Shown: one piece after another, positions 1-64,000 of the stretch | Numbering within the stretch: the first letter of the stretch is position 1 | Layout: every line of letters starts with the position of its first letter | Assembly (NCBI GenBank): GCA_964644245.1 | Contig: CAZXUR010000002.1 | Span: 10,555-74,554, forward strand | DNA: 64,000 nt | From: an uncultured archaeon | Lineage (GTDB): Archaea > Aenigmatarchaeota > Aenigmatarchaeia > CAZXUR01 | Direction: 5' to 3' | Made by a program: the position numbers and the translations under genes | Notes under the pieces: generated by a model | The model's database searches: none | What the model was told of the DNA's origin: nothing | The model's input: only the letters and a program-made list of their open reading frames with translations

Positions 1-1562
1 GTGCTGAAAACCCTGAAGGTCGGCAGCCATGCGGATTGAGTATTTATAACGAATTTAGGATAGGCAGAAGTGATCAGCAGACCAACAGCTAGCAGAGATA
101 TAACTTCCCTGGGCCTTATATTGTACTTTCTCATGTATTTAGCAACAAGGAATATCCCTTCTGCGGCGAGTATGGAAACGGGTATCGCTAAATAACACCA
201 AAGCCGGTGGGCGTTGGGTATTACGGCTATGGGCAGGGACTTCCCCTGAACACCTAGGAATGTGAATATCAGAAGTGCCAGAATGAAATATTTCCAAGGT
301 TTGGTGTCCTTTGAAGTTTTTGCGATAATATAGAACGAAGCGAACAGGACCAAAACTATCATCACCGGTCCTATGCCTGTGGGCTGGTCTATCTTATCTC
401 CCTGACCCAACAGGGCTGGTGGGAATATGTAGTTCATTGGCGAATAATCCCCGCCGACACCTGAACTACCGAGCGGAGTACCGCCGCCATAGATTCCCGG
501 GAACATGGTCACAAAAGGGTTCAAGAGTCCACCAAACTTGATTCCTTCGGGTACCCAGAAAACGGCGAGGCCTATTATCAGGCCCAGAACTCCTGCCAGC
601 AATACGTATTTCTTCACTTTTTTCTCTGACAGAGAATACGCGGCTATGTAGAAGAGCAGGAATCCTGCGAAAACGTAGGAAGCAAGAATATGAGTGACGA
701 CTATGGCAGCAATGACTATGGCAGCGACCAGGTACCAATGCCTCTCGTGCTCTATCCTGGTCACCGCGTAAAGCGCGGGAAAGAACAGAGTAACTGCAAG
801 AGGAGTGGCGAATATGAAGTGTCCCAAGTAACAAGGAATAACCGCAAGTGAGAAGGCCGCGAGCACTGCCTTAGTGTTGCTATTTGTCAAGCGCTTGACA
901 AAATAATAGAAGAAGATCACACCCAGAGATATTGTTAATGCGTTAAAGAACTTCAGGGTCCAGGAGACAGACTCGTTGGTCTGATGGAGTACTCCCATGA
1001 GCATCTGATACCCCTGAGGATAAGGATCCATAACTATACCATAACTGCCCCTGACCTGTTCCCGGATGAGTGTAGCATTCCTAGAAGAAAAGACCTCTTC
1101 AGGACTCTTCCCAGGTATTTTCTCCAATTCCCGGTTGAATGTCTGTTGGTGAGCAATATACTTGGCTGCCTCTGCATACTCCCAGGGGTCTCCGTCTTCC
1201 AACCATGGGTATGCAAAGGCTCCCTGGTGGAAGGCGATGAACAAACCAAGGGTGAATATGAGTACGAATATTACTGACAGGGAAGGTCTCTTTATGTGAA
1301 GGCCTTCTGATTCAGACCCTTCCGCTTTAGCGGTTACCAGAGAATAGACTGGCGATACCAAGGATATTAGAAGGAACAAAAGCCAGTTCAAAGGGGCTCC
1401 CAAAAAATTGATGGCAGAGCCCAGGACCGTGAACACACCCAACCCTATTCCCAGCCTCATCAGATGCCTTTCCCAGAAGTCATCTGTCTTGAGGAAACAG
1501 GTAGCCGCGTGTCCCAATCCGTACATGACCACAAAAAAGTAAACTACAGACCACAGATACAT
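1..1562 (-). CDS. Polytopic GT-C-type (STT3/PMT/ArnT-like) membrane glycosyltransferase candidate; the 3' end runs off the window
   Basis: Absent from the ORF track because it is open to the window edge. My reverse translation from the ATG at 1562-1560 gives MYLWSVVYFFVVMYGLGHAATCFLKTDDFWERH... The frame stays open at every point I checked, and the track lists no stop-bounded ORF in this frame. It has many hydrophobic spans. The loop motif EDGDPWEY resembles the acidic first-loop motif of GT-C enzymes. Confidence 0.55.
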   Translation of the reverse strand, partial: MYLWSVVYFFVVMYGLGHAATCFLKTDDFWERHLMRLGIGLGVFTVLGSAINFLGAPLNWLLFLLISLVSPVYSLVTAKAEGSESEGLHIKRPSLSVIFVLIFTLGLFIAFHQGAFAYPWLEDGDPWEYAEAAKYIAHQQTFNRELEKIPGKSPEEVFSSRNATLIREQVRGSYGIVMDPYPQGYQMLMGVLHQTNESVSWTLKFFNALTISLGVIFFYYFVKRLTNSNTKAVLAAFSLAVIPCYLGHFIFATPLAVTLFFPALYAVTRIEHERHWYLVAAIVIAAIVVTHILASYVFAGFLLFYIAAYSLSEKKVKKYVLLAGVLGLIIGLAVFWVPEGIKFGGLLNPFVTMFPGIYGGGTPLGSSGVGGDYSPMNYIFPPALLGQGDKIDQPTGIGPVMIVLVLFASFYIIAKTSKDTKPWKYFILALLIFTFLGVQGKSLPIAVIPNAHRLWCYLAIPVSILAAEGIFLVAKYMRKYNIRPREVISLLAVGLLITSAYPKFVINTQSAWLPTFRVFS

Positions 1563-1621
1563 AAAAAAGATTACTTGTTAGACTTATATATTTATTTTAA
1601 CTTTAAGGTTTTAGTGTAAGT

Positions 1622-2746
1622 ATGAAAATCGTGGTCATAAACGAATTCGTCTCCAGCCCTGGAAAACCAATGATTGGTGGTCCGGAAGCAAGGGAAGTCA
1701 ACCTTTTCAAACGCTTCAACCACGATGTTCATTTCGTCTGCGCCATGCTCAGGGGTTCCAAGAGGGAGGAGGAGAAAGAAGGGATAAAGATACATCGTGT
1801 CGGAAACCCCAGGGGGTATGCACAGAGAGGAAACATGTTGACCAGATACTTCTTCTACCGGGAGGCGGTGAAGCGGACTATAGAACTAGAACCTGATTTA
1901 GTCATGGCAAGCGGATTCGCAGGCCTGAAACCCGCCAAAGAAGCGGCCAAAAAAATCGGAGTTCCTGCAGTGGCAACCGTCCACGAGGTGTGGAAAGGGG
2001 AGTGGAAGAAGAACATGGGTCTGTTGAATGGGGCCATAGGTGAATACCTGGAACCCAGATTCTTGAGGGACTTTGACTTGTATATTGCGGTGAGCAACTT
2101 CACCAAGGAGAAGTTGTTGTCGCTGGTCCCGAACGCAAAGGTAGAGGTAGTCTACAACGGAGTAGACCTAAAAAAGTTCAAGAAAGTCAAGGGAAAAAAG
2201 TTCAATAAGAAGACTTTGATAACCGTCTGCCGTCTGGTGGGATACAAGCGGGTAAACGACTTGATTAAAGCACTGGACCTGATAAGGAAAAAACATGACG
2301 TGCAGTTGAAGATCGTTGGAAGTGGTCCGGAGGAGAAGAAGTTGAGGGAATTGGCAGAAAAGTTGGAATTGTCTAAAAACGTTGACTTCGCAGGGAAAAT
2401 CAAGCGACATACAGACTTGCTATCCATGGTCAAAGGGGCTGACTTATTCGTACTTCCCTCGGTGACCGAAGGATTTTCCATAGTAACAGTAGAGGCAATG
2501 GCTTTAGGCACACCGTTCGTGGTAGCAGACATACCACCGGTCAAGGAGGCCTCCGGAGGAAGGGGCGGTCTGTTCTTCGAACCCAAGCATGTGGGAGACC
2601 TAGCAGTCAAAATAATGCAAGTTCTGGAAGGAAAGGCTAAAATTAAGAAGACGGGGAACTTCCTCAAGAAATACAACTGGGAGAAGCTGGCAAGACAAGA
2701 GGAAAAAATATTTGAAAAACTTGTAAGGGAGAAAAATGAAGATTAA
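1622..2746 (+). CDS. Glycosyltransferase, GT4 family (GT-B fold)
   Basis: 374 aa. C-terminal GT4/GT1 signature LFVLPSVTEGFSIVTVEAMALGTPFVVADIPPVKE (E-x7-E). Confidence 0.85.
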   Translation: MKIVVINEFVSSPGKPMIGGPEAREVNLFKRFNHDVHFVCAMLRGSKREEEKEGIKIHRVGNPRGYAQRGNMLTRYFFYREAVKRTIELEPDLVMASGFAGLKPAKEAAKKIGVPAVATVHEVWKGEWKKNMGLLNGAIGEYLEPRFLRDFDLYIAVSNFTKEKLLSLVPNAKVEVVYNGVDLKKFKKVKGKKFNKKTLITVCRLVGYKRVNDLIKALDLIRKKHDVQLKIVGSGPEEKKLRELAEKLELSKNVDFAGKIKRHTDLLSMVKGADLFVLPSVTEGFSIVTVEAMALGTPFVVADIPPVKEASGGRGGLFFEPKHVGDLAVKIMQVLEGKAKIKKTGNFLKKYNWEKLARQEEKIFEKLVREKNED

Positions 2747-3662
2747 ACCCAGGATGGTACTGCCTTTTTTGGTAGCAGTACTTGCCTTGTTTTTTTTCAT
2801 TTTTAACATCAACATTTCCGAAACTCTCCAGACCATATCAAAAACCAATCTTTACTTGTATTCGATTGCCTTTGTGATGGCATATTTAGCACTGGCAGCC
2901 AGAAGCTACAGGTGGAAATTGCTTCTGAAGAACATGGACTTCCATGCAAAATTTAAGGACGTATTTGAAATATACTTTTTGTCCGTATTTGTCAATTGCC
3001 TGCTTCCGGCGAAGATGGGGGACGTCTATAGAGGACACAAACTGAAGAAAAACTATGAAGTTTCCATGTCCAAAACTGTGGGAACTGTCTTTGTTGAAAG
3101 GATTGTGGACATAGTGTTTCTGGTAGCCATGATTTCCGTGTCCGGTTTCTTTTTATTTGGTTCACAATTACCAGAAGAAATTGCATCAGGCATGAAGGTG
3201 GCTTACTTACTGGCAGCGCTTCTCATAGCAATGCTTTTCTCGATTAGGAAATGGAGGAAACGTATCATAGGACTTCTGCCAGGGAGGATGGGAGGATATC
3301 TTGAGAGGTTTGAGTCAGGTTGCTCACTCTCGCTAGAAAGAAGGAGACTTAAAATTCTGGCAACCACTTTACTGATATGGTCGATTGACTTAGTAAGAAT
3401 CTTTATAGTAGCAAAAGCCATAGGCGTTGACCTGCCAATCTTAGTACTTCTATTCATTTTACCCACCATCGCACTCTTGACTGCTCTACCGTTAACTCCG
3501 GCCGGCCTGGGTGCGGTAGAACTGAGCGTCACCGGGATACTGGTACTGACTGGTCTGAACGTAAATGTGGCTGCGTCCATTGCCATACTTGAAAGGCTGC
3601 TCAGTTACTGGTCCTACATATTCTTTGGCGCCCTTCTTTACACATTTAGTAAGAAGTCATAG
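2736..3662 (+). CDS. UPF0104 / lysylphosphatidylglycerol-synthase-TM-like membrane protein (flippase-like)
   Basis: 308 aa and polytopic. Motif LLPAKMGDVYRGHKL is typical of the UPF0104 family. The ATG overlaps the stop of the upstream GT4 gene. Confidence 0.6.
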   Translation: MKIKPRMVLPFLVAVLALFFFIFNINISETLQTISKTNLYLYSIAFVMAYLALAARSYRWKLLLKNMDFHAKFKDVFEIYFLSVFVNCLLPAKMGDVYRGHKLKKNYEVSMSKTVGTVFVERIVDIVFLVAMISVSGFFLFGSQLPEEIASGMKVAYLLAALLIAMLFSIRKWRKRIIGLLPGRMGGYLERFESGCSLSLERRRLKILATTLLIWSIDLVRIFIVAKAIGVDLPILVLLFILPTIALLTALPLTPAGLGAVELSVTGILVLTGLNVNVAASIAILERLLSYWSYIFFGALLYTFSKKS

Positions 3663-4361
3663 ATACCTGAACGTCCATATCAACAGGACCTTGCCATGTC
3701 TGTATATGTCTTTAAGAAGCCGTACTATAGGCGTCCGCTTCCTCCTTTTTTCAATCCATTGAACTGGAAATTCCTTGATTTTATACCCGTTTTTGCAAGC
3801 TTCTATGATTACCGCTGTGTCCCATGCCCAGGTCTTTTCAGTTATATTATCTATCACATCTTCTACAAACTTCCTCTTGAACGCTTTGAAGCCGCACTGG
3901 GAATCCTTAACATCACATCCCAAGACTGTCCGTATGTAGAGGTTGTATGTTTTTGAGACGAACTGCCTCAAGGGAGGACGGCTTGTTTTGGAGGACTTTA
4001 CGTATCTGGAAGCTGTCACCACATCGTATTCTCTGGAATACTTCAACAAATCCTTCAAATGTTTGGGGTCTATAGGCAAATCCACATCTATATATCCAAT
4101 GACATCTCCTTTGGCAACGGAGAACGCATTCTTCAGCGCCTGTCCCCTTCCAAGTTTCTCTTCCGAATGTAAGTGTCTGATTTTCTTGTCTTTTTTTGCG
4201 AGTCTCTCAGCAATTTTATCAGTCCCGTCCGTAGAGCCATCTTCAGCTATTATTATCTCGTAGGAAGTCCCTTTCAAGATTTTTTTGACCTCTCCTACAC
4301 ACTCCTCTAGAAAATTTACCTCATTGTAAGCCGGTAAAACCAGCGAAAACATACTTGCCAT
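3657..4361 (-). CDS. Glycosyltransferase GT2, dolichyl-phosphate hexose synthase-like
   Basis: 234 aa. Motifs LVLPAYNE, IIIAEDGSTDGT and IDVDL match the Dpm1/GT2 pattern. Confidence 0.8.
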   Translation of the reverse strand: MASMFSLVLPAYNEVNFLEECVGEVKKILKGTSYEIIIAEDGSTDGTDKIAERLAKKDKKIRHLHSEEKLGRGQALKNAFSVAKGDVIGYIDVDLPIDPKHLKDLLKYSREYDVVTASRYVKSSKTSRPPLRQFVSKTYNLYIRTVLGCDVKDSQCGFKAFKRKFVEDVIDNITEKTWAWDTAVIIEACKNGYKIKEFPVQWIEKRRKRTPIVRLLKDIYRHGKVLLIWTFRYL

Positions 4362-4436
4362 GATTAAAGTTATAAAACAACCTTAAATGCCTTGCTTCAA
4401 GACAATAAATTTAAGCTTTCTTCTCAAGGCTATTTT

Positions 4437-5912
4437 ATGAAAATAGCACTCATAAACCCTCCGCAAATTTTTTCCAAGACACAGGCCTCAGCAGGTATAA
4501 CCCCTCCTCTAGGACTGATGTACCTAGCTGCCTACGCCCGGAAAAAACACCAGGTATCACTGATAGATGCGGTAGTAGAAGGTGCAGACGAACTAAACGA
4601 GTGGAAGGAGGGACTCCTACTGAGAGGCTTGTCTTATTCGGAAATCATCCAGAAAATCCCAAAAAACGCAGATATAATAGGCATATCCAACTTGTACTCT
4701 TTTGCCTTTCCCATGGTGAAAGAGCTGTGCGAAGCCATAAAAAAGGAAAGAAATGGGAAGATAGTGCTGGGCGGTGCGCATCCTTCTGCTATGCCCAAAG
4801 ATTGCCTAGAGAAAACCAAGGCCGATTTCGTTATAATAAGCGAAGGGGAGGAGACGTTGATGGACTTGTGCAAATACTTGAAGGGAGTGAAAAAAATAGA
4901 GAAGATAGATGGGATTGCTTACAGAAAGAAAGACAAAGTAGTGGTAAATCCCAAGACTAAATTCATCAAAGACTTGGACTCGTTACCTTTTCCAGCCAGG
5001 GACTTGGTACCTTTGAAAAAATACTACAGACAAAAAGAAGCGCACGGACCGGTCGCCGACAAATGGACTCCCATCCTTTCCTCCAGGGGATGTCCCTTTC
5101 ACTGCACTTTCTGTACTTCTCCCTTGTGGAACTTTAAGTGGAGGGCCAGAAGCGCGAAGAACGTGGTGGATGAAATGGAACACTGTATAAAGGAGTATGG
5201 GATAAAGGAATTCCACTTTGAGGACGAAAACATGACCCTAAAGAAGAAACGTCTGCTCGAGATATGCAATGAAATCATCGATAGAGGACTGGATATAACA
5301 TGGCAAACCCCCAACGGAATCCGTGCCTCGGTTACTGACAGGGAGATGCTAGAAGTGATGAAGAAAAGTGGTTGCACGCACATAACTGTGGCACCGGAAA
5401 GTGGTTCTGAACGGGTACTGGAAGGGATAATGAACAAGGAACAGAACACAGAAGACGTGTTGGGGGTGATGGAAGCAGCGCATGAACTGGGCATGAAGAC
5501 TACTGCTTATTTCATAATCGGTTTGCCTGGTGAGGCAAAAGAAGACATAGAGAAGAGCATAGACTTGATGAAGAAATTGGCAAAAGTCGGGGTTGATGAG
5601 GTAGGAGTCAGTCTGTTCATACCACTTCCCGGGTCTGTTCTCTACAAGGAACTGGAGAAAAAGGGGAAGATTTCTGACGACCTGAGGGAGTTGATATGCA
5701 TAACCGACTTTGCCAGAGCAAAGTCCTGGTCCGATATAAGCGCGGAAGACTTGAACGAATACAGGAAAAGGGCGTTCCTTGCTTTCTATGCGACCAAGGC
5801 AATCCATCACCCCGACAAAATTGTCAAGTCTTTGCTCAATATATTCAGAGGCAAGGAAGAGACAAAGACCGAAAGGACTGTCCGGGTCCTGTTAGAGCGC
5901 CTAAAGAAATAA
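4437..5912 (+). CDS. B12-binding-domain radical SAM protein (paralogue 1)
   Basis: Cluster motif SSRGCPFHCTFCTS (CxxxCxxC). N-terminal Rossmann-like segment IIGISNLYSFAF...IVLGGAHPS. I prefer the ATG at 4437 (MKIALINPP) over the TTG at 4392 given in the track. Confidence 0.8.
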   Translation: MKIALINPPQIFSKTQASAGITPPLGLMYLAAYARKKHQVSLIDAVVEGADELNEWKEGLLLRGLSYSEIIQKIPKNADIIGISNLYSFAFPMVKELCEAIKKERNGKIVLGGAHPSAMPKDCLEKTKADFVIISEGEETLMDLCKYLKGVKKIEKIDGIAYRKKDKVVVNPKTKFIKDLDSLPFPARDLVPLKKYYRQKEAHGPVADKWTPILSSRGCPFHCTFCTSPLWNFKWRARSAKNVVDEMEHCIKEYGIKEFHFEDENMTLKKKRLLEICNEIIDRGLDITWQTPNGIRASVTDREMLEVMKKSGCTHITVAPESGSERVLEGIMNKEQNTEDVLGVMEAAHELGMKTTAYFIIGLPGEAKEDIEKSIDLMKKLAKVGVDEVGVSLFIPLPGSVLYKELEKKGKISDDLRELICITDFARAKSWSDISAEDLNEYRKRAFLAFYATKAIHHPDKIVKSLLNIFRGKEETKTERTVRVLLERLKK

Positions 5913-5936
5913 AAACTAAGTCTTCAATTATTTGTT

Positions 5937-7520
5937 ATGAACAAGAGTCATCTGTTCGTAGTGGTGCTGTTTCTTTTATCGGTCTTTGTCCGAGTCTCCA
6001 TAAACGGGTTCAACATGGGTTATCCGGGCAACCTGAAGGCCATGGACCCCATGCACCACTCGCTTGAGACAGAATGGATAGTGGAAGAGAACGAATACGG
6101 ACTCATGCCATATTATCTAGCCCAGGGACATGAAGACGTCATATCCTACCTACCTCCATTCCTTTACCTGGTCTCAGCTACCTTTGCCCTTATAGGAGGC
6201 ATACCCGCCTATGATTCTATATACCTCCTGACTTGTATAATATCTGCATTGGCCGTGCCGCTTCTCTATCTGATTGGAAAGCGCATATTCAAGTCTGAAA
6301 TCATTGGCGTGATTGCAGCCGCATTGTATGTAATACCTTTGGAGGTGTCAGTATGGCTGTACGGTCTGTACATAGGCCAGTGGTTGATGATAGTCGCTTT
6401 CACCTTCTTCCTAGCCTCTATTTGGCTGGCATGGGAATTCTATAAAAAACCTAGTTGGACGACATCATTGTTCCTAGGTCTTTCTCTCGCCGGTTCTTTC
6501 ATGACCCACTTCCCTGAAACTGCCATGGCCGTGCCCATAGTCCTGGTTCTGGTTGGAAAAATGGCATGGGAAGGAAGACTGCCCATAAGAAGCATAGGAA
6601 TAGCAGCAGTGGTTCCACTGATTTGTTTTGCGCTGTTCTTCCCAAATCTTCCTGTCTACCTGGCAGGGCCTGGTTCAAAGCCAGCCGGCTTTGGGTTCTA
6701 TGAGATAAGCACCAACTACCACCCAGGCAGTCTCACAGATTTCCCGGTTTGGATACTACTTTTAGCAGCCGTGGGTGGGATATACATGTTCCTGAACTAC
6801 AGGCGGTTATGGTTCTGGGGATTCGTAACAATTTTTTCCCTGCTTTGGATGTTTGTACTTCCTAGTTTTTTCACCCCTTCCGGATACCTGGTCAGACAGA
6901 GATTCATGACCCCGTTTTTCATACTCCCCATAGCCGGATTCGGTTTTTATGTATTGTTGAGGGAAGTGAAGAAGAGGTTTGAAGTGAATACTTTCTGGGT
7001 TACAGTTGCAGTTTCTTTCCTGGTCATATTGGTCTCCTTTTCCTCTCTGAATAACTTACAGGAAAGGATGACTGGCAAAATAATTACAGAAGACAACTAT
7101 GAGGCGCTCAATTGGCTCTCAGAGAACACGCCAGAAAAGTCCACTGTACTGTTCCTGAACGGTTTCTACCAGAAGAGCGGTTTCTTCTCCAAGCGGATTC
7201 CATATCAGTTGTATCAAGGAGATGTGCAACTAGCTTTGGAGACCTACTTCACAGAGGGAGAGATACTCACCAGATTTGAAGATTCCAACTGGATAAACTT
7301 CTTTCACGAAGGCCCTCACAAGACTTCCTTCTTCAACATAGAGTATCACGGTCTAAAAGACAAGGAGCCAGAGATGACGACCTTTGACTACGTGGTTATG
7401 AAAGATGAAAACCAATACTTCTCTGAATACAACCAAGCAGTGATAGAAATGTTATCAGAGGAAGGTTACACAGAAGTATATACGAAAAACGGAATACACA
7501 TAGTGGAGGCTGGAAAATGA
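5937..7520 (+). CDS. Polytopic STT3/AglB-like GT-C paralogue with a degenerate C-terminal motif
   Basis: 527 aa. First-loop motif AMDPMHHSL. The C-terminal soluble part ALNWLSENTPEKSTVLFLNGFYQKSG aligns by eye with the WWDPG region of the AglB C-terminal ORF, but the WWD residues are missing. Confidence 0.5.
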   Translation: MNKSHLFVVVLFLLSVFVRVSINGFNMGYPGNLKAMDPMHHSLETEWIVEENEYGLMPYYLAQGHEDVISYLPPFLYLVSATFALIGGIPAYDSIYLLTCIISALAVPLLYLIGKRIFKSEIIGVIAAALYVIPLEVSVWLYGLYIGQWLMIVAFTFFLASIWLAWEFYKKPSWTTSLFLGLSLAGSFMTHFPETAMAVPIVLVLVGKMAWEGRLPIRSIGIAAVVPLICFALFFPNLPVYLAGPGSKPAGFGFYEISTNYHPGSLTDFPVWILLLAAVGGIYMFLNYRRLWFWGFVTIFSLLWMFVLPSFFTPSGYLVRQRFMTPFFILPIAGFGFYVLLREVKKRFEVNTFWVTVAVSFLVILVSFSSLNNLQERMTGKIITEDNYEALNWLSENTPEKSTVLFLNGFYQKSGFFSKRIPYQLYQGDVQLALETYFTEGEILTRFEDSNWINFFHEGPHKTSFFNIEYHGLKDKEPEMTTFDYVVMKDENQYFSEYNQAVIEMLSEEGYTEVYTKNGIHIVEAGK

Positions 7521-7897
7521 TAGAATTGGAGAAAGTCAAGAATTTACTGTTACTGGGCCTTATAACCGGACTATTCTTCGGTATATTGAGCGCCGATTTC
7601 ACAGCAACAGTAAGGATAACCATTGCCTACCTACTGGTCGTCTATCTGCCCGGACTCTTTTGGGTTGGCTTTTCCAAGAGGTCGTTAATAGAAAGATACG
7701 TGCTGCTCAACCTTTTCGGCCTGGTTGCAACTCCATTTTTACTGTACGTTGTAAGCTTCTTGGGGGTTCCAATCAACGAGATTACGGTCTTTTCGGTGTT
7801 CCCGGTGCTTTTATTCAGCGGCTTTATAAGGTATAAAAAGTTTGTTTCTAACAGAGAAATTAATGCTCCCAGTAGTGATGACCGTACTGAACAATGA
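7517..7897 (+). CDS. Small polytopic membrane protein, unknown function
   Basis: 126 aa with four hydrophobic spans. ATGA start/stop overlap with the upstream gene. Confidence 0.45.
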   Translation: MIELEKVKNLLLLGLITGLFFGILSADFTATVRITIAYLLVVYLPGLFWVGFSKRSLIERYVLLNLFGLVATPFLLYVVSFLGVPINEITVFSVFPVLLFSGFIRYKKFVSNREINAPSSDDRTEQ

Positions 7898-8810
7898 GAA
7901 AGATATAGGCAAATGTCTAGAATCTTTGAAGGAGCAAACAGTTGATGTGAAGTTGTACGTGGTGGACGCTGGTTCTACAGACAGGACTGTTGAGATTATC
8001 AAGAAATATAAGAAGGTTCTTCCCATAGACATGACCGTGAAAAAAGTCAACCGTAGTGTTGCGAGGGACTTGGCAATTCGCAAGACGAAGGGAAAATTCG
8101 TAGGAGTAGTCAATTCAGACGTGGAACTGGAAGAAGACTGTTTTGAAGAATTGTTGGAGGTAATAAAGAAGAAAAAGGATGCGGGAGGTGTGGCCGGCAC
8201 ACAAACCAGACCTGAAGGACAGAACTGGGTGGCTAAAGGAATATATTATCTACCAGGCATGGCTCAGGTCAATGAGAGGCAGGACTTTGAGGAAGGACTG
8301 GTTGAAACGCACTCCATTCCCTGCGAGTGCGGTATCTTCAGGAGGAAAGCCTTTGAAGAAATAGATGGCTTTGATGAAAGTCTAAACTGGGGCGAAGACG
8401 CGGAGCTCGGCATGCGCCTCAGACAGAAGGGATGGAAACTCTACGGAGTTGAAAAGGCAAGATTCGAACATTTCTACAAGTCTACGCTCCAAGGATTCTG
8501 GAAACAGCAGGTAGGATACGGAACCGGCGGAGGAATCATGTGGAGAAAGGGAATGGAACTGAATTTCTTTGGCTTAAGATGGAAGAAGTGGTTGGCGTTG
8601 ATATCGCCAGTGCTGATTGCTCTCTACCTCTTCTTGTTAGTTGTTCATCCATTTCACTGGTCCATTCTGACCGTTTTGGGATTACTTACGGTAGTGATAA
8701 TTTCCAAGTTCAGATTGACAACTTCTTTATTGTTCGTGGTAAAGGTAGCGGCAAATATATACGGTGTTTGGAAAGGCATTTTCCAGGAGAGTCAGGGTGT
8801 TCAGGGATGA
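7863..8810 (+). CDS. Glycosyltransferase GT2 with C-terminal membrane anchor
   Basis: Motifs VVMTVLNNEKD and VVDAGSTDRT, GEDAELGMRL, and C-terminal TM helices. I prefer the ATG at 7863 over the track start at 7842. Confidence 0.75.
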   Translation: MLPVVMTVLNNEKDIGKCLESLKEQTVDVKLYVVDAGSTDRTVEIIKKYKKVLPIDMTVKKVNRSVARDLAIRKTKGKFVGVVNSDVELEEDCFEELLEVIKKKKDAGGVAGTQTRPEGQNWVAKGIYYLPGMAQVNERQDFEEGLVETHSIPCECGIFRRKAFEEIDGFDESLNWGEDAELGMRLRQKGWKLYGVEKARFEHFYKSTLQGFWKQQVGYGTGGGIMWRKGMELNFFGLRWKKWLALISPVLIALYLFLLVVHPFHWSILTVLGLLTVVIISKFRLTTSLLFVVKVAANIYGVWKGIFQESQGVQG

Positions 8811-9913
8811 AAATCGTACATTATGGTTATACTTTTTATCCTCACTATGGTGGGGAAGAAAATTATATACGTGATATTTCAAAGTTTTTGGAAAAAAAGA
8901 ATTTTGAAGTGATTGTCGTCCAGAGAGGATTCAAGGAAGAGTATGAAAATGACAAAAAAAGAAAATTTTCAAAGAGAATAAAAATAAAACCTGTCACATG
9001 CTTGGCCCCAAAAAATCCTTACACCTCAAGTCGCCTAAGAATTCTAATCGACCGTCATATTATCTACCCGTTAGTCTCTTTTCTCGCATTGAGAAAGTTA
9101 GCAGAGAAGGATGACTTAATCATTACACATTTTCCCAACTTATTTTTTCCTTCTGCTTGGCTTCTGAGAAAAAAATGTAAGACTGTTTGTGTCTCTCATT
9201 GTTTAATTTGGGATAAGCCCAAATCAAATTTTATTGAAAAAATCTTTTATTCGTTCATGAAAATACTGCATAAAATTGCTGAAAAATACTCTAATAAGAT
9301 TGTGGCGAATGAGAAAAAGTACCAGAAGGAAATCAAATCAGAATATATACCTAACTATGTGGATACTAAGCGATTTAAACCAAACAAAGATAAGACTAAG
9401 AACAATGCAGTAATATGTGTAAGAAACCTTTATTATAGAAAGGGCGTAGACATTGCAATACGAGCATTTAAAGATATTGATTTTGAGCTATGGGTAGTAG
9501 GTACCGGACCTTCAAGAAAAAAACTAGAATCAATAGCCAGTAAAAATATCAGATTCTTTGGGAGAGTAAGTGATAAAACTCTACTAAATTTGTATCAAAA
9601 GGCGTATGCAGCTCTGGTTCCTAGCAGATACAGTGAGGGAACTTCTTTATCCGCTCTGGAAGCTATGGCTTGTGGTTTACCTACCATAGTGACGAATGTA
9701 GGAGGGCTTACTGATCTAGTAGAGGATGGTAAAGAGGGATTTGTCGTTAATCCTAACGCCAAAGAAATAAGAGATGCAATCCAAAAACTTTCAAAAAATA
9801 AAAATAGAGAAAGGATGGGAAAAGCGGCAAGAATAAAGGCGGAAGATTTTTCCTATGAAAGGTGGTGTAAAAGGTGGCTCCTTTTGATAGATTCTCTATA
9901 TAAAAAATCTTAA
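8807..9913 (+). CDS. Glycosyltransferase GT4
   Basis: Motif EGTSLSALEAMACGLPTIVTNVGGLTDLVEDGKEGF. I prefer the ATG at 8807 (MKIVHYGY), which forms an ATGA overlap with the upstream stop. Composition is visibly AT-richer than the neighbouring genes. Confidence 0.8.
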   Translation: MKIVHYGYTFYPHYGGEENYIRDISKFLEKKNFEVIVVQRGFKEEYENDKKRKFSKRIKIKPVTCLAPKNPYTSSRLRILIDRHIIYPLVSFLALRKLAEKDDLIITHFPNLFFPSAWLLRKKCKTVCVSHCLIWDKPKSNFIEKIFYSFMKILHKIAEKYSNKIVANEKKYQKEIKSEYIPNYVDTKRFKPNKDKTKNNAVICVRNLYYRKGVDIAIRAFKDIDFELWVVGTGPSRKKLESIASKNIRFFGRVSDKTLLNLYQKAYAALVPSRYSEGTSLSALEAMACGLPTIVTNVGGLTDLVEDGKEGFVVNPNAKEIRDAIQKLSKNKNRERMGKAARIKAEDFSYERWCKRWLLLIDSLYKKS

Positions 9914-9924
9914 GAAGAGTTTAA

Positions 9925-11412
9925 CTACGTCCTCATCCTACTCCTGAGTTCTAAGAGCTCCTCTTTCGTTAGAACGCCTAAAAGTAATATCATAGATATA
10001 AAAATCGAAAATCCTATGGAAAGTGAAAAAATCGTTTCAAAGAAGATGTCAATGGTTAAAGTTTGTTTTAAAAAGGAGATGACCAAGAGGAAGATTAACC
10101 CAGAAAGAAATGTCTTGACCCAATCATCCCATGGGAATCTAATTCTCATAACTTTCCTCAATTCTAAAGAGGATAATAATAGAATTAAAAAGAAGGAACT
10201 GGATGTGGCGATTGCAGCTCCAACAAACCCATAAATAGGTATCAATAACAAATTGCCTAAAACATTTACAATAGCTGAAATCGAAGTAATTTTTGCGTTT
10301 AACCTAGGTTTGCCTATTCCAGATATTATGGCAAGGTTCAAATAAGCAATTGATATGAACACTCCGCCTAATGATAGGACTTGTAATGCTAAACCTGCTT
10401 TAGTATAGGACTCTCCAAAAAAAATGTTTATTACAGTTTGCGGAAAGGCTAAAATCAGCAGCGTAGGTGGAACTAAAATGAGTAAAAGGTACTTCAAGGC
10501 GTCCTCACATCCTCTAACTATTAAACTTTTTTTTCCAAGTGCCCACAGTTCTGATGTTATAGGAAGTACTACAGAGGAAAAAGCAATTGCAATAAACCAA
10601 ACCATTTTTCCAATTGGTTGTGCTGCACTGTAAAGGGCGACCGATTCAAGAGATGTCATAGCAGTAAGAAGTAGAATATCTGTGTGTGTGATTATCATGT
10701 CTGCTACTATTGTTACCATAGCAGGAAGGCCAAAAAATAAAATTTTCTTTATGAATGCCTTATCTATTTCAGTATTCGTTTTAAAAAAAATTGGAAATAC
10801 CCTCTTGAATAAAATAGGTATATATATCAAGGATATCATGAAAGAAGCAATTATAAATGCATATGTAGGTGAAAGGACTCCCAGACCCAAATCCAACAAG
10901 AACATGGATATTAGAAAAATCATAATGGTCCTTACTAAATTAACAGATGAATAAAGTCCCATTTTTTGAAATCCTTGGAAGGATTGTTGTAGTATATCGT
11001 TGATTGTAAATAGAAAAAAATAGATAGAAAATAATTTAATCAATAAAGATGAGATTGGTAGCTGAAAATAATTTAATGCAAGGAAATCAGAGCAAAGAAA
11101 AAGAATTCCAGATATAGCCCCTGCTAGCATTAACTCTATCAAGGAAACTAAAACTATTGTGGATTTAATCAATTTGTCTTTCCTTTTAACATTAAACTCT
11201 GATATGAATTTTACAATGGCAATTCCAAGTCCTAAATCTCGGAGGATAGCCAACATCCCCAATAAAGCCACTATAGAATAGAAAAGGCCAAACTCTTCCT
11301 GTGAGAGGCTCACTGCTAGCAATATTCTAAGCAAGAATGTAATCAATGCTCCTAAAATCAACATAGGAAAAACAACTGAAACCTTTTTTGAGGCTTTTGA
11401 CGTATAGCTCAT
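9925..11412 (-). CDS. Wzx/RfbX-type oligosaccharide flippase (MOP superfamily)
   Basis: 495 aa, about 12-14 TM helices, with the length and topology typical of polysaccharide-biosynthesis flippases. AT-rich, like the adjacent GT4 gene. Confidence 0.65.
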   Translation of the reverse strand: MSYTSKASKKVSVVFPMLILGALITFLLRILLAVSLSQEEFGLFYSIVALLGMLAILRDLGLGIAIVKFISEFNVKRKDKLIKSTIVLVSLIELMLAGAISGILFLCSDFLALNYFQLPISSLLIKLFSIYFFLFTINDILQQSFQGFQKMGLYSSVNLVRTIMIFLISMFLLDLGLGVLSPTYAFIIASFMISLIYIPILFKRVFPIFFKTNTEIDKAFIKKILFFGLPAMVTIVADMIITHTDILLLTAMTSLESVALYSAAQPIGKMVWFIAIAFSSVVLPITSELWALGKKSLIVRGCEDALKYLLLILVPPTLLILAFPQTVINIFFGESYTKAGLALQVLSLGGVFISIAYLNLAIISGIGKPRLNAKITSISAIVNVLGNLLLIPIYGFVGAAIATSSSFFLILLLSSLELRKVMRIRFPWDDWVKTFLSGLIFLLVISFLKQTLTIDIFFETIFSLSIGFSIFISMILLLGVLTKEELLELRSRMRT

Positions 11413-11462
11413 AGATTAGGTGAATATCAAAGGTTTAAATAAATGCCTTTTATACTTCAGAC

Positions 11463-13040
11463 ATGAAATGGCTTGTCTTGTCTTTGATGCTGTTCACATT
11501 CCTGGCAGCCGGATCGATAAGCAGGGACTACATAATGGATGAAGTAGACTTCTCGGACTCTGGAAGAGCAATAGCAGAGACGGGTATACCTCTCTTCTAC
11601 AGGAGTGAGGCTGTTCCTGAAGTCTACGGGCTTTGGCATCCTCCACTCATGATGTATCTGATAGGGATTTCTTTCCTGGCTTTGGGGCATAGCGAAGTCG
11701 CCGCAAGGTTGGTGCCTTTTGTCCTCTCTCTGGGTACGGTAATCTTGATATACCTTCTGGCTTTGAAACTGACTGAAAGAAAGGATGTTGCCGTCGTTTC
11801 ATGCCTGCTCTATGTCATCAATCCGTACGTCATCCAGAGCTCTCTACTTTTGGACATAGACGGTGGACTTCTCACTTTCGCAATAACACTGTTCTTCTAC
11901 CTCTACCTGACGTTGGGAAAAAACAGATTTATTGTATTGCCGTTAGCATTCGCATTCGTTCTCTGGTCCAAGCTCGGTTCTGCGCCACTCATAATTTTCG
12001 TACTTTTTTTATACTCCTACTTCAAAAAGGGTGATACCAAAGAGGTGTTTTTCTTTGCGATCATCGGTTCTGTTGTTTTCCTTCTGACATGGTTCGGGTT
12101 CTCCTACTTCATGGGACTGCCTTTCGAGGCGCCCTTCCACCACAACATAGGAATCATGAGGTTTTTCTATATGAACGAAATGGGACTACAGAAATATCTT
12201 CTAGAAATAGCCTATTGGGGGGTTAGAAACACCGTCTTCTGGATAACACCTTTCTTCGCTTTGTTGGTACTATATTCTTTGCACAAAAAAAAGACATTCA
12301 ACGAGATTTCGGTTCTCTCGCTCTACGCGGTCCTGGTGTTCCTTCAATACATAATATTGAGACCGGCAGCTTGGGGTTTTCCTAAGTACTACGCTCCCAT
12401 GATGCCCATATTTTCCATATTGATAGCAGAGATGATAGTATCCGAAGGTTACGTGGATTGGCTGAAGTCCAAAAAATCCGTGTTCATAGGAATACTGTCT
12501 GTGATGTACTTTTTCATTTTCCTCGGCGACCCGTTCTTCGCAAGTCCTGACAACTACACGCGTTTGCTACAAGCCGTTTTAAGGTCTATAATCTTCTTAA
12601 CACCCATAGCTCTCGCAACACTCTACTTCAGACTAGAGGAGAGATTGGATTGGACCAAGGCTTTTGTGTTTTCTTGCATCATACTCACGTTCTCCACTTC
12701 AGTATTCTTGTCTGCTGTCCAGTGGCAGGCTGACTATTCCACGTCTTACGCCTACGGAAGGACAGGAACCAAAGAAGTAGCAGAGTACGTTAAAGGGAAT
12801 GGAATCATCATCGCTCCGAAGGATGTGGTCTTCTATTCTGGGGAGAGGAACTTCGTACTAGATGAAATATACGATGACCCTGAGAAATTTTCAGAGATAG
12901 TGTCTGAACATGATATCGAATACATAGTCACCTGCGACGGATATATGTGCTGGGTCAATGAAGAAGTTCAGGAAATCGTCGATTCTCAGTACGATTTGAA
13001 GGAAAGGATAGGCACTTATAAGGTCTACAAAACACGATAG
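11463..13040 (+). CDS. GT-C membrane glycosyltransferase (GT39/GT83, PMT/ArnT-like)
   Basis: 525 aa and polytopic. N-terminal loop MDEVDFSDSGRAIAETG followed by LWHPPLMMYLIG. Confidence 0.65.
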   Translation: MKWLVLSLMLFTFLAAGSISRDYIMDEVDFSDSGRAIAETGIPLFYRSEAVPEVYGLWHPPLMMYLIGISFLALGHSEVAARLVPFVLSLGTVILIYLLALKLTERKDVAVVSCLLYVINPYVIQSSLLLDIDGGLLTFAITLFFYLYLTLGKNRFIVLPLAFAFVLWSKLGSAPLIIFVLFLYSYFKKGDTKEVFFFAIIGSVVFLLTWFGFSYFMGLPFEAPFHHNIGIMRFFYMNEMGLQKYLLEIAYWGVRNTVFWITPFFALLVLYSLHKKKTFNEISVLSLYAVLVFLQYIILRPAAWGFPKYYAPMMPIFSILIAEMIVSEGYVDWLKSKKSVFIGILSVMYFFIFLGDPFFASPDNYTRLLQAVLRSIIFLTPIALATLYFRLEERLDWTKAFVFSCIILTFSTSVFLSAVQWQADYSTSYAYGRTGTKEVAEYVKGNGIIIAPKDVVFYSGERNFVLDEIYDDPEKFSEIVSEHDIEYIVTCDGYMCWVNEEVQEIVDSQYDLKERIGTYKVYKTR

Positions 13041-14518
13041 AGCCAAACGACCGGTTTTCCTTTGTAATAAAACACCTCTTCTAGTTCGAATTCTTCTGGG
13101 TTTTCGATAGAATGTAAAAACTCCCCTAGCTTTGCTTCGTCTCGTTCATAAGCCCAGAAAATCTCGTCATCGATTCTGCCCATTGGAGAAGATGGTCTTG
13201 TTGGTCGGCGGGAAATGGTTGAAAGTAAAAACAGGTCGCCATTTCTTATGGGCTCTTCTATATTAACTATCCTCGAATCGAAAGTGTTTAACGTTTTTCT
13301 CTCCAAGGTCATCTTCAAGAAACCGTCTTCCACAGAAACGTTTCCCTCCAGCTGAACCACCTCTTTATCTATGTAGAACCTGTTCGGGAACAAGTAATCC
13401 GTGAACACCCTAGCATCGGAGGAGGTGTTCCCATTGATGTAGACGCCGACTTCTCTCCACGTCGTAAAGTCGATGTCCTCAGCAACAGCAGTGAAAGTTG
13501 TGACTGACATGAGGATGATGATAATTACAAGAAAGTATTTGCTCCGTCTCTCATCAATCTCAGATAAGAACACCGAAGCCGCGATGACAGCGAAAGGCAA
13601 CACAGGAAGGATGTGCCTCGGGTATATCCTTGCTTCTAACAATATTATAGAGCCCAGTAAGATGACCATCCAAGCGATTAAAGCATCCGGGTAATTTCTT
13701 TTGAAATAGAATCTGCGGGCCAGAAGTACGACTCCTGCAATGGCCAACAGAAATATGATTGGGGAAAGGCCCTCCAAAAGAATTTCTATTCTGTACGGCA
13801 AAGATGCCCTGAACGATACGAACAAAGATTGTATAAGTGTAAGGTAGACGAACCCTCTTCCCATGGAAAGCAAATCATATCCAGTCAGAATGACGATAAA
13901 GATTGTACAAAAAGAGACTGACTGCAAGACGATGTCTTTGACCCATTTGGTGAAATGGGTTTCTCCGCTTCTTAGAAAGAAAATCATATGATAGGGAACG
14001 AGTACTATCAGTGCATAGTACTTGGTTAAAAAAGCTAGCGATGCGAGAAATCCTGCCAATATTGGATATTTGTATCCTTTAACGTCAAAGCTGTATTCGG
14101 TCATCAGAATAGATGCCATGATGAAGAAGAGCATCATAACGTCCGTATAAGCGAAACGGCTGTATACAACATGGAGAGGCGTCAGTGTAAGCAATAGTGA
14201 TGCGATAATTGCGGTCTTTTCATCGAAATGTTTTTTCGTGAGCAGATAAACGACTAACACCGTCGAAACACCGAAGAAAACTTCCACCAGCCGCATGGAA
14301 AACTCGTTCAGCCCGAAGATTGATGTAAAGAAGACGTGTATGTACGTGGATACGGGAGGCTGGTCAAACATCTCCCAGGGGGTAGCTATCTCGCCTTCCA
14401 TGTAATTCTTGGTCAGATAGGAATGAATGCCTTCATCGAAGTAAAAAGCAGGCTGAGTAATATAAATTATTCTCAACAAAACTGCCAATATCAATATTGC
14501 AAGTAGTTTGTAGTTCAT
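13025..14518 (-). CDS. GT-C membrane glycosyltransferase (GT39/GT83, PMT/ArnT-like)
   Basis: 497 aa. Motifs PAFYFDEGIHSY and LTLTPLHVVYSRFAYTDV. Convergent 16-nt overlap with the previous gene. Confidence 0.65.
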   Translation of the reverse strand: MNYKLLAILILAVLLRIIYITQPAFYFDEGIHSYLTKNYMEGEIATPWEMFDQPPVSTYIHVFFTSIFGLNEFSMRLVEVFFGVSTVLVVYLLTKKHFDEKTAIIASLLLTLTPLHVVYSRFAYTDVMMLFFIMASILMTEYSFDVKGYKYPILAGFLASLAFLTKYYALIVLVPYHMIFFLRSGETHFTKWVKDIVLQSVSFCTIFIVILTGYDLLSMGRGFVYLTLIQSLFVSFRASLPYRIEILLEGLSPIIFLLAIAGVVLLARRFYFKRNYPDALIAWMVILLGSIILLEARIYPRHILPVLPFAVIAASVFLSEIDERRSKYFLVIIIILMSVTTFTAVAEDIDFTTWREVGVYINGNTSSDARVFTDYLFPNRFYIDKEVVQLEGNVSVEDGFLKMTLERKTLNTFDSRIVNIEEPIRNGDLFLLSTISRRPTRPSSPMGRIDDEIFWAYERDEAKLGEFLHSIENPEEFELEEVFYYKGKPVVWLYRVL

Positions 14519-14567
14519 ATATGACCCTTATGGAAAACTTTTAAATTGTTAAAACATAAGAGCGAAT

Positions 14568-15194
14568 ATGAATGTTAAGGGCTATTACAAGGGTCTGGAA
14601 TACGATTGGCTGAAGGCGAGAAAAGAGGGAAAAATCACGGACAGGCTCTACATCGACAGGAGATTGAAGTCGTTCACAGATGAAATCGACTTCAAGGGCA
14701 AAAAAGTACTTGACTTAGGTTGCAACACGGGAGTTTTCTCCTTCGACATAGAAAAGATGGGAGCGGAAGTGGTTGCCGGTGATATATCTAAACCGGCAAT
14801 AGAAAGAGCGATAGAATACGGGAAATCCCTGGGAAGCAAAGTAGAGTTCATGGTTTTGGACGCTGAGAAACTTCCTTTCAAGGAAAAGAAATTCGATGTA
14901 GTGCTGGCAACGGGCATATTGGAGCATGTAGAGAATCCGGAGAAAGTCGTAGAAGGCATATACAAATGTCTGAAGCCTGGGGGCAAGGTCATAGCTGAGG
15001 TACCGCACAGGTTCTCCCTTTGCAACATAGAACCAATACGCAGGTTGCTCAGCACAAGGACGGAGTTAGAGGCCGAGCCTTTTCACACTGTTTTTGATAA
15101 GGAGGGTTTAAGAGAACTCTTCAAGGACTTCAAGCTGATAAGAATCAAATATGGAGGTTTCTTGCAGGAGCTCTTTGGGATATTTAAGAAGTGA
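14568..15194 (+). CDS. Class I SAM-dependent methyltransferase
   Basis: 208 aa. Motif I VLDLGCNTGVFS, plus the post-I/II pattern VLATGILEHVENP...LKPGGKVI. Confidence 0.8.
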   Translation: MNVKGYYKGLEYDWLKARKEGKITDRLYIDRRLKSFTDEIDFKGKKVLDLGCNTGVFSFDIEKMGAEVVAGDISKPAIERAIEYGKSLGSKVEFMVLDAEKLPFKEKKFDVVLATGILEHVENPEKVVEGIYKCLKPGGKVIAEVPHRFSLCNIEPIRRLLSTRTELEAEPFHTVFDKEGLRELFKDFKLIRIKYGGFLQELFGIFKK

Positions 15195-15198
15195 TAGT

Positions 15199-16668
15199 AT
15201 GAGAAAGGACATAGTTTTGGTTCAACCCAAAGTCGGAAAATGGGACGCGCTAGCAACAAGGTTGCCAGAATCTCTACTAGCAATCGCCGCAATTCCTGAT
15301 CAGAAGGGATATCATGTCAAGATAATCGATCAGAGGACAGAAGAGGATTGGGAGAGGCAGTTGCTTTCATCCCTGAAAGACAAACCGATATGTGTGGGTA
15401 CTTCAACCATGACAGGAAAACAGATACACTATGCCTTACAGGTATCTGAACTGGTCAAGAAACACAGTGAAGCTCCTGTTGTGTGGGGAGGTATACACCC
15501 TACCCTTTTGCCCAAACAAACTCTAGAGAATGAGAACGTAGATATACTGGTGATGCGAGAAGGTGAGTTGACATTCATAGACCTGGTAAAAACGCTCGAA
15601 AAGGGAAAATCTTTAAAATCTGTAAAGGGTATTTACTACAAAGAAAATGGAAAAATCAAGAAGACTTCACCCCGACCCTTCATAAAGGACCTTGACTCAC
15701 TCCCCTTGCTCCCGTACCATCTTCTGGACCTAAAGAAGTATTCCACATTCGACCTCAGAGATAAACATGCTCTTACGTTCCTTACATCAAGAGGATGTCC
15801 ATTCAGATGCGGTTTTTGTCACAACGCCGTCACCAACAAGAGAATCTGGAGGGGTTTCTCGGCCGAGGAGACTGTGAGACGTCTCAAATACATGGTCGAT
15901 GAATTTGGCATAAGAGATTTTTTTATAGAGGATGACAACTTTTGTGGAAACATGAAAAGGTTCCGGGAAATCATCGATTTGTTGGTCAAGGAAGACATGG
16001 ACATATTCTGGGGGTCTCTCGGTGTTAGGGCTGATGCGATAGCTTCTATGGACAGAAAACTTCTGAAAAAAATGGTAAAAAGTGGGTGCAGAAACCTCGA
16101 CGTTGGCGCTGAATCCGGATCACAACGTATTCTTGATTTGTGCCAGAAAGACACCACGGTAGAAGAAATCAAAGCGGTTAACAGGAAAATCGCAGAATAT
16201 CCTATAATAATGAAATATACATTTATAGTCGGTTTTCCAACAGAAACTGACGGAGAGATTAAACAAAGTATCGATCTCGCGCTTGAACTGGTAAAGGACA
16301 ATAAAAAGGTTTACACGCCCTTCTTCATATACACACCGTACCCAGGGACGAAGATGTACAAATTCGCGATAGACCACGGGCTAGTACCCCCTAAAAGTCT
16401 GGAAAAATGGTCTGATTTTGACTTCGAGAACTGGTTCTGGAAGTATCCTTCATGGCTTGACAAGAGGAGGATAAAGATGTTGAGCAACCTTTATCATACT
16501 TCAATGCTCTATAACAAGAACATAAAATACAAGATAACAAGCCGTTACCTGAGGTGGTTGTTCGACCTATACCGACCTTTTGCAAAAATCAGATTTGAGA
16601 ACAACTTCTATCATTTTCAGATAGAGAGGCGACTTGAGGACCTGGTATTCAGGCTGTTCAGTCAGTGA
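15199..16668 (+). CDS. B12-binding-domain radical SAM protein (paralogue 2)
   Basis: Motif TSRGCPFRCGFCHN. I prefer the ATG at 15199 (MRKDIVLVQP), which lies 4 nt after the methyltransferase stop. Confidence 0.8.
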   Translation: MRKDIVLVQPKVGKWDALATRLPESLLAIAAIPDQKGYHVKIIDQRTEEDWERQLLSSLKDKPICVGTSTMTGKQIHYALQVSELVKKHSEAPVVWGGIHPTLLPKQTLENENVDILVMREGELTFIDLVKTLEKGKSLKSVKGIYYKENGKIKKTSPRPFIKDLDSLPLLPYHLLDLKKYSTFDLRDKHALTFLTSRGCPFRCGFCHNAVTNKRIWRGFSAEETVRRLKYMVDEFGIRDFFIEDDNFCGNMKRFREIIDLLVKEDMDIFWGSLGVRADAIASMDRKLLKKMVKSGCRNLDVGAESGSQRILDLCQKDTTVEEIKAVNRKIAEYPIIMKYTFIVGFPTETDGEIKQSIDLALELVKDNKKVYTPFFIYTPYPGTKMYKFAIDHGLVPPKSLEKWSDFDFENWFWKYPSWLDKRRIKMLSNLYHTSMLYNKNIKYKITSRYLRWLFDLYRPFAKIRFENNFYHFQIERRLEDLVFRLFSQ

Positions 16669-18160
16669 GGAGGTACTTGTACCTCACGTATTTCAATATT
16701 TCCTTCTTTAAATCAGCCGGTTTTTTCACAACATCTTTGAACATCGCAGTTAAGATTTTGGGATGCAAAGCTGAATACCTCAGCAGGTTCATAATCGATT
16801 GAGCCACCCACTTCCTTCTGAAATCTCCAGCTACTTTATTAAGATATTCAGGGTCGAACTGTTCGGTCTTTATGATTCCCCTGCCTTGGGTAGCCACAGA
16901 GAGTTTTTCCGGAGTTGGTTCGCAGGTGAAGAAGTCTTCCTTTTTGCATATATCGTAAAGTCTGGTACCTATGAGTGGTGTCGCAAAGAAAAGATAAGGA
17001 TAGACATCGTACCTTCTGTTAAGTCGCAGTGCGAAGTCTATGGTGTGTTTTATGTTTTGTTTTGTCTCTCCTGGGAAACCAATCACGTAAAAGGCGTCTA
17101 GGGGAAGTTCTATCTCTTTGCATATCTTGGCGATCTCTTCAACTTTTTTTAGGTCGAGGTTCTTTCCCACTATTTCGTCCAGGACTCTCTGGTCTCCTGA
17201 CTCCACACCGATTACAAGATATACGCATCCAGAATTCTTGACCTTTCTAAGTAGTTTTTTGTTGAGCGTATCAGCTCTGACACCGTTGGGAGTATCCCAT
17301 GTAATGTTAAGTTTTCTGATACCGTCAATTATCTCCTCGAATCTCTTTGGTTCCAGAGATATGTTATCGTCTTCAAAGTGTACGTGTCTCACATCGTACT
17401 CGTCTTTTAGGAATTTTAGATGTTTCAAGACGTATTTGGAGGAGTGGAAACGCCAGCGGTGACCCATATGAAGGTGTACAGAACAGAAGACACAGTTGTA
17501 CGGGCAACCCCTTGAGGTGACCATAGAGACTGCCCTCTCTGAACCTCGTATATCAATGGATGGTCTGGCTGGAAAATCTTTGTTAGCCTCAAAATAGTCC
17601 TCCATTTTGACCAAATGATAGGCGGGAAAGGGAAGCGAATCGAGGTCTTCGATGAAGTCGGGTCTGGGGTTGATTATCATCTTTCCTCCCTCCTTGTACC
17701 CGATGCCTTTCAGACTCCTTACAGAAATCCCTTTCTTCAGCCTCTTGACCAATTCCGGGAACACCAGCTCCCCCTCCCCCAAGACCACAAAATCCACAGA
17801 ATCCTCTTTTAGAAAATCCTTAGGTTTTATAGTCGCGTGGGGCCCTCCAATCATCGTCTTTGCCTTTGGGTCAATCTCCTTGACTAGTTCCGCGGTACTT
17901 ATAGTATTCTTGAGCTGAGAAGAGAAGCTACAGGTTATTCCTACTATATCAGACTCTCTTAATTTCTTCTTCATATCTTTCCAAGAGGTACCAAACTCTG
18001 TTCCTCCGTTTTTCCTTCGGACCTTCGTTTCTATCAGCGCATCGACTATCCTGGCGCCCTTCAGATTCGCAGCGATGTAAAGAAGACCGAGCGGCAAACC
18101 TACTATTGGTGGTTGTGAACCCTTGTAAAGTGTTTGTGGTGGTCTCACGAGAGTAATCAT
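16658..18160 (-). CDS. B12-binding-domain radical SAM protein (paralogue 3)
   Basis: 500 aa. Motif TSRGCPYNCVFCSV. It shares the DSLPFPAYHL segment with paralogues 1 and 2. Confidence 0.8.
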   Translation of the reverse strand: MITLVRPPQTLYKGSQPPIVGLPLGLLYIAANLKGARIVDALIETKVRRKNGGTEFGTSWKDMKKKLRESDIVGITCSFSSQLKNTISTAELVKEIDPKAKTMIGGPHATIKPKDFLKEDSVDFVVLGEGELVFPELVKRLKKGISVRSLKGIGYKEGGKMIINPRPDFIEDLDSLPFPAYHLVKMEDYFEANKDFPARPSIDIRGSERAVSMVTSRGCPYNCVFCSVHLHMGHRWRFHSSKYVLKHLKFLKDEYDVRHVHFEDDNISLEPKRFEEIIDGIRKLNITWDTPNGVRADTLNKKLLRKVKNSGCVYLVIGVESGDQRVLDEIVGKNLDLKKVEEIAKICKEIELPLDAFYVIGFPGETKQNIKHTIDFALRLNRRYDVYPYLFFATPLIGTRLYDICKKEDFFTCEPTPEKLSVATQGRGIIKTEQFDPEYLNKVAGDFRRKWVAQSIMNLLRYSALHPKILTAMFKDVVKKPADLKKEILKYVRYKYLLTD

Positions 18161-18241
18161 AAGTCTACTTACGAGAAATCCTTAAAAATCTATTTTAAAA
18201 ATTGCGGTTAAATTTATATTAAAAACAATCTTTTTAAGCCC

Positions 18242-19345
18242 TCATAGAAGAGTCTTGTATATTCTACAATACGCGTCTATGATTTTACTCCATTTCATCT
18301 GGAGTGCCCTTTGTCTCGGTTTTAAATTGTGTTTTCCTAACATTTTTTCCAGCCCCTTTTTGACTGACTTTACATTCGTATCAACTATCAGACCTCCTTC
18401 TCCCACGATTGCCCTAGGCCCGGGTCCGCCGCCGGCAAGCACGGGCACCCCGCAGGCCATCGCCTCCAAGAAGACCAGTCCCCAAGGCTCATTCTTACTG
18501 GGCATTGCGAACACCTCAGCTGCTCTGTAGATGTCAGGCAGGTCTTCGTTGGAAACCATACCAGTAAAGATGACCCTGTCCTTTACTCCCACATCAGTCA
18601 CCAACTTTTCTATTTTCTCCCTCTCAGCACCATCTCCGACGAGTATTAGTCTGAGGTCTTTATCTTCAATCTTTGCAAATGCCTTTACAAGCAAGTCTAC
18701 GTTCTTCTCTCTGGCAAACCTTCCCACATACAAGACTGCCCTTTTGATGCCTCTTTTCTTCTTAAAATCAGACCTGCCGGGGCTGAACTCTTTCGTATCT
18801 ACCCCTGCAAGTGGGACTATCTTGACTTTTTTATTGTCAACTCCCGTCTTTTCTATCAAGAAATCTCTGGCATCCTCATGGATGGCGGTCAGAGCGTCCG
18901 CATCTCTCACTATACGCCCTCCTATAGTCTTTTCCACGATTTTTGTGGCAGTCCTTAACAAAGGGTTTCTTGAGCTTCTGTACTCTTGGTGCGTCAACAC
19001 GAATGGGATGTCCTTCTTTTTGGCTGCAGAAAATGCAGACCAACTCACCTGATGTATGTACTCCTGGGTGTGAATCACGTCCAGGTCATCTTTCAGAATC
19101 TCTGACTTCAATCCTGGAACGTACGGTAAGAACTTCACCTCAAAGAGTGCAGGGAAACGCTTGATGGTCAGGTTACCGTGTTTTTCGGTTCTTGGTAACT
19201 TTTCGTCATCCTCCCTGAACCTCCAGGTCTTCCTGTCTGAAGCGTAGACAAAAACTCTATGCCTCTTTGAAAGTCCTCTTGCCAGATGTTCTTCAGTGAG
19301 ACCCAAACCCATTTCAAAGTAAGGGAACACTAATCCTATTCTCAT
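18242..19345 (-). CDS. Glycosyltransferase GT4
   Basis: Motif NEPWGLVFLEAMACGVPVLAGG. I prefer the ATG at 19345 (MRIGLVFPYF) over the track start at 19423. Confidence 0.8.
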   Translation of the reverse strand: MRIGLVFPYFEMGLGLTEEHLARGLSKRHRVFVYASDRKTWRFREDDEKLPRTEKHGNLTIKRFPALFEVKFLPYVPGLKSEILKDDLDVIHTQEYIHQVSWSAFSAAKKKDIPFVLTHQEYRSSRNPLLRTATKIVEKTIGGRIVRDADALTAIHEDARDFLIEKTGVDNKKVKIVPLAGVDTKEFSPGRSDFKKKRGIKRAVLYVGRFAREKNVDLLVKAFAKIEDKDLRLILVGDGAEREKIEKLVTDVGVKDRVIFTGMVSNEDLPDIYRAAEVFAMPSKNEPWGLVFLEAMACGVPVLAGGGPGPRAIVGEGGLIVDTNVKSVKKGLEKMLGKHNLKPRQRALQMKWSKIIDAYCRIYKTLL

Positions 19346-19368
19346 ACTAAAACTTGAGAGAAATGCTT

Positions 19369-19509
19369 TTAAGACTTTAAAGTTATCATCAGGGAGTAAA
19401 GTCCCTTGACCAGAAGCAGCCATCCCAAGTAACTGAGCGGTGGCTCAAGGCCTAATACTATGGCTACTCCTCCTATCACATCTATCACTGAAAAAAGTGT
19501 AAACAACAT
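19369..19509 (-). CDS. Possible 46-aa two-helix membrane peptide
   Basis: Below the track's size cut-off. My translation is MLFTLFSVIDVIGGVAIVLGLEPPLSYLGWLLLVKGLYSLMITLKS, ending in a stop 24 nt upstream of the GT4 ATG. Support comes only from the open frame and hydrophobicity. Confidence 0.3.
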   Translation of the reverse strand: MLFTLFSVIDVIGGVAIVLGLEPPLSYLGWLLLVKGLYSLMITLKS

Positions 19510-19512
19510 AAC

Positions 19513-20766
19513 TTAACTAAAAGGAAACTTTTTTATTGCTATCAGGACTGCTACCGCTCCTGCTATCAATACGCCTAAAGTGACCGGTGAAAGGAAAGAA
19601 CCTGTGGTCCTGGGCGTAGACTCGAATATGTCCACTGTATGGTTCTCTTCCGTGGTATTACTTGACAACACATTAACTTGTTCCGGATTTCCTTCCGTTT
19701 CTTCTTCCTTTTCGCACTTACCTGCCTCCACTTCCACACCCACGTCCTTGTCCTTCCATTTCTTCCATTCATCGTCGTAGAGGTAGACCCTCCCCCTCAA
19801 GGTGTATTCACCCAGGTCATCACACCCCTCCTTCAAGTCTATAGTCAGGTTGAGCAAGACCTTTTCCCTCTTCGTTAATTCACTCTCCACCGCATATGCC
19901 GAATGCTTGTATTTGAAGTGGCTTCCGTCTGGTTCCCTGCAGATGTTTTTATGACCTCTATAGACGTAAGAGACGAACCTCATTCTCCCGTACTTGCTCC
20001 CGGAAAAGAATTCGTAGACCACATGATACTTCTCTCCTTGTTTTATGTATTCAGGGTGTTCCAGTACTTTGAAATATGATTTTGGACTGGTTCCGCCCGA
20101 ACTGCTTGAACTGGATGTGGATTGAGAATTAGTCGATGCGGTGGTGGTTGTAGTAGTCGTGGTGGTTGAAACGTTGGTTGTGTTGTCAGGGAGGGTGGTG
20201 GTTGTAGTGGTAGATGTAGAAGTTGTGGTTAGAAAAGAGTTTTCGCAACCCGGTGTACCGCCCAGGACCAGGGACTCTGACCATCCTCCGTCCTGCCTTT
20301 CCAAGGACATGCCATTCCCATTCCCTCCCCAAGTTTTTGAATAGTTTAGGGAATAGAGTAGGCTTCCATTATAGTCCAAGGTTATGTTTTGGAAGTCGTT
20401 GTTAAGGCCTCCGCAGATGGACGAAGCGTCCACGTGTAGAGCGAGGGACGGACTGACGTTGAAGTTGTCGTAGACCTCGGTCCCGGTCCCTCCGTCTGTG
20501 ACCAAGGCAAATCCTTCGGCAGGTATCAACAGCCCCTCTTCTAAGTAGACCTTGGAATCGTTGTGACTGATGTAACCCGCAAGCAGCTGGTCTCCGCACA
20601 CGCTCCAACCAGAGACGTTTAGTGCTTGCTCAGAAGGATTGTACAGTTCAAACCATTCGTTGTATGAGTCGCTGCCCTGTTCCGAGCAGGGGTTGTACAT
20701 GACCTCGTTTATTTGAGCCCTGGCTAAAGGCATCAGAACTAGCAACAAGCATACTAATTTCTTCAT
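19513..20766 (-). CDS. Secreted, membrane-anchored surface protein with an N-terminal lamin-tail-like domain and a Thr/Ser-rich linker
   Basis: Signal peptide MKKLVCLLLVLMPLARA. LTD-like INEVMYNP...NEWFELYNPS...NVSGWSV. Linker TTTSTSTTTTTTLPDNTTNVSTTTTTTTTTAST. C-terminal TM VTLGVLIAGAVAVLIAI. About ten N-x-S/T sequons. Confidence 0.6.
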   Translation of the reverse strand: MKKLVCLLLVLMPLARAQINEVMYNPCSEQGSDSYNEWFELYNPSEQALNVSGWSVCGDQLLAGYISHNDSKVYLEEGLLIPAEGFALVTDGGTGTEVYDNFNVSPSLALHVDASSICGGLNNDFQNITLDYNGSLLYSLNYSKTWGGNGNGMSLERQDGGWSESLVLGGTPGCENSFLTTTSTSTTTTTTLPDNTTNVSTTTTTTTTTASTNSQSTSSSSSSGGTSPKSYFKVLEHPEYIKQGEKYHVVYEFFSGSKYGRMRFVSYVYRGHKNICREPDGSHFKYKHSAYAVESELTKREKVLLNLTIDLKEGCDDLGEYTLRGRVYLYDDEWKKWKDKDVGVEVEAGKCEKEEETEGNPEQVNVLSSNTTEENHTVDIFESTPRTTGSFLSPVTLGVLIAGAVAVLIAIKKFPFS

Positions 20767-20817
20767 AGAAGCTGTTTGCAAGAACCAAAAATATAGTTAT
20801 TTGACCACTGTCAGTGG

Positions 20818-21738
20818 TTAACCCCCGTACACATCTCCAGTTTCTTCTTCCTCTGTTTCCACGTCTTCGAATTCGACACTGAATACCTTTATCTCGTTGC
20901 CAAAGTTTTTGACTAAGTCAAAGTGTTCCAATGCAATGCCGTTGTAAAAGTACATCTCAGTGAACATGGAATGGTCTAATTCCGGAGGCATGTATATTAC
21001 TTCTGGGTATATGCGTCCTTGACCAAAGGAGGCGGGCGGAGACACCCACAGAGTCCCTTCTATGGGTGCTTTGGGATTTGTAGTCTCGTATGGGGTGTTG
21101 TTGTAGAAAATCGCCAAGTTCTGGATTTCATAGTAGTTTCCGTTCTGTAGGAGGAAAGGCCTCAAAGCGGACTGATTCTCTATCAGGACGAACGCGTTTC
21201 CTCCGCCTATGGGATATTTGTAGGTTATGGCATTCTGCCCTTGGATGGCTCTGGGCGGGTTCTCTTGCGGGTCTTCTATTTTTGCATGGGCGTAACTGGA
21301 AGGTTTTCCATTCTTGGTTTCAGGGTCCCAGGTCGCCAGATAGGACCAGGCCGTGGATTTTCCAATCAAATCGCTGGAGGCTATGTAGTACATTTGACTA
21401 CAATTACCCAAATAACCTTCGAGTATGGACACCGCCTCTTCTTCGTCCTCAGTCAGGAGAGTGGTGCCTATTTCCTGCGCGACCCTGCCTATCTGAGTCG
21501 CACCGTCGTTAGTCACTTTCCTCTCCCCTAGTTGGGTTATCAAGTGTCCTGGGTCCCACCAAGTCGCAACCACCGTGCATTCAGGAGTCTCCTCCCTGAA
21601 CCACTCCATGGTATCAATCCAGTTCTGGGATGTGGAAGTGCCGTAGTTGGTCGCAAGGGAATATGCCGGCTGGAACATGGATATGAGTGCCTGGGCAGTG
21701 ACTATCAGTGCGATTATAAAGAACCAGTTACTCTTCAT
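20818..21738 (-). CDS. aglB: Oligosaccharyltransferase AglB/STT3, C-terminal piece (last TM helix plus catalytic soluble domain)
   Basis: Motif VVATWWDPGHLITQLG (WWDxG), preceded by one TM helix NWFFIIALIVTAQALISMF. A GGAG lies 8 nt upstream of the ATG at 21738. The track starts at the GTG at 21747. Confidence 0.7.
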   Translation of the reverse strand: MKSNWFFIIALIVTAQALISMFQPAYSLATNYGTSTSQNWIDTMEWFREETPECTVVATWWDPGHLITQLGERKVTNDGATQIGRVAQEIGTTLLTEDEEEAVSILEGYLGNCSQMYYIASSDLIGKSTAWSYLATWDPETKNGKPSSYAHAKIEDPQENPPRAIQGQNAITYKYPIGGGNAFVLIENQSALRPFLLQNGNYYEIQNLAIFYNNTPYETTNPKAPIEGTLWVSPPASFGQGRIYPEVIYMPPELDHSMFTEMYFYNGIALEHFDLVKNFGNEIKVFSVEFEDVETEEEETGDVYGG

Positions 21739-23035
21739 CACTGGCACTCCTTATTTCTGAATATTTCAGCACGTAGTTCCATGCCATTGAAAATCCTATG
21801 CCCGCAGCCAGTGTTATTGGAGGGGTGAGGAGGAGTATGAATCTGGCTGCCTGTTGGGAAGGAATCAGAGGACCAATCATCCATACGGATAGCAAAATCA
21901 GTGCTTCTGCGTACTTTTTGCGCATAAAGGCAAAATAAGCCAGCGCGAACAGCACTACAATCGCCACGTAGAACAGAGGGATTCCTATAGGCAGCAGAGG
22001 AATTGGGAAGAACTGTCCCACTCTCCCAGACGTCTCTTTGACTAAGTCTCCGGGTGCCTGCATCTCAGCCACGGTTTCCCAGACGTTGGGATAAATCCCT
22101 GCCCCTGCCTTGAATTCCTCCGTGAAAGAAATGACGTCAGTGGGAGAAGGTACTCTTCTGAAACCTATGAACGGGACCGTCACTACGAGAAAAGCCGCTA
22201 GTACCAACAAAAATATGAAAACCCTTGACTTTATCTCGGGTAGTTCTTGTTTCAAGTTCTCTTGGAAGGTCCCTGTACCTTTGCTGAAAATAGCTATGTA
22301 TAAGGTGTGTAAAACCACAAAACCCAACATCAACCAGAATGCATACCAGTAACCGTTCCATGTGAAGGCAAAAGCTGCGAGGAATAAACCGCAGAGAATT
22401 GCATAAAGCAACGGCTTGGGTTTGGTGGGTTTTTCAGGGTCTAACTTATTGTAAGAGAGGAGAAAAAAGGCAAATATCAACAGAGGAAACAACAAGACCA
22501 GAGAGTCGGTGTCGAATATCCCTGCCATGGTCCTGGTAAGGTATCCGGGCGAAACCGAGAAGAAAAATGCGGCAAAAAGTCCCGCCATCCTGTCGAACAG
22601 TTCTCTGCCTATTATATATACCGGGAAAATACATAAGGCAGCCATGATGGGAGTGAACCAGAACGCGTAGCGGAGAAAAGGCATTCCAAAACCAAATATT
22701 GGATAGGACTTCGCCAGCAGAGTGCTCATGAACAGGTCTTCAGGCGGGATGTACCTGCCTTCGGGCCAGGGTGCCTTGCTATCCCAAGTCTTTTCACTCA
22801 AATCTTCTATAATTGAAGTGCCGGACTCAAGTTTCATCTCGGCAAATCTGAAGTGCCAGAAGGAGTCCGGCTCTATGAAATGTGAGTGCTGCATGGTAGG
22901 AAGGCGTACGAAAACAGCAAGGAAAAATATGAGGGCTAAAACTGCCCAAGTAGCATATGTCTTGGTGTCCTTCCCCAAACTGAATCCCTCAAAACCCTTA
23001 AGGTTCTTCAAGTCTAGTTCTAATTCTTCCCCCAT
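21728..23035 (-). CDS. aglB: Oligosaccharyltransferase AglB/STT3, N-terminal polytopic piece
   Basis: 435 aa. STT3-type loop motifs FIEPDSFWHFR, AGIFDTDSLV and WETVAEMQAP (TIxE-like). The ORF ends at a TAA inside the start region of the next ORF, in a different frame. Confidence 0.7.
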   Translation of the reverse strand: MGEELELDLKNLKGFEGFSLGKDTKTYATWAVLALIFFLAVFVRLPTMQHSHFIEPDSFWHFRFAEMKLESGTSIIEDLSEKTWDSKAPWPEGRYIPPEDLFMSTLLAKSYPIFGFGMPFLRYAFWFTPIMAALCIFPVYIIGRELFDRMAGLFAAFFFSVSPGYLTRTMAGIFDTDSLVLLFPLLIFAFFLLSYNKLDPEKPTKPKPLLYAILCGLFLAAFAFTWNGYWYAFWLMLGFVVLHTLYIAIFSKGTGTFQENLKQELPEIKSRVFIFLLVLAAFLVVTVPFIGFRRVPSPTDVISFTEEFKAGAGIYPNVWETVAEMQAPGDLVKETSGRVGQFFPIPLLPIGIPLFYVAIVVLFALAYFAFMRKKYAEALILLSVWMIGPLIPSQQAARFILLLTPPITLAAGIGFSMAWNYVLKYSEIRSASDEE

Positions 23036-23373
23036 CAGTTCTCCTCCAAAGCCAACTTTCTCACGATTTTTTTAACGTCCCTCTGAGTCTTTACCAGAAC
23101 GTGGAAGTTGTAGAAAGTTGCTGCCAGTATGACGAAGACAGCAATCACTACATACAAGTCTAGGACCCTGACCACTACCAACGGGCTCTTCAGGCTTGAA
23201 ACCACTCCCGGAAACAGTGTTCCCAGTACTAATCCAGACCATATCAGGAACCAGACCACAAAAGAGTTAAGTCCTATGTCCTTCTTCTTGTAATAAATAT
23301 AGGTGAAGTAAATCATTGCCAAACCAAAGACTAGACCTATGATCTGAATTCCTATGATGTCGCCTAAGACCAT
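23035..23373 (-). CDS. Small 4-TM membrane protein (DUF2304-like GT2 partner)
   Basis: About 112 aa from the ATG at 23373. Its size, topology and position directly downstream of a GT2 gene resemble the DUF2304 family. The family name is from memory only. Confidence 0.4.
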   Translation of the reverse strand: MVLGDIIGIQIIGLVFGLAMIYFTYIYYKKKDIGLNSFVVWFLIWSGLVLGTLFPGVVSSLKSPLVVVRVLDLYVVIAVFVILAATFYNFHVLVKTQRDVKKIVRKLALEEN

Positions 23374-24011
23374 ATTTTCCACCAAAACATCTTCAACACT
23401 ATTTTCAGACCATCAAAAACTGTGGTCCCTTTGTACTTGTCTTCGTACACAGTTTCTATTGGTAACTCCTTATAACTTAACTTATTTATTCCTATGTTTT
23501 TAACTATTTCAGAACAGAAAACGTAGTGTGAGGAATGCCATTTCAAATCGTCCCAGACATCTTTCTTGAATGCCTTGAACCCTGATTGGGTATCCACTAT
23601 ATCAACTCCGAACAAGAGTTTTGAAGCCAGATAAATGAAGGAGTTACCCAGACGCTTGGTGAGGGGCATCTCTGAGAAGTCTCTGGAGCCTATGACCACG
23701 TCCGAGTCTCCCTCCAGTTCTGATACCAGAACGGGTATCTTTTTGGGATTGTGCTGTCCGTCCGCGTCTATGGTCACTATGATGTCCGCGCCTTCTTTGA
23801 GCGCAGCCTCCACTCCGGTCCTGGTGGAAAAGCCAGCTCCCTGGTTGACCACTTGTCTCAAGACACTAGCACCGGCCTTTTCCGCCTTCTCAGCCGTAGA
23901 ATCCGAAGAAGAATCGTCCACCACAAACACATTCCCGTGCTTCTTCGCTTCTCTAACCACCTCAGAAACGCCTTTCTCCTCGTTGTAAGCAGGCATGACA
24001 ATCCCTATCAT
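23364..24011 (-). CDS. Glycosyltransferase GT2 (soluble, polyprenyl-phosphate hexosyltransferase-like)
   Basis: 215 aa. Motifs IVMPAYNEEKG, VFVVDDSSSDST and TIDADGQHNP. Confidence 0.8.
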   Translation of the reverse strand: MIGIVMPAYNEEKGVSEVVREAKKHGNVFVVDDSSSDSTAEKAEKAGASVLRQVVNQGAGFSTRTGVEAALKEGADIIVTIDADGQHNPKKIPVLVSELEGDSDVVIGSRDFSEMPLTKRLGNSFIYLASKLLFGVDIVDTQSGFKAFKKDVWDDLKWHSSHYVFCSEIVKNIGINKLSYKELPIETVYEDKYKGTTVFDGLKIVLKMFWWKIWS

Positions 24012-24042
24012 GAGAAAGATTAAGGAGAAGAGTTTAAAAGAT

Positions 24043-25017
24043 TTAAACTACGGTCTTTATCGGTTCTGCTCCTTCTTCTTTCAAGGCCTCTGCAATACTT
24101 TCCTGGCTTTTTCCATTCTTTGCCAAAGCCACGAAAGAACCGTTGCCGCCAGCTCCAGTCCACTTGGCGCCCAAAGCGCCTTTCTTCCTAGAAATATCCA
24201 GACATTCATAGAGCCTCTCAGAGTCCAGCTCCTCACAAAAATTCTTCAACGTCCCATAACACTCCTGGTTCTGGTCCATGAGTTTTCCAAACCGTTGGTT
24301 ATCGTTGTCCAACAAAGCCTCTCTCCCTTCCTTGGTTATCTCGGTTATCTTTTCAAATGCCTTTACCAACTCAGGTTTCCTGTCCCTGTAATACTCGTTC
24401 AAAGTGTTCAGTATATTCTTGGTGTCTCTCTCGCCTTCAACCTGTCCTATCACCAGATGCAGAGGCTTTGACTCAACACTTTTCACAGAGAAGGGGGAGA
24501 ACTCTATGTACACTACTCCTCCATATGCAGAGGCAGTCTGGTCCATTTTTCCGCATTCTATGCCCAGAACGTCATGCTCTGCTCTGTAGGCCGTGTCTAT
24601 TATTTCATCTCTGTCCAAACCAAGAGAAAATGCCTTATTGAAGACTTTGGCCGCTCCTACTGATAGGGCTGCTGAGGAGGATAGGCCTCGTCTCATGGGT
24701 AGGTTTGATTTTAGACGTAAATCAAGTCCTTTCAGTTCATGACCCGAATCTTCTAAAGCCTTGGCAACCGCTTCCACGTATCTCATGCTTCCCTTAAAAC
24801 TATAGTCGCCCATATCAAATTCTTCTCTGGTTTTGGAACCGTGAAAAATATTTTTTGCTTCAAGGACCACCTTTTTGTCTTCCCTGGGCTGGTAATTGAA
24901 TTTAATGCCTTGCTCTATGCCCGCGGCCAGTGAGCAGTTGCCTGCCCAGTCGTTGTGGTCTCCCAGCAAACATACCCTGCCATTAGCCTCCGTTGAATTC
25001 TTCTCTGATTCTCTCAT
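24043..25017 (-). CDS. GHMP-family sugar kinase (galactokinase-like)
   Basis: RVCLLGDHNDWAG resembles the GalK signature GEHxDY. GHMP motif PMRRGLSSSAALSVGAA. Confidence 0.7.
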   Translation of the reverse strand: MRESEKNSTEANGRVCLLGDHNDWAGNCSLAAGIEQGIKFNYQPREDKKVVLEAKNIFHGSKTREEFDMGDYSFKGSMRYVEAVAKALEDSGHELKGLDLRLKSNLPMRRGLSSSAALSVGAAKVFNKAFSLGLDRDEIIDTAYRAEHDVLGIECGKMDQTASAYGGVVYIEFSPFSVKSVESKPLHLVIGQVEGERDTKNILNTLNEYYRDRKPELVKAFEKITEITKEGREALLDNDNQRFGKLMDQNQECYGTLKNFCEELDSERLYECLDISRKKGALGAKWTGAGGNGSFVALAKNGKSQESIAEALKEEGAEPIKTVV

Positions 25018-25669
25018 AATCCGACAGCCTCCCCACGTCGTAGTATTTTACGCCTTCCTCCTTGTAGAGTGAGATTCTCTCTTCCGATGAAAGCATCTTT
25101 GGAAAAACATCCTTGGAAAAATCAAGACCCGGTCCCAAGTATTCTAGAGCCTTTTTACTCAACACGAACACTGGACAGTTGACAAGGAAAGGTAGTTTGG
25201 GCTTTTCCTTGATTTCCTTCACAAAACCGTTCTCTTCCTCTATGACTCCGAACTCCACTGGGACTCCTTTGACTCCGAACAGGGTAGCAATGGTCTTTTT
25301 CTTTTTGTGTAGTTCGACCATTTTCTTCAAGTCCATGTCAGTCAACGTGTCCCCGTAGTAGACCACAAACGAATCTCCCTTCAACAGGTCTTTAGCCGCG
25401 AAGACCTCGCCTGCAGTGCCTTGAGGCTCTTTGGAACGAGAGTACTCTATATTGACTCCGAACCTGGATCCATCGTCAAAGTAGTTCTCTATCTGCTCTC
25501 CCAGATGTGAAACCGTGATTATTATATCTTTCATTCTGTGTCCTTTCAGGTATTCTATTATGTGTTCCAAAACCGGCTTTTCATCCACCGGAAGCATGGG
25601 CTTCGGGAGGTAGTATGTCAAGGGTCTAAGCCTCGTGCCCCTTCCCGAGGCAAGTATTATTGTCTTCAT
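24983..25669 (-). CDS. Sugar-1-phosphate nucleotidyltransferase
   Basis: N-terminal ILASGRGTRLRPLTYYLPKPMLPV, the G-x-G-T-R-L signature. Confidence 0.85.
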   Translation of the reverse strand: MKTIILASGRGTRLRPLTYYLPKPMLPVDEKPVLEHIIEYLKGHRMKDIIITVSHLGEQIENYFDDGSRFGVNIEYSRSKEPQGTAGEVFAAKDLLKGDSFVVYYGDTLTDMDLKKMVELHKKKKTIATLFGVKGVPVEFGVIEEENGFVKEIKEKPKLPFLVNCPVFVLSKKALEYLGPGLDFSKDVFPKMLSSEERISLYKEEGVKYYDVGRLSDYERIREEFNGG

Positions 25670-25746
25670 GAAAAGAGTTAGAGGTCAATATTTTTATATT
25701 GTATGTCGGGTTGTGAATCTTTAATAGTTTTTTGTCATTTATTGTT

Positions 25747-26436
25747 ATGATTTCGATTTTAATTCCAGCGTACAACGAAGAGAGGAGAATAGAGCCGTTT
25801 CTAGATGAACTGAAGGTTTTTCTAAAAGGTTACAAGGAACCTTACGAAGTAATACTGATTGACGATGGTTCTGTTGACAAGACTGTGGAAATCGTCAGGT
25901 CTCATTCGATACCCAATCTCAGGACAGTTTCGCATGAAAAGAACAGGGGCAAAGGAAAGGCGATAAAGACAGGAATCATGGAAGCCAAAGGAGAAAAGAT
26001 AATTTTCCTGGATGCGGATGGCGCAACTTCCCCGAAAGAGATACCCATGATGAGTGAATATCTAGAAAAATACGATTTTGTAGCAGGGAACAGGAAAATG
26101 AAGGGTTCCAAGGTCACCAAGAAACAGCCCTTGCACAGGATTATCGCTAGTTTTATCTTCAACACCATCACCAGGGCTCTTTTCGATATTGGGACTAATG
26201 ATGCCTTATGCGGTTTCAAGGGAGTAAGAAGAGAACTTGGTAAAAAATTAGCGGAGGATATGATTTCTGACAGTTGGGAATTCGACGTTGAATTGCTCGC
26301 CAGGGCAAGGAAGGAAGGTTGTGAAATAGGTAATCTGCCAATAGAATGGCGTGACGAGAGAGGCTCTCGCCTGAACACTTTCAAAGACCCTCCAAAGATG
26401 TTATACCGGTTGATAAAGTTAAGGGGAAAATTATAG
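25747..26436 (+). CDS. Glycosyltransferase GT2 (dolichyl-phosphate glucosyl/mannosyltransferase-like)
   Basis: Motifs ILIPAYNEERRI, ILIDDGSVDKT and FLDADGAT. I prefer the ATG at 25747. Confidence 0.8.
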   Translation: MISILIPAYNEERRIEPFLDELKVFLKGYKEPYEVILIDDGSVDKTVEIVRSHSIPNLRTVSHEKNRGKGKAIKTGIMEAKGEKIIFLDADGATSPKEIPMMSEYLEKYDFVAGNRKMKGSKVTKKQPLHRIIASFIFNTITRALFDIGTNDALCGFKGVRRELGKKLAEDMISDSWEFDVELLARARKEGCEIGNLPIEWRDERGSRLNTFKDPPKMLYRLIKLRGKL

Positions 26437-27495
26437 ATAATAGTCTCCAAACTTGGTCCAGAGTTCCTGTCTGTTCCTCGCGTACTTCTTCCAGTATGAT
26501 CCGTACTTCGTCTTTAGCATCCGGTCCCTTCTTTCTCTGCCCTCCAGGATGTACCAGGCAGTGTTGTATATTTGAGCGGTTCTCCTTATGATTTCAAATA
26601 ACGGGGTCTCGAAGAACAATTTCTCCATACCCTTTCTTCTCAGGAACATCTCTGCCCCTTCGACTATGTTATACCTCGCAGGTTCGAAATCCACCTCAGG
26701 CGGTTCATCACCGACAGTCCTGTACTTCATGTCTCCGAGTCCTTTATCATGACAGAGTTTTATGTATCCGACCGTCTCAGGGTCTATACCCATAAGGTTT
26801 GCCAGAAAAGTATCCATAGAAACCATATCTTTGGACGCGAACACGTACCCAAGCTCTTTGGGCATCCCTAACTTAGGCCCCTTTCCTTCCATACATATAG
26901 TCCCATCCGCAACTGCGAACTTCATCTTGTCTTTCAAAAAATTATTCACATCGTACAACGCCTCATTTATCCTCAAGTGATAGTTCAAACGCAGTTCATG
27001 TATGCACCCCCACTGATTCTTCAGCGCGCATGTCATTTGGGTTATCATGTGTGTTTTCACTATCGGTAAGGTTATGATTGCGTCTGTTTCCAGTAAAGTT
27101 TCGGGTATCATCAGTTTTTTTATTGCAAGACCGTCTATCTTTATGTTCCTATAATCGTCCCTCCCTAGACTAACGCACTCAGCGTTGAACTCATCGGCAA
27201 GCTTGTGTATCCCGAGGTTCCTGAACCCCCTGTCTGCGTATGCTCCGGCAGAAGTGTTTGCTTCCACTATGGTTATGTCATCGAATTTCTTGGACACTTC
27301 CTGCAACACACCTCTCACGACACCAGGGTTTGTGTCAGCCCCGGGATAGAGGAGGTCCCATACGAAATTGGGCTTCAGAACGAGCTTCTCTCCCTTTACA
27401 TGTCTTTTCCAATTACAAAGTCTCATCGCCCTTCTAGTTGCTTTCTCTATAAACTCCTTGCCCTCGCCTACTTTGCATACGGAGACTTTAGACAT
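26431..27495 (-). CDS. DUF362-like protein
   Basis: LVLKPNFVWDLLYPGADTNPGVVRGVLQ resembles the DUF362 N-terminal pattern. I prefer the ATG at 27495 (MSKVSVCKV). Confidence 0.5.
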   Translation of the reverse strand: MSKVSVCKVGEGKEFIEKATRRAMRLCNWKRHVKGEKLVLKPNFVWDLLYPGADTNPGVVRGVLQEVSKKFDDITIVEANTSAGAYADRGFRNLGIHKLADEFNAECVSLGRDDYRNIKIDGLAIKKLMIPETLLETDAIITLPIVKTHMITQMTCALKNQWGCIHELRLNYHLRINEALYDVNNFLKDKMKFAVADGTICMEGKGPKLGMPKELGYVFASKDMVSMDTFLANLMGIDPETVGYIKLCHDKGLGDMKYRTVGDEPPEVDFEPARYNIVEGAEMFLRRKGMEKLFFETPLFEIIRRTAQIYNTAWYILEGRERRDRMLKTKYGSYWKKYARNRQELWTKFGDYYL

Positions 27496-27496
27496 G

Positions 27497-28507
27497 TTAC
27501 CAATTCCTGCATCCCTGGCAGAGCTTTGACCTTCTCTCAATCAAATCCTTCCTAAACTTTATAAAGTCCCCGGAGTACCAGATATCCTTGAAATCCTGCT
27601 TAATTATGTTCCCTATGGAGTGTTTCTTCCTGTCCAAAATTACACAGCAGGGAGTCACCTCACCGTCCCAGGACACGTACAGACCCTGCCAAGGCCACCA
27701 GCATTTTCCGCCTTCCTTGAAAATGACCCTTGTCCTTCCTCTCTTGATTTTTCTCTTCACTGAATTCAGTTCCTCCTGGGTGATGAAGTTTCCTTTGATG
27801 AAGTCTTTATCGTACCTCTCCTTGTAGTCCGGGTTCACCCGCATGACACGGAACACCACTTCGTCTATCCCCAAGTCATCCGCGAACTCCACGAACTCAT
27901 GTATTTCCTTGAAGTTGTTCCTCATCACCGTGACCCAGAAGGATATTTTCAAGTGCGAATCCTGCTTGTTCCTCTGTTTCACTAGTCCTTGAATATTGGT
28001 GATTACGTTGTCGAACTTTGCACCCCTGCGTATCTTCTCGTACACCTCTTTTTTGTGCGAGTCCACGGACACCACCACTTCGTCCAGACCACTTTCTAAG
28101 AGTCTTTTCACGTTCTTTTTACTGAGCAATGTACCGTTGGTGACTACTGTGGTGTCCACGCCCTTGTTATTTGCATAACTTATCATATCAAACAATTCCT
28201 CGTTCAACAGCGGTTCTCCCTGTCCCTGCAACTGCACTCCGTATAACAGCGGGAGCTTGTCCATAACCGACTTGAATTCTTCCAAAGACATGTCGCCCCA
28301 GGGCTTCAGTTTCTTCCTCACACACATGACGCAGTCGAGGTTGCATCTGGAAGTAGGTTCGACCTGCATCCAAACTGGCTGCGAGTTCAGGGGTCTGGGC
28401 AATCGGAACAAAGATAAAAATATGTTTTTGAGCACTTTGAACCTTCTTGAGACACTCTGACCTCTGGTATTTTCCCAGAAGTTCCTCAGATAGTCTATTT
28501 CCCTCAT
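27497..28507 (-). CDS. Radical SAM protein with a C-terminal SPASM-type Cys-rich domain
   Basis: Motif EPTSRCNLDCVMCVR (CxxxCxxC). C-terminal Cys-rich segments CWWPWQGLYVSWDGEVTPCC and CQGCRNW. Confidence 0.8.
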   Translation of the reverse strand: MREIDYLRNFWENTRGQSVSRRFKVLKNIFLSLFRLPRPLNSQPVWMQVEPTSRCNLDCVMCVRKKLKPWGDMSLEEFKSVMDKLPLLYGVQLQGQGEPLLNEELFDMISYANNKGVDTTVVTNGTLLSKKNVKRLLESGLDEVVVSVDSHKKEVYEKIRRGAKFDNVITNIQGLVKQRNKQDSHLKISFWVTVMRNNFKEIHEFVEFADDLGIDEVVFRVMRVNPDYKERYDKDFIKGNFITQEELNSVKRKIKRGRTRVIFKEGGKCWWPWQGLYVSWDGEVTPCCVILDRKKHSIGNIIKQDFKDIWYSGDFIKFRKDLIERRSKLCQGCRNW

Positions 28508-29661
28508 TCTACCGCCTTACTATAAGCCTTTTTTATTTTCTGAGCAGACGAATTCCAAGTAAATTCCTTCAATACTTTCCTCCTGCCTGCCTTGCCCATT
28601 TTCTTCCTCAGTTTCTTGTCCTCCAACAACTTGCCTATCTTGGCCCTCATCTCTTCCACGTCCTTCTCTTCCACCAAGTACCCGGTCTTGCCGTCTTTTA
28701 TGACGTCAATTATCCCCCCGACCTTGGAACCGACCACTGGAACGCCACAGGCCTGTGCCTCGACTAGGACCACCCCCTGTGTCTCTGTCTCTCCCTTTGA
28801 ATCTACTATAGAAGGTAGGACAAACAGATCTGCGTCTTTCATGTAATTGGGCATGATCTCGTTGGGCACTGAATTGACAAAAACAATCCTCTCTTCGATG
28901 TTCAAATCCTTTGCCTTTCTCTCCAACATTTCCCTGTCCTCACCCCTGCCTATGATGACCAGTGAACAGTCCAAGTCCTCCACCGCTTCCAACAAGTAAA
29001 CGAATCCCTTCTTCTCCACCAGTCTTCCCACTGACAGCACCATATTTCCCTTAAGACCCAGTTCCTTCCTCATCTTTCCCTTGACATTGGGCCTGAATCT
29101 TTTCTCGTCGACGCCCAGTGGTATCACCTGGTTCTTCACGTCTGCGATTTGCAAGGACTGGTCCCGGACGTAAGAACTTATGAATATCACGTAGTTTGCG
29201 TTCTCTAGGACTGCTCTGTTAAGCCTCTGACTTATGGGGTTCTCCCAAACCGAACGATAGACAGTCAAGACGTAGGGTTTTCCGGTAAGTTTTTTTATCA
29301 ACATAGCAACAAAACCAGCCACCACCCAATGTGCGTGCAACATGTCCTTCCCTCTGGAAACAGACCAGGCCTTCAGAAAGAAGAACAGCATAAAGAACGG
29401 AAACACTGCTCTAGCCGACCAGTGCCTTAAATTGTTTGCCAGTCCGCTTCCATAAGCCACGTTCTGGAAGGGTTTGAAGAAGTATGAAAACCTCTCCACT
29501 CTTGCTCCTCCCAAGGCCTCGTTCTTCTTTGTCTTCTCGTCCATGGGTGCGAGCACGGTTATTTCATGCCCAGATAGGTGCCTGACCTGTTCGTAGACAA
29601 AATGACTGGAAGGGTCTCCTTCAAATCTGGGAAAGGATGTGGTCAAATGACAGATTTTCAT
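28504..29661 (-). CDS. Glycosyltransferase GT4
   Basis: Motif ETQGVVLVEAQACGVPVVGSKVGGIIDVIKDGKTG. Confidence 0.8.
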   Translation of the reverse strand: MKICHLTTSFPRFEGDPSSHFVYEQVRHLSGHEITVLAPMDEKTKKNEALGGARVERFSYFFKPFQNVAYGSGLANNLRHWSARAVFPFFMLFFFLKAWSVSRGKDMLHAHWVVAGFVAMLIKKLTGKPYVLTVYRSVWENPISQRLNRAVLENANYVIFISSYVRDQSLQIADVKNQVIPLGVDEKRFRPNVKGKMRKELGLKGNMVLSVGRLVEKKGFVYLLEAVEDLDCSLVIIGRGEDREMLERKAKDLNIEERIVFVNSVPNEIMPNYMKDADLFVLPSIVDSKGETETQGVVLVEAQACGVPVVGSKVGGIIDVIKDGKTGYLVEEKDVEEMRAKIGKLLEDKKLRKKMGKAGRRKVLKEFTWNSSAQKIKKAYSKAVE

Positions 29662-29691
29662 AAAAACAGATTGGGAGAAGGATTTATAAGT

Positions 29692-30756
29692 CTATCCAGA
29701 AATGGTCTTCCAAGCCAGTTTGAGCATGTCTTTCTTGGGCATCTCCATCATCTGGGTGGCGATGAAGTCCATATCCAGGTCCTCGACCTCAAGGTTTTTC
29801 ACCAGTGCGTCTATCTGGTCGTTGTCTAGACGTTGGTAGGCACGGCGTATCCACAGTCCTTTTGATATTTCATCACCCAGAACCTCCTTCCACTTCTCCT
29901 CGTAACCGCTCAAGTCATAGTCTTCGGTCTTCAGGGCGTTTGAAATGACATCGGCTGCGATTTTACAGGCAGTGCTGGAGTAGAGCAGTCCTCCTCCGGT
30001 TATGGGTTTCACCTGACCACAGGCATCCCCGACAAGAAGCCCCCGCTTGAAGTGAGACTTGGTAGTGCCTACGGGTATTACTCCTCCGTACTCTGACATC
30101 ACTTCTGCGTCCCTGCCCCTCATGAAACGCTGGTAGTATAGACTGGGGTTGTCTGTGGTGGCCAGTCCGTACTCAACTTTTATGCTCCTGGGTATCTTCC
30201 AGGCAAAAAAGTCCGGAGAGAATAACTTGTTGAAATATATGTTGAAGCAACGCGAACGGGTCCTTTCCTTGACATAGGCGAACCTTCCGTAATACATCTT
30301 GTCGGGCACGCCCAGTCCCAATTGAGTCCTGACCAGAGAACCGGGGCCATCCGCACCAACCAGTATCTTTGCCTTGTAACTGTCTTTTCCGGTCTTGACA
30401 GAAACACGGCTGTCAACGTCCACCGACTTGACGCGCTCCCTGACTATGGCACAGCTCTCGCTGGCTTTTTTGTCCAGATGACTGTCCAGCTTCACCCGGT
30501 CCAAGACAAGTGCGTTGAAATTCACGTCCAGACTGTGACCACTGGGAGAGATTATCTTGGCAGAACTGATTTTCCTTTCTATAATGCTCTTGGGTACTTC
30601 CAACTGGTTCAAGAATTTCTTGGACACCACACCGGAGCATTGGAGAATGGGCTTCTTGTGCTCTTCCAGGATGAGAACGTCCAAACCTGCTCTTCCCAGC
30701 ATGTCTCCCAGATAAAGCCCTGAGAAACTGCCCCCGACTATCGCAACGTCATGCAT
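29692..30756 (-). CDS. Geranylgeranyl-reductase-family FAD-dependent oxidoreductase
   Basis: FAD-binding fold DVAIVGGSFSGLYLG, plus LVGADGPGSLVR. I prefer the ATG at 30756. Confidence 0.75.
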   Translation of the reverse strand: MHDVAIVGGSFSGLYLGDMLGRAGLDVLILEEHKKPILQCSGVVSKKFLNQLEVPKSIIERKISSAKIISPSGHSLDVNFNALVLDRVKLDSHLDKKASESCAIVRERVKSVDVDSRVSVKTGKDSYKAKILVGADGPGSLVRTQLGLGVPDKMYYGRFAYVKERTRSRCFNIYFNKLFSPDFFAWKIPRSIKVEYGLATTDNPSLYYQRFMRGRDAEVMSEYGGVIPVGTTKSHFKRGLLVGDACGQVKPITGGGLLYSSTACKIAADVISNALKTEDYDLSGYEEKWKEVLGDEISKGLWIRRAYQRLDNDQIDALVKNLEVEDLDMDFIATQMMEMPKKDMLKLAWKTISG

Positions 30757-30834
30757 CAAACCACGTGTATTTATTGTCGGGAAGTCTTTTATGATTATCC
30801 CATTTGCTATTTATTTAAGGGTTTCTCATAAATT

Positions 30835-31698
30835 ATGGATATGTTTTTGGACCTGATGGTGAAGAACTCGACCAAAACCATGTTTATTTCCCTAGCTCTT
30901 TTCGTTTTGGCACTTGGTTCACTGGTTGTCATGCAGTTACAGACCGGCAGTTACGTGGGAAGGGGGATAGACCTCACCGGAGGAAGGTTGCTGACCATAG
31001 AGTTCTCAGGAGAGGTGGACCAGACAGAACTGGAGTCATACCTGACTTCTGTCTACGGGGACGTCTCTGTGAGGATTGCCAGCAGTGTGGGTTCAAAAGT
31101 GCTGTTGGTCAGGACCGGACTGGACGCTGACCCGGACGAAGTGCTTGATTCCGTCAGCCAGAGAATCACCGTACTAGAAAGCAACAGCCAAGAGACCGGA
31201 GCTGCACTGGGAGAGGCTTTCTGGTCGCAGACTCAGATAGCCATAGTATTCGCATTCCTGATTATGGCCGTCATAGTCCTTCTCATATTCAGAAAGAAAG
31301 TGCCTTCGGTGGCAGTCATATTCAACTCTACATCAGACTTTGTAATCACATTAGCAGTTATTAACATTCTGGGCATAAAACTCTCAATGGCAGGATTGGC
31401 GGGCATACTTCTGCTCCTTGGTTATTCGGTGGACACCAACATACTCCTGATAACCAGAATCACTAAGTCTTTTGAAGAGTCGTTCGACAGCCGGGCCAGA
31501 TCCGCGATGAAGACCGGTTTGACCATGACCGCGACCACGTTTGGCGCTTTGATATGCCTGTACCTGGTCTCCACCTCCCTGGTACTGAGTGAGGTGGCTT
31601 TGATACTCATCATCGGCCTGCTGATAGACGTATTCAACACATGGACTTTCAACGTCGGTCTTCTGAAGAGATTCATGGGGGATAAAGAATGGACCTAG
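30835..31698 (+). CDS. secF: Protein-export membrane protein SecF
   Basis: 287 aa. IDLTGGRLLTIEF followed by six TM helices. It overlaps the downstream secD. Confidence 0.75.
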   Translation: MDMFLDLMVKNSTKTMFISLALFVLALGSLVVMQLQTGSYVGRGIDLTGGRLLTIEFSGEVDQTELESYLTSVYGDVSVRIASSVGSKVLLVRTGLDADPDEVLDSVSQRITVLESNSQETGAALGEAFWSQTQIAIVFAFLIMAVIVLLIFRKKVPSVAVIFNSTSDFVITLAVINILGIKLSMAGLAGILLLLGYSVDTNILLITRITKSFEESFDSRARSAMKTGLTMTATTFGALICLYLVSTSLVLSEVALILIIGLLIDVFNTWTFNVGLLKRFMGDKEWT

Positions 31699-33356
31699 GA
31701 CTGACGAAAGACTGGAGAATAATACTCTGGATAGCTGTGGTTGTCCTTTCCCTGGTCCTCATAGGGCCTAAGATAAGCACTGACGGCATGGAGATAAGTT
31801 CGGTGGGAAAGAATTCCACGTTCTACGGGAGACTTTCCAGGGGAGACGTGATATACAAGATAGCCACCCCGGACACAGAGACAGTGGACGTGGAATCAGA
31901 GGAGGACCTTCAACCCTTCCAGGACTATCTCGGCTACTTGACGCTCTCCACTTCCAAGGGAGACATGGTAGTCAAGAAGGACCCCGGTGAGACTATAGAA
32001 CTGACGCTCACAGAACCCGGGTCCTCCAACATTCAGTTCGGCCTGGACCTCGAGGGAGGTGTGAGGGTCATAGTGAAGCCCGAAGACAACGCTTCCTCAG
32101 AAGTGCTCAACCAGATAAAAACCACACTTGAGACCAGGATAAACGTTTACGGTTTGAAGGAAGCGCTGATAACCCCGCTCTACGGTGAAGGCGGGTTCGT
32201 ACAGATAGAGATGGCCGGAGGAACTGAAGCAGAACTCATGGAACTACTGGAAAAACAGGGAAAGTTCGAGGCCAAGATACCCATGACTGTGGAATTCTCT
32301 GAGGGAAACGGGGAACTGATGTTAGGCGAGGGGCACACGGTCGAGTACTCTACCTCAGGCAACGGCTCTGTAGTCCTAAAAGGGCAGGAGTACGTGAAAG
32401 GTGACCATCTCTCGATAGAGGACATAGACTTCGAAGTGTGGAACGTGTCCGAGGAACGCGCAGTGATGTCTGCCACGGTGTTCACTGGGAAGGACATCAT
32501 ACGAGTGCACTTCGACCCCAAAAATTCCTATCTCCGGAGACTGGAAAAAGGATACGAGTTCGGATTCGGGGTGGTGTTATCTTCCGAGGGAGCAGAGAGA
32601 TTCGCCACCGTAACCAAGGAAATCCCTCTGTCCATCGACTCCAGCGGAAAGGAGATATTGGAATCGAAAGTATATTTCTATATGGACGACAATCTGATGG
32701 ACGCCCTCCAGGTGTCAGGAACTCTCAAAGGAAAACCATACACCACACCCATGATAACCGGAGGGGGAGAGACCAAGGAAGAAGCCCTCCAGTCAAAGCG
32801 TGAACTCCAGTCCATACTACGTTCTGGTTCCCTGCCCACAGAGATAGAAATAGTAAAGTCGGAGAAAGTCTCGCCAAAACTGGGCTCAGACTTCCTTTCC
32901 AACGCGATGTTCGCCGGTCTGTTGGCGATAATCGCTGTTTCAGTCATCGTGTTCGTCAGATATAGGAAGCTCAAATTCGTGCTGCCCATGTCCATAGTCT
33001 CGGCCTCGGAAGTCGTGATAATAATGGGGGCCGCGTCACTCATCAACTGGACCATAGACCTGGCAGCCATAGCAGGAATCATAGCAGCGGTGGGTACTTC
33101 CCTGGACTCCCAGATAATAATAATAGACGAGACCCTGAAGGAGGAGAGTGTGGAGGTCTCGCTGAAGGCAAAGATGAAACGTGCGTTCTTCACCATATTC
33201 GGTGCTGCGGGGACCACCATAGGTGCGATGCTGCCCCTGATGGTGCTCGGCTTCGGTATGCTGAGGGGATTCGCAATAACCACTTCCATCGGGGTGCTGG
33301 CTGGTATATTCATAACCAGGCCTGCGTTCGGTAAGATCGTAGAAAGAGTAGTTTAA
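31689..33356 (+). CDS. secD: Protein-export membrane protein SecD
   Basis: 555 aa. One N-terminal TM helix, a large external domain with GLDLEGGVRVIV, and a C-terminal TM bundle. Confidence 0.75.
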   Translation: MDLGLTKDWRIILWIAVVVLSLVLIGPKISTDGMEISSVGKNSTFYGRLSRGDVIYKIATPDTETVDVESEEDLQPFQDYLGYLTLSTSKGDMVVKKDPGETIELTLTEPGSSNIQFGLDLEGGVRVIVKPEDNASSEVLNQIKTTLETRINVYGLKEALITPLYGEGGFVQIEMAGGTEAELMELLEKQGKFEAKIPMTVEFSEGNGELMLGEGHTVEYSTSGNGSVVLKGQEYVKGDHLSIEDIDFEVWNVSEERAVMSATVFTGKDIIRVHFDPKNSYLRRLEKGYEFGFGVVLSSEGAERFATVTKEIPLSIDSSGKEILESKVYFYMDDNLMDALQVSGTLKGKPYTTPMITGGGETKEEALQSKRELQSILRSGSLPTEIEIVKSEKVSPKLGSDFLSNAMFAGLLAIIAVSVIVFVRYRKLKFVLPMSIVSASEVVIIMGAASLINWTIDLAAIAGIIAAVGTSLDSQIIIIDETLKEESVEVSLKAKMKRAFFTIFGAAGTTIGAMLPLMVLGFGMLRGFAITTSIGVLAGIFITRPAFGKIVERVV

Positions 33357-33946
33357 CAGGAAAACTCAGTGCCTTTCTCAGAGGAGCACGACACCCAGCC
33401 GTCCACCACTTGGTAGTACTTTACCTCTGGGTTGGCGTTCTGTTGCAGGCAGCAGACAGTCTGTACGTAGGACTTGACCAGGTTCTCCCTCTCTGATTCC
33501 ATTTCCTCTATTTGGTTCTCCAGTTTGGTCTTCTCCACTTCCATGGCAGACATGTTTCCCACCTGTTCCTCCAGGCTCTGTTTGTACTTCCTGCAAGTGT
33601 TCAGGTCAATCCGGCAAGTCTCTTCGCTGTCCCTACACTCTTCCAGGCCAGACACGCACTGGTCGTACTCTCCAGACAACTCGGAGTGACTTACCTGAAG
33701 TTTGGAGAGCTCCGCTGAAGTTTCGTTCAATTCGTAAGTAAGGTTGCTGGTCATGGTCAGGTAGCCGGTGATGCCAGTGGTGGCTACGTAGAGTATGGCT
33801 ACCGCCCAGACCCCGGCTATCAGGAGCACGCCCCTGTCTCTGAGAGGCTTGGGTAAGTTCAGTTTGTTCAGAAGTCTCGTGACCCTTTCTTTCAGAGAAG
33901 CAGCCGGTTTTTCCTGTGGCTGATACTGGTAGTTAAAATCTGCCAT
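33353..33946 (-). CDS. Membrane-anchored coiled-coil protein, unknown function
   Basis: 197 aa. One TM helix (VLLIAGVWAVAILYVATTGITG) followed by heptad-like E/L/Q-rich sequence and several Cys residues. Confidence 0.45.
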   Translation of the reverse strand: MADFNYQYQPQEKPAASLKERVTRLLNKLNLPKPLRDRGVLLIAGVWAVAILYVATTGITGYLTMTSNLTYELNETSAELSKLQVSHSELSGEYDQCVSGLEECRDSEETCRIDLNTCRKYKQSLEEQVGNMSAMEVEKTKLENQIEEMESERENLVKSYVQTVCCLQQNANPEVKYYQVVDGWVSCSSEKGTEFSC

Positions 33947-33983
33947 AAAATTACTTGTTGCACTGACTTAAATAATTTGTTTA

Positions 33984-34075
33984 TAGCCCCGAACGGATTC
34001 GAACCGTTGTCTTAAGGTCCAGGGCCTTTTACACAGTCTCGCGACTTAAATGCTTGACCACTACACTACGGGGCT
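33984..34075 (-). tRNA. tRNA, probably tRNA-Gln(CUG), with a 19-nt non-canonical intron (34026-34044)
   Basis: Reverse complement: AGCCCCG TA GTGT AGTGGTCAA GCAT T TAAG [TCGCGAGACTGTGTAAAAG] G CCCTGGA CCTTA AGAC AACGG TTCGAAT CCGTT CGGGGCT A. The acceptor, D and T arms are clean. The A1:U72 pair is typical of archaeal tRNA-Gln. The isotype depends on my hand-derived splice model. Confidence 0.75.
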
Positions 34076-34100
34076 TCTCCTATGATATGGAAGTGTAAAC

Positions 34101-34113
34101 CTTTAAACTATTT
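34101..34113 (-). promoter_or_regulatory. TATA-like box upstream of the tRNA
   Basis: Minus-strand AAATAGTTTAAAG lies 26-38 nt upstream of the tRNA 5' end. Confidence 0.35.
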
Positions 34114-34129
34114 AACTTAGCCCCAGAAC

Positions 34130-34366
34130 TCATTTCTCCAGTATCTTGGACCCACTCTTGGTGATGACAAAACAAGTAGAACCTATGGGGTTCAAGCAAG
34201 ATAAATGGCCTTTCTTGACTAGCGCGTTTGTGGTCGCTTCAACCACAGATTTGGCGTCCTCAGAGCCGTTGTTTCTGAGTTCTTTCACCAACTCCATTTT
34301 TGTCACCAGGTTCCTCTGATTCACTATGCCCAATATTGACATTTCTTTCTTGCTCAAAGATGACAT
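34130..34366 (-). CDS. Small (78 aa) winged-helix-like DNA-binding protein candidate
   Basis: MSILGIVNQRNLVTKMELVKEL...VVEATTNALVKKGHL has a helix-turn-helix-like pattern. No family was recognised. Confidence 0.4.
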   Translation of the reverse strand: MSSLSKKEMSILGIVNQRNLVTKMELVKELRNNGSEDAKSVVEATTNALVKKGHLSCLNPIGSTCFVITKSGSKILEK

Positions 34367-34445
34367 GGTATCCCTTATCCTTTTAGATTTATAAAACTAA
34401 TCTATAACTATTAAAAGATTTCCCACAAATGTAAGGAGTGATATC

Positions 34446-34865
34446 ATGCCGGTCATAAACATAATGATAAACGAGATGGAGGGCGAGAAGAAGAAGTCTC
34501 CCAAGGGAAACATAAACATACGCTCCACACCTAAAATCAAGAAAGTTTCTGAAAAGAAATTCGACCTGAAGGGAGTGGACAAGGTACTGTCCATAGAGTT
34601 CGAGTTCAAGACTGAATACACCCCCAAGGTCGGTTCCATAGAAATGTCCGGCGAACTGGTGTACGCGGGTGCTGACAACAAAAAAGTCTTGAAGAAATGG
34701 AAGAAGGAGAAGAAACTCGACGAGTCAGTGGGCATGGATATCATAAATTCTATTTTCAGGAGATGCATATTGAAGGCGGTGAACCTTTCGGAAGACCTGC
34801 AGTTACCCCCTCCCATACAGATTCCCAAGTTCACCCCACGTGCTGGCTCCGAATACATAGGATAG
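34446..34865 (+). CDS. Hypothetical lysine-rich protein
   Basis: 139-aa ORF with non-repetitive composition. The longer antisense ORF at 34397-34882 is low-complexity and looks like a shadow. Confidence 0.4.
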   Translation: MPVINIMINEMEGEKKKSPKGNINIRSTPKIKKVSEKKFDLKGVDKVLSIEFEFKTEYTPKVGSIEMSGELVYAGADNKKVLKKWKKEKKLDESVGMDIINSIFRRCILKAVNLSEDLQLPPPIQIPKFTPRAGSEYIG

Positions 34866-34955
34866 TTCTCAAACAGACTCAAATTGCTTATTTGAACGTG
34901 TTTCCTACATTTTCCTCAATACCCCCAGGGGTAGACTGCAAGAAAAAACCGGGAA

Positions 34956-34972
34956 AAATGTGAGACTTAAAC
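34956..34972 (+). repeat. Dispersed intergenic motif AAATGTGAGAnTT (copy 1)
   Basis: AAATGTGAGACTTAAAC, preceded by a C-string (ACCCCCAGGGG) and followed by an AT-rich tract. Confidence 0.5.
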
Positions 34973-35085
34973 CTGTAATTTTTACATATGTTCTTTAGTA
35001 TATATGTTTAAAAACATATTATTAGAAGTATATTATAGTAAGTATTTTTTATTAAATATCCTCTGCTCTATAGTTATTTAATTAT

Positions 35086-35424
35086 TTATTTAATATTCTT
35101 GAACTTCTTCCTGTACCAACTAGCCACCCTTTCCAGGGCCAGGGGAAACTTTGATGAGAGACGTACCGGCTCGAACTTCGCTTTCCGGTCTATGATGCCC
35201 CAGCGTTGCATGTACTCGGCGGTGTCATAGGCCGTGCCCCTCTTCAGCTCGTGTTTGGAGACTATGTCAGACACGGTCTTAGGGCCCCTGATAAGCTCCA
35301 AGAGAATGATCCTGGCACAGTCCCTCATCTTGGTCTTCTTCTGAGGGAAAAGCAGCTGGACGAAGTCATCCAGGTTAAAGTCTCCGATGTGAATCTTCTC
35401 TGATGCGTAAGCGGTTACCTCCAT
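35086..35424 (-). CDS. Small winged-helix transcription-regulator-like protein
   Basis: I prefer the ATG at 35424, which has GGAGG 6 nt upstream. ILLELIRGPKTVSDIVSKHELKRGTAYDTAEYMQRWGIIDR is wHTH-like. Confidence 0.5.
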   Translation of the reverse strand: MEVTAYASEKIHIGDFNLDDFVQLLFPQKKTKMRDCARIILLELIRGPKTVSDIVSKHELKRGTAYDTAEYMQRWGIIDRKAKFEPVRLSSKFPLALERVASWYRKKFKNIK

Positions 35425-35630
35425 TTTCAACCTCCTTTTTTCCACAAAATTTTAGCGATTACCCCTGTACTTTTGCCCGAAAATCCGGTCCACGTTTCTG
35501 AGCTCAATATGGTTTTTACCGACACCGGGCAAAAATGCATGTGTTTTTTGAGTCGCTACTATCGGTTATTAGCATACATATATAAATAAGTAGTAGCACA
35601 TGAAGGTATCCCAGAAAATCGTATCAAAAA

Positions 35631-35667
35631 GTGTGTTTTTGGGGTGAACTGTCGGTAATTACCCGAC
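35631..35667. repeat. Conserved G-string plus hairpin element (copy 1)
   Basis: GTGTGTTTTTGGGGTGAACTGTCGGTAATTACCCGAC. The core GGGG(T)GAACTGTCGGT is shared with 40769-40799. It lies downstream of a minus-strand gene. Confidence 0.5.
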
Positions 35668-35710
35668 TAAGCTCAGGGCGATTTTGCCTTTACCCCTAGG
35701 GGGAAAGGGA

Positions 35711-36061
35711 TCATTTTTTCCCTTTCTTTTTCTTCTTAGAACCAGATTTTTTGGACTTCGGCTTGGTCCCTTTCAAAGGAGTCTTGGAAAACCTCCTCAG
35801 GATTTCTTCCATCTTCTCTGCCAAAGATTCTCCCTTCTGGGTTAGGTTTACGAACTTTACCCGTCCCATCTTGTCGAATTTCACCAGACCTATTTCCTTG
35901 AACTCATTCAGGAGTTTTACTGTATGGGAATATGTGCAGTCGGCTTCCTTGGCCAAAACGCTCACATACTTCTTCTTTTGGGTTTTCAGGGCCACTAGAA
36001 GCTCAACCGGTTTCTTTCTCATGAACAATTTTTCTAAAATTGACTTGGCACTTTTTTTCAT
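35711..36061 (-). CDS. Small winged-helix DNA-binding protein with a poly-Lys tail
   Basis: 116 aa. LVALKTQKKKYVSVLAKEADCTYSHTVKLLNEFKEIGLVKF is ArsR/wHTH-like. C-terminal tail KPKSKKSGSKKKKKGKK. Confidence 0.55.
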   Translation of the reverse strand: MKKSAKSILEKLFMRKKPVELLVALKTQKKKYVSVLAKEADCTYSHTVKLLNEFKEIGLVKFDKMGRVKFVNLTQKGESLAEKMEEILRRFSKTPLKGTKPKSKKSGSKKKKKGKK

Positions 36062-36240
36062 ATTTTCTCTATACTATATATTCAACTTCTCATATAAAAA
36101 GTTTTTAAACGTGGTGGAAATTGAATTGAGAAGTTATTTATTTAATTAATTATATATAGGGTATAAAATATTATAAAAAGTATATTTTATAAAAGGTTTG
36201 TTTAAAACTATATTTTTGATTATATAATAACCCACCCTTC

Positions 36241-36257
36241 AAATGTGAGAGTTAAAC
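36241..36257 (+). repeat. Dispersed intergenic motif AAATGTGAGAnTT (copy 2)
   Basis: AAATGTGAGAGTTAAAC, preceded by CCCACCC. Confidence 0.5.
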
Positions 36258-36371
36258 GCCTGAAATCGGTTAAAAGCGATATTTTAATATATATTTTCTT
36301 ATATATGTTTAATTTATGATATTATATAAAATATATATTCAATTATATAAAAGGTCCCTTTGACTAACCCC

Positions 36372-36388
36372 AAATGTGAGACTTGTTC
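36372..36388 (+). repeat. Dispersed intergenic motif AAATGTGAGAnTT (copy 3)
   Basis: AAATGTGAGACTTGTTC, preceded by AACCCC. Confidence 0.5.
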
Positions 36389-36438
36389 GGCCCAAAAAGC
36401 GCTAAAAGGCTTAAAACCTTTTGTGTGTGATGTATGGT

Positions 36439-37479
36439 ATGAGTTCGAAAGAGAGGCCTTTAGTCCTAGTGATAGATAGGGACAACGATATAGGAAGCAA
36501 AGTGGGTGTGAGCGGTCCAGTGGTTGAAAGGGACGAGGTGCTGGAGACTGCAAAAAAGTTAGCTCTGGCGGATCCAGAGGATTCTGATGCCAATACACTG
36601 TTTGCGGGCGTGAGACTTTACGACCAGTTGAAGAAGAAGAACAAGAATGTGGGAATAGCAGTGGTCTCTGGCGACCAGAGAGTGGGTGTGAAGTCAGACC
36701 AGGTCATTTCAAAGCAATTGGAGGAGGTTCTCAAGACACATTATGACGAGGCGATAGTTGTGAGTGATGGGGCCGAGGATGAGTATGTGATACCAGTGGT
36801 CCAGTCGCACATAAAGATAGCATCTATAAAAAAAGTGGTGGTCAAGCAAAGTGAGAATTTAGAGGGTGTTTACTACTTGTTTGTGAAGTTTTTCAAAGAC
36901 ATGCTGAACGAGCCTTCGACCGCCAGGATATTCCTGGGCATCCCGGCCATAGTACTCCTCATATTCGCCCTGCTTGGGACCACTGGATGGAGACTGGTTT
37001 TGGGAGTGTTGGGGGTATACCTCATGATACGCGGCTTCCAGCTGGAGAAATACATATTTGCAGTGCAAGAGGAAATGGTCAAGGCCCTGAAGAGAGGTAC
37101 GGTTTCTTTTTTCCTCTACTTTGTGGGTGGTGCTTTCTTGATAATCGGGGCAGCCCAAGGGTACTGGAAGATGGAGGAATATGCAGCCTTTGACCTGTTC
37201 ACGTCTGGCCTGGCGCTTGTTAATGGTGCTATAAACACGTTTTTCTTTGCCGGGATACTTTTCTGGCTGGGAAAACTACTCATAACTTATTCCAGCGGCA
37301 AACCCCTTTCACGCCACTTCACAATATTAGCGTTGATGTTCTCCATAAACATAGTGGTGCTAAACGCCACCGGACTTCTCCTGACGCCTGAAAAAGGCAT
37401 ATATGACCTGATTCTTGCCATATTCATCGGGTTCCTAGTACTCACCGGGACCATGATAATAGAAAAGATCAACAGATAG
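36439..37479 (+). CDS. Conserved archaeal membrane protein (DUF373-like)
   Basis: Soluble N-terminal domain ERPLVLVIDRDNDIGSKVG...SDGAEDEY followed by 5-6 TM helices. The start is uncertain (36430 or 36439). Confidence 0.5.
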   Translation: MSSKERPLVLVIDRDNDIGSKVGVSGPVVERDEVLETAKKLALADPEDSDANTLFAGVRLYDQLKKKNKNVGIAVVSGDQRVGVKSDQVISKQLEEVLKTHYDEAIVVSDGAEDEYVIPVVQSHIKIASIKKVVVKQSENLEGVYYLFVKFFKDMLNEPSTARIFLGIPAIVLLIFALLGTTGWRLVLGVLGVYLMIRGFQLEKYIFAVQEEMVKALKRGTVSFFLYFVGGAFLIIGAAQGYWKMEEYAAFDLFTSGLALVNGAINTFFFAGILFWLGKLLITYSSGKPLSRHFTILALMFSINIVVLNATGLLLTPEKGIYDLILAIFIGFLVLTGTMIIEKINR

Positions 37480-37513
37480 ATAGTTTTAATAGTGTAAGCG
37501 TTGAAATAATAGT

Positions 37514-37723
37514 ATGAAAACAGAATTACCACTTGCACCAGTAAAGAAGATTCTCAAGAAGAGCGGTGCGAATAGAATATCAAAGGACGCGGTAATTGCT
37601 TTCGCAAAACTGCTGGAAGATGTGGCTGCTGACGTGGCAGCCGAGGCCGTAGTAATGGCAGAACATGCGGGAAGGAAGACCGTGGTCAGGAAGGATGTAA
37701 AACTCGCCAGAAAAAGTGATTGA
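37514..37723 (+). CDS. Archaeal histone (HMf family)
   Basis: 69 aa: LPLAPVKKILKKSGANRISKDAVIAFAKLLEDVAADVAAEAVVMAEHAGRKTVVRKDVKLA. TATA-like TTTTAATA lies about 25-30 nt upstream. Confidence 0.9.
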   Translation: MKTELPLAPVKKILKKSGANRISKDAVIAFAKLLEDVAADVAAEAVVMAEHAGRKTVVRKDVKLARKSD

Positions 37724-37981
37724 ATGGCTGAAAACCAAAAAGTTTTTAAAATAATTACAGCAGTGATGATAGTTGTTTGCGTGTTGGGCATATTTATGGG
37801 GTTGTCCCTGACCGCGCAGATGGTATCGGACTTGCCGGAGAATGAAGTACTTACCACCAGAGCAAACAGTCTCCTGGACTGCCGGGGAAAATGCATAAAC
37901 ATGTGCAGGGAAGCAGGGAAGCGGTTCGAGCATGGGAGTTTCGACCAGGATTTCTCTTCTTGTGAGTGTTTCTGTTATTAA
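37724..37981 (+). CDS. Small membrane-anchored Cys-rich protein, unknown function
   Basis: 85 aa. One TM helix, then six Cys residues in the C-terminal part. Confidence 0.4.
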   Translation: MAENQKVFKIITAVMIVVCVLGIFMGLSLTAQMVSDLPENEVLTTRANSLLDCRGKCINMCREAGKRFEHGSFDQDFSSCECFCY

Positions 37982-38011
37982 CTTTATATCCTAACTGATG
38001 AAGATTTTTAT

Positions 38012-38419
38012 ATGCGTGCACAGTCGGGTACCTTCTACATTATACTCGTGGCCCTGGCCATATCCATTGCGCTCCCGTTTTCCCTCCTGGGGATGGTAAC
38101 TTCCTCAGAGACCCAGACTGAATACAATTACAAGAAGGCAGCTAGGACCATAGGAATGGCAGCGGATGAAATTTACCGGGCCGGAGGAGGACAACGTGAA
38201 GTCTATGTGAACTTCCCAAAAGGACTGGAGGAAGCTATAATTGAGAATCGTACCATAAAAATTGTCTATAAATCAGGAGAGGGGGTGAAAGAGGTTTTTT
38301 TCAGGACCAGGGGGTCTGTCAACGGAAGTCTGAGCGCTAACAAAGGCAGCCAGAGAGTGTTCCTTTCCTATCTGCAGGGTGACACAGTTCACGTCAAGGG
38401 TAGGACATTAAAAGATTGA
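38012..38419 (+). CDS. Archaeal type IV pilin-like protein (class III signal peptide)
   Basis: N-terminus MRAQSGTFYIILVALAISIALPF: short and basic, then Gln/Ser, then a hydrophobic helix. Confidence 0.5.
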   Translation: MRAQSGTFYIILVALAISIALPFSLLGMVTSSETQTEYNYKKAARTIGMAADEIYRAGGGQREVYVNFPKGLEEAIIENRTIKIVYKSGEGVKEVFFRTRGSVNGSLSANKGSQRVFLSYLQGDTVHVKGRTLKD

Positions 38420-38433
38420 AACCTATTAATTGT

Positions 38434-39399
38434 ATGGAGAAGTTGATTTCTAAAATTGCGGAAGGCTCGGACCTTTCAGAGAAAGAAGTGGAAAAGAAAA
38501 TAAAGGAAAAAGAAAGGGAGCTTTCCGGTCTGGTCTCTCCTGAGGGTGCTGCATACATAGTTGCCAAAGAACTTGGATTAGACCTCCTCGAGAAGAGAGA
38601 GAACCGCTTGAAGCTCACCAACATAATCCCTGGTATGAGGAATGTGAGTTTGGTGGGAAAGGTGATGTCAGTCTCAGATGTGAGGGAATTCGAGAAAGAC
38701 GGGAGGAAAGGTAAAGTTGCCAATGTGGTGATTGGGGACGAGACGGGGTCAGTGAGGATGTCCCTGTGGGACAAAGAAACCCAACACATAGGCAAGACCT
38801 TCTCAGAGGAGAATGTGGTTGAGGTAAAGGGGGCCTACGTGAAAGAGGACAACCTAGGCAACCCGGAAGTCAGGGTCGGCAAATTTGGTAAATTTTCACT
38901 GAGCAAGGAAAAAATAGACAAGGTCAAAAAAACGCCCCGCGGGGGCAAGGCAAAAAGGATGTCTTTGTCGGAAGGAAAGGAGGGCGATTTCATAGAAAAC
39001 CGGGCAGCAATCACCAATATATTCGAGGGAAAATATTTCTTTGAAGTGTGTCCAAAATGTGACTCTTCTCTCAAAGACGGAAAATGCAAGGAACACGGGA
39101 AGGTCAAGGGCAAAAAAGCGATGTTCCTGACCGGGACCATAGACGACGGTACCGGAAACATGAGATTCGTAGTTTACAGGGATACGGCTGCCAAACTTTT
39201 GGGGCTGAAGGATGAAAATGTGAGTGAGAAAGAGATATCCAAGGCGTCAAAGAAAATCATAGGAAAGGAATACCTGTTTGTAGGGAGAGTAAAGAAGAAT
39301 GCCTATTTCGAGAACCTGGAGATGTCCGTGTCGAGAGTTGAGGAAGTTGATTTGAAGAAGGAGATAAATAATTTAGCAAAGGAGGTTAGAAATGGATAA
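38434..39399 (+). CDS. Replication protein A-like ssDNA-binding protein (OB fold plus zinc ribbon)
   Basis: OB-fold pattern VSLVGKVMSVSDVREFEKDGRKGKVANVVIGDETGSVRMSLWD. Zinc ribbon CPKCDSSLKDGKCKEHG. I prefer the ATG at 38434. Confidence 0.75.
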   Translation: MEKLISKIAEGSDLSEKEVEKKIKEKERELSGLVSPEGAAYIVAKELGLDLLEKRENRLKLTNIIPGMRNVSLVGKVMSVSDVREFEKDGRKGKVANVVIGDETGSVRMSLWDKETQHIGKTFSEENVVEVKGAYVKEDNLGNPEVRVGKFGKFSLSKEKIDKVKKTPRGGKAKRMSLSEGKEGDFIENRAAITNIFEGKYFFEVCPKCDSSLKDGKCKEHGKVKGKKAMFLTGTIDDGTGNMRFVVYRDTAAKLLGLKDENVSEKEISKASKKIIGKEYLFVGRVKKNAYFENLEMSVSRVEEVDLKKEINNLAKEVRNG

Positions 39400-40327
39400 A
39401 ATCAAAGAACTGGATGGCGTCGGACCAAAGACTGCAGAGAAACTCAAGGAATCAGGGTACAACGACTTCATGTCCATAGCAGCCGCCTCTGCCGGGGAAG
39501 TCGCAGAAGGGGCAGACGTGGGAGAAGCAACTGCCCAGCGGATAATATCCTCTGCTCGGAAGAAAGTCAAGATGGGCTTTGATTCCGCGGACAAGATACT
39601 GGAGAAGCGAAAGGAGATAGGAAAAATCACCACCGGGAGTAAAATGTTGGATGATCTTTTGGGTGGTGGTGTAGAGAGCCGTTCGATAACAGAAGTCCAC
39701 GGGGCATACGGCTCCAGCAAGACACAGTTAGCGCTGCAGCTTGCGGTAAACGTCCAACTCTCCGAGAAGAAGGGGGGTTTGGAAGGCAGTTGTGTGTTCA
39801 TAGATACGGAGGGCACTTTCAGGCCTGAAAGGGCCGTGCAGATGGCCAAAGCACTTGGGCTTGAGCCGGACAAGGCGCTCAAAAACATATACGTAGCCAG
39901 GGCTTATAACAGTGACCATCAAGTGTTGTTGGCAGAAAAGTCGTCTGAATTATTGGAGAAGAAGAAAGTAAGGCTGCTAGTAATTGATTCACTAACCGGA
40001 CTTTTCAGGAGTGATTACACCGGTAGGGGAGAATTGGCTGCCAGGCAACAGAAACTGAACAGACACCTTCACGACCTGCAGCGTCTCTCGGACATCCACA
40101 ACATATCTATATACGTCACCAACCAGGTGATGGCAAACCCGGCCGTATTGTTCGGAGACCCCACCACAGCCATAGGGGGGCACGTCCTTGGTCACGCAGC
40201 CACTTTCCGGATTTATCTGAGGAAGAGTAAAAAGAATACCAGGGTGGGAAGACTTATAGACTCGCCCAGCATGCCAGAGGGTGAGGCGGTGTTCGTGGTG
40301 AATGAAAAAGGCATCAGAGACAAGTAA
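39392..40327 (+). CDS. radA: DNA repair and recombination protein RadA
   Basis: HhH N-terminal domain LDGVGPKTAEKLKESGY. Walker A HGAYGSSKTQLALQL. 311 aa. 8-nt overlap with the RPA gene. Confidence 0.9.
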   Translation: MDKIKELDGVGPKTAEKLKESGYNDFMSIAAASAGEVAEGADVGEATAQRIISSARKKVKMGFDSADKILEKRKEIGKITTGSKMLDDLLGGGVESRSITEVHGAYGSSKTQLALQLAVNVQLSEKKGGLEGSCVFIDTEGTFRPERAVQMAKALGLEPDKALKNIYVARAYNSDHQVLLAEKSSELLEKKKVRLLVIDSLTGLFRSDYTGRGELAARQQKLNRHLHDLQRLSDIHNISIYVTNQVMANPAVLFGDPTTAIGGHVLGHAATFRIYLRKSKKNTRVGRLIDSPSMPEGEAVFVVNEKGIRDK

Positions 40328-40735
40328 TCAGAGTTTGAAAATCCTGCTGCCGTCAAAAGGTTCTATAGGCAGGGCGTTCAGGAACGCACTCATGACACTG
40401 GCAACTAGAAGTATGAAAAGAAAATCCTTCCACAAAGGGCTGTCAACTTTTCTGAAAAGTATGAAGGACATACCTGCTGTAAGCAAATTAAAGGCAATGC
40501 CTCCCCAGGCGATAAAGACGGTTTCTTCCGGAGTGAGGGGACGACTGAAGACGGTGGCAAAACCATATGCCTGCAGACCCCGATCCGGTCCTGAGATGAA
40601 CACTACTTCTGAATCCTGACCCACAGCCAGTCCAAAAGCCACGTGACCCATCTCATGGGTGAAAATTATCAGTGAAAGTATCAGAATGGATAGGCATACC
40701 TCTTTCAAAAGTGTTTTACTACTATATAGTGACAT
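40328..40735 (-). CDS. Small membrane metalloprotease-like protein (M50/S2P-like)
   Basis: HEMGH zinc motif within a TM helix, plus NALPIEPFDGSRIF. Confidence 0.6.
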   Translation of the reverse strand: MSLYSSKTLLKEVCLSILILSLIIFTHEMGHVAFGLAVGQDSEVVFISGPDRGLQAYGFATVFSRPLTPEETVFIAWGGIAFNLLTAGMSFILFRKVDSPLWKDFLFILLVASVMSAFLNALPIEPFDGSRIFKL

Positions 40736-40768
40736 AAAGTAAAGAATTGGATAAACTTTAAAACGTTA

Positions 40769-40799
40769 GTGTTTGGGGGAACTGTCGGTTAAAACCGAC
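40769..40799. repeat. Conserved G-string plus hairpin element (copy 2)
   Basis: GTGTTTGGGGGAACTGTCGGTTAAAACCGAC with a perfect 6-bp stem GTCGGT/ACCGAC. It lies downstream of the minus-strand PRC-barrel gene. Confidence 0.5.
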
Positions 40800-40844
40800 A
40801 AAAAATGGATTAAAAGTCTTCAGTTAGAAGTGTTATTTAATTAA

Positions 40845-41105
40845 TTAAACAATTTCCTTCTCACTGATTATAACAAAATCCCCGACTGACTTGACAGTAG
40901 AGAAGGGTACAAGGAACCTGCCTGAAGTGTCCTGTTCTAGTCTCAGGGTGTCGGCTGCTTCAGTGGAATTGTTCAGAACTAGATGGAGCAGTTCTCCGCT
41001 CTCTGTTATGAATCTGATATCCCCGACATCTCCAAATTTCTTTCCGGTTTCTTCGCTCACGATTATCTTTCCTATGAGCCCTCTTCCTTTTGTCTTTGAT
41101 TTCAT
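40845..41105 (-). CDS. PRC-barrel domain protein
   Basis: GKIIVSEETGKKFGDVGDIRFITESGELLHLVL. I prefer the ATG at 41105, which has AAGGTGG upstream. Confidence 0.55.
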   Translation of the reverse strand: MKSKTKGRGLIGKIIVSEETGKKFGDVGDIRFITESGELLHLVLNNSTEAADTLRLEQDTSGRFLVPFSTVKSVGDFVIISEKEIV

Positions 41106-41128
41106 CAAACCACCTTCTACTATTGGAT

Positions 41129-41677
41129 TCAAAGTTTAAAAACCTTTCTTACTAAATCCCTTACTGCCCTGTCCGCTTCCTTCTTTGTCATCTCTGTGGT
41201 GTCGATGGCGTAGTCTGCCGAATTGATGAGAGACTTAACCCCAAAACCAATCTCTCTCTTGTCTCTTTCTTCCAGGTCCTTCATCTTGCTGGGGTCGTCA
41301 GACCTTTTCCTCTTATGGAGCCTGCGGAACCTTTCTTTTTTGGAGCAGCGGATGGCAATTACCACGGTCTTAAAGTGTTTGTTGAGCAGTTTCAGCTGTT
41401 TCTTGGACCTCAATCCCTCTATCACAAATAGTTTCTTCTTGGTCTTCACATCCTTCTTCAACTCTGATATGAGCCATGAAACGTGGTCGTCGTGGAAGAA
41501 TCTGGAAACCTTTGCCATGTTCTCTTTTGTGGGCTCCAGGTCCAGTTCTTCAGTGGTCTCCCTTATTATATCACCGGAAGTATACACTCTCAGTCCCAGT
41601 GACTCGCACGCCTTGGCAGCGGAGGTCTTACCAGAGCCGGGCATACCTACAAACACGATAGCAGTTTTTTTGGTCAT
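41129..41677 (-). CDS. P-loop nucleotide kinase-like protein (dephospho-CoA-kinase/UPF0200-like)
   Basis: Walker A VFVGMPGSGKTSAAK. 182 aa. Confidence 0.55.
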   Translation of the reverse strand: MTKKTAIVFVGMPGSGKTSAAKACESLGLRVYTSGDIIRETTEELDLEPTKENMAKVSRFFHDDHVSWLISELKKDVKTKKKLFVIEGLRSKKQLKLLNKHFKTVVIAIRCSKKERFRRLHKRKRSDDPSKMKDLEERDKREIGFGVKSLINSADYAIDTTEMTKKEADRAVRDLVRKVFKL

Positions 41678-42729
41678 GCTTTCACCATCATAGTGTTAAC
41701 CGAGGAGGAAGGTTTGTACACGAAACTCCTTCCCTCTTTTTCTCTCTTCACCAAACCTTCGCTCATCAACCTTTTCAAAAGGTTATTCACGGAGCGTGTA
41801 GCGTGCCCTTTAGACTTGTAACCATGGTCCATTGTTTCTGCTATTTTTGCAGCAGATCCGCTGCCCATGTTTATCAAAGCTTCCAGCACTTCTTTTTGTT
41901 TTGATGGCAGTTCTTCAATCGCTTCCATGGACAATCTGTCCTTCTTCTTGGGTTTTCTTTTTTCTACCTGGAGATTAGTCAACTCTAACGTCTCTTTTTC
42001 GATGGCATTGTTAATTACCTGGTCACATGCCTTCAATATTTCCCTGGGAAATCCACCGGTCTTCATGTAGATATCTTCTATGATTTCAGGTGTGAAGGGC
42101 TCCATACCTTCACCGCCCACATTTCCTATCCTTCTTTTTATCAACTGCTCCGTTTCATCATGCGTTAGTGTGGTTAATTCAATTTTGGTGGTGATTCTTT
42201 TGTAAAATGTCTGGAGTTTGTCTTTGAGAATATCCTCAAAAATGGGCAGACCCGCAAGGACCAAACTCATGTTGTCTATATGGTCATTCAAAACCCTCAG
42301 CCATTCCAGGACTTCTATGGGTGCCTCGTGTGCTTCGTCTACCAGAAGGACGAATTGTCTGTCAGGCATTCTGATAGAGACATATTCAGAGAGATTGTAG
42401 AGATTGGGCTCCCTTCTGAGTATCCTGTCCCATATAGAGGGAGAAAATTCGTCAGAAGTGAAAATGGTGATCAAATCAGCAGGGTTTTTGGGGGGTTTAC
42501 TCAGGTATTTAACATGACAGTTCTGTAGTTGCTTGCTAAGCCATTTGAGGAGGGTGGTCTTTCCCGCTCCAGTGGGCCCTGTAACCAGTGCTACCTTGTG
42601 GAGTTCCTGGAGGTGGTTTTGTATTTTGTCCACTTGTTCTTTATAACCGACAAAAAGAGAGGGTGATATGGTGAGTGTGAACGGGTTGGTGTTCCATCCC
42701 ACTTCCTGGAACCACTCTTTAGTAGCCAT
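41674..42729 (-). CDS. AAA+ ATPase with a C-terminal winged-helix domain (Orc1/Cdc6-, ATPase_2- or ExeA-like)
   Basis: NPFTL...FVGYKEQVDKIQNHL lead-in. Walker A LVTGPTGAGKTTLL. Walker B LLVDEAH. A Lys-rich linker, then the wHTH EVLEALINMGSGSAAKIAETM...LLKRLMSEGLVKRE. Its 5' end faces the box array. Confidence 0.6.
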   Translation of the reverse strand: MATKEWFQEVGWNTNPFTLTISPSLFVGYKEQVDKIQNHLQELHKVALVTGPTGAGKTTLLKWLSKQLQNCHVKYLSKPPKNPADLITIFTSDEFSPSIWDRILRREPNLYNLSEYVSIRMPDRQFVLLVDEAHEAPIEVLEWLRVLNDHIDNMSLVLAGLPIFEDILKDKLQTFYKRITTKIELTTLTHDETEQLIKRRIGNVGGEGMEPFTPEIIEDIYMKTGGFPREILKACDQVINNAIEKETLELTNLQVEKRKPKKKDRLSMEAIEELPSKQKEVLEALINMGSGSAAKIAETMDHGYKSKGHATRSVNNLLKRLMSEGLVKREKEGRSFVYKPSSSVNTMMVKA

Positions 42730-42750
42730 AAATCATCATATTCTATATTG

Positions 42751-43256
42751 GTCCGGATGTTTAAATAGTTTCACGTCCGGATGTGAAGTTCACATAGTAA
42801 ATGTGAAAGTAATGTGAAGTTCACGTGAAAGTAAATCCTCAAATGTCTCAAAAAACCGGGTTTGAGGGGTGTTTTGAAAAAGGCGTGAAGTTCACGTGAA
42901 GGTAATGTGAAGTTCACATAGTAAATGTGAAAGTAATGTGAAGTTCACATTCAGATGTGAAGTTCACGTGAACAAATGTGAAAGTAATGTGAAGTTCACG
43001 TGAAACTCGGAAATGCCTTAAAAGGGGGTTAAATTGAGTATTTGGACGTATATGACGATTTTAAGGGGGCACGAACTTCACACAGAAAAATGAACTTCAC
43101 GTGAAGGTAATGTGAAGTTCACATTCAGATGTGAAGTTCACGTGAACAAATGTGAACTTCACGTGAAGTTCACACGAAAAATGTGAAGTTCACGTGAAGT
43201 TCAGTTATGGGCCATTTGAGGGCCTCTGAGGGGGTGCTAGAAAAAATGAACTTCAC
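42751..43256. repeat. Array of GTGAA-N-TTCAC 11-mers (13 full copies, 3 degenerate copies, 9 half-sites)
   Basis: Full copies start at 42783, 42814, 42885, 42907, 42938, 42957, 42989, 43112, 43131, 43152, 43163, 43183 and 43194. Larger duplicated modules: 42781-42824 = 42905-42948 and 42933-42982 = 43107-43156. No ORF is present. Confidence 0.9.
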
Positions 43257-43257
43257 A

Positions 43258-43569
43258 TTACGATAATTTCATGATTTTCATGATTTCTATTAGTTTTTTG
43301 ATGGTTATTCCCTTCTCCAAGTTCTTTACCACCAAAGGCTTCAACTTTATCAATCTCACACCAAAGTAGCGCCCGTCCTCCATGTATCCCACGTTATCCA
43401 CGGCTGAGCTCAATACCTTGTCTATATAGTAAGAAACGGTGGAAACCGGTAGTTTTGCCTCTCTGGCCAGTCTTCTGAGCCACAAACCATCCGGATATTC
43501 GTACAATACGCGTATGATCTTGCTCGCCTTCCGTATATCAGGGCCTTTGGGCCTGCCAACCTTTGCCAT
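43258..43569 (-). CDS. Small winged-helix DNA-binding protein
   Basis: VLYEYPDGLWLRRLAREAKLPVSTVSYYIDKV, a paralogue of 61088-61372. I prefer the ATG at 43569. Its stop lies 2 nt from the last box of the array. Confidence 0.55.
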   Translation of the reverse strand: MAKVGRPKGPDIRKASKIIRVLYEYPDGLWLRRLAREAKLPVSTVSYYIDKVLSSAVDNVGYMEDGRYFGVRLIKLKPLVVKNLEKGITIKKLIEIMKIMKLS

Positions 43570-43575
43570 TATCAC

Positions 43576-43919
43576 TCACAGTTAGTTTTTTGAACACTGT
43601 TCAATATATATTTTTCTATACTCTAAACGTCCCTTTTCACGGTGTAACTAACATCATTTCAATCTTTTGAAGGTCCAAAAATGCTTAAATTTTCCTTTAT
43701 TTTTATATAAACAGTTAAATCCACGTATAAGTAGTTTAAATTTGATATAAATATAGATATAGTCACAAAAATGTTATTTATAACTCTTTTAACTTATTTA
43801 TGTCTTTTTTAGAACTTTAAATTCTTTTAGAAGTGTTTTTAGTGTTTTAGGTTGAAAAAATGGAAAAAAGTAAAACTCTCAAAAAACAATCTTTTTATTT
43901 TTAAAAGATATATATAACT
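43576..43919. other. 344-bp strongly AT-rich ORF-free spacer (divergent promoter region / candidate unwinding element)
   Basis: Runs such as TTTTATATAAAC, AAATTTGATATAAATATAGATATAG and TTTTTATTTTTAAAAGATATATATAAC. No ORF of 60 aa or more. Confidence 0.5.
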
Positions 43920-44453
43920 ATGCGATGTTTTCTCGCTGTGGACGTGCCCGAAGAACTCAGGAAGAAGTTCATGGACGTACAAAGAACTTTTTCCGGGGTG
44001 TGCAGGGCAAAATTTGTTGAGCCTGAGAACCTTCATATAACACTGAAATTCTTCGGAGACGTGGATGAGGACAAAGTAAAGGAGATAATCGAAGAAATAG
44101 CCAAATTCAACGACGAAACCCCGGTAAAAGTGCGTTTTACGCGTATAGGTGGGTTCCCAAGCAACACCTATGTGAAAGTTTTGTGGATAGGGGTTGCCGG
44201 TTTGGAAGAATTGCAGGAAAAGCTGTCAAAAGCCGCAGAAAGCCTTGGTTTCCCCACTAAAAGGAAGGAAAAGCCCCATTTGACCATAGGCAGGGTAAAG
44301 TCAGTTTCCTCTAAAAAAGACTTCTTGGAGAAGATGGACCAAAAAGGCCCTTTTGGTGAGATGACTGTAAAAAATATTAAACTTAAGAAAAGTGACCTCA
44401 CAAAACAAGGTCCTGTTTACGAGGATTTAAAAGTATTTGAACTGGGTGGTTGA
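43920..44453 (+). CDS. RNA 2',3'-cyclic phosphodiesterase (LigT/ThpR, 2H family)
   Basis: Two H-x-T/S motifs: HITLKFFG and HLTIGRV. 177 aa. Confidence 0.85.
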   Translation: MRCFLAVDVPEELRKKFMDVQRTFSGVCRAKFVEPENLHITLKFFGDVDEDKVKEIIEEIAKFNDETPVKVRFTRIGGFPSNTYVKVLWIGVAGLEELQEKLSKAAESLGFPTKRKEKPHLTIGRVKSVSSKKDFLEKMDQKGPFGEMTVKNIKLKKSDLTKQGPVYEDLKVFELGG

Positions 44454-44775
44454 GACGGCGAAAGTCTATTTACTCCTCTCTCTTCTGGGTTTGTTAATAC
44501 TTTCAACACTCGTTTTTGTGTTTCCCAACCGAGTAAAAATCTGTGAAATTGACCAGTCCATGGTCGGGGATGTAGTACTGGTAAGGGGAACTGTCACTTC
44601 CGAGCGCGTCTCTGGGTCCAACACGTTCATGGTGATTGGAGGTGACTGTGAAGTGTCGGTGGTTTTTTTCAGACCAGTCAGTGTGGAAGAGGGAAATTTA
44701 GTGGAAGTGAGGGGAGAAGTAAATAAATATGAGGGAGAACTGGAAATAATCGGTAAATCTATAAATCTTTCCTGA
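44437..44775 (+). CDS. Membrane-anchored OB-fold protein
   Basis: N-terminal TM helix, then VVLVRGTVTSERVSGSNTFMVIGGDCEVSVVFF...EGNLVEVRGEVNKYEGELEI. No ATG start is available (TTG at 44437 or GTG at 44446). Confidence 0.5.
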   Translation: MNWVVETAKVYLLLSLLGLLILSTLVFVFPNRVKICEIDQSMVGDVVLVRGTVTSERVSGSNTFMVIGGDCEVSVVFFRPVSVEEGNLVEVRGEVNKYEGELEIIGKSINLS

Positions 44776-45859
44776 CGTATACTCTCATACCAGCTGGGAC
44801 CACAAAGTTTTCCTTATCCTTTCCCACTAAGTCCTTTATCCCTGCTTTTTTGGCCTTGGAAACTATTTTTCTGTCCACCTTTCCGTCCATTATCAACGTT
44901 TTTGCTGAAGGAAATTCGTCCAATTTTTCAATTTTTTTCTTTTTCAGGACTTTACCATCATCGTCCAGAAAAATTCCCATCCCTTTTCCTATTTTCTTTA
45001 TCACACTGGAATATAGTTTTTTTGTGGTATTGTTGATGGGCGGCGACTCGAACTCGGTTATGGGCAGAGTGTCACGCAGACACTTGAAAATCTGTTCCTT
45101 GCTCAGTTCTTCTACTTCCTTCCCCTCTGGTGCTCTGGCCACAAAATCCAAATCCATCTTGCTCATCATCTTTTTCAGGAGGAGTTTGCCTGCCCGGTCA
45201 CCGTCCAGAAAGGCCGTGACTTCCTTGCCTTTGCAGTGTTTCATGACCTCTTTGGGTATGGTTGTCCCTTCCACGGACAACACATTCTTGATCCCGTGTT
45301 TCAGGAGGTTCAAAACGTCTGCCCTGCCCTCTAGAAGTATTATTTTTTCTCCTGAAATATCAGGTCCGCAGGCCAGTCCTTTATATTCACAGATTTCTTC
45401 CCCACGCACCGATTCCTTCATGTCGGTGAGTATGTTCTTGGTCTCTGGTGTGGAATCAAGAAGGTTCTTGAGGAGTTCCTTTCCCCTCTTGAGTATGTAC
45501 TTCCTCTTGACAAACCGCTTGTCATTCACCCCTTCCACCTTCACTTTTGCACTGCAAGGCCCGACTTTCTCTATGGTCTCCAGGGAAGCTGCTATGAGTG
45601 AAGTCTCGGTGGCATCTAGGGAAGAGGGTATGGTTATGGTTGCCTTGGAACTCCCGTTGTTCTCAACATTCACCTCAATCCTGCCTATCCTCCCGGTTCT
45701 CTGGAGTTCCCTGAGGTCCATGTCAAGACCTAGAAGTCCTTCAGTCTGCCCGAATATGGCGCCTATGACGTCTGGTTTCTTTACCACTCCCTCCGCAGTC
45801 AGTGTGGCTCTTATCAGATACTTGGCACTGCTCTGGGGCAACTTACTGATAATCATCAC
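44759..45859 (-). CDS. dnaG: Archaeal DnaG-type primase (Toprim)
   Basis: YLIRATLTAEGVVKKPDVIGAIFGQTEGLLG N-terminal signature. Toprim motifs ILLEGRADVLNL and FLDGDRAGK. The 337-aa antisense ORF at 44850-45863 is a shadow. Confidence 0.8.
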   Translation of the reverse strand: MMIISKLPQSSAKYLIRATLTAEGVVKKPDVIGAIFGQTEGLLGLDMDLRELQRTGRIGRIEVNVENNGSSKATITIPSSLDATETSLIAASLETIEKVGPCSAKVKVEGVNDKRFVKRKYILKRGKELLKNLLDSTPETKNILTDMKESVRGEEICEYKGLACGPDISGEKIILLEGRADVLNLLKHGIKNVLSVEGTTIPKEVMKHCKGKEVTAFLDGDRAGKLLLKKMMSKMDLDFVARAPEGKEVEELSKEQIFKCLRDTLPITEFESPPINNTTKKLYSSVIKKIGKGMGIFLDDDGKVLKKKKIEKLDEFPSAKTLIMDGKVDRKIVSKAKKAGIKDLVGKDKENFVVPAGMRVYVRKDL

Positions 45860-45889
45860 CTGATATCTATTGTTTAGGGTAAATATAAA

Positions 45890-46423
45890 TCAGCGGTGTT
45901 TTTTCATCAGGTTGAAGAAAGAACGAATCTCGTCCGAGACTTTGACCACATATTTCTTCATCTTCTCCTCGTACCCCTCGAGCATATCGTTGTACAATAC
46001 TTTATGGTAGAAAGAACGGAAGGCAGTAAAAAGTATGGAGGATTGGATGGGTGTTTCCTGTTTGTAGATGGTCTCCACGGTTCCTTGAACGAACACGTCC
46101 AAAGACCCCTCATATTCAACCTCCCCCTTTCCAACGGGTGTCATGTTGCCACTGACAGTAACTGCTATCACTATCCGCGAGAAATTGTCCATTTTCTTGT
46201 AGGCCTCGAGGTATACGGAAAATTCCTCGTTTCCTCCCGGAAGCTTTTTGTGCTGGTAGTCGTACTCCTGAACGTCTGTAGTATTGATGTTCATCACCCT
46301 TCCGAGTCTGTCCCTTATTTCCTTGACCAGGAGGTGTGGGTTGGCACCTTCGTAGACTATCCTCTGGAAGAAGGGGTCGCTCACAATCTTAAGCTTGGGT
46401 GGCATAAAAACACTTACACTCAT
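45890..46423 (-). CDS. Hypothetical protein
   Basis: 177-aa ORF of normal composition. The equally long antisense ORF at 45896-46426 is less protein-like. Confidence 0.4.
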   Translation of the reverse strand: MSVSVFMPPKLKIVSDPFFQRIVYEGANPHLLVKEIRDRLGRVMNINTTDVQEYDYQHKKLPGGNEEFSVYLEAYKKMDNFSRIVIAVTVSGNMTPVGKGEVEYEGSLDVFVQGTVETIYKQETPIQSSILFTAFRSFYHKVLYNDMLEGYEEKMKKYVVKVSDEIRSFFNLMKKHR

Positions 46424-46479
46424 TAAATAAATAGATTACTTTAAAAACCTTTTTATTCTATTTCCACAAAAAATAACCA

Positions 46480-46830
46480 ATGAACTATGAATTCACTTTC
46501 ATATCGTTGGTGGTTTTGTTCTTAGGACTGCTGATGGTTTCAATTCCCTCTGGATTCTATGTGGTCGCGGTGGTGGTAGTCTCATTCATATTCATCTTAT
46601 TGGTCGTTTTGGGGGTCGGGGCATACGCGGGATACATCAGGAAGGAAGGTAAGAAGTTCAAACTGAAAGAAGTTGGCCTGGAATGGATAGTGTTGTTGTT
46701 TTTACCGATTATATTTATACTCATAATATTGTATTTTGACGTAGGAAAGTTGATGATATCCTCTTTCTTGTTCATAATAGGCATGTTGGGTGTGTTGGTT
46801 GGGGTGGCCAAGCCGGAGAAAAGAACTTAA
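46480..46830 (+). CDS. Small polytopic membrane protein
   Basis: 116 aa with four hydrophobic spans. Confidence 0.45.
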   Translation: MNYEFTFISLVVLFLGLLMVSIPSGFYVVAVVVVSFIFILLVVLGVGAYAGYIRKEGKKFKLKEVGLEWIVLLFLPIIFILIILYFDVGKLMISSFLFIIGMLGVLVGVAKPEKRT

Positions 46831-46882
46831 ATATATCGACAAAATATAAAGATATAAGCCGAATACTTCGACTGGTGTTGAT

Positions 46883-47593
46883 ATGGACGAATTCAAACTA
46901 GCCAAAGAAGGACTAGCAAAGAGGATGGCAGGAGAGATATCTCTATCTGAAAAACCAGGGAAAGTTATAAGGAAATGGAGAAACATCCTGAAAATTCCCC
47001 AGAGAAAAGTGGCTGAGAGTATGGACGTGATGCCTTCAGTCATAAGCGACTATGAGTCTGGGAGAAGGAAGTCGCCAGGGATTAAAATAATCAAAAGGAT
47101 GGTGGAAGGGATGCTCTCTGTAGACCAGAAGAGGGGTGGTGAGGTGATAAAGGAGTTCAGCAACTTTCCCCAGTCAGCTTCCATAACATCCGCAGTACTG
47201 GACATTAAAGAATTCGTAGAGCCGGTCAAGGTCAGTAAGTTCGTAAAATCCGTCAAGGGAAGAAAAGCCTACAACTTTCCTGATAAAGAGATATATGGGT
47301 ATACAGTCATAGACTCAGTGAAAGCGATTGTAGAATTCTCACCCATGGACCTGGTCAAACTATACGGACTTACCACTGAAAGAGCCCTGGTATTCACCAA
47401 CCTCACCAGAGGCCGCTCACCATTGATAGCGATTAAGGTGAGTAATTTGAAGCCTGGTCTGGTGATACTCCAGGGAATAAATAAAGTGGATGATATTGCA
47501 TTGAGAATCGCCCAGGTGGAAAAAATACCGTTGGTCCATTCATCCATTGGTTCTGAAGAACTATTGAAAAATCTAAAAGATTCATTCTCATAG
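46883..47593 (+). CDS. XRE-type HTH transcriptional regulator with a C-terminal domain
   Basis: IRKWRNILKIPQRKVAESMDVMPSVISDYESGRRKSPG (HTH_3-like). 236 aa. Confidence 0.65.
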   Translation: MDEFKLAKEGLAKRMAGEISLSEKPGKVIRKWRNILKIPQRKVAESMDVMPSVISDYESGRRKSPGIKIIKRMVEGMLSVDQKRGGEVIKEFSNFPQSASITSAVLDIKEFVEPVKVSKFVKSVKGRKAYNFPDKEIYGYTVIDSVKAIVEFSPMDLVKLYGLTTERALVFTNLTRGRSPLIAIKVSNLKPGLVILQGINKVDDIALRIAQVEKIPLVHSSIGSEELLKNLKDSFS

Positions 47594-47690
47594 ACCCGGT
47601 TATTTCTTATGGAAAGGTTTTTCATTCGGATGAAAAAGAATGACTTAACACTATAACACTGTTATGTAAATATTTTATTATTATTATACC

Positions 47691-47768
47691 TTTCCACCTG
47701 AAATCATGGGGTGGTGGGTATGTTTCTTCTGGAATATATATTCAAAAGAATAATTTCCAGTAGAAGAA
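47691..47768. promoter_or_regulatory. ORB-like boxes upstream of orc1/cdc6
   Basis: TTTCCACCTGAAATCATGGGGTGGTGGG (47691-47718) is a dyad-like core plus a G-string. An inverted pair TTTCTTCTGGAA (47723-47734) / TTCCAGTAGAAGAA (47755-47768) flanks an AT stretch. Confidence 0.45.
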
Positions 47769-47772
47769 TCCT

Positions 47773-47781
47773 TATATATTA
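47773..47781 (+). promoter_or_regulatory. TATA box of orc1/cdc6
   Basis: TTATATATT lies 30-38 nt upstream of the ATG at 47811, consistent with a near-leaderless transcript. Confidence 0.4.
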
Positions 47782-47810
47782 TTGAGGTATAAGGGAAATG
47801 GGGATGGTTA

Positions 47811-49007
47811 ATGCAGGAATCACTGGACCAAATGTTCGACTCTTATATTAATCAGGAGTCGTTGTTCAAGAACAAGGTGGTGTTTGCCAATTATTATAAA
47901 CCGGATGACATCATGCACCGGGGTGAAGAGATAAACCAGTTGGGTTCCATACTGGCTCCTAGCCTCAAGGGGAATATTCCCAGCAACATACTTATATTCG
48001 GGACCGTGGGAACCGGTAAGACGTTGGTGGTGAGGCACGTGCTCGACAAGCTCTCCAAAGCTGCTGCCAAGGCCAAGAGTCCTATAAACATGATTTACAT
48101 CAACTGTAAGATGAAGAAGGTATCTGACACAGAGTACAGGCTGGTTTCACAAATACTGAGAAAGATGGGACTCGACGTCCCTGACACCGGACTTCCAACC
48201 AACGTTCTCTACCAAAGACTGTTCGAGAAACTGGAAGAAACCAAAGTTACCCTGCTCATACTTGACGAAATAGATGCGTTGGTGGAAAAGGTGGGTGATG
48301 GTATATTGTACAACCTGACTAGAATAAACAGTGACCTGAAAAAAGGGAAGGTGGGAATGATAGGGATAACCAACGACCTGTCTTTCACTGACCTGCTCGA
48401 CCCTCGTGTGAAGTCCTCACTCTCAGAGGAAGAACTGATATTTTCTCCATACAATGCTTTGCACCTGAAGAACATACTCAAGGAAAGGGTCAAGGAAGGC
48501 ATGGAAAAAGGAGCTTTGAGTGATGCGGTGATAACCAAGTGTGCGGCCTTGGCTGCGCAGGAGCACGGTGATGCGCGCAGAGCCCTGGACCTCCTCAGGG
48601 TTGCGGGTGAAATAGCTGAGAGGAAGAATGAGAAGAAAATACTGGAGAGGCATGTCGACATGGCAGAGACCAAACTGGATTTGGACAGGGTCACGGAAAC
48701 GGTCAAGACCCAGCCCAAACAATCTCAGGCAGTCCTCCTCTCCATAATAGAGATTTCCAAGAAAGACAAGGAAATCACCACAGGCGACATATTTGAGGTT
48801 TATAAAAACACTTGTGAAAAGAATGGTCTCAAGGTTTTGACTCAGAGAAGGGTGTCGGACCTCATCTCAGAGTTGGATATGTTGGGAATCATAACCACCA
48901 CCGTAGTCTCCAGGGGGAGGTACGGAAGGTCCAGAGAGATAAAACTGGCAATCGGAGAGACAGCACTCAACAAGTTGAAGGATATATTATACAAGAATTT
49001 TGAGTAG
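47811..49007 (+). CDS. cdc6: Orc1/Cdc6 replication initiator
   Basis: 398 aa. Walker A FGTVGTGKT, Walker B LILDEIDAL, sensor region GDARRALDLLR, and a C-terminal winged helix. Confidence 0.9.
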   Translation: MQESLDQMFDSYINQESLFKNKVVFANYYKPDDIMHRGEEINQLGSILAPSLKGNIPSNILIFGTVGTGKTLVVRHVLDKLSKAAAKAKSPINMIYINCKMKKVSDTEYRLVSQILRKMGLDVPDTGLPTNVLYQRLFEKLEETKVTLLILDEIDALVEKVGDGILYNLTRINSDLKKGKVGMIGITNDLSFTDLLDPRVKSSLSEEELIFSPYNALHLKNILKERVKEGMEKGALSDAVITKCAALAAQEHGDARRALDLLRVAGEIAERKNEKKILERHVDMAETKLDLDRVTETVKTQPKQSQAVLLSIIEISKKDKEITTGDIFEVYKNTCEKNGLKVLTQRRVSDLISELDMLGIITTTVVSRGRYGRSREIKLAIGETALNKLKDILYKNFE

Positions 49008-49012
49008 ATAAG

Positions 49013-50029
49013 ATGAATAAGAAAAAAATGGTAGGGAAATTCTTGAGCAGGGGAAAATTGGTAACCCCCCATGCTTTGGAAAGCCTTATGACTGAAAAAA
49101 ACACCAGTTTATACCTGGAAAAGGAAGGCCTGTTCACCACCAGGCATGATTTTGAGAAGTTGGTTATTAAGAAGAACATCACCGAGAGTAAGAAGGAGAT
49201 GACCACACAGGATTTTACATCCTACTACCAATCCAGATACGCTAAAATAAGAGAAATATTGGTAAACGAAAAACCACGTCCCTACGTTTCCATAGACAAG
49301 ATAAACAGAGACTTCAAACAAGGGTTTGTGATAGGCATGGTCAGGTCGGTGGAAGACGGAATGGTCATTGAGGACATGACCGGTGAGTTGAAAATTCAAG
49401 GAAAAGGACCCGAGCCTGATGATGTGGTTGCGGTTGAAGTGGTAAGAGACAAAGGACTCAGGGCCAAGAATATAATCTATCCGGACGTGCCCTTGAGGTC
49501 AGCCACCACCGGGAACGGAAGGGCGGTTTTTGTATCAGACATGCACCTCGACGAGGAGAAACAGGGAAAAAAGTTCCTGGAGTGGTTCAATCGTAAAGGA
49601 GTGAAGAATTTGTTCATCGCAGGGGACATAGGGGATCAGAAGACACTGGAGGACAACGTGAGCGGGAACAAAAGGGTGTTTGTGATACCCGGAGAAGCAG
49701 ACGGAAACGACTATCCCCAATTGCCTTTAAATCTCACCAATGGAATAATATCCCTGAGCAATCCGTCCATGGTCGAACTGAATGGCCTCAAAGTTTTGAT
49801 GGTACACGAGTTTGAGAAAGATATGTTGGTGAAGAGACACATGGGGGAATTCATCTTCCCGGAGGACCAGATGGTGCTTGAAGAAGTACCGGACGTGGTG
49901 CACCACGGACACACTCACCAACAATCCATAGACAATTACAAGTCAATAACCATGATAAACTCCGGCTCACCCAAAACACCAGTGATACTGGACTTCAAAA
50001 CTAGGAAGTACAAGGTGATTGAATTATGA
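49013..50029 (+). CDS. Short DP1-like protein (PolD small subunit / B-subunit family: OB fold plus calcineurin-type phosphoesterase)
   Basis: 338 aa. N-terminal FLSRGKLVTPHALESL. OB-like FVIGMVRSVEDGMVIEDMTGELKIQG. Phosphoesterase motifs FVSDMHLD, AGDIGD and HHGHTH are present. The GNH(D/E) position reads PGEADG. Confidence 0.65.
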   Translation: MNKKKMVGKFLSRGKLVTPHALESLMTEKNTSLYLEKEGLFTTRHDFEKLVIKKNITESKKEMTTQDFTSYYQSRYAKIREILVNEKPRPYVSIDKINRDFKQGFVIGMVRSVEDGMVIEDMTGELKIQGKGPEPDDVVAVEVVRDKGLRAKNIIYPDVPLRSATTGNGRAVFVSDMHLDEEKQGKKFLEWFNRKGVKNLFIAGDIGDQKTLEDNVSGNKRVFVIPGEADGNDYPQLPLNLTNGIISLSNPSMVELNGLKVLMVHEFEKDMLVKRHMGEFIFPEDQMVLEEVPDVVHHGHTHQQSIDNYKSITMINSGSPKTPVILDFKTRKYKVIEL

Positions 50030-52710
50030 AGGTTCAGATTTTAGACGTCGATTATGTCATGACCAACCAAAAACCAGTGGTAAGAATCTTTGGCAGAACC
50101 GACGAGGGCAAGTCTGTCTGCCTGTTTCATGAAGGATTCTATCCTTACTTCTACGTCAAATGTGACCAGAAGAAGTCTGAGTTTGAAAAACTGCTAGAAA
50201 AGTTCAACGGTGAGGTCAGGGAAGTAAAGAAAGTCAATAAAAAAATTCCCCTTGGCTACAAGGAGAAGCCCGACGAACTCTTCAAGGTGGTGAACACCAC
50301 CCCGTCTAAGGTGCCTGAGATCAGGAATTTCCTGTTGGACAAAGGCATGGACGTGTACGAGGCAGACATTTTCTTCAAGTACAGGTTCATGGTGGACCAT
50401 AACATAAAGGGAATGGAATGGGCGGAAGTGAAGACCACCAAGACTTTCACAAAGACCGTGAGCATACCCAGTTACAAAATAAAAAACATAAAGCCCATAG
50501 ACAAAACAGGGAACTCTGAGTTGAGGTATTTATCTTTTGATATAGAGTGTGTTTCAAAAAACCCGGACCGCCTGCCTGACGCCAAGACCGACCCGGTCAT
50601 AATCATATCACTGGCCTTCAACAGAAATTACCATGGAAAGAAAACCATGGTCCTGTCGCTCAAGAATTCAGAGGGGTGCAAAGGGTTCAACGGAGAGGAA
50701 AAGATGTTGAAGGAGTTCCTGGAAATAATAAAGGAGTACGATCCGGACATAATCACCGGTTACAACGTGAATAACTTCGACCTCCCGTACATATTCGAGC
50801 GTCTCAAGAAGTACAACGTACCAGCCACACTGGGCAGGTGTGAAAAGAAACAGGCTTACGCGAAAAAGTTCGGTTATTCAACCACAGTCAACATCCCAGG
50901 AAGGGCGGTCATGGACAGTTACCAGATAATAAAGTCAGACCCCTACATGAAGTTCAAGCGATACACACTGAACAACGTTGCCAAGAACATGCTGGACGAC
51001 GAGAAGAAGGACGTGAAGCCGAAGGAAATGGCCAAACTATGGAATGGCTCCAAGAAGGACGTCAAGAAGTTCATAGACTATGGGAGGAAGGACGCGGTCC
51101 TGGCCCTCAGACTCATAATCGAGAAGAATCTTCTGGACAAGTACTTCGAGCTTTCAAAGGTATCCGGTCTGGTCCTGCAGGACGCAGTGGGCGGTCAGGC
51201 CATAAGGGTGGAAACATGTTTCCTCCATAAATTCAGGGAACGCGGGTATGTAATGCCGGCAAAACCCAATGGGAGTGAGATAAGCAGGAGAAGGAAGGAG
51301 AGGGAAGAAATCGGACTCAAGGGAGGTTTCGTACTTTCACCCGAAAAGGGGCTGCACTCCAAGGGGTGCATATTGGTCCTGGACTTCAAGAGTCTGTACC
51401 CTTCCATCATGATTACTCACAATATATGTCCCAGTGCTTTGCTGAAGGACGGAAAAAAAGAGAAGAAACACAAGGGCTCCAAGTCCCCTTCCGGCTCCAG
51501 GTTCGTAGACACTTCAGTTCACCGCGGACTGCTCCCGGAGGTAGTTAATGAAATACTCGATGCCAGGGCAAAGGCAAAGAAGGAGATGTACGCGGCAAAA
51601 ACAAAGGAAAAGAGAAAATTAATGGACGCAAAACAATACGCGCTTAAGATAATGGCCAATTCGTTTTACGGTTACACCGGATATTTCAGGGCCAGACTTT
51701 ACATGGTCGAGGTCGCGGCAGCAATAACATCCTTCGGGAGGGAACTCATAAAGAAGAGCAAAAAACTCTGTGAGGAGGAGTTTGATGCAAAGGTCATTTA
51801 TGGTGACACGGATTCCATATTCGTCAAAGTCAAGACCAATGACTTGGACAAGGCAGCCAAGCTGGGAGAAGACATCTGTGAAAGGATCAACAAGACCCTT
51901 TCAGGAGTCCTGGAACTGGAGTTCGAGAAGATATACCGTACCTTCCTCATACTCACCAAGAAACGCTACGCAGCCTGGAAGTTTGAAAAACAGAACGGGA
52001 AGTGGGAGAACTCCATAGACATGAAAGGTATAGAAACGGTGAGGAGGGACTGGTGTGATTTGGTCAGCTCAACCATGAAAGATGTTATTTCCATGATACT
52101 CAAGGAAGGGGACGTGAAGAAGGCGATGTCAAAAGTGAAAGACATTGTAGAAAAACTGAAGTCAGGAGAAGTTGAATTGGAAAAACTGGCAATAGTAAAG
52201 GGAATAACTAAGAAGCCTTCGGAGTACGATGGTACACTCCCCCACATAGAACTGGCCAAAAAGATGAGCAGGAGGGATGCCACTACAGCTCCGGTTGCCG
52301 GAGAAAGGATTGCTTTTGTGATAATAAAAGGCAATCAAATGTTGTCCAAGAGAGCTGAGTCTCCCGAATACGTAAAGGAAAACTCTCTGGAAATAGACCC
52401 GGACTACTATATCCATTCCCAACTCCTCCCCCCACTGGAGAGAATATTCTCATCACTGGGAGTTAACAAGACAGAATTACTGGGACTGGGAAGACAGATG
52501 AATTTCTTTGAGGTAGTGAACGGTTCAAAGAGGAAGCTTAACCACAACGTTGCGGTAAAACACAGCCAGACCCTGGAAGGATTTGAGGAATTCACATGCA
52601 AGTCTTGTAAGAAGACGTTGAGGAGGCCTCCACTCACCGGTAAGTGCTCCTGTGGGGGCAACATAGAAATAGTCTTTCAGGGTTCCAGTTCCGACCGCTG
52701 CAAGGTTTAG
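50026..52710 (+). CDS. polB: Family B DNA polymerase with a C-terminal C4 zinc ribbon
   Basis: 894 aa. Exo I FDIEC. Pol motifs SLYPSI and YGDTDS. C-terminal CKSCKKTLRRPPLTGKCSCGG. ATGA overlap with the DP1-like gene. No intein is present. Confidence 0.9.
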   Translation: MKVQILDVDYVMTNQKPVVRIFGRTDEGKSVCLFHEGFYPYFYVKCDQKKSEFEKLLEKFNGEVREVKKVNKKIPLGYKEKPDELFKVVNTTPSKVPEIRNFLLDKGMDVYEADIFFKYRFMVDHNIKGMEWAEVKTTKTFTKTVSIPSYKIKNIKPIDKTGNSELRYLSFDIECVSKNPDRLPDAKTDPVIIISLAFNRNYHGKKTMVLSLKNSEGCKGFNGEEKMLKEFLEIIKEYDPDIITGYNVNNFDLPYIFERLKKYNVPATLGRCEKKQAYAKKFGYSTTVNIPGRAVMDSYQIIKSDPYMKFKRYTLNNVAKNMLDDEKKDVKPKEMAKLWNGSKKDVKKFIDYGRKDAVLALRLIIEKNLLDKYFELSKVSGLVLQDAVGGQAIRVETCFLHKFRERGYVMPAKPNGSEISRRRKEREEIGLKGGFVLSPEKGLHSKGCILVLDFKSLYPSIMITHNICPSALLKDGKKEKKHKGSKSPSGSRFVDTSVHRGLLPEVVNEILDARAKAKKEMYAAKTKEKRKLMDAKQYALKIMANSFYGYTGYFRARLYMVEVAAAITSFGRELIKKSKKLCEEEFDAKVIYGDTDSIFVKVKTNDLDKAAKLGEDICERINKTLSGVLELEFEKIYRTFLILTKKRYAAWKFEKQNGKWENSIDMKGIETVRRDWCDLVSSTMKDVISMILKEGDVKKAMSKVKDIVEKLKSGEVELEKLAIVKGITKKPSEYDGTLPHIELAKKMSRRDATTAPVAGERIAFVIIKGNQMLSKRAESPEYVKENSLEIDPDYYIHSQLLPPLERIFSSLGVNKTELLGLGRQMNFFEVVNGSKRKLNHNVAVKHSQTLEGFEEFTCKSCKKTLRRPPLTGKCSCGGNIEIVFQGSSSDRCKV

Positions 52711-53324
52711 TTCCGCACCGCCTTTATCACCATGTCCCTCTTGTCCTTTGTTGCGAAACCAACTCGGTTGTGAAACTTGGAGACCCTTCTCTTACCTTCT
52801 ATATCCAAACACCAACACTTTCCTGACTTGTATATGTTGCAGTCTACATCCTCCAAAGACAGCAGCGCTTCCACTTCTTTAAGGCCTTTGTGGTTGACTG
52901 ACTTCACACGTACGTTCCTCACTTTCGTTCGTTTTTTTCCGGAGCCCCGAAACCTTACTCTGATGTATCCCTTGACCTCGAAGAACCCGCTCAGGAAACC
53001 CCGTCTGAATCTCTTTGAATCGTAAGCCATGTCTGGTACAGTCCAGTCCCGTGTGCCAAACCTATTGTTCCATTTTTTCAAGAGGCGTTTGACCGTCTTC
53101 TTCCCGTATAACTGGACTGTATACCTAGTTTTTCCTCCTTTCTTTGCTTCACGCACCTTTGGTTCAGTCTGACTTATGTTGGACAGGGAAAGGAGGAACA
53201 CGTCTGCGAATTGTTTGTCGCTTGTCCTGAGTGTGAAAGAGTAGTTGCCGGTCTTTTTCGAGCAACAGACCGAACCGCCCCCACACAGGGAACCACACAC
53301 AAACCCTTCTTCAAGTACAGACAT
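52707..53324 (-). CDS. Free-standing LAGLIDADG-like (degenerate) protein
   Basis: 205 aa. FLSGFFEVKGYI and GFVCGSLCGGGSV resemble two LAGLIDADG-type helices. An acidic residue is present only in the second (E). The protein is very basic. 4-nt convergent overlap with polB. Confidence 0.4.
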   Translation of the reverse strand: MSVLEEGFVCGSLCGGGSVCCSKKTGNYSFTLRTSDKQFADVFLLSLSNISQTEPKVREAKKGGKTRYTVQLYGKKTVKRLLKKWNNRFGTRDWTVPDMAYDSKRFRRGFLSGFFEVKGYIRVRFRGSGKKRTKVRNVRVKSVNHKGLKEVEALLSLEDVDCNIYKSGKCWCLDIEGKRRVSKFHNRVGFATKDKRDMVIKAVRN

Positions 53325-53366
53325 GGTTAATGTTTGACCCGGAGGTTTAAATCCATTACCTATGAA

Positions 53367-53598
53367 GGGGGGTATAGAAAATGTGAATTACGGATGGAAA
53401 AAAGGTGAAATTCACATCCCTTCAGACCCAATTAAAATGAAACTTTAACCCACTTTCGTGAAGTTCATTTTTGGTAAAAAAAGGAAAAAGTTCCACTGGA
53501 AACGGACGGGTGCGCAAAACCCGTTTTTACGGGTCTTGAGGAAATTCACATTTCCCTTCAGAATTCATAGAAAATATTCCTTTGTGTGTGAATTTCAC
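53367..53598. repeat. Second cluster of GTGAA-N-TTCAC-type boxes
   Basis: GTGAAATTCAC at 53405-53415, GTGAAGTTCAT at 53458-53468, GTGAATTTCAC at 53588-53598. Direct repeat GAAATTCACAT..CCCTTCAGA at 53407-53426 and 53541-53562. G-string at 53367-53372. Confidence 0.7.
53490..53503. promoter_or_regulatory. Mini-ORB-like element GTTCCACTGGAAAC
   Basis: The 14-mer is nearly the reverse complement of the archaeal mini-ORB core as I recall it (GTTCCAGTGGAAAC). It is followed by GGACGGGTG. Confidence 0.5.
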
Positions 53599-54776
53599 AG
53601 TGTGAAGTAAGCGATGGTTGGTAATATCAGGACCCCCATCATGAAGGACTTCCTCACACCGATGTTGATGCAGAAAAGCCCTATAGAAAGCGCAATCAGA
53701 CTCAGGAACACGCCGAACAGACCGTTGAATATGTAGACCAGGACAATGACCAGGAAAAAAACCAGGCTACACAGTAAACGATAGTTTATTCTGGTGATGA
53801 TTTTTAGGGAGACTTTGGACAACCACACGGTTGAAAGGGCGGCCAGACCCACTGACAGCAAGGAAACAGCGAGAAGGAGCAGGAGCTCGGGCATCCCCAC
53901 ATCCATCAATCCACCCACCACTATGGCCGCGCCGCTCCTGGGATTTCCTATCAGGAAAAGTGCTAGAAAGGAGAACACTATGTCAGCGGTGTTCACCCCA
54001 CCTATGGACATCAAGAACTCAGTGGTCTTCTTGCTCTTCCCGATTTCCTTTGCGAATACTGTTGCTTGGGCCGAGCCGATTCCGGGAAGCAGACCTGCTA
54101 TAAGCCCTGCTGCGCCCCCAATCAGAGAAGCCTTTCCGAACGATTTTTTATCCACCTTCAGTACTTCTGTCTTCTGTTCAGGCAATACGTTCCTTTGGGA
54201 GAATGATGTGTAGAGGAGTGGCAGGCCGAATAAACCACTGAGGAGCGGGAACAGGGATTTGGATGATATCTCCAACGCCAAATATCCCAAAGCACCAGAC
54301 AGGAACAGCACCATTCCAGAGCCCCACCTGTTCTTGGAGCGGTAGAGCATATATACCACCACTCCCATCAGTAGCAGGTGAGTGTTGGGCCTCAAAATTT
54401 CGTAGACAGGAGGGACCAAGAACATCACCACGGGCAGTGCAAAAAGACAAAAGAGAAAACTTCCCACACCTCCCATGACTGTCAGGACCACAGCCTGATG
54501 CCCCAGACCTTTCAGTAACATCCTGTGTCCGGGCAGGACGGAAAGCGCAGAGTCGCCCTCCGGTGCACCCAGATAAATGGACGGGATAAAGTTCACGAAA
54601 GAGTTGACCACTGAACAGGAAACTATCAGGGAGACCAACGGGATTGTTGGGAGTCCCAACCCGATGCCCAGACTAGAAACCATGATTGCGATGGTGTTAG
54701 GGTGCAGTCCTGGAATCAAGCCGGCTATTACCCCCAAAAAGAAGCCCAGAAGAATGTAGGAAAGTACTAAAAACAT
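53595..54776 (-). CDS. TctA-family (DUF112) permease-like membrane protein
   Basis: 393 aa and polytopic. Motifs GLIPGLHPNT and GLLPGIGSAQATV. Confidence 0.5.
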   Translation of the reverse strand: MFLVLSYILLGFFLGVIAGLIPGLHPNTIAIMVSSLGIGLGLPTIPLVSLIVSCSVVNSFVNFIPSIYLGAPEGDSALSVLPGHRMLLKGLGHQAVVLTVMGGVGSFLFCLFALPVVMFLVPPVYEILRPNTHLLLMGVVVYMLYRSKNRWGSGMVLFLSGALGYLALEISSKSLFPLLSGLFGLPLLYTSFSQRNVLPEQKTEVLKVDKKSFGKASLIGGAAGLIAGLLPGIGSAQATVFAKEIGKSKKTTEFLMSIGGVNTADIVFSFLALFLIGNPRSGAAIVVGGLMDVGMPELLLLLAVSLLSVGLAALSTVWLSKVSLKIITRINYRLLCSLVFFLVIVLVYIFNGLFGVFLSLIALSIGLFCINIGVRKSFMMGVLILPTIAYFTL

Positions 54777-54805
54777 TAATAAGTATTGTTGGTAATTAAT
54801 TTAAG

Positions 54806-55120
54806 ATGAAAATGTTGAACCAGAAGAAAATCAACAAAATGATGAAACAGATGGGCATGAAGATGGAAGAGATAGACGCCAGTGAAGTGGTCATCAAGAC
54901 TGCTGACAAGAACTTGGTGATAAAGAACCCAGAAGTTTCCAAGGTGAACATGATGGGAAGGGAAACCTTCCAAGTAGTCGGTGAAGTCACCGAGAAAGCA
55001 GACGAAGAAGACATAAAGACAATCATGGAACAGACTGGCTGCGGGAAGGAAAAGGCTGAAAAAGCCTTGGAAAATGAGAAGGACCTGGCCAAGGCCATTC
55101 TAAAGATAAAGGGGAAATGA
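54806..55120 (+). CDS. nac: Nascent polypeptide-associated complex protein (NAC, with UBA domain)
   Basis: KMMKQMGMKMEEIDASEVVIKT...NMMGRETFQVVGE, plus C-terminal IMEQTGCGKEKAEKALENEKDLAKAI. Confidence 0.85.
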   Translation: MKMLNQKKINKMMKQMGMKMEEIDASEVVIKTADKNLVIKNPEVSKVNMMGRETFQVVGEVTEKADEEDIKTIMEQTGCGKEKAEKALENEKDLAKAILKIKGK

Positions 55121-55285
55121 ATGGGAAAAGTTCTCTCTGATAAGTACAGGTGCAGTGTTTGTCACAAACCCATAAGGGGCCAATATTTCAAGTGCGATAA
55201 CTGCAAGCAAATTGTTTGCAGAAAGTGCATAGTAAAATCAGGAGATAAAAAACTCTGTACGGACTGTGCCAAAGGCATGTCCTAA
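55121..55285 (+). CDS. 54-aa zinc-binding protein with four CxxC pairs
   Basis: Below the track's size cut-off. My translation is MGKVLSDKYRCSVCHKPIRGQYFKCDNCKQIVCRKCIVKSGDKKLCTDCAKGMS. The ATG directly abuts the NAC stop codon. Confidence 0.5.
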   Translation: MGKVLSDKYRCSVCHKPIRGQYFKCDNCKQIVCRKCIVKSGDKKLCTDCAKGMS

Positions 55286-55635
55286 AGCAGTTTCTCTAGC
55301 AGTTCTCTTTCACGTTCGCCCAGGCTTTCGAGACTTGTTTTGCACTCCATGAACTCCCTGTCGTCTTGTAGGAGACTCAGTAGTTCGTTCAGTTCACGTG
55401 TATGTTCTGGGCCGGTTTTGCCGGCCGGCTTTTCGCTGTATATGTCTCCATTCGTACTGAAAATTTCGTAAGAGTTCCCGTTGGGCACGTAAGACCTGGT
55501 GGTCAGCTGCTTGCTGCCGAAGGCATTTGCAGTCTGTCCAGGCTCGTAACTGAGTTCTCCCCTGGGGACCAGCCAGGTAACATTGTCTCGACGAACGATA
55601 ATCAAGCCGTATTTTTCAGGTATAAAAAGACCCAT
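55282..55635 (-). CDS. Hypothetical protein
   Basis: 117-aa ORF of non-repetitive composition. Confidence 0.4.
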   Translation of the reverse strand: MGLFIPEKYGLIIVRRDNVTWLVPRGELSYEPGQTANAFGSKQLTTRSYVPNGNSYEIFSTNGDIYSEKPAGKTGPEHTRELNELLSLLQDDREFMECKTSLESLGERERELLEKLL

Positions 55636-55679
55636 ATATAATTGGTTAAGCTTTTATTTAAATTTTTCCTAATATAGAC

Positions 55680-56489
55680 ATGAAAAACATATCCGTGACA
55701 AAGTTCAGCGGTAAAAAAGAACCGTACCAGAGAAAAAAGATTCTCCGTACCTGCATGAGGACAGGACTTTCAAGGAACAAGGCAGAAAAAATTGTTGACA
55801 AAGTCGAAAGTAAACTGTACGATGGGATAACCACCAAGAAAATACTGAATATGACACTGAATCTTCTGGAGAAAGAGGACACTTCCTACTACTCCAAATA
55901 CGGGCTTAGACAGGCTCTTTCCGAACTCAGGCCGGACTATCACAACTTTGAGAAATTCGTCCAGTCCCTCTTCCGCCTCCAGGGCTACGACACCAAATGG
56001 GACCAGATAATACAGGGGAAATGCATAGAGCATCAGATAGACGTCATAGCAAGCAAGGAACAGACGATACTCATAGAGTGCAAACACCACAAGAATCCCC
56101 ACCGGTTCTGCGGCCTGGGAGACATACTTCAGAACTGGGCCAGGTTCATGGACATCCGTGACAAGACCGACAAGTACCAGAACATATGCGTACTCACAAA
56201 CACCAAGTTCTCTGCCCATGCCATGAGATTCGCAAAACCCAAGGGAATGATGCTGATAGGATGGGGGCATCCGAAGAACAAAGGACTGGAGACCATGATA
56301 GATAGGAAGAGTTTTTACCCGGTTACCGCGCTCAAGATATCCAAAAAGAGCAAGAACATACTACTCAAGAACGGCATCATCCAAATATTCCAGGTAATAG
56401 AGGAAGGGGACAAGTTAAAAAAGTTTTTCAGTAAAAGTACTGTAAACAAAATGCAGAGACAGGCAGAGAAGTTGTGTAAAAATGTATGA
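55680..56489 (+). CDS. ATP-cone domain fused to a Mrr-like (PD-(D/E)xK) restriction-endonuclease domain
   Basis: N-terminal VTKFSGKKEPYQRKKILRTCMRTGLS...KLYDGITTKKI (ATP-cone). Then FEKFVQSLFRLQGYDT...IDVIASKEQTILIECKHH (Mrr_cat-like). Confidence 0.6.
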   Translation: MKNISVTKFSGKKEPYQRKKILRTCMRTGLSRNKAEKIVDKVESKLYDGITTKKILNMTLNLLEKEDTSYYSKYGLRQALSELRPDYHNFEKFVQSLFRLQGYDTKWDQIIQGKCIEHQIDVIASKEQTILIECKHHKNPHRFCGLGDILQNWARFMDIRDKTDKYQNICVLTNTKFSAHAMRFAKPKGMMLIGWGHPKNKGLETMIDRKSFYPVTALKISKKSKNILLKNGIIQIFQVIEEGDKLKKFFSKSTVNKMQRQAEKLCKNV

Positions 56490-57390
56490 TTTGATAATAG
56501 TGGGCGGGGGACCGGCAGGACTTTCGGCAGGCATATTTGCAGGAAGGAACGGTCTGAAGACGTTGATACTGGACGATCCCCAGAAGCCGTCACAAATGAG
56601 TTATGCGACAGTGCTAGAAAACTATCCGGGAATCAAGGAGACCACCGGACCCAAACTACTTGAAGACATGAGGGAGCACGCAAAGTCAGTGGGTTGTGAA
56701 TATCGCGCCCAACCGGTGCTTGATTTTAGTCTGAAAAAGAAGACCAAGACAGTCAAGACCGGAGACCGGCATTATAAGTGCAAGGCAGTGATAATAGCCA
56801 CCGGTGCTCAGCACAGGAAGGCAGGGGTTCCCGGAGAGGACAGTTTGCTGGGGAAGGGGGTTTCCTACTGTCCTACATGTGACGCTCCTTTGTTCAAGGA
56901 CAAGAGGGTCTTTGTCATAGGAGGGAGCAATGCAGCCGCATTGGGGGCCCTGCAGCTCAAGGACGCCGGAGCTCGGGTCAAAATCGTGCACCGGAGGGAT
57001 AAACTGAGAGCAGAACACGTTTGGGCAAAGAGACTGAAGGAAGAGAAAATACCAGTGATATGGGACTCGGTCTTGAAGGAAATAAAGGGAAAGAAGAAGG
57101 TGGAGAGTGTCGTCCTGAAGAACAAGAAGACCGGGGAGAAAAAAGGACTGGATGTGGATGGTGTTTTCGTAACTATAGGACAGGTCCCCACCACTGACCT
57201 GGCTGAAAAAGCCGGGGTCAAGACAGTCAAAAAACACATAAAAACTGACCGGTACAGGAGGACCAACATCAAAGGAGTGTTCACAGCCGGTGACGTACAT
57301 CAGTGCCCCTGTAAACAAGTGATAGTAGCGGCTGCTTCGGGAGCAGTGGCAGCCACGTCTGCCTATCAATATCTGAAGGAATCAAAATGA
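56482..57390 (+). CDS. trxB: Thioredoxin reductase
   Basis: FAD fold YDLIIVGGGPAGLSAG. Redox CxxC CPTCDAPLF. NADPH fold VIGGSNAAA. Confidence 0.85.
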   Translation: MYDLIIVGGGPAGLSAGIFAGRNGLKTLILDDPQKPSQMSYATVLENYPGIKETTGPKLLEDMREHAKSVGCEYRAQPVLDFSLKKKTKTVKTGDRHYKCKAVIIATGAQHRKAGVPGEDSLLGKGVSYCPTCDAPLFKDKRVFVIGGSNAAALGALQLKDAGARVKIVHRRDKLRAEHVWAKRLKEEKIPVIWDSVLKEIKGKKKVESVVLKNKKTGEKKGLDVDGVFVTIGQVPTTDLAEKAGVKTVKKHIKTDRYRRTNIKGVFTAGDVHQCPCKQVIVAAASGAVAATSAYQYLKESK

Positions 57391-57836
57391 AGAACTCGAC
57401 AAAAAAGACCATATTTTCCCTTTTTGTAGCCATGTTCATGCTTTCTTCCATCCTCTTCTACGGAAGCCGGGGTGTTTCCGGAGGAACTGAAATGCAGACG
57501 CCCGACCGGCTGATATATACGGAGGAACTTCCTGAAGAAACCGAGACTGCGTTCATAAGACAGGGGTTCACAATCGCCAAGTACTACTACCCTCCCATGT
57601 GCGTTGATTGCGGGCCTTTCGTACAGAAACTGGAGAGCACCGTGATGAACGAACTGGACAATCAAATGATACTGGAAAAGATGGAAGCGGAGAATTTCAA
57701 CAAGACATTGCCTTACATGAAGTTGAAAAGCGTGAAGTCCGTAGAAGAGATAGAGGGATTGGAGAACATGACACAATTCTACGAAAAAGCGTGCCTGGTG
57801 TTGCTCCAGCCGCCTACGGATTGCGTTCTAGTCTGA
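57387..57836 (+). CDS. Membrane-anchored CxxC protein (possible thioredoxin-fold partner of TrxB)
   Basis: 149 aa. N-terminal TM helix. Motif YYYPPMCVDCGPFVQ. ATGA overlap with trxB. Confidence 0.35.
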   Translation: MKNSTKKTIFSLFVAMFMLSSILFYGSRGVSGGTEMQTPDRLIYTEELPEETETAFIRQGFTIAKYYYPPMCVDCGPFVQKLESTVMNELDNQMILEKMEAENFNKTLPYMKLKSVKSVEEIEGLENMTQFYEKACLVLLQPPTDCVLV

Positions 57837-57925
57837 CTCCTTTTTGAATCTCCTTATAGTCTTGAGCAACTGGCCCTCTTCAACCCCCAGTTCTCTGGCT
57901 GCCTTTTTCAGGAGCAACAATTCCT

Positions 57926-60562
57926 TCATATTTTCTTGACCACCTTTTTCAAATCAGGTTCCTGCTTGTAAATACCCTGTCCTATTTTCTTGGAGCCGCC
58001 TCCCTTGCCTCCCAGTTCCGAGCAGATTTTCTTGACCACCTTCCCCATGTTTTTTCTTTGGCTGTAACCGAACACGTTCTTTTCTCCGAAAAGGAGAACC
58101 GTGTCCCATTCCTCAGACAACTGCCTTACCATTGCTTTGAGCGTCTTGGCATCAACATCGACCTTGCCCACCAGTTTTTTTCCTTCAGTCTCGGACTCCA
58201 CGTCTTTTATCAGTTCTTTTGCTTCCTTTTTCCTCTTCTTCCGTTTATCCTTCCTGGAGGACTTCCACTTTTTGAACAGTTCACTGGCCTTCTTGACTAT
58301 CTCTCCCTCCTTGCAGCCAAGTTCCTCAGCCACTTCCTTCAGCAGTTTTCTCTTTTCTTTTAGCACTTCTTTGGCGCGTTTTCCGGAGACAAATGTAAGT
58401 CTCACCACACCATCCTGTACCCTTTCAGTGGAGAGTATCAGTATGAGTCCTACTTCTCCGGTCCTGGAGCAGTGGGTGCCGCCGCAAGCTTCGTGGTCTT
58501 CTCCTATGGAAACTATCCTAAGTTCCTTTCCTGGAACTGCCCCGCCCTGGTATATGTGAAAACCGTACTTCTCCTCTGCCTTGCTTCTGTCCATACTCTC
58601 TTTTTTTATCTTGAGGTCCCTGTTTACTATGTCATTGGCTACAGATTCTATCTTCTCCCTTTCTCGGTCTTCCAGTCCCCTGTAATGGGTCATGTCCAGA
58701 TGAGCGATTTTCTCCTCTTTTTTCGCACCTGCCTGGTTGATGTGGTTGCCCAGGACCTTCCTGGCAGCCAGGTTTACGATGTGAGTGGCGGTGTGGTGGT
58801 GTGTCAGTTGTTTTCTCCTTTCCCAGTCTATTTTTCCTTCTACTTTCTTCTTCTTCAGCCCCGGACACTTGTGCCCTATGGCCTTTCCGAACTTCTGTAC
58901 GTCCAGCACCTTCTTCCCGTTCAGCCAGCCCGAGTCAGCCTGTTGTCCGCCTGACTGGGGGTAGAAGGCAGTCCGGTCCAAGAACACCCAGTCTCCGACT
59001 TTCTTCACCACATCTGCCTTGAAATTCCTTATATTCATGTAGTAAAGGACTTTGGTCTCCGGGAGGTCCTTGGGCATCTTCTTCTTTACCTTTTTCTTTC
59101 CCCTCTTCTTTCCCTTCTTTTCGGTCTTTTCCAGGAGCGAGTAGAAATTGTCCGGTATTTCTATGTCTATTCCCTCTTCCTCAGCCACTTCCTCCACGGT
59201 TTCGGGGAGAATTCCGTGTGAATTGTACATCTCTACCAGGTCAGACGCAGACAACTTCTTCTTTATGGCTCTCTTCACTATTTTTCTTCCCCGTCTTTTG
59301 GTTTTCTTCCATCTCTCCTTTTCCACCTTTATTATTTCCCCTGTTTCTGTCTTCTTCACTTCCGGATACATCCTCCCAAATTCTCGTTTGTGCCTGTTGA
59401 TGACTTTTGTCACCTCCAGGTCCCAGCCGAATTCTTCTATGAGTGAGAAGCACCGTCTGAGTATGTATCTTAGGTTGTAGCCACCGCCCACGTTGCTGGG
59501 TAGTGCACCATCGGTCAAAGTCACCAGCAGCGAACGTGTATGGTCAGCTATGGAGTAGAGCGATTTCATGGGCTCTATCTTGTCATGCAAGTCCCTTTCT
59601 CCCATTTCTTTTGACAGCCTTCTCCAGTTCTTCTCTGGGTTTGTTTCGTCAACGTTGAAAGTGCCGGAGTGTTTGGAGAACTTCTTCCAAAGTATTTTCC
59701 TTTTCTTCACACCAGTCCTTTTCACCAGGTATCTCATCACCGAAGGAAAGACGACTTCGTAAGAGGTGGGAGTTCCCTGAGAAACCCAGGGGTAACGGTT
59801 CAGACCCGCGCCCATGTCTATGACCTTCACATCCAGAGGCTTCAGCGACCTGCTTCCCTGTTCATATTCAGTGTACACCTGATTGCCCAGTTCACACCCC
59901 CTGGTAAAGAACTCCAAGGAGGTCCCCAGCGCTCCTGAACCTGCCCATGCGTCTTCGTGGAACACTATTTCCTGGTCCGGAAGCCCGAACTTCTTTAACA
60001 ACTCGTATACGTACTCTATTCCCTTTTCTTTGAAGTAGACTTGATTGTCACGATAATTGAAGGCATGCTCTCCTATCATTACGAACCCAGAGTAATGTCT
60101 TCCGGAAAGGCCTATGTTGTCTATGTCGTTGAATCTCAGGCAGAACTGTGGTACGAGCAATGGGTTGGCAGGTGGTTTGACCTCTCCGGTGATTACGTAG
60201 GGATGAAAGTTGTCTATGGAAGCTTCAACGAACGGTATGTCTTCCCTCCACCGTGCCACCACCGGATAACGGTTTATGACTCGGTGGCCGAAGCCCTTGA
60301 ATACCCTCTTCCACAGATTCCACGATTTCTTGTAACCATACTTCTTTTTGGTGGGAGAATCGCCTATGAATCCGTAGGCGGCTTTTCCTGCTTTCTGCCT
60401 GCATTCGGGCTCTTCACAGTGCTCCCTTTCTCCTGACGACCAGAAGTGGTTCCCGCACTCACATCTTCTCCTAGAAAAGCCGAGTTTTTTGAGAGTTTCA
60501 GTTGGATAGTACTTATCTGGGTCCTTAGAAGCCTTCTTTTTTAGCCTTTTCTTCCAGTCCAT
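57926..60562 (-). CDS. alaS: Alanine--tRNA ligase
   Basis: Archaeal-type N-terminus MDWKKRL...GFSRRRCECGNHFWS. Editing-domain motifs HHHTATH and ACGGTHC. I prefer the ATG at 60562. The 1000-aa track ORF extends upstream into the next gene. Confidence 0.9.
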   Translation of the reverse strand: MDWKKRLKKKASKDPDKYYPTETLKKLGFSRRRCECGNHFWSSGEREHCEEPECRQKAGKAAYGFIGDSPTKKKYGYKKSWNLWKRVFKGFGHRVINRYPVVARWREDIPFVEASIDNFHPYVITGEVKPPANPLLVPQFCLRFNDIDNIGLSGRHYSGFVMIGEHAFNYRDNQVYFKEKGIEYVYELLKKFGLPDQEIVFHEDAWAGSGALGTSLEFFTRGCELGNQVYTEYEQGSRSLKPLDVKVIDMGAGLNRYPWVSQGTPTSYEVVFPSVMRYLVKRTGVKKRKILWKKFSKHSGTFNVDETNPEKNWRRLSKEMGERDLHDKIEPMKSLYSIADHTRSLLVTLTDGALPSNVGGGYNLRYILRRCFSLIEEFGWDLEVTKVINRHKREFGRMYPEVKKTETGEIIKVEKERWKKTKRRGRKIVKRAIKKKLSASDLVEMYNSHGILPETVEEVAEEEGIDIEIPDNFYSLLEKTEKKGKKRGKKKVKKKMPKDLPETKVLYYMNIRNFKADVVKKVGDWVFLDRTAFYPQSGGQQADSGWLNGKKVLDVQKFGKAIGHKCPGLKKKKVEGKIDWERRKQLTHHHTATHIVNLAARKVLGNHINQAGAKKEEKIAHLDMTHYRGLEDREREKIESVANDIVNRDLKIKKESMDRSKAEEKYGFHIYQGGAVPGKELRIVSIGEDHEACGGTHCSRTGEVGLILILSTERVQDGVVRLTFVSGKRAKEVLKEKRKLLKEVAEELGCKEGEIVKKASELFKKWKSSRKDKRKKRKKEAKELIKDVESETEGKKLVGKVDVDAKTLKAMVRQLSEEWDTVLLFGEKNVFGYSQRKNMGKVVKKICSELGGKGGGSKKIGQGIYKQEPDLKKVVKKI

Positions 60563-60613
60563 AAAAAATATTGAACTGAACAGATATAAATAGCCGGTGT
60601 CGCAACACCTTTT

Positions 60614-61087
60614 ATGCCCAAAGGACAGGGAGGAGGCGAGTATCTGTTCACTTTTATAGTGGCTCTGATAGTGATGCTGGCCGTTGGTTATGCCCTGTGG
60701 AACATGGGAATAATAGACCACTGTAGTTTTCAGAGGACGGGAAGTCTGGACCCGGAAAGTTTCCTTATCAAGGATTATCGTTTTTCCGGCTCTGACTCCA
60801 GCTCGCCAAACGAGTTTGAAATAGTCTTCCTTTCCAAATCCAGGAAGCCGATGAACGTTACCGGGATGAGAATCATGTCCGGTGACATCCTTTGCAACCA
60901 GACCGGTGCAGCTTCCTTTTCCAATCAATTGGCAAGTTACGGAGAAAAGTTCTCTGTGGACGGGATTTTCACCAAATGTAAGAGAAGGGTGGGTGACTGT
61001 TTGATGGTCACGTTAGAAATCAGATTCAAGACCAAGAACGGGCTGGAAAGGACAGAGACCGGGTCGATTGTGACCAGGGTTGAATGA
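60614..61087 (+). CDS. Archaeal type IV pilin-like protein (class III signal peptide)
   Basis: N-terminus MPKGQGGGEYLFTFIVALIVMLAVGYAL, a KGQ-type prepilin peptidase site followed by a hydrophobic helix. Confidence 0.5.
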   Translation: MPKGQGGGEYLFTFIVALIVMLAVGYALWNMGIIDHCSFQRTGSLDPESFLIKDYRFSGSDSSSPNEFEIVFLSKSRKPMNVTGMRIMSGDILCNQTGAASFSNQLASYGEKFSVDGIFTKCKRRVGDCLMVTLEIRFKTKNGLERTETGSIVTRVE

Positions 61088-61372
61088 TTACGAGATATAG
61101 TAGTTTTCTGTATTCTCCTCTTCTTCATCTTCCATGTCCTTTTTCACGCCTTTGATTTTTATCATTAGATGTCCTCCCTCTTCCTTGGGAAGTTTTTTGA
61201 CCTTTAGATATCTTTTCAGATATCCTTCTTTGGTCACGTATTTATGCACGGTCATGACCGGCTCATCCAACAGTCTGGCTAGCTTCCTGACCCAGAGCCC
61301 TTCCGGATGCTTCTTCAACTCTTCCAAAATCTTTTCAGAAAGTTCCCATCTTTCCGGGCCAGTCATAAACAC
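61088..61372 (-). CDS. Small winged-helix DNA-binding protein
   Basis: LEELKKHPEGLWVRKLARLLDEPVMTVHKYV, a paralogue of 43258-43569. Acidic tail. Confidence 0.55.
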   Translation of the reverse strand: MFMTGPERWELSEKILEELKKHPEGLWVRKLARLLDEPVMTVHKYVTKEGYLKRYLKVKKLPKEEGGHLMIKIKGVKKDMEDEEEENTENYYIS

Positions 61373-61416
61373 CTGTAACTACTTTTGTACGGAAGAATAT
61401 AAAGGTTGGAACTCTG

Positions 61417-61710
61417 TTAACCGAACAGCGTTCCTAGACCTTCAGCAGCTTCTTCCTTCTTCTCTTCTTTCTCTTCCTCTTTTTTCTTCTCGTCTTCCTT
61501 TCCTTTTTCCTTCTCGGGCTCTTTGGCAGCTGCTACCGGCTGTGCCTTTATGGCTTCTTCTATGTCAACTCCCTCCAAAGCAGCGGTCAGTGCCTTTAAC
61601 TGGGTCTTTTCTGGCTTTTCTCCAGTGGCCTTGACTACCTTCTTCAGAGAAGATTCATCTATCTTCTTTCCGGCAGAGTGCAGCAAAAGGGCTGCATAAA
61701 CATAATTCAT
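61417..61710 (-). CDS. rpl12: Ribosomal stalk protein P1 (L12)
   Basis: [19 protein letters not shown]..., an acidic/Lys linker, and C-terminal EGLGTLFG. Confidence 0.9.
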
Positions 61711-62564
61711 TTTTTAACCTCCTTTGATTTTTTCTTATCGTCTTTCTTCTCCTCTTCCTTTTCTTTCCCTTCCTCTTCCTCTTCCTCTTCCTTCTCCTCT
61801 CCTTTATCCTTTTCCACCAGTGACGAAAGGGCTTTGGCCTGTGAACAGGCGTTGGAAATCATATGGCGTATGTTATCCGAGGTTGGGATCCCCAGTTCTA
61901 TGGACAGTGCGAACGCGCTGGAAGCCGCTTCCTTCAGAGATTGCAACACGGATTCCTTGCTGATGCTCAGAGAGTCTTCCTTATAGATTGTACCTTTCTC
62001 GTATGCGGCTACCATCTTGAGGCCGATTTCCACCGGCTTTATGTCCAACATGGAAAGCACGTTTGCCAGTTCCTTGCTCACTTCATCCCCTTCCTTTCCG
62101 ATTACTTGTGAGGATTCTATCTTTATCTTACCGTCCTTTACACTGGTCTTGAGTCCCATCTTTTGCAGCTGTCCTATGGCCGGTCCGGCCGCTATGTCAG
62201 TAGGACCTTCCTTCACTTCCACGTCCCTGTCCAGTCTATCGCCTGTCTTTGCTCTGGCCGGAGTCCTGTTTTCCTGCAGTGTGTTAGAAAGCTTGAAAGG
62301 CCCGGTCTCAGAGAAAATCAGGGCGGGAATTTCTGCCATACTGTTTTTTAGTTTCTCTATATTTTTCTTACCGCTCTTCTCCAAGGCCCTGATTATGATA
62401 TTTTTCTTGTACATGCGTATGAGAGCCTTTTCCTTGAGTTGTTTCCTCATTTCCTGTAGTTGTGCAGAAGGCATGGATTTCATCTCCAGTATTCCTATCA
62501 CCGGATATTTGTCCATAAATTGGTTGAGTTCCTTGACCTGTTCCGCCTTCTTTTTGCTTACCAT
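61707..62564 (-). CDS. rplP0: Ribosomal protein P0 (uL10)
   Basis: I prefer the ATG at 62564 ([43 protein letters not shown]). Glu/Lys tail. 1-nt overlap with the L1 stop. Confidence 0.85.
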
Positions 62565-63190
62565 CAGACAGTCACCTCCAGGGGTTTGCTCATGGTCAGT
62601 TTCAAGTAGACGTTTTTTATCTGGTTCCTGCCTTTGGGGAGCTGCTTCACCACTTCTTCGTGCACCGTCTTCAAATTTTCCTCGATTTCTTCGTCCTTCA
62701 TTTTCTCTGTGCCTATCCCGCACTGTATGGTGGGGTTTGTGGCAAAAATCCTCACCGACTTTTTGGCCCTTTCTATCAGTGGTTTGGGGTCAGAGTTGGG
62801 AGGCATGGGTTTGGGCATTTTGCCTTTGGGTCCCAGATAACGTCCCAATATCTTTCCCACATCCACCATGAGCGTGACTTCAGCCAGGAAGTATTCATGC
62901 CCTTTAACCAGCTCGCTTATACTCTTCTTGTCCTTGGGGAGGCCTCTCAATTCCTTTTTTGTGACCACCGTGTCGGATATTTCCTTCACTTTGGAGACCA
63001 TCTTGTCCACTATGCAGCACACCTTTACCGGTTTTCCCCTCCCATGGGGCAGAAGGACCTGGGTCTTGATATGATTCTCCGGTTTTTTCATGTCCACGTC
63101 TCTCAGAGAGAAAATTAGGTCAAATGTCTGTTTAAAGTTCCTGTCCTTAGAAGTTTTTCTTAATTTCTCGATAGCTTCTGACGGTTGCAT
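62564..63190 (-). CDS. rpl1: Ribosomal protein L1 (uL1)
   Basis: 208 aa: KDRNFKQTFDLIFSLRDVDMKKPE...GKMPKP. It sits in the L1-P0-P1 gene order. Confidence 0.9.
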   Translation of the reverse strand: MQPSEAIEKLRKTSKDRNFKQTFDLIFSLRDVDMKKPENHIKTQVLLPHGRGKPVKVCCIVDKMVSKVKEISDTVVTKKELRGLPKDKKSISELVKGHEYFLAEVTLMVDVGKILGRYLGPKGKMPKPMPPNSDPKPLIERAKKSVRIFATNPTIQCGIGTEKMKDEEIEENLKTVHEEVVKQLPKGRNQIKNVYLKLTMSKPLEVTV

Positions 63191-63233
63191 ATTACGACCT
63201 CCTGCCTAAGCAGTAAATTAGATTGGACCAAAC

Positions 63234-63725
63234 CTATTTAAACTTGAGTTTCTGTTCCCGGTCCTTTTTCTTACCCTCAAACATTCCCAGAAGTTCGTCT
63301 ATGGATTTGACCCTGTCTTCCAGTTTCTGAAGGGCAAACAGTGTGTTTTTGTTGTGCCGGTTCATTTTGTTTTCCACTTCGAATATCTTTCTGGCCAGTT
63401 CCCTGTACTTTTCTCCCATTTCCTTCCTGGTTTCCTGTCTTACATTCTTCACGTGCTGGCCTGAGACGAACGTGGAGAGCTTCAACTCCTTCCTCAGGTC
63501 CTGAAGACGGTTGGATATGGAATCCAGTCGGTTCATAATATCCACTGGTATGGTGGCAGCATTTTCCTTCTCTACCGGTTTTTCAATCTCTGCTCTCACC
63601 AGCCACAGTCCCACCACAAGGAATATTGAGGTCACCCCCAGAATCCAGTTTATTCCTGACTGCAGGACGGCGAGTGATATGGCTGCCAGAGAAAAAACAA
63701 TCAACACATCCGTGTAGTCATCCAT
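63234..63725 (-). CDS. Membrane-anchored coiled-coil protein, unknown function
   Basis: 163 aa. Two N-terminal hydrophobic helices followed by Lys/Glu-rich helical sequence. Confidence 0.4.
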   Translation of the reverse strand: MDDYTDVLIVFSLAAISLAVLQSGINWILGVTSIFLVVGLWLVRAEIEKPVEKENAATIPVDIMNRLDSISNRLQDLRKELKLSTFVSGQHVKNVRQETRKEMGEKYRELARKIFEVENKMNRHNKNTLFALQKLEDRVKSIDELLGMFEGKKKDREQKLKFK

Positions 63726-63752
63726 AAGACAGTATTAACGACAAAGTTTAAA

Positions 63753-64000
63753 TTAGGTTTTGGCTGGCTCCTTCTTTTCGGCTTCCTCTGGTTTCTCATC
63801 TTCCTTTGGCTTTTCCTCTTCTCCCTCACCCGGAGCGGTCTTGACCTCGCCGCCCTCTTCAGGGACTTCTCCTTCTGCCGGTATTTCCTTACCCTCTTCC
63901 TTTGCTTTGGCGAGTTTCTTGGCCTCTTCCTCTGCTTCAATCCTGGCCTCTTCTTCACGCTTCTTCTCTATTTCCTCAGCCAATTTCTTCTTCTCCTTTT
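63753..64000 (-). CDS. Glu/Lys-rich C-terminal part of a protein whose 5' end lies beyond the window
   Basis: The frame stays open upstream of the track's TTG start to base 64000 (…KEKKK-LAEEIEKKREEE…). The sequence is low complexity, so coding status is uncertain. Confidence 0.35.
   Translation of the reverse strand, partial: KEKKKLAEEIEKKREEEARIEAEEEAKKLAKAKEEGKEIPAEGEVPEEGGEVKTAPGEGEEEKPKEDEKPEEAEKKEPAKT

Follow-up and report, generated by a model that had tools for sequence, protein, structure and literature searches.

In about 80 species of Aenigmarchaeota, the gene of an AAA+ ATPase with a C-terminal winged helix is preceded by an array of TTCAC half-sites in helical register, and this array is distinct from the canonical replication origin, which lies beside orc1. 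We describe the array in a window of 64,000 nucleotides (the whole stretch of DNA analysed) from an uncultured archaeon of this phylum, and in its relatives. Our preferred reading, held tentatively and at a little short of an even chance, is that the array serves as a chromosomal docking platform for the adjacent ATPase, which would assemble there into a same-face filament, control its operon and mark a place close to the origin. Chromosome organisation and segregation in archaea are largely unknown, most of all in DPANN with their tiny genomes, and the locus represents a phylum-wide, sharply defined pair of cis-element and protein. Our literature search found no paper describing this box or this ATPase family in archaea.

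A half-site array in a single helical register

The array lies between the ATPase gene and a small HTH gene (Table 1), the flanks being those given in an earlier note on this DNA. Exact copies of GTGAANTTCAC start at 42783, 42814, 42885, 42907, 42938, 42957, 42989, 43112, 43131, 43152, 43163 and 43183. Shuffling predicts 0.07 copies, none of 100 shuffles reached 14, and outside the array the window holds only single boxes at 53405 and 53588. The earlier list of full copies agrees at these twelve positions; its entry at 43194 reads GTGAAGTTCAG and is therefore a degenerate box, one of three copies with a single mismatch (43090, 43194 and 43246), next to a copy with two mismatches at 43071. Every isolated GTGAA half-site listed before is present, as are the GGGGG runs at 43024 and 43065. 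The copies of TTCACGTGAA, confined to the array within the window, include two GTTCACGTGAAC 12-mers, the palindromes previously ascribed to abutting boxes. Part of the array is made of long exact duplications of 44 and 50 bp, the former (42781-42824 and 42905-42948) as already described, and a longer duplication of 79 bp at 91% identity joins 42927-43005 and 43101-43179.

Table 1. Features of the ATPase locus and of the canonical-type origin, in window coordinates
Feature	Position	Strand	Remarks
PRC-barrel protein, 86 aa	40845..41105	-	last gene of the ATPase operon
Adenylate/cytidylate-kinase-like P-loop protein	41129..41677	-	start overlaps ATPase stop by 4 bp
ATPase, 351 aa	41674..42729	-	AAA_22 core, lid, C-terminal winged helix; proposed box binder
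TATA-like element ctATTTAAAca	42760..42768	-	of the ATPase operon promoter; read directly
Half-site array	42770..43256	none	38 TTCAC/GTGAA half-sites, 12 exact GTGAANTTCAC, 8 TTCACGTGAA
Box blocks in array	42770-42829, 42885-43004, 43071-43204		lone box at 43246-43256
Unique spacers in array	42830-42884, 43005-43070		
Small IclR-like HTH/winged-HTH protein, 103-105 aa	43258..43575	-	3' end abuts array
Spacer, 344 bp, 78% A+T	43576..43919	none	small HTH gene to divergent LigT gene; both promoters
Palindrome TTGAACACTGTTCAA	43590..43604	none	just downstream of the small HTH gene's TATA-like element
ORB with G-string	47692-47714		

The helical phasing claimed for the individual blocks turned out to be stronger than first stated, as a single register runs through the whole array. 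The 22 GTGAA sites on the plus strand share one 10.25-bp period over 411 bp, unique spacers included (resultant 0.94), and the local phasing beats all 5000 random placements. Across the phylum, TTCAC-to-TTCAC distances peak at 11, 21-22, 31-32, 42, 52-53 and 63-64 bp, and 37 of 64 arrays fit a single period coherently, with a median of 10.5 bp and spans of 300-870 bp; in the clade with half-sites inside the LigT gene (see below), the arrays show only weak coherence of phase at long range (z < 2.7). A single pentamer that keeps step with the helix for as many as about 80 turns is an exceptionally clear signal in DNA. The arrays are mostly unidirectional, with runs of TTCAC leading to a palindrome and then to runs of GTGAA. 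The GTGAA-N-TTCAC dimer box, taken at first for the basic unit, occurs 76 times phylum-wide and is outnumbered by TTCAC 11-bp direct repeats (242 pairs) and by TTCACGTGAA (182); what is conserved is the TTCAC half-site, along with the palindrome TTCACGTGAA.

Conservation of the array across the phylum

In each of the 80 species sampled, half-site density is 9-37 per kb in the 1 kb before the orthologous ATPase gene, compared with 1-5 per kb in other sequence, and the enrichment is limited to about -1200 to 0 relative to the gene. Genomes at or near completeness that have the locus include CP070809.1 (846 kb), JACPJW010000001.1 (918 kb) and CAVSBQ010000002.1 (1.1 Mb). A single motif family is enriched there, TTCACGTG 194-fold and AACTTCAC 113-fold, and at least 33 of the 41 metagenome contigs carrying the 21-mer represent the same locus, which is chromosomal and has conserved housekeeping synteny. 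Absence of the array from relatives had been named in the earlier note as a refuting outcome. Array, phasing and ATPase linkage are kept across about 80 species with protein identities of only 40-50%, and the recurrence of the array before the same ATPase gene argues for a conserved protein-docking platform; the sequence comparison thus supports the earlier suggestion of a candidate platform for cooperative, same-face protein binding.

A sign of selection on position comes from 22 species in which a LigT gene lies within 200 bp of the ATPase gene, leaving a spacer of about 100-190 bp. Half-sites in the LigT coding sequence itself here number 18.7 per kb and nearly all point the same way, compared with 2.9 per kb in LigT orthologues more than 1.2 kb away (p = 2e-8). 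Where the spacer was lost, the half-sites have been overprinted on the neighbouring LigT coding sequence, so the signal is under selection strong enough to have altered the coding sequence of a neighbour. As half-sites persist inside coding sequence, an RNA gene is unlikely; Rfam at gathering thresholds matched only a tRNA elsewhere, and when 42600-44000 was scanned permissively, the sole matches were sub-threshold microRNAs of the hairpin type, caused by the palindromes.

An AAA+ ATPase with a BlaI/CopY-type winged helix

The ATPase carries a Walker A motif (GPTGAGKT) and a Walker B motif (LVDEAHE) and matches the Pfam families AAA_22 (2e-14) and Penicillinase_R (PF03965; 4e-8), the latter over residues 277-348 with 34 bits, above the gathering cut-off of 22.6. 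Its family profile also matches MecI and BlaI chains in the PDB, and sequence matches to solved structures comprise the P-loop and the MecI/BlaI winged helix only. The closest families by sequence are the ExeA-like TIGR03015 (6e-26, below cut-off), AAA_22 and a MuB-like PHROG (1e-16). By sequence, the protein joins an AAA+ domain of the ExeA/MuB type to a winged helix of the BlaI/CopY type, with the AAA+ core nearest to MuB-type DNA-polymerising proteins. In its AF2 model (pLDDT 89), AAA+, lid and C-terminal winged helix are predicted in one chain, as in Orc1/Cdc6, and the best Foldseek matches are full-length archaeal and eukaryotic Orc1/Cdc6 (1w5t, 1fnn, 2qby and 2v1u; 380-400 aligned columns, E ~1e-12). 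An assignment to Orc1/Cdc6 failed at the level of sequence: the protein has no Cdc6_C or Cdc6_lid Pfam match, scores 33 bits with TIGR02928 (cut-off 181), and is aligned by hhalign to the Orc1/Cdc6 of Aenigmarchaeota with a probability of 8.6%, over the AAA+ core only. PADLOC returned P-loop-level matches only, and a defence system was rejected.

Residues R312, S313, N315 and N316 of the recognition helix are nearly invariant in 32 orthologues, the box being nearly invariant too, and the Walker A, Walker B and candidate arginine residues are invariant. K57 belongs to Walker A, and R178 is a candidate arginine finger. The winged helix belongs to the Pfam family of CopY, BlaI and MecI, whose operator TACANNTGTA (TACAnnTGTA) is a palindrome with a 4-2-4 geometry like that of TTCAcgTGAA (PMC7253601), with T here and A there as the second base of the half-site. 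However, the CopY/BlaI/MecI proteins are small bacterial dimeric repressors serving one or two operators, whereas here the domain is part of an AAA+ ATPase whose array offers dozens of phased half-sites.

The promoter and the operon

The ATPase promoter, with its TATA-like element, is embedded in the array. A half-site abuts this element on its upstream side, two copies of GTCCGGATG (42751 and 42775) enclose it, and at many other loci (T)TTAAATA recurs beside or between boxes, no more than ~100 nt upstream of the ATPase gene. In about 14 species, two palindromes stand 31-35 bp apart in the last 150 nt before the gene, bracketing the TATA element in the sequences inspected; as a universal layout this was rejected, being found in only about 14 of 80 species and not in the window itself. 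The 4-bp overlap with the ATPase stop places the kinase-like gene in the same operon. It follows the ATPase gene in 30 of 80 species, and a PRC-barrel gene adjoins the ATPase gene in 74 of 80, with Pfam PRC found in homologous loci. PRC-barrel proteins have a role in haloarchaeal cell division (bioRxiv 10.1101/2023.03.28.534520). The neighbourhood is one of replication and repair genes, and the neighbours include the PRC barrel, RadA and RPA.

A proposed docking platform for the ATPase

From these features we infer that the ATPase is the binder, that it forms filaments and regulates its own operon, and that the complex has a role in the cell. The C-terminal BlaI/CopY-type winged helix would read the half-site TTCA(C), with nucleation by a pair of protomers on the palindrome TTCACGTGAA; ATP-dependent contacts between AAA+ domains would then add protomers head-to-tail on TTCAC half-sites one turn apart, giving a one-face filament several hundred bp long. 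Since the array encloses the promoter of the ATPase-kinase-PRC-barrel operon, we propose that occupancy feeds back on expression of the operon. The complex would mark a single, fixed place on the chromosome, between a few and a few tens of kb away from the orc1-linked origin; the distance between orc1 and the ATPase gene is 5, ~10, ~27 and ~28 kb in the four genomes with both on one contig. As to its wider function, organisation or segregation of the origin region and cell-cycle control are the likeliest candidates, a guess from position and neighbours: the operon includes a member of a protein class implicated in archaeal cell division, and the canonical origin is near.

A bolder form of the docking-platform reading, which we find somewhat doubtful, has the sequence-specific ATPase polymerising along one face of the 0.3-0.9-kb TTCAC array, with its strict 10.5-bp register next to the replication origin, as an undescribed chromosome-marking system, either an archaeal centromere or origin-organising centre, the functional counterpart of ParB-parS, or an Orc-independent second origin. 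The array resembles parS in its nearness to the origin and in that it can fall within a gene. TTCACGTGAA also matches the ten central bp of the bacterial parS consensus TGTTTCACGTGAAACA exactly, an identity that may be a coincidence. The 16-bp parS palindrome, bound by the ParB CTPase, occurs as isolated sites rather than in phased arrays.

The small HTH protein as a possible alternative binder

Of the 81 loci, 60 contain a homologue of the small HTH protein, most often 0.5-1.6 kb ahead of the ATPase gene, so that this protein could be the box reader instead. The small HTH protein would then act like ParR or TubR, with the ATPase as its partner NTPase, in a three-part partition-like or regulatory cassette, an arrangement that we consider unlikely. 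The order of small DNA-binding gene, iteron array and NTPase gene does recall type II/III cassettes (PMC2241845, PMC6009700), and the small protein's half-site TGAAC/GTTCA overlaps the GTGAAC/GTTCAC of the array. Yet the promoter of the small HTH gene has a palindrome of its own, TTGAACACTGTTCAA, which is probably the protein's own operator, of the TTGAACAnTGTTCAA type. Many of the 45 distinct wHTH upstream regions compared have a palindrome of the form nACA-N1-2-TGTn in this position, and its sequence differs between lineages, whereas the TTCAC box is invariant. The protein is also poorly conserved (41% mean column identity), its position and orientation vary, and a profile search did not detect it in 21 of 81 loci, some of them on short contigs. 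In the LigT-adjacent clade the matches are weak and lie downstream of the PRC gene; tblastn had suggested that the array survives there without the small HTH gene, an argument dropped because of these weak downstream homologues. Among 29 members of the protein family, HTH_IclR matches 21 (best 2.5e-6) and HTH_24 matches 12; the AF2 model (pLDDT 50) is too poor for use.

Likeness to plasmid partition centromeres

The likeness to parC of plasmid R1, drawn in the earlier note, holds, with the ATPase promoter embedded in the array. In R1, iterons of ~11 bp, one per turn, form blocks that flank the operon promoter, and cooperative binding to them represses the promoter and builds a large nucleoprotein complex (PMC2241845); the array shares the phased ~11-bp units in blocks around the operon's own promoter. 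R1 parC, however, is plasmid-borne, consists of 10 iterons and works with a ribbon-helix-helix ParR and an actin-like ParM, whereas the array is chromosomal, with 20-40 half-sites and an AAA+ ATPase that has its own winged helix. The tubC/TubR/TubZ cassette likewise unites a small winged-HTH protein, phased 12-bp iteron blocks and an NTPase gene (PMC6009700), and the same three elements occur together here, but the NTPase is AAA+, not tubulin-like, and the small protein apparently has a separate operator. Of the marks of a type II/III centromere, the array thus has the phased 11-12-bp iteron blocks that include the operon promoter; in place of an actin- or tubulin-like motor with a cognate small binding protein, the NTPase is AAA+. 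The window ORFs that were inspected include no ParM, TubZ or ParA-type protein, and no ParA-type Walker motif was seen in the window.

A possible operator without a structural role

The box also forms small clusters in intergenic DNA elsewhere (loci L098, L099, L102/L119 and L116, and 53.2-53.7 kb of the window), so an ordinary regulator with a regulon would also fit. The array would in this case be an elaborate operator only, by which either protein autoregulates the operon and a small regulon without any structural or chromosomal role. Boxes abut or bracket the TATA element, the clusters in L102/L119 and at 53.2-53.7 kb lie near TATA-like elements, and there is a precedent in Orc1-2 of Sulfolobales, an Orc1/Cdc6 paralogue with the AAA+/WH architecture of an initiator that works purely as a transcription regulator (PMC6061795, PMC9738581). 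Orc1-2, however, is a true Orc1/Cdc6 member and binds scattered promoter motifs rather than a phased array. We regard the operator-only reading as decidedly unlikely, since 20-40 half-sites in one register over 300-870 bp go far beyond the needs of promoter control and the half-sites are re-created in neighbouring coding sequence once the spacer is lost.

The canonical origin and the array

The idea that the array is the canonical origin had to be given up, because the true orc1/cdc6 gene is preceded by a canonical-type ORB origin, at 47594-47810, as are its orthologues in four other genomes. This origin consists of an ORB dyad with a GGGGT G-string, an A+T-rich stretch and inverted mini-ORBs. 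TTCCA-N3-GAA occurs in the window at 47604, 47692, 47724, 47755 and 53491 only, and the array itself contains no ORB or mini-ORB element (TTCCA-N3-GGAAA dyad with 3' GGGGT G-string). Archaeal oriC regions resemble the array in having repeated dyads upstream of the gene of an AAA+/lid/WH protein; they differ in the box, which is TTCACGTGAA here, and in the protein, as the ATPase fails the Orc1/Cdc6 sequence models.

A further reading makes the array a second, Orc1-independent origin, with the ATPase as a dedicated initiator that would oligomerise on the phased boxes as DnaA does at oriC and melt adjacent A+T-rich DNA. A gene with a multi-site array in cis is the classic layout of initiator and origin, the predicted AAA+/lid/WH architecture is initiator-like with its best structural matches in Orc1/Cdc6, a spacer of 78% A+T lies nearby, beyond the small HTH gene, and the replication and repair neighbourhood would suit such a role. 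In addition, the box cluster of L116, a putative mobile element, adjoins a primase-helicase gene. In E. coli oriC, as Rozgaja et al. 2011 reportedly found, DnaA fills low-affinity sites spaced one turn apart, outward from strong nucleation sites; common to both systems are an initiator-clade AAA+ protein with a C-terminal DNA-binding domain and sites one turn apart, while box, protein family and domain of life differ, and a separate canonical origin exists here. We nevertheless hold a second origin to be very unlikely. A complete ORB origin stands beside orc1 in all five genomes examined (the window's and four others), of about 0.8-1.1 Mb, and the ATPase is not Orc1/Cdc6 by sequence. The 22 species with half-sites inside LigT have little room for an unwinding element in their short spacer. 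The arrays are mostly unidirectional instead of forming two inverted sets around an A+T-rich core. A four-fold-site skew regression over 81 loci, a weak test, gave no significant GC-skew switch and no clear GC- or AT-skew side effect at the array (GC side effect -0.015, 95% CI -0.034 to 0.002); at window scale, cumulative skew appeared to follow gene orientation. An iteron plasmid origin, with 17-22-bp direct iterons beside a Rep gene on extrachromosomal DNA, does not match a chromosomal locus with an 11-bp period, no Rep and no viral-contig relatives found.

A recent functionless repeat expansion or decayed mobile-element remnant, to which the exact duplications in the window might point, is already refuted by the retention of motif, phasing and position in so many diverged species. 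A mobile or viral source was likewise rejected, as the ATPase has no relatives in viral contigs and the seven viral 16-mer matches are single chance occurrences with no local enrichment.

The ATPase and the small HTH protein are both small and expressible, making binding, filament formation and nucleotide dependence testable in vitro without cultivation. The comparison also locates the canonical oriC of Aenigmarchaeota upstream of orc1, with ORB elements, an A+T-rich stretch and the palindrome ATAACAnTGTTAT.

Results

The array, a cluster of TTCAC/GTGAA half-sites at 42770-43256, has 12 perfect copies of the GTGAANTTCAC box from 42783 to 43193 (shuffles give 0.07) and 38 half-sites, against 2.9 per kb in the remaining window; all 8 copies of the palindrome TTCACGTGAA in the window lie within it. 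The dense box array and the long internal duplications described in the earlier note are borne out, except that one listed full copy, at 43194, is degenerate, with one mismatch like those at 43090 and 43246. The helical phasing is even stronger than had been claimed: 22 of 22 plus-strand GTGAA sites fit a single 10.25-bp period that runs on through the unique spacers over 411 bp (resultant 0.94), and local phasing exceeds that of all 5000 random placements. The unique spacers also carry G-strings (GAGGGG or GGGGG) at 42864-42869, 43024-43028, 43065-43069 and 43228-43234.

The arrangement is common to the Aenigmarchaeota, the DPANN phylum to which annotation assigns homologues of the flanking proteins. 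A scan for orthologues of the neighbouring AAA+ ATPase, with one genome per species, gave 80 loci at 40-49% identity, and in all 80 an array lies upstream of the ATPase gene: half-site density is 9-37 per kb in the upstream kilobase and 1-5 per kb elsewhere. Enrichment is limited to roughly -1200 to 0 relative to the gene and involves only one motif family (TTCACGTG 194-fold, AACTTCAC 113-fold); TTCAC outnumbers GTGAA 1.5- to 2-fold on the sense strand of the ATPase gene. Spacings between sites on one strand have maxima at 11, 21-22, 31-32, 42, 52-53 and 63-64 bp; a single period fits all same-strand sites in 37 of the 64 testable arrays over spans of 300-870 bp (median 10.5 bp, interquartile range 10.45-10.55). 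Many arrays share one order, a TTCAC run in 11-bp steps, then TTCACGTGAA, then a GTGAA run in 10-11-bp steps. GTGAA-N-TTCAC, previously taken as the unit, occurs 76 times phylum-wide and is outnumbered by 11-bp direct repeats (242 pairs) and TTCACGTGAA (182). Among metagenome contigs with TTCACGTGAACTTCACGTGAA, at least 33 of 41 represent this same locus. Array and ATPase are a real, strongly selected cis-element/protein pair; our literature search found no description of it, and as far as that search shows the pair is undescribed.

Gene order is conserved as LigT - array - ATPase - (kinase) - PRC - RadA - RPA. Where LigT ends less than 200 bp from the ATPase start (22 species), half-sites reach 18.7 per kb within its coding sequence, nearly all of them in TTCAC orientation, against 2.9 per kb in orthologues more than 1.2 kb away (Mann-Whitney p = 2e-8); long-range phase coherence is weak in these species. 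In one compared locus, L001, boxes extend into nrdG too (7212-7931). The position of the array is under selection, and where LigT or nrdG adjoins the ATPase gene this presumed protein-binding element is overprinted on coding sequence. Since LigT coding sequence carries the half-sites, the element acts at the level of the DNA and need not be non-coding.

Features of the locus and its surroundings (window positions unless a compared locus is named)
Feature	Position	Strand	Remarks
ATPase	41674-42729	-	351 aa; Pfam AAA_22 and C-terminal Penicillinase_R
TATA-like element of ATPase	42760-42768		half-site directly on upstream side
Small HTH protein gene	43258-43575	-	IclR-like HTH or winged-HTH
Operator-like palindrome of small HTH gene	43590-43604		TTGAACACTGTTCAA
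Probable canonical oriC	47594-47810		upstream of orc1/cdc6 - Metallophos (DP1-like) - polB operon
oriC palindrome	47652-47666		ATAACAnTGTTAT
ORB with G-string	47692-47714		TTCCACCTGAAATCATGGGGTGG
Inverted mini-ORBs	47604, 47724, 47755		
orc1/cdc6 gene	47811-49007		true orc1/cdc6
270-bp spacer	53325-53594		after free-standing LAGLIDADG ORF downstream of polB
Full ORB-like element	53490-53512		GTTCCACTGGAAACGGACGGGTG; within the 270-bp spacer
oriC counterparts	L138 3493-3750; L139 3741-4000; L140 3742-4000; L141 3676-4000		compared loci
Half-sites overprinted on LigT coding sequence	L003 7365-7910 and 21 other loci		LigT adjoins ATPase gene

HMM searches support the AAA+ domain and C-terminal winged helix first read from the sequence, the latter a Penicillinase_R (BlaI/MecI/CopY-type) domain scoring over the Pfam cut-off. 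The confident structure model (pLDDT 89) best matches full-length archaeal and eukaryotic Orc1/Cdc6, followed by STAND, RuvB, TnsC and MuB proteins. By sequence, an Orc1/Cdc6 identity is ruled out: Pfam finds no Cdc6 domains, TIGR02928 scores 33 bits against a cut-off of 181, and the hhalign probability against Orc1/Cdc6 of the same phylum is 8.6%. In sequence the ATPase lies nearest to ExeA-like and MuB-like AAA+ proteins. A kinase-like gene whose start overlaps the ATPase stop and a PRC-barrel gene that comes next form one operon with it. PRC-barrel proteins act in cell division in haloarchaea, the paper leaving open their role in other archaea (bioRxiv 10.1101/2023.03.28.534520); the gene hints at such a link here.

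The promoter of this operon is located inside the array. In about 14 species two palindromes stand 31-35 bp apart within the 150 nt upstream of the ATPase gene, and in the sequences inspected from these they bracket the TATA element, the downstream one just before the ATG, a geometry predicting that the operon regulates its transcription by feedback. In the window, two GTCCGGATG copies 24 bp apart (42751-42759, 42775-42783) flank the TATA element in the position of the TTCACGTGAA palindromes of other species, and may be a lineage-specific second operator.

The earlier note had offered an origin as one reading of the array, but the array is not the canonical origin. A separate ORB-type origin lies upstream of orc1/cdc6, with four TTCCA-N3-GAA elements within 160 bp and an 80% A+T stretch; the orc1 intergenic regions of four other Aenigmarchaeota have the same layout (ATAACAnTGTTAT, an A+T-rich stretch and a textbook ORB whose G-string is GGGGT), which is kept in 5 of 5 genomes. 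TTCACGTGAA is absent from the four compared orc1 loci and from the vicinity of orc1 in the window. The orc1-ATPase distances of 5, ~10, ~27 and ~28 kb in the four genomes with both on one contig place the array origin-proximal yet separate. Four-fold-site skew, a weak test, has no clear switch at the array.

Discussion

Which protein reads the boxes? With moderate confidence we infer that it is the ATPase. Its winged helix is of the CopY/BlaI/MecI family, whose established operator, TACANNTGTA (PMC7253601), is a palindrome of 4-2-4 form like TTCAcgTGAA here, and its recognition helix is, like the box, nearly invariant. The small HTH protein is a serious rival, since 60 of 81 loci have a homologue of it by profile search; however, it is poorly conserved, and its gene carries a separate palindrome, nACA-N1-2-TGTn, that immediately follows the TATA element and differs between lineages, both of which favour the ATPase. 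The core AACACTGTT is common to TTGAACACTGTTCAA (43590-43604) and the conserved canonical-oriC palindrome (47655-47663), with 4 matches in the window against 1.5 expected, a hint of possible binding of the small HTH protein to the origin as well.

If the ATPase is the reader, its protomers would nucleate on TTCACGTGAA, and ATP-dependent AAA+ contacts would add further protomers head-to-tail on TTCAC sites that recur once per helical turn. The resulting one-face filament, several hundred bp long, would control its own operon and mark the origin-proximal locus. Such a mechanism would work like parC/ParR of R1 (PMC2241845), to which the earlier note had likened the array, tubC/TubR (PMC6009700) and DnaA on phased low-affinity oriC sites; the system belongs to none of them, as tests for defining features of each came out negative.

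Confinement of the motif to the array and 53.4-53.6 kb holds within the window, where the only other GTGAANTTCAC boxes lie at 53405 and 53588; beyond it, a few unrelated contigs from metagenomes have small clusters of the box. Around the two outlying boxes (53226-53701), 8 half-sites in 250 bp adjoin an ORB-like element. The 270-bp spacer there has alternative ACGGGT/ACCCGT hairpins and two copies of GAAATTCACAT(N)CCCTTCAGA; an Rfam search of it gave no match. Elsewhere in the window, a 92-nt tRNA (33984-34075) called by Rfam and ARAGORN, the latter leaving the anticodon undetermined, may be an intron-containing archaeal tRNA. In contigs lacking the ATPase locus (L098, L099/L114, L102/L119, L117), intergenic clusters of about 7-14 half-sites within 1 kb, some adjoining TATA-like elements, are possible additional targets of the protein that binds the boxes. 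Another of the unrelated contigs, L116, is probably a mobile element, with genes for a primase-helicase (AAA_25) and an HNH nuclease; immediately past the downstream end of the helicase gene comes a TTCACGTGAA box cluster (1250-1370) including a 29-bp direct repeat, and the element may exploit the host's box-binding protein.

A curiosity concerns the palindrome itself. The bacterial parS consensus is TGTTTCACGTGAAACA, whose centre is identical to the 10-bp TTCACGTGAA, and a full-text literature search with TTCACGTGAA leads to ParB papers; the identity may be a coincidence.

Follow-up and report, generated by a model that had tools for sequence, protein, structure and literature searches.

What role does a gene-free stretch downstream of polB, rich in ORB-like and GTGAA-N-TTCAC-type motifs, play in a small DPANN archaeon, and is it a replication origin? 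The stretch is a spacer of about 270 bp, bounded by a LAGLIDADG-like gene and a gene for a TctA-family membrane protein. It lies in the window, by which we mean the whole 64,000-nt stretch of DNA analysed, taken from a 754-kb genome. A first-pass annotation had read this spacer, together with a box array at 42.8–43.3 kb, as paired boundary or origin elements of one replication island. Its coordinates are correct for every motif; of its reading, the ORB, the link to the array word and the conservation in relatives stood, while the shared architecture, the bracketing, the second origin and an alternative hairpin did not.

A gene-free spacer between a LAGLIDADG-like gene and TctA

The description of the spacer as free of ORFs holds at a length of at least 60 aa (53325–53594). 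Shorter ORFs of 20–50 aa are present, none of them common to the closest relatives (loci L037 and L038), and a small protein encoded here was therefore rejected. The features of the spacer and its borders are:

52707–53324, minus strand: LAGLIDADG-like gene, 205 aa (Pfam LAGLIDADG_3)
53346–53351, minus strand: TTTAAA, TATA-box-like, 22–27 bp upstream of the ATG (53324) of the LAGLIDADG-like gene
53367–53372, plus strand: G6 run, no part of any scorable ORB (<3 bits)
53383–53387, plus strand: single GTGAA word AATGTGAATT, inverted partner of AATTCACAT at 53409
53405–53415: palindromic box GTGAAATTCAC, the array word with an A centre, perfect copy of GTGAANTTCAC
53407–53426, plus strand: direct repeat, copy 1, GAAATTCACAT-CCCTTCAGA
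53458–53468: imperfect box GTGAAGTTCAT, one mismatch, aligning with GTGAA words upstream of the ORB in L037 and L038
53490–53512, plus strand: full ORB, GTTCCA-CTG-GAAAC-GGA-CGGGTG, 23 nt, G-string toward the TctA 3' end
53515–53538, minus strand: hairpin CAAGACCCGU-AAAA-ACGGGUUUUG, on the TctA sense strand
53541–53562, plus strand: direct repeat, copy 2, GAAATTCACATTTCCCTTCAGA, including a half box
53588–53598: palindromic box GTGAATTTCAC, perfect copy of GTGAANTTCAC
53595–54776, minus strand: TctA-family membrane protein gene (Pfam TctA); the ORB cluster has this gene's 3' end as a conserved neighbour

The LAGLIDADG-like gene is a patchy insertion between polB and the ORB cluster. Its homologues adjoin polB in families f4 and f9, it is missing from the homologous spacer of L037 and L038, and in L071 it sits on the opposite side of the ORB; it may be a later insertion into the spacer. 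The TTTAAA at 53346 probably serves as its promoter, because the position fits the established geometry of archaeal promoters. The G6 string noted earlier is present, at an ORB-like spacing (15 nt) from a TCCA at 53352, with the GAAA half missing. A degenerate inverted ORB beside it, either TTCCATCCGTAAT... on the minus strand or the TCCA at 53352 with the G6 run, is plausible by eye against L027, but nothing here reaches 3 bits and this candidate is unsupported. In L027 and L029, G-runs are similarly placed upstream of the LAGLIDADG-like gene.

The spacer carries the best-scoring ORB of the genome

The near-canonical mini-ORB that had been recognised at 53490–53503 (GTTCCACTGGAAAC) proved to be part of a 23-nt full ORB; TTCCACTGGAAAC also lies inside the ORB-bearing stretch, 53440–53560. 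The dyad-like core TCCA-N3-GAAA is present as TTCCA-CTG-GAAAC (53491–53503), and the G-string follows about 3 nt past the core, reading GGA-CGGGTG compared with CAT-GGGGTG at the ORB upstream of orc1, with one mismatch, at the first G. When the 754-kb genome was scanned with a matrix derived exclusively from the orc1-upstream ORBs of 10 relatives, the ORB at 53490 was the top match (24.9 bits) and the orc1-upstream ORB at 47691 the second (22.6 bits), against 15.2 bits for the next, unrelated match, which is the background maximum. The homologous spacer of L037 and L038 also has ORBs that align with this one. Judged by these matches and alignments, the ORB at 53490–53512 is genuine. A further candidate, TTCCASTGGAA at C3:32596, lies in coding-looking sequence, has no G-string and was put down to chance.

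Boxes in the spacer share their word with an array upstream of an ATPase gene

All three GTGAA-N-TTCAC-type boxes that had been assigned to the spacer are there, with the correction that the last, at 53588–53598, overlaps the TctA stop codon (53595–53597). A box at or beside this stop is kept in L037 (GTGAAATTCAC) and in L038 (GTGAACTTCAT). The direct repeat seen earlier at 53407–53426 and 53541–53562 consists of two exact blocks of 11 and 10 nt; L037 has a single unit (GAAATTCACATATCAGAAC), and the repeat is therefore a lineage-specific duplication of a box-containing unit. We compared these boxes with the array:

42751–43256: array of GTGAAGTTCAC words, upstream of the gene for a 351-aa AAA+/wHTH ATPase

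Of the 14 copies of GTGAANTTCAC in the 754-kb genome, 12 are in the array (42.78–43.19 kb) and the other two in the spacer. Allowing up to one mismatch, the window holds 21 matches, compared with 2.9 expected from shuffles. For array 6-mers, the spacer is the top 274-bp window of the genome outside the array (24, the next having 16–17). With 14 of 14 copies in one place or the other, the box word ties the spacer specifically to the 42.8-kb array, and the similar density in random intergenic DNA that the first-pass annotation had named as speaking against such a link is not seen. Other windows dense in array words (38.2 kb in the window; C2:129.9 kb, C3:81.3 kb and C5:25.1 kb) consist of scattered words inside coding sequences and were ascribed to chance.

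The two places do not have the same architecture, as had been claimed. They have the palindromic word in common, exclusively in this genome, but the array comprises 12 perfect boxes in helical phase with a G/C centre and has no ORB (no matrix match of at least 5 bits in 42700–43950), whereas the spacer contains two perfect boxes and one imperfect box, dispersed and unphased, with an A/T centre and an ORB among them. A phased GTGAA triplet, and with it a dense helically phased array, is absent from the window's spacer. The homologous spacer of L037 and L038 does carry phased GTGAA triplets, and in the two closest genomes these occur, genome-wide, only in the ATPase-upstream array and the polB/TctA spacer, with no occurrence of the reversed control pattern. 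The 351-aa ATPase was also considered as an Orc1 paralogue, but this found no support: BLASTP gave an E value of 0.5 without a meaningful alignment, and neither Orc1 nor any solved structure is detectably similar to it.

The cluster recurs at the 3' ends of TctA and polB in relatives

We gathered the loci of relatives with an Orc1 alignment, obtaining 66 loci from Aenigmatarchaeota and Nanohaloarchaea, and counted ORBs of at least 18 bits as strong. Strong ORBs occur at 2.06 per kb upstream of orc1 and at 1.21 per kb within 450 bp of TctA/PolB 3' ends, compared with 0.016 per kb elsewhere in the 66 loci. Such a secondary cluster recurs in 25 of 48 informative loci, in at least eight well-supported clades of the Orc1 tree, and the lack of conservation among relatives that had been put forward as a possible objection is not borne out. 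The cluster is not universal, since at the threshold of 18 bits it was not seen in the other 23 informative loci. GTGAA/TTCAC words are present at 10.4 per kb in secondary clusters, against 2.97 in primary origins and 2.35 in the background.

The window is collinear with L037 and L038, where one order is kept: GTGAA words, then the ORB, then TTTTTA and finally the palindromic TctA-stop box. Relatives without the LAGLIDADG gene also have the cluster; in L037, L038 and about 12 others it lies between convergent 3' ends, with neither a LAGLIDADG gene nor a common small ORF. Because it is kept in such settings, the secondary cluster is, on the evidence of gene order, independent of a promoter. The PolB–ORB–TctA block occurs in both orientations among relatives and the ORB polarity stays tied to TctA, with 23 of the 27 strong ORBs within 500 bp of the TctA 3' end pointing their G-string toward TctA (15 loci). 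This fixed polarity may reflect mere common ancestry and block inversion, not function. The idea that array and cluster are boundary elements bracketing a replication island fails in relatives, where the two are 20 kb apart or on different contigs, and where polB falls outside the "bracket" in many genomes because the block is inverted. In three nanohaloarchaeal loci (L044, L046 and L068), TctA immediately precedes orc1, with ORBs in between; GTGAA words are also found at this junction in L068, and L044 and L068 have a separate secondary cluster despite the adjacency of TctA and orc1.

The spacer lacks the hallmarks of the primary origin

One Orc1/Cdc6 gene was found in the assembly, with the primary origin upstream of it:

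47811–49007: orc1
47593–47713: primary origin
47593–47615, minus strand: ORB
47653–47665: ATAACACTGTTAT, in an AT-rich stretch
47691–47713, plus strand: ORB

The ORB of the spacer is of the type found in canonical archaeal oriC regions (Sulfolobus oriC1, Pyrococcus oriC and this genome's own origin at 47.6–47.7 kb), with the same TCCA-N3-GAAA core, 3-nt spacer and G-string, and the spacer presumably uses the same single Orc1 as the primary origin. Unlike these regions, the spacer does not adjoin the orc1 start and has neither a second, inverted ORB nor a strongly AT-rich stretch nor the ATAAC-N3-GTTAT palindrome. The one ORB on the plus strand is the only match of at least 3 bits in 53300–53640. 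Among relatives, a facing ORB pair is seen in 3 of 24 secondary clusters versus 28 of 50 primary clusters, and the ORBs of secondary clusters mostly run in one direction. An A-rich stretch of 90 bp (31.5% GC) lies beside the ORB, and the lowest 40-bp GC in the spacer is 27.5%, compared with 15% upstream of orc1 and 12.5% in the 43.6-kb spacer; the mean lowest GC in relatives is 0.24 for secondary and 0.13 for primary clusters. The ATAAC-N3-GTTAT palindrome, located at 47653 here and upstream of orc1 in 46 of 60 loci, does not occur in 53.3–53.6 kb. GTGAA words, in turn, are present in the spacer and absent at the primary origin. On these grounds the suggestion of a second origin was not upheld. 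Facing ORB pairs in the secondary cluster of L053, L067, L086 and G016/L027 are compatible with origin activity in those lineages.

Hairpins and RNA elements

The triplet ACGGGT/ACCCGT/ACGGGT is present at 53506–53511, 53519–53524 and 53529–53534, but the three-part alternative hairpin that had been proposed from it fell away: the G-string of the ORB supplies its first arm, the hairpin is missing in the closest relatives, and the plus-strand alternative folds are not significant (z −0.6 and −1.3). On the minus strand, the hairpin at 53515–53538 is significant (−13.9 kcal/mol, z −3.1, with 1 of 200 shuffles as good) and is accompanied by T5 and T7 runs at 53489–53476. This hairpin and its T-runs probably end the TctA transcript. 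It is not conserved in L037 or L038, and a scan for bacterial-type terminators found none. An Rfam search over 40–58 kb at E ≤1 gave no match in the spacer; with the non-significant plus-strand folds and the absence of the triplet from L037 and L038, this led us to reject a non-coding RNA or riboswitch-like element.

A candidate accessory docking site for Orc1

Because the ORB and the array word recur together in many relatives without the hallmarks of an origin, we tentatively favour, at somewhat less than an even chance, a reading of the spacer as a conserved accessory, non-origin docking element for Orc1/Cdc6, which would be shared with the binder of the array word. Orc1 would engage the ORB with its winged helix on the TCCA-N3-GAAA dyad and its AAA+ domain on the G-string, contacts that are seen in solved Orc1–ORB complexes. 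The flanking boxes would be bound by the protein that coats the 42.8-kb array, for which the 351-aa ATPase, encoded at 41674–42729, and a 105-aa wHTH protein, encoded at 43258–43575, are candidates. A 236-aa HTH protein is encoded at 46883–47593. As there is neither an inverted ORB partner nor an unwinding stretch, the element should not load MCM. It may instead tune initiation by retaining or altering Orc1 in the vicinity of the origin, in the manner of oriC2D of Haloarcula hispanica or datA of Escherichia coli. Against this reading, oriC2D has 11 ORBs, and a single ORB would titrate little by comparison.

Could the spacer be a second working origin after all, or cooperate by looping with the orc1-upstream half as the distal part of a bipartite origin? 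We consider this unlikely. Its consensus ORB is as strong as the primary one and has the A-rich stretch beside it, facing ORB pairs 60–130 bp apart exist in the homologous spacer of L027, L053, L067 and L086, and the TctA-side ORBs of L044, L046 and L068 belong to the primary origin, because TctA is directly upstream of orc1 there; such an arrangement fits an ancestral origin split by inversion. However, no second ORB of at least 3 bits accompanies the one in the window, a strongly AT-rich stretch and ATAAC-N3-GTTAT are missing, and the ORBs of relatives are mostly unidirectional. ARS activity in H. hispanica depends on both inverted ORBs and is abolished when either is lost (PMC3936714). The primary origin is also complete by itself. 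The same TctA–orc1 adjacency also fits a reading of the cluster as a relic, that is, the TctA-side part of an ancestral origin that was severed from orc1 by inversion or gene insertion and is still recognisable but now functionless. The occurrence of the PolB–ORB–TctA block in both orientations with ORB polarity tied to TctA, and the failure to see the cluster at 18 bits in about half of the informative loci, agree with such a history. Yet this ORB equals the primary one in score in lineages that share only 50–60% identity in Orc1, where a neutral 23-nt site would have decayed, and the TctA-stop box and GTGAA words are retained as well in L037 and L038. L044 and L068, with TctA beside orc1, nevertheless keep their separate secondary cluster, and we regard a functionless relic as very unlikely.

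A purely local transcription element is quite unlikely too. On this reading, Orc1 and the box binder would block or terminate transcription where the TctA and polB/LAGLIDADG transcripts converge, or the sites would be operators of the LAGLIDADG-like promoter, with no role in replication control. The cluster does lie at gene 3' ends, with one box over the TctA stop codon and the significant minus-strand hairpin and T-runs beside the ORB, and the TATA-like box of the LAGLIDADG-like gene is in the same spacer. Archaeal Orc1 paralogues are known to regulate transcription, Sulfolobus Orc1-2 being an example. In addition, a third composite site, made of mini-ORB cores and TTCACGTGAA, is found in the ftsZ promoter region, and its sequence suggests that these proteins can sit at promoters. 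An operator of the LAGLIDADG-like promoter was rejected as the main function, since the cluster is kept in convergent spacers without that gene; more generally, it is kept without a promoter or a LAGLIDADG gene in L037, L038 and the loci with TctA but without PolB. Termination in archaea requires T-runs only, the hairpin is not conserved, and we know of no precedent for an ORB that acts as a terminator.

Comparison with known systems

The closest precedent for an accessory docking element is oriC2D of H. hispanica, an ORB-rich region downstream of cdc6E with 11 ORBs in 722 bp (Wu et al. 2014, PMC3936714). It has no ARS activity and exerts negative control over oriC2, probably through titration of Cdc6E; downstream ORBs of this kind are a common feature of haloarchaea (PMC3936714). 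In both systems the initiator boxes stand apart from the origin by a few kb and lie downstream of the initiator gene or operon; the spacer, too, is without the hallmarks of an origin. Between the orc1 stop and our cluster, 4.5 kb downstream, come the DP1-like gene, polB and the LAGLIDADG-like gene, and this position recurs in relatives; the cluster is thus separated from orc1 by two to three genes, whereas oriC2D directly follows cdc6E. ORB density differs, with one ORB in the spacer and one to three in relatives. Also unlike oriC2D, the spacer has a polarity fixed toward TctA, and its ORB is accompanied by words from a different, non-ORB repeat family, which also makes up a large array at a separate site. 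The spacer is compared here from its sequence, oriC2D from functional assays.

Two bacterial arrangements offer further parallels. The datA and DARS loci of E. coli are clusters of DnaA boxes with IHF/Fis sites that inactivate or reactivate the initiator. Like the spacer, they combine a few initiator boxes with accessory-protein sites, near but outside the origin, and they act on the initiator and not on DNA unwinding, as we propose for the spacer; they belong to another domain of life and serve another initiator. By analogy, and as pure speculation, the accessory sites and the AAA+ ATPase might act on the nucleotide state of Orc1. In bipartite bacterial origins (oriC1-dnaA-oriC2 in Helicobacter pylori, incAB-dnaA-incC in Bacillus subtilis), two clusters of initiator boxes likewise flank the initiator gene or operon. 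There, the unwinding element is in one half and both halves are needed, whereas the orc1-upstream part is complete alone in our genome, and relatives with an inverted block do not keep the flanking arrangement.

To our knowledge, control of initiation in archaea is understood in very few model species and nothing is known of it in DPANN archaea, which cannot be grown alone. The spacer represents a short, conserved DNA element that is a candidate initiator site and not an origin, tied to a second, putative DNA-binding system (the array beside the AAA+/winged-helix ATPase). Purified proteins and synthetic DNA suffice to ask whether off-origin ORBs control Orc1 beyond haloarchaea, and what binds the GTGAA array. 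For origin-prediction pipelines, it indicates that the best ORB of a genome need not mark its origin.

The array, the polB/TctA spacer and the ftsZ-upstream spacer might even be nodes of one circuit specific to this DPANN lineage: composite sites would bring the AAA+/winged-helix ATPase, as the array binder, together with ORB-bound Orc1 and let it alter the activity of Orc1, as a datA/DARS-like switch with a dedicated ATPase. We hold this to be a long shot; if it were true, origin firing would be coupled to cell division. Among five relatives, the ftsZ-upstream composite site is conserved only in G016.

The spacer downstream of polB contains a full ORB

The window (contig C2:10555-74554) comes from a 754-kb genome assembly (14 contigs, 86% complete) that contains a single Orc1/Cdc6, which clusters with Aenigmatarchaeota MAGs in an Orc1 tree. 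The 270-bp gene-free spacer lies at the following place in the replication neighbourhood:

351-aa AAA+/wHTH ATPase gene (-), start of the neighbourhood
42.75-43.26 kb, array of GTGAA-N-TTCAC words, between the ATPase gene and a 105-aa gene
105-aa gene (-), then LigT, DnaG and an HTH protein, between array and primary origin
Primary origin (ORB region upstream of orc1), orc1 and DP1-like metallophosphatase, upstream of PolB
50026-52710 (+), PolB
52707-53324 (-), LAGLIDADG-like gene
270-bp spacer, between the LAGLIDADG-like and TctA-family genes
53595-54776 (-), TctA-family gene, followed by a NAC-domain gene

All motifs listed for the spacer in the first-pass annotation were found where it had placed them, the last box overlapping the TctA stop codon. 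The mini-ORB it had noticed extends into a full origin recognition box, TTCCA-CTG-GAAAC-GGA-CGGGTG, with the same layout as the orc1-upstream ORB (TTCCA-CCT-GAAAT-CAT-GGGGTG). A whole-genome scan with a position matrix trained only on orc1-upstream ORBs of ten class-level relatives, a limited set with which divergent ORBs may be missed, ranked the spacer ORB first (53490(+), 24.9 bits), followed by the orc1-upstream ORB (22.6 bits) and a next match of 15.2 bits. No further spacer ORB reached 3 bits, so the G6 string also highlighted initially lies outside any scorable ORB. Because the mini-ORB reads on into a full ORB, the first ACGGGT of the supposed hairpin triplet is its G-string. No ORB lies in the array.

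The spacer shares its box word with the array

The proposed tie between the spacer and the boxes near 42.8 kb was borne out, as GTGAANTTCAC occurs 14 times genome-wide, 12 times in the array and twice in the spacer; with one mismatch allowed, the window holds 21 matches versus 2.9 expected. For recurrent array 6-mers the spacer tops the genome outside the array (24 versus 16–17 for the next 274-bp windows); the windows ranking below it were rejected as scattered words inside coding sequence. L037 and L038, the closest relatives (Orc1 61–62% identical to that of the window), have ATPase orthologues with large arrays of phased TTCAC/GTGAA words upstream of them. Phased GTGAA triplets occur in these two genomes only in those arrays and in the PolB-TctA spacer (reversed-pattern control, zero matches), thus reproducing there the exclusivity seen in the window. 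ORB and array word co-occur in the spacer, exclusively genome-wide in three genomes.

In three family-f4 relatives, the ATPase orthologue's coding region contains the second-best array-word window, at a distance of ~700 bp from the array (L030:481-640, L032:3181-3340, L033:2011-2170).

The ORB is conserved at the TctA/PolB junction

An Orc1-based scan of GTDB genomes yielded 80 loci, 66 of which were analysed. ORBs of at least 18 bits occur at 2.06 per kb in the 700 bp upstream of orc1, at 1.21 per kb within 450 bp of a TctA or PolB 3' end, and at 0.016 per kb everywhere else (0.95 Mb). Such secondary clusters are present in 25 of 48 informative loci and at least eight supported Orc1-tree clades, although neither the loci nor the counts across relatives are independent; the cluster is not universal. 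GTGAA/TTCAC pentamers reach 10.4 per kb in secondary clusters, 4.4-fold over the background of 2.35, and are not enriched at primary origins (2.97).

In L037 and L038 the spacer (240–280 bp) separates convergent PolB and TctA 3' ends without a shared ORF and is collinear with that of the window, running from GTGAA words through the ORB and TTTTTA to a palindromic box, GTGAA-N-TTCA(C/T), at the stop of TctA. The G-string points toward TctA in 23 of 27 ORBs, a constant polarity that may reflect inheritance rather than selection. In many other genomes the PolB-ORB-TctA block is wholly inverted between the DP1-like and NAC-domain genes, with the inversion centred on the ORB spacer (Aenigmatarchaeota, L037-L102); the order is either Orc1+ DP1+ PolB+ .. 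TctA- or Orc1+ DP1+ TctA+ .. PolB-. The spacer ORB at this 3' junction of TctA and PolB is genuine and conserved, and its polarity is fixed. Four related genomes (L085, L088, L090, L094) have same-direction tandem ORBs 101–103 bp apart in the TctA-PolB spacer.

Two other families of the class keep the order ATPase-LigT-DnaG-HTH-Orc1-DP1-like-PolB-LAGLIDADG-(TctA)-NAC, and in all of them TTTCACGTGGAG, an ORB-like core, is located upstream of the LAGLIDADG-like gene. In G016 this spacer additionally contains a full ORB of 28 bits. The LAGLIDADG-like gene itself is a patchy insertion, found here and in L002-L012, L062, L071, L073, L080, L082 and L092, conserved and stop-free in some families and variable in its place relative to the ORB: L037 and L038 lack it, and L071 has it on the opposite side of the ORB. 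The first motif of its product lacks an acidic residue, and the second retains FD; remoter homologues (L013-L018) adjoin neither polB nor an ORB. Separately, polB, uninterrupted in the window, matches in two pieces 1.2–1.4 kb apart in L048, L083 and L099, suggesting an intein or other insertion.

The spacer lacks origin hallmarks

Origin features at primary origins and at the spacer or secondary clusters
ORBs, window: two that face each other, at 47593(-) and 47691(+); a single one
GC minimum over 40 bp, window: 15%; 27.5%
ATAAC-N3-GTTAT palindrome, window: at 47653; none
Clusters with a facing ORB pair, relatives: 28 of 50; 3 of 24
GC minimum over 40 bp, mean of relatives: 0.13; 0.24

The palindrome, ATAACACTGTTAT at 47653-47665, is part of the AT-rich DNA that the inverted primary-origin ORBs enclose. 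Of 60 Aenigmatarchaeota/Nanohaloarchaea loci (among L037-L102), 46 have it no more than 800 bp upstream of orc1 (60 copies there versus 23 in the other ~1 Mb; up to about ten repeats in L068). It could be the site of a second origin factor.

The absence of these hallmarks makes a second or bipartite origin unlikely, despite the high-scoring ORB. In Haloarcula hispanica, deletion of either inverted ORB abolishes ARS activity, and oriC2D, an ORB-rich region downstream of cdc6E without ARS activity, restrains oriC2, probably via initiator titration; according to the authors, many haloarchaeal ori-cdc6 pairs have ORBs on their downstream side (PMC3936714). oriC2D is the closest precedent for the spacer element; in our full-text literature searches, no paper describing ORBs from DPANN or Aenigmatarchaeota turned up. 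By analogy with oriC2D and datA, we propose that the spacer would modulate initiation at the nearby origin instead of firing, with Orc1 predicted to bind its ORB and the array-binding protein its boxes.

It appears improbable that the element is the relic of an origin that an inversion has split, an idea drawn from the nanohaloarchaeal loci L044, L046 and L068, in which TctA is the gene immediately upstream of orc1 and the ORBs separate the two. A purely transcriptional roadblock or operator is quite doubtful too, although local transcription features are present. Of the hairpins, the minus-strand (TctA-sense) fold at 53515-53538 reaches significance (z -3.1) and has T-runs after it, whereas plus-strand folds do no better than shuffles; most simply, this hairpin and the T-runs end the TctA transcript. 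TTTAAA at 53346 fits a promoter element of the LAGLIDADG-like gene. Neither an Rfam match nor a conserved small ORF was found in the spacer.

Outside the window, the 250-bp spacer (C1:47757-48008, on another contig of the assembly) upstream of ftsZ (C1:48008-49465) contains a third composite site. Mini-ORB cores upstream of ftsZ are absent in four other relatives and number three in G016. In the window's own genome, two tandem cores without a G-string, ACTCCACTTGAAAC and TATTCCACAAGAAAT, the former being the third-best ORB match of the genome, accompany the sole copy of array word TTCACGTGAA outside the array (nine in the genome, eight in the array); GGGGAC repeats flank this copy.
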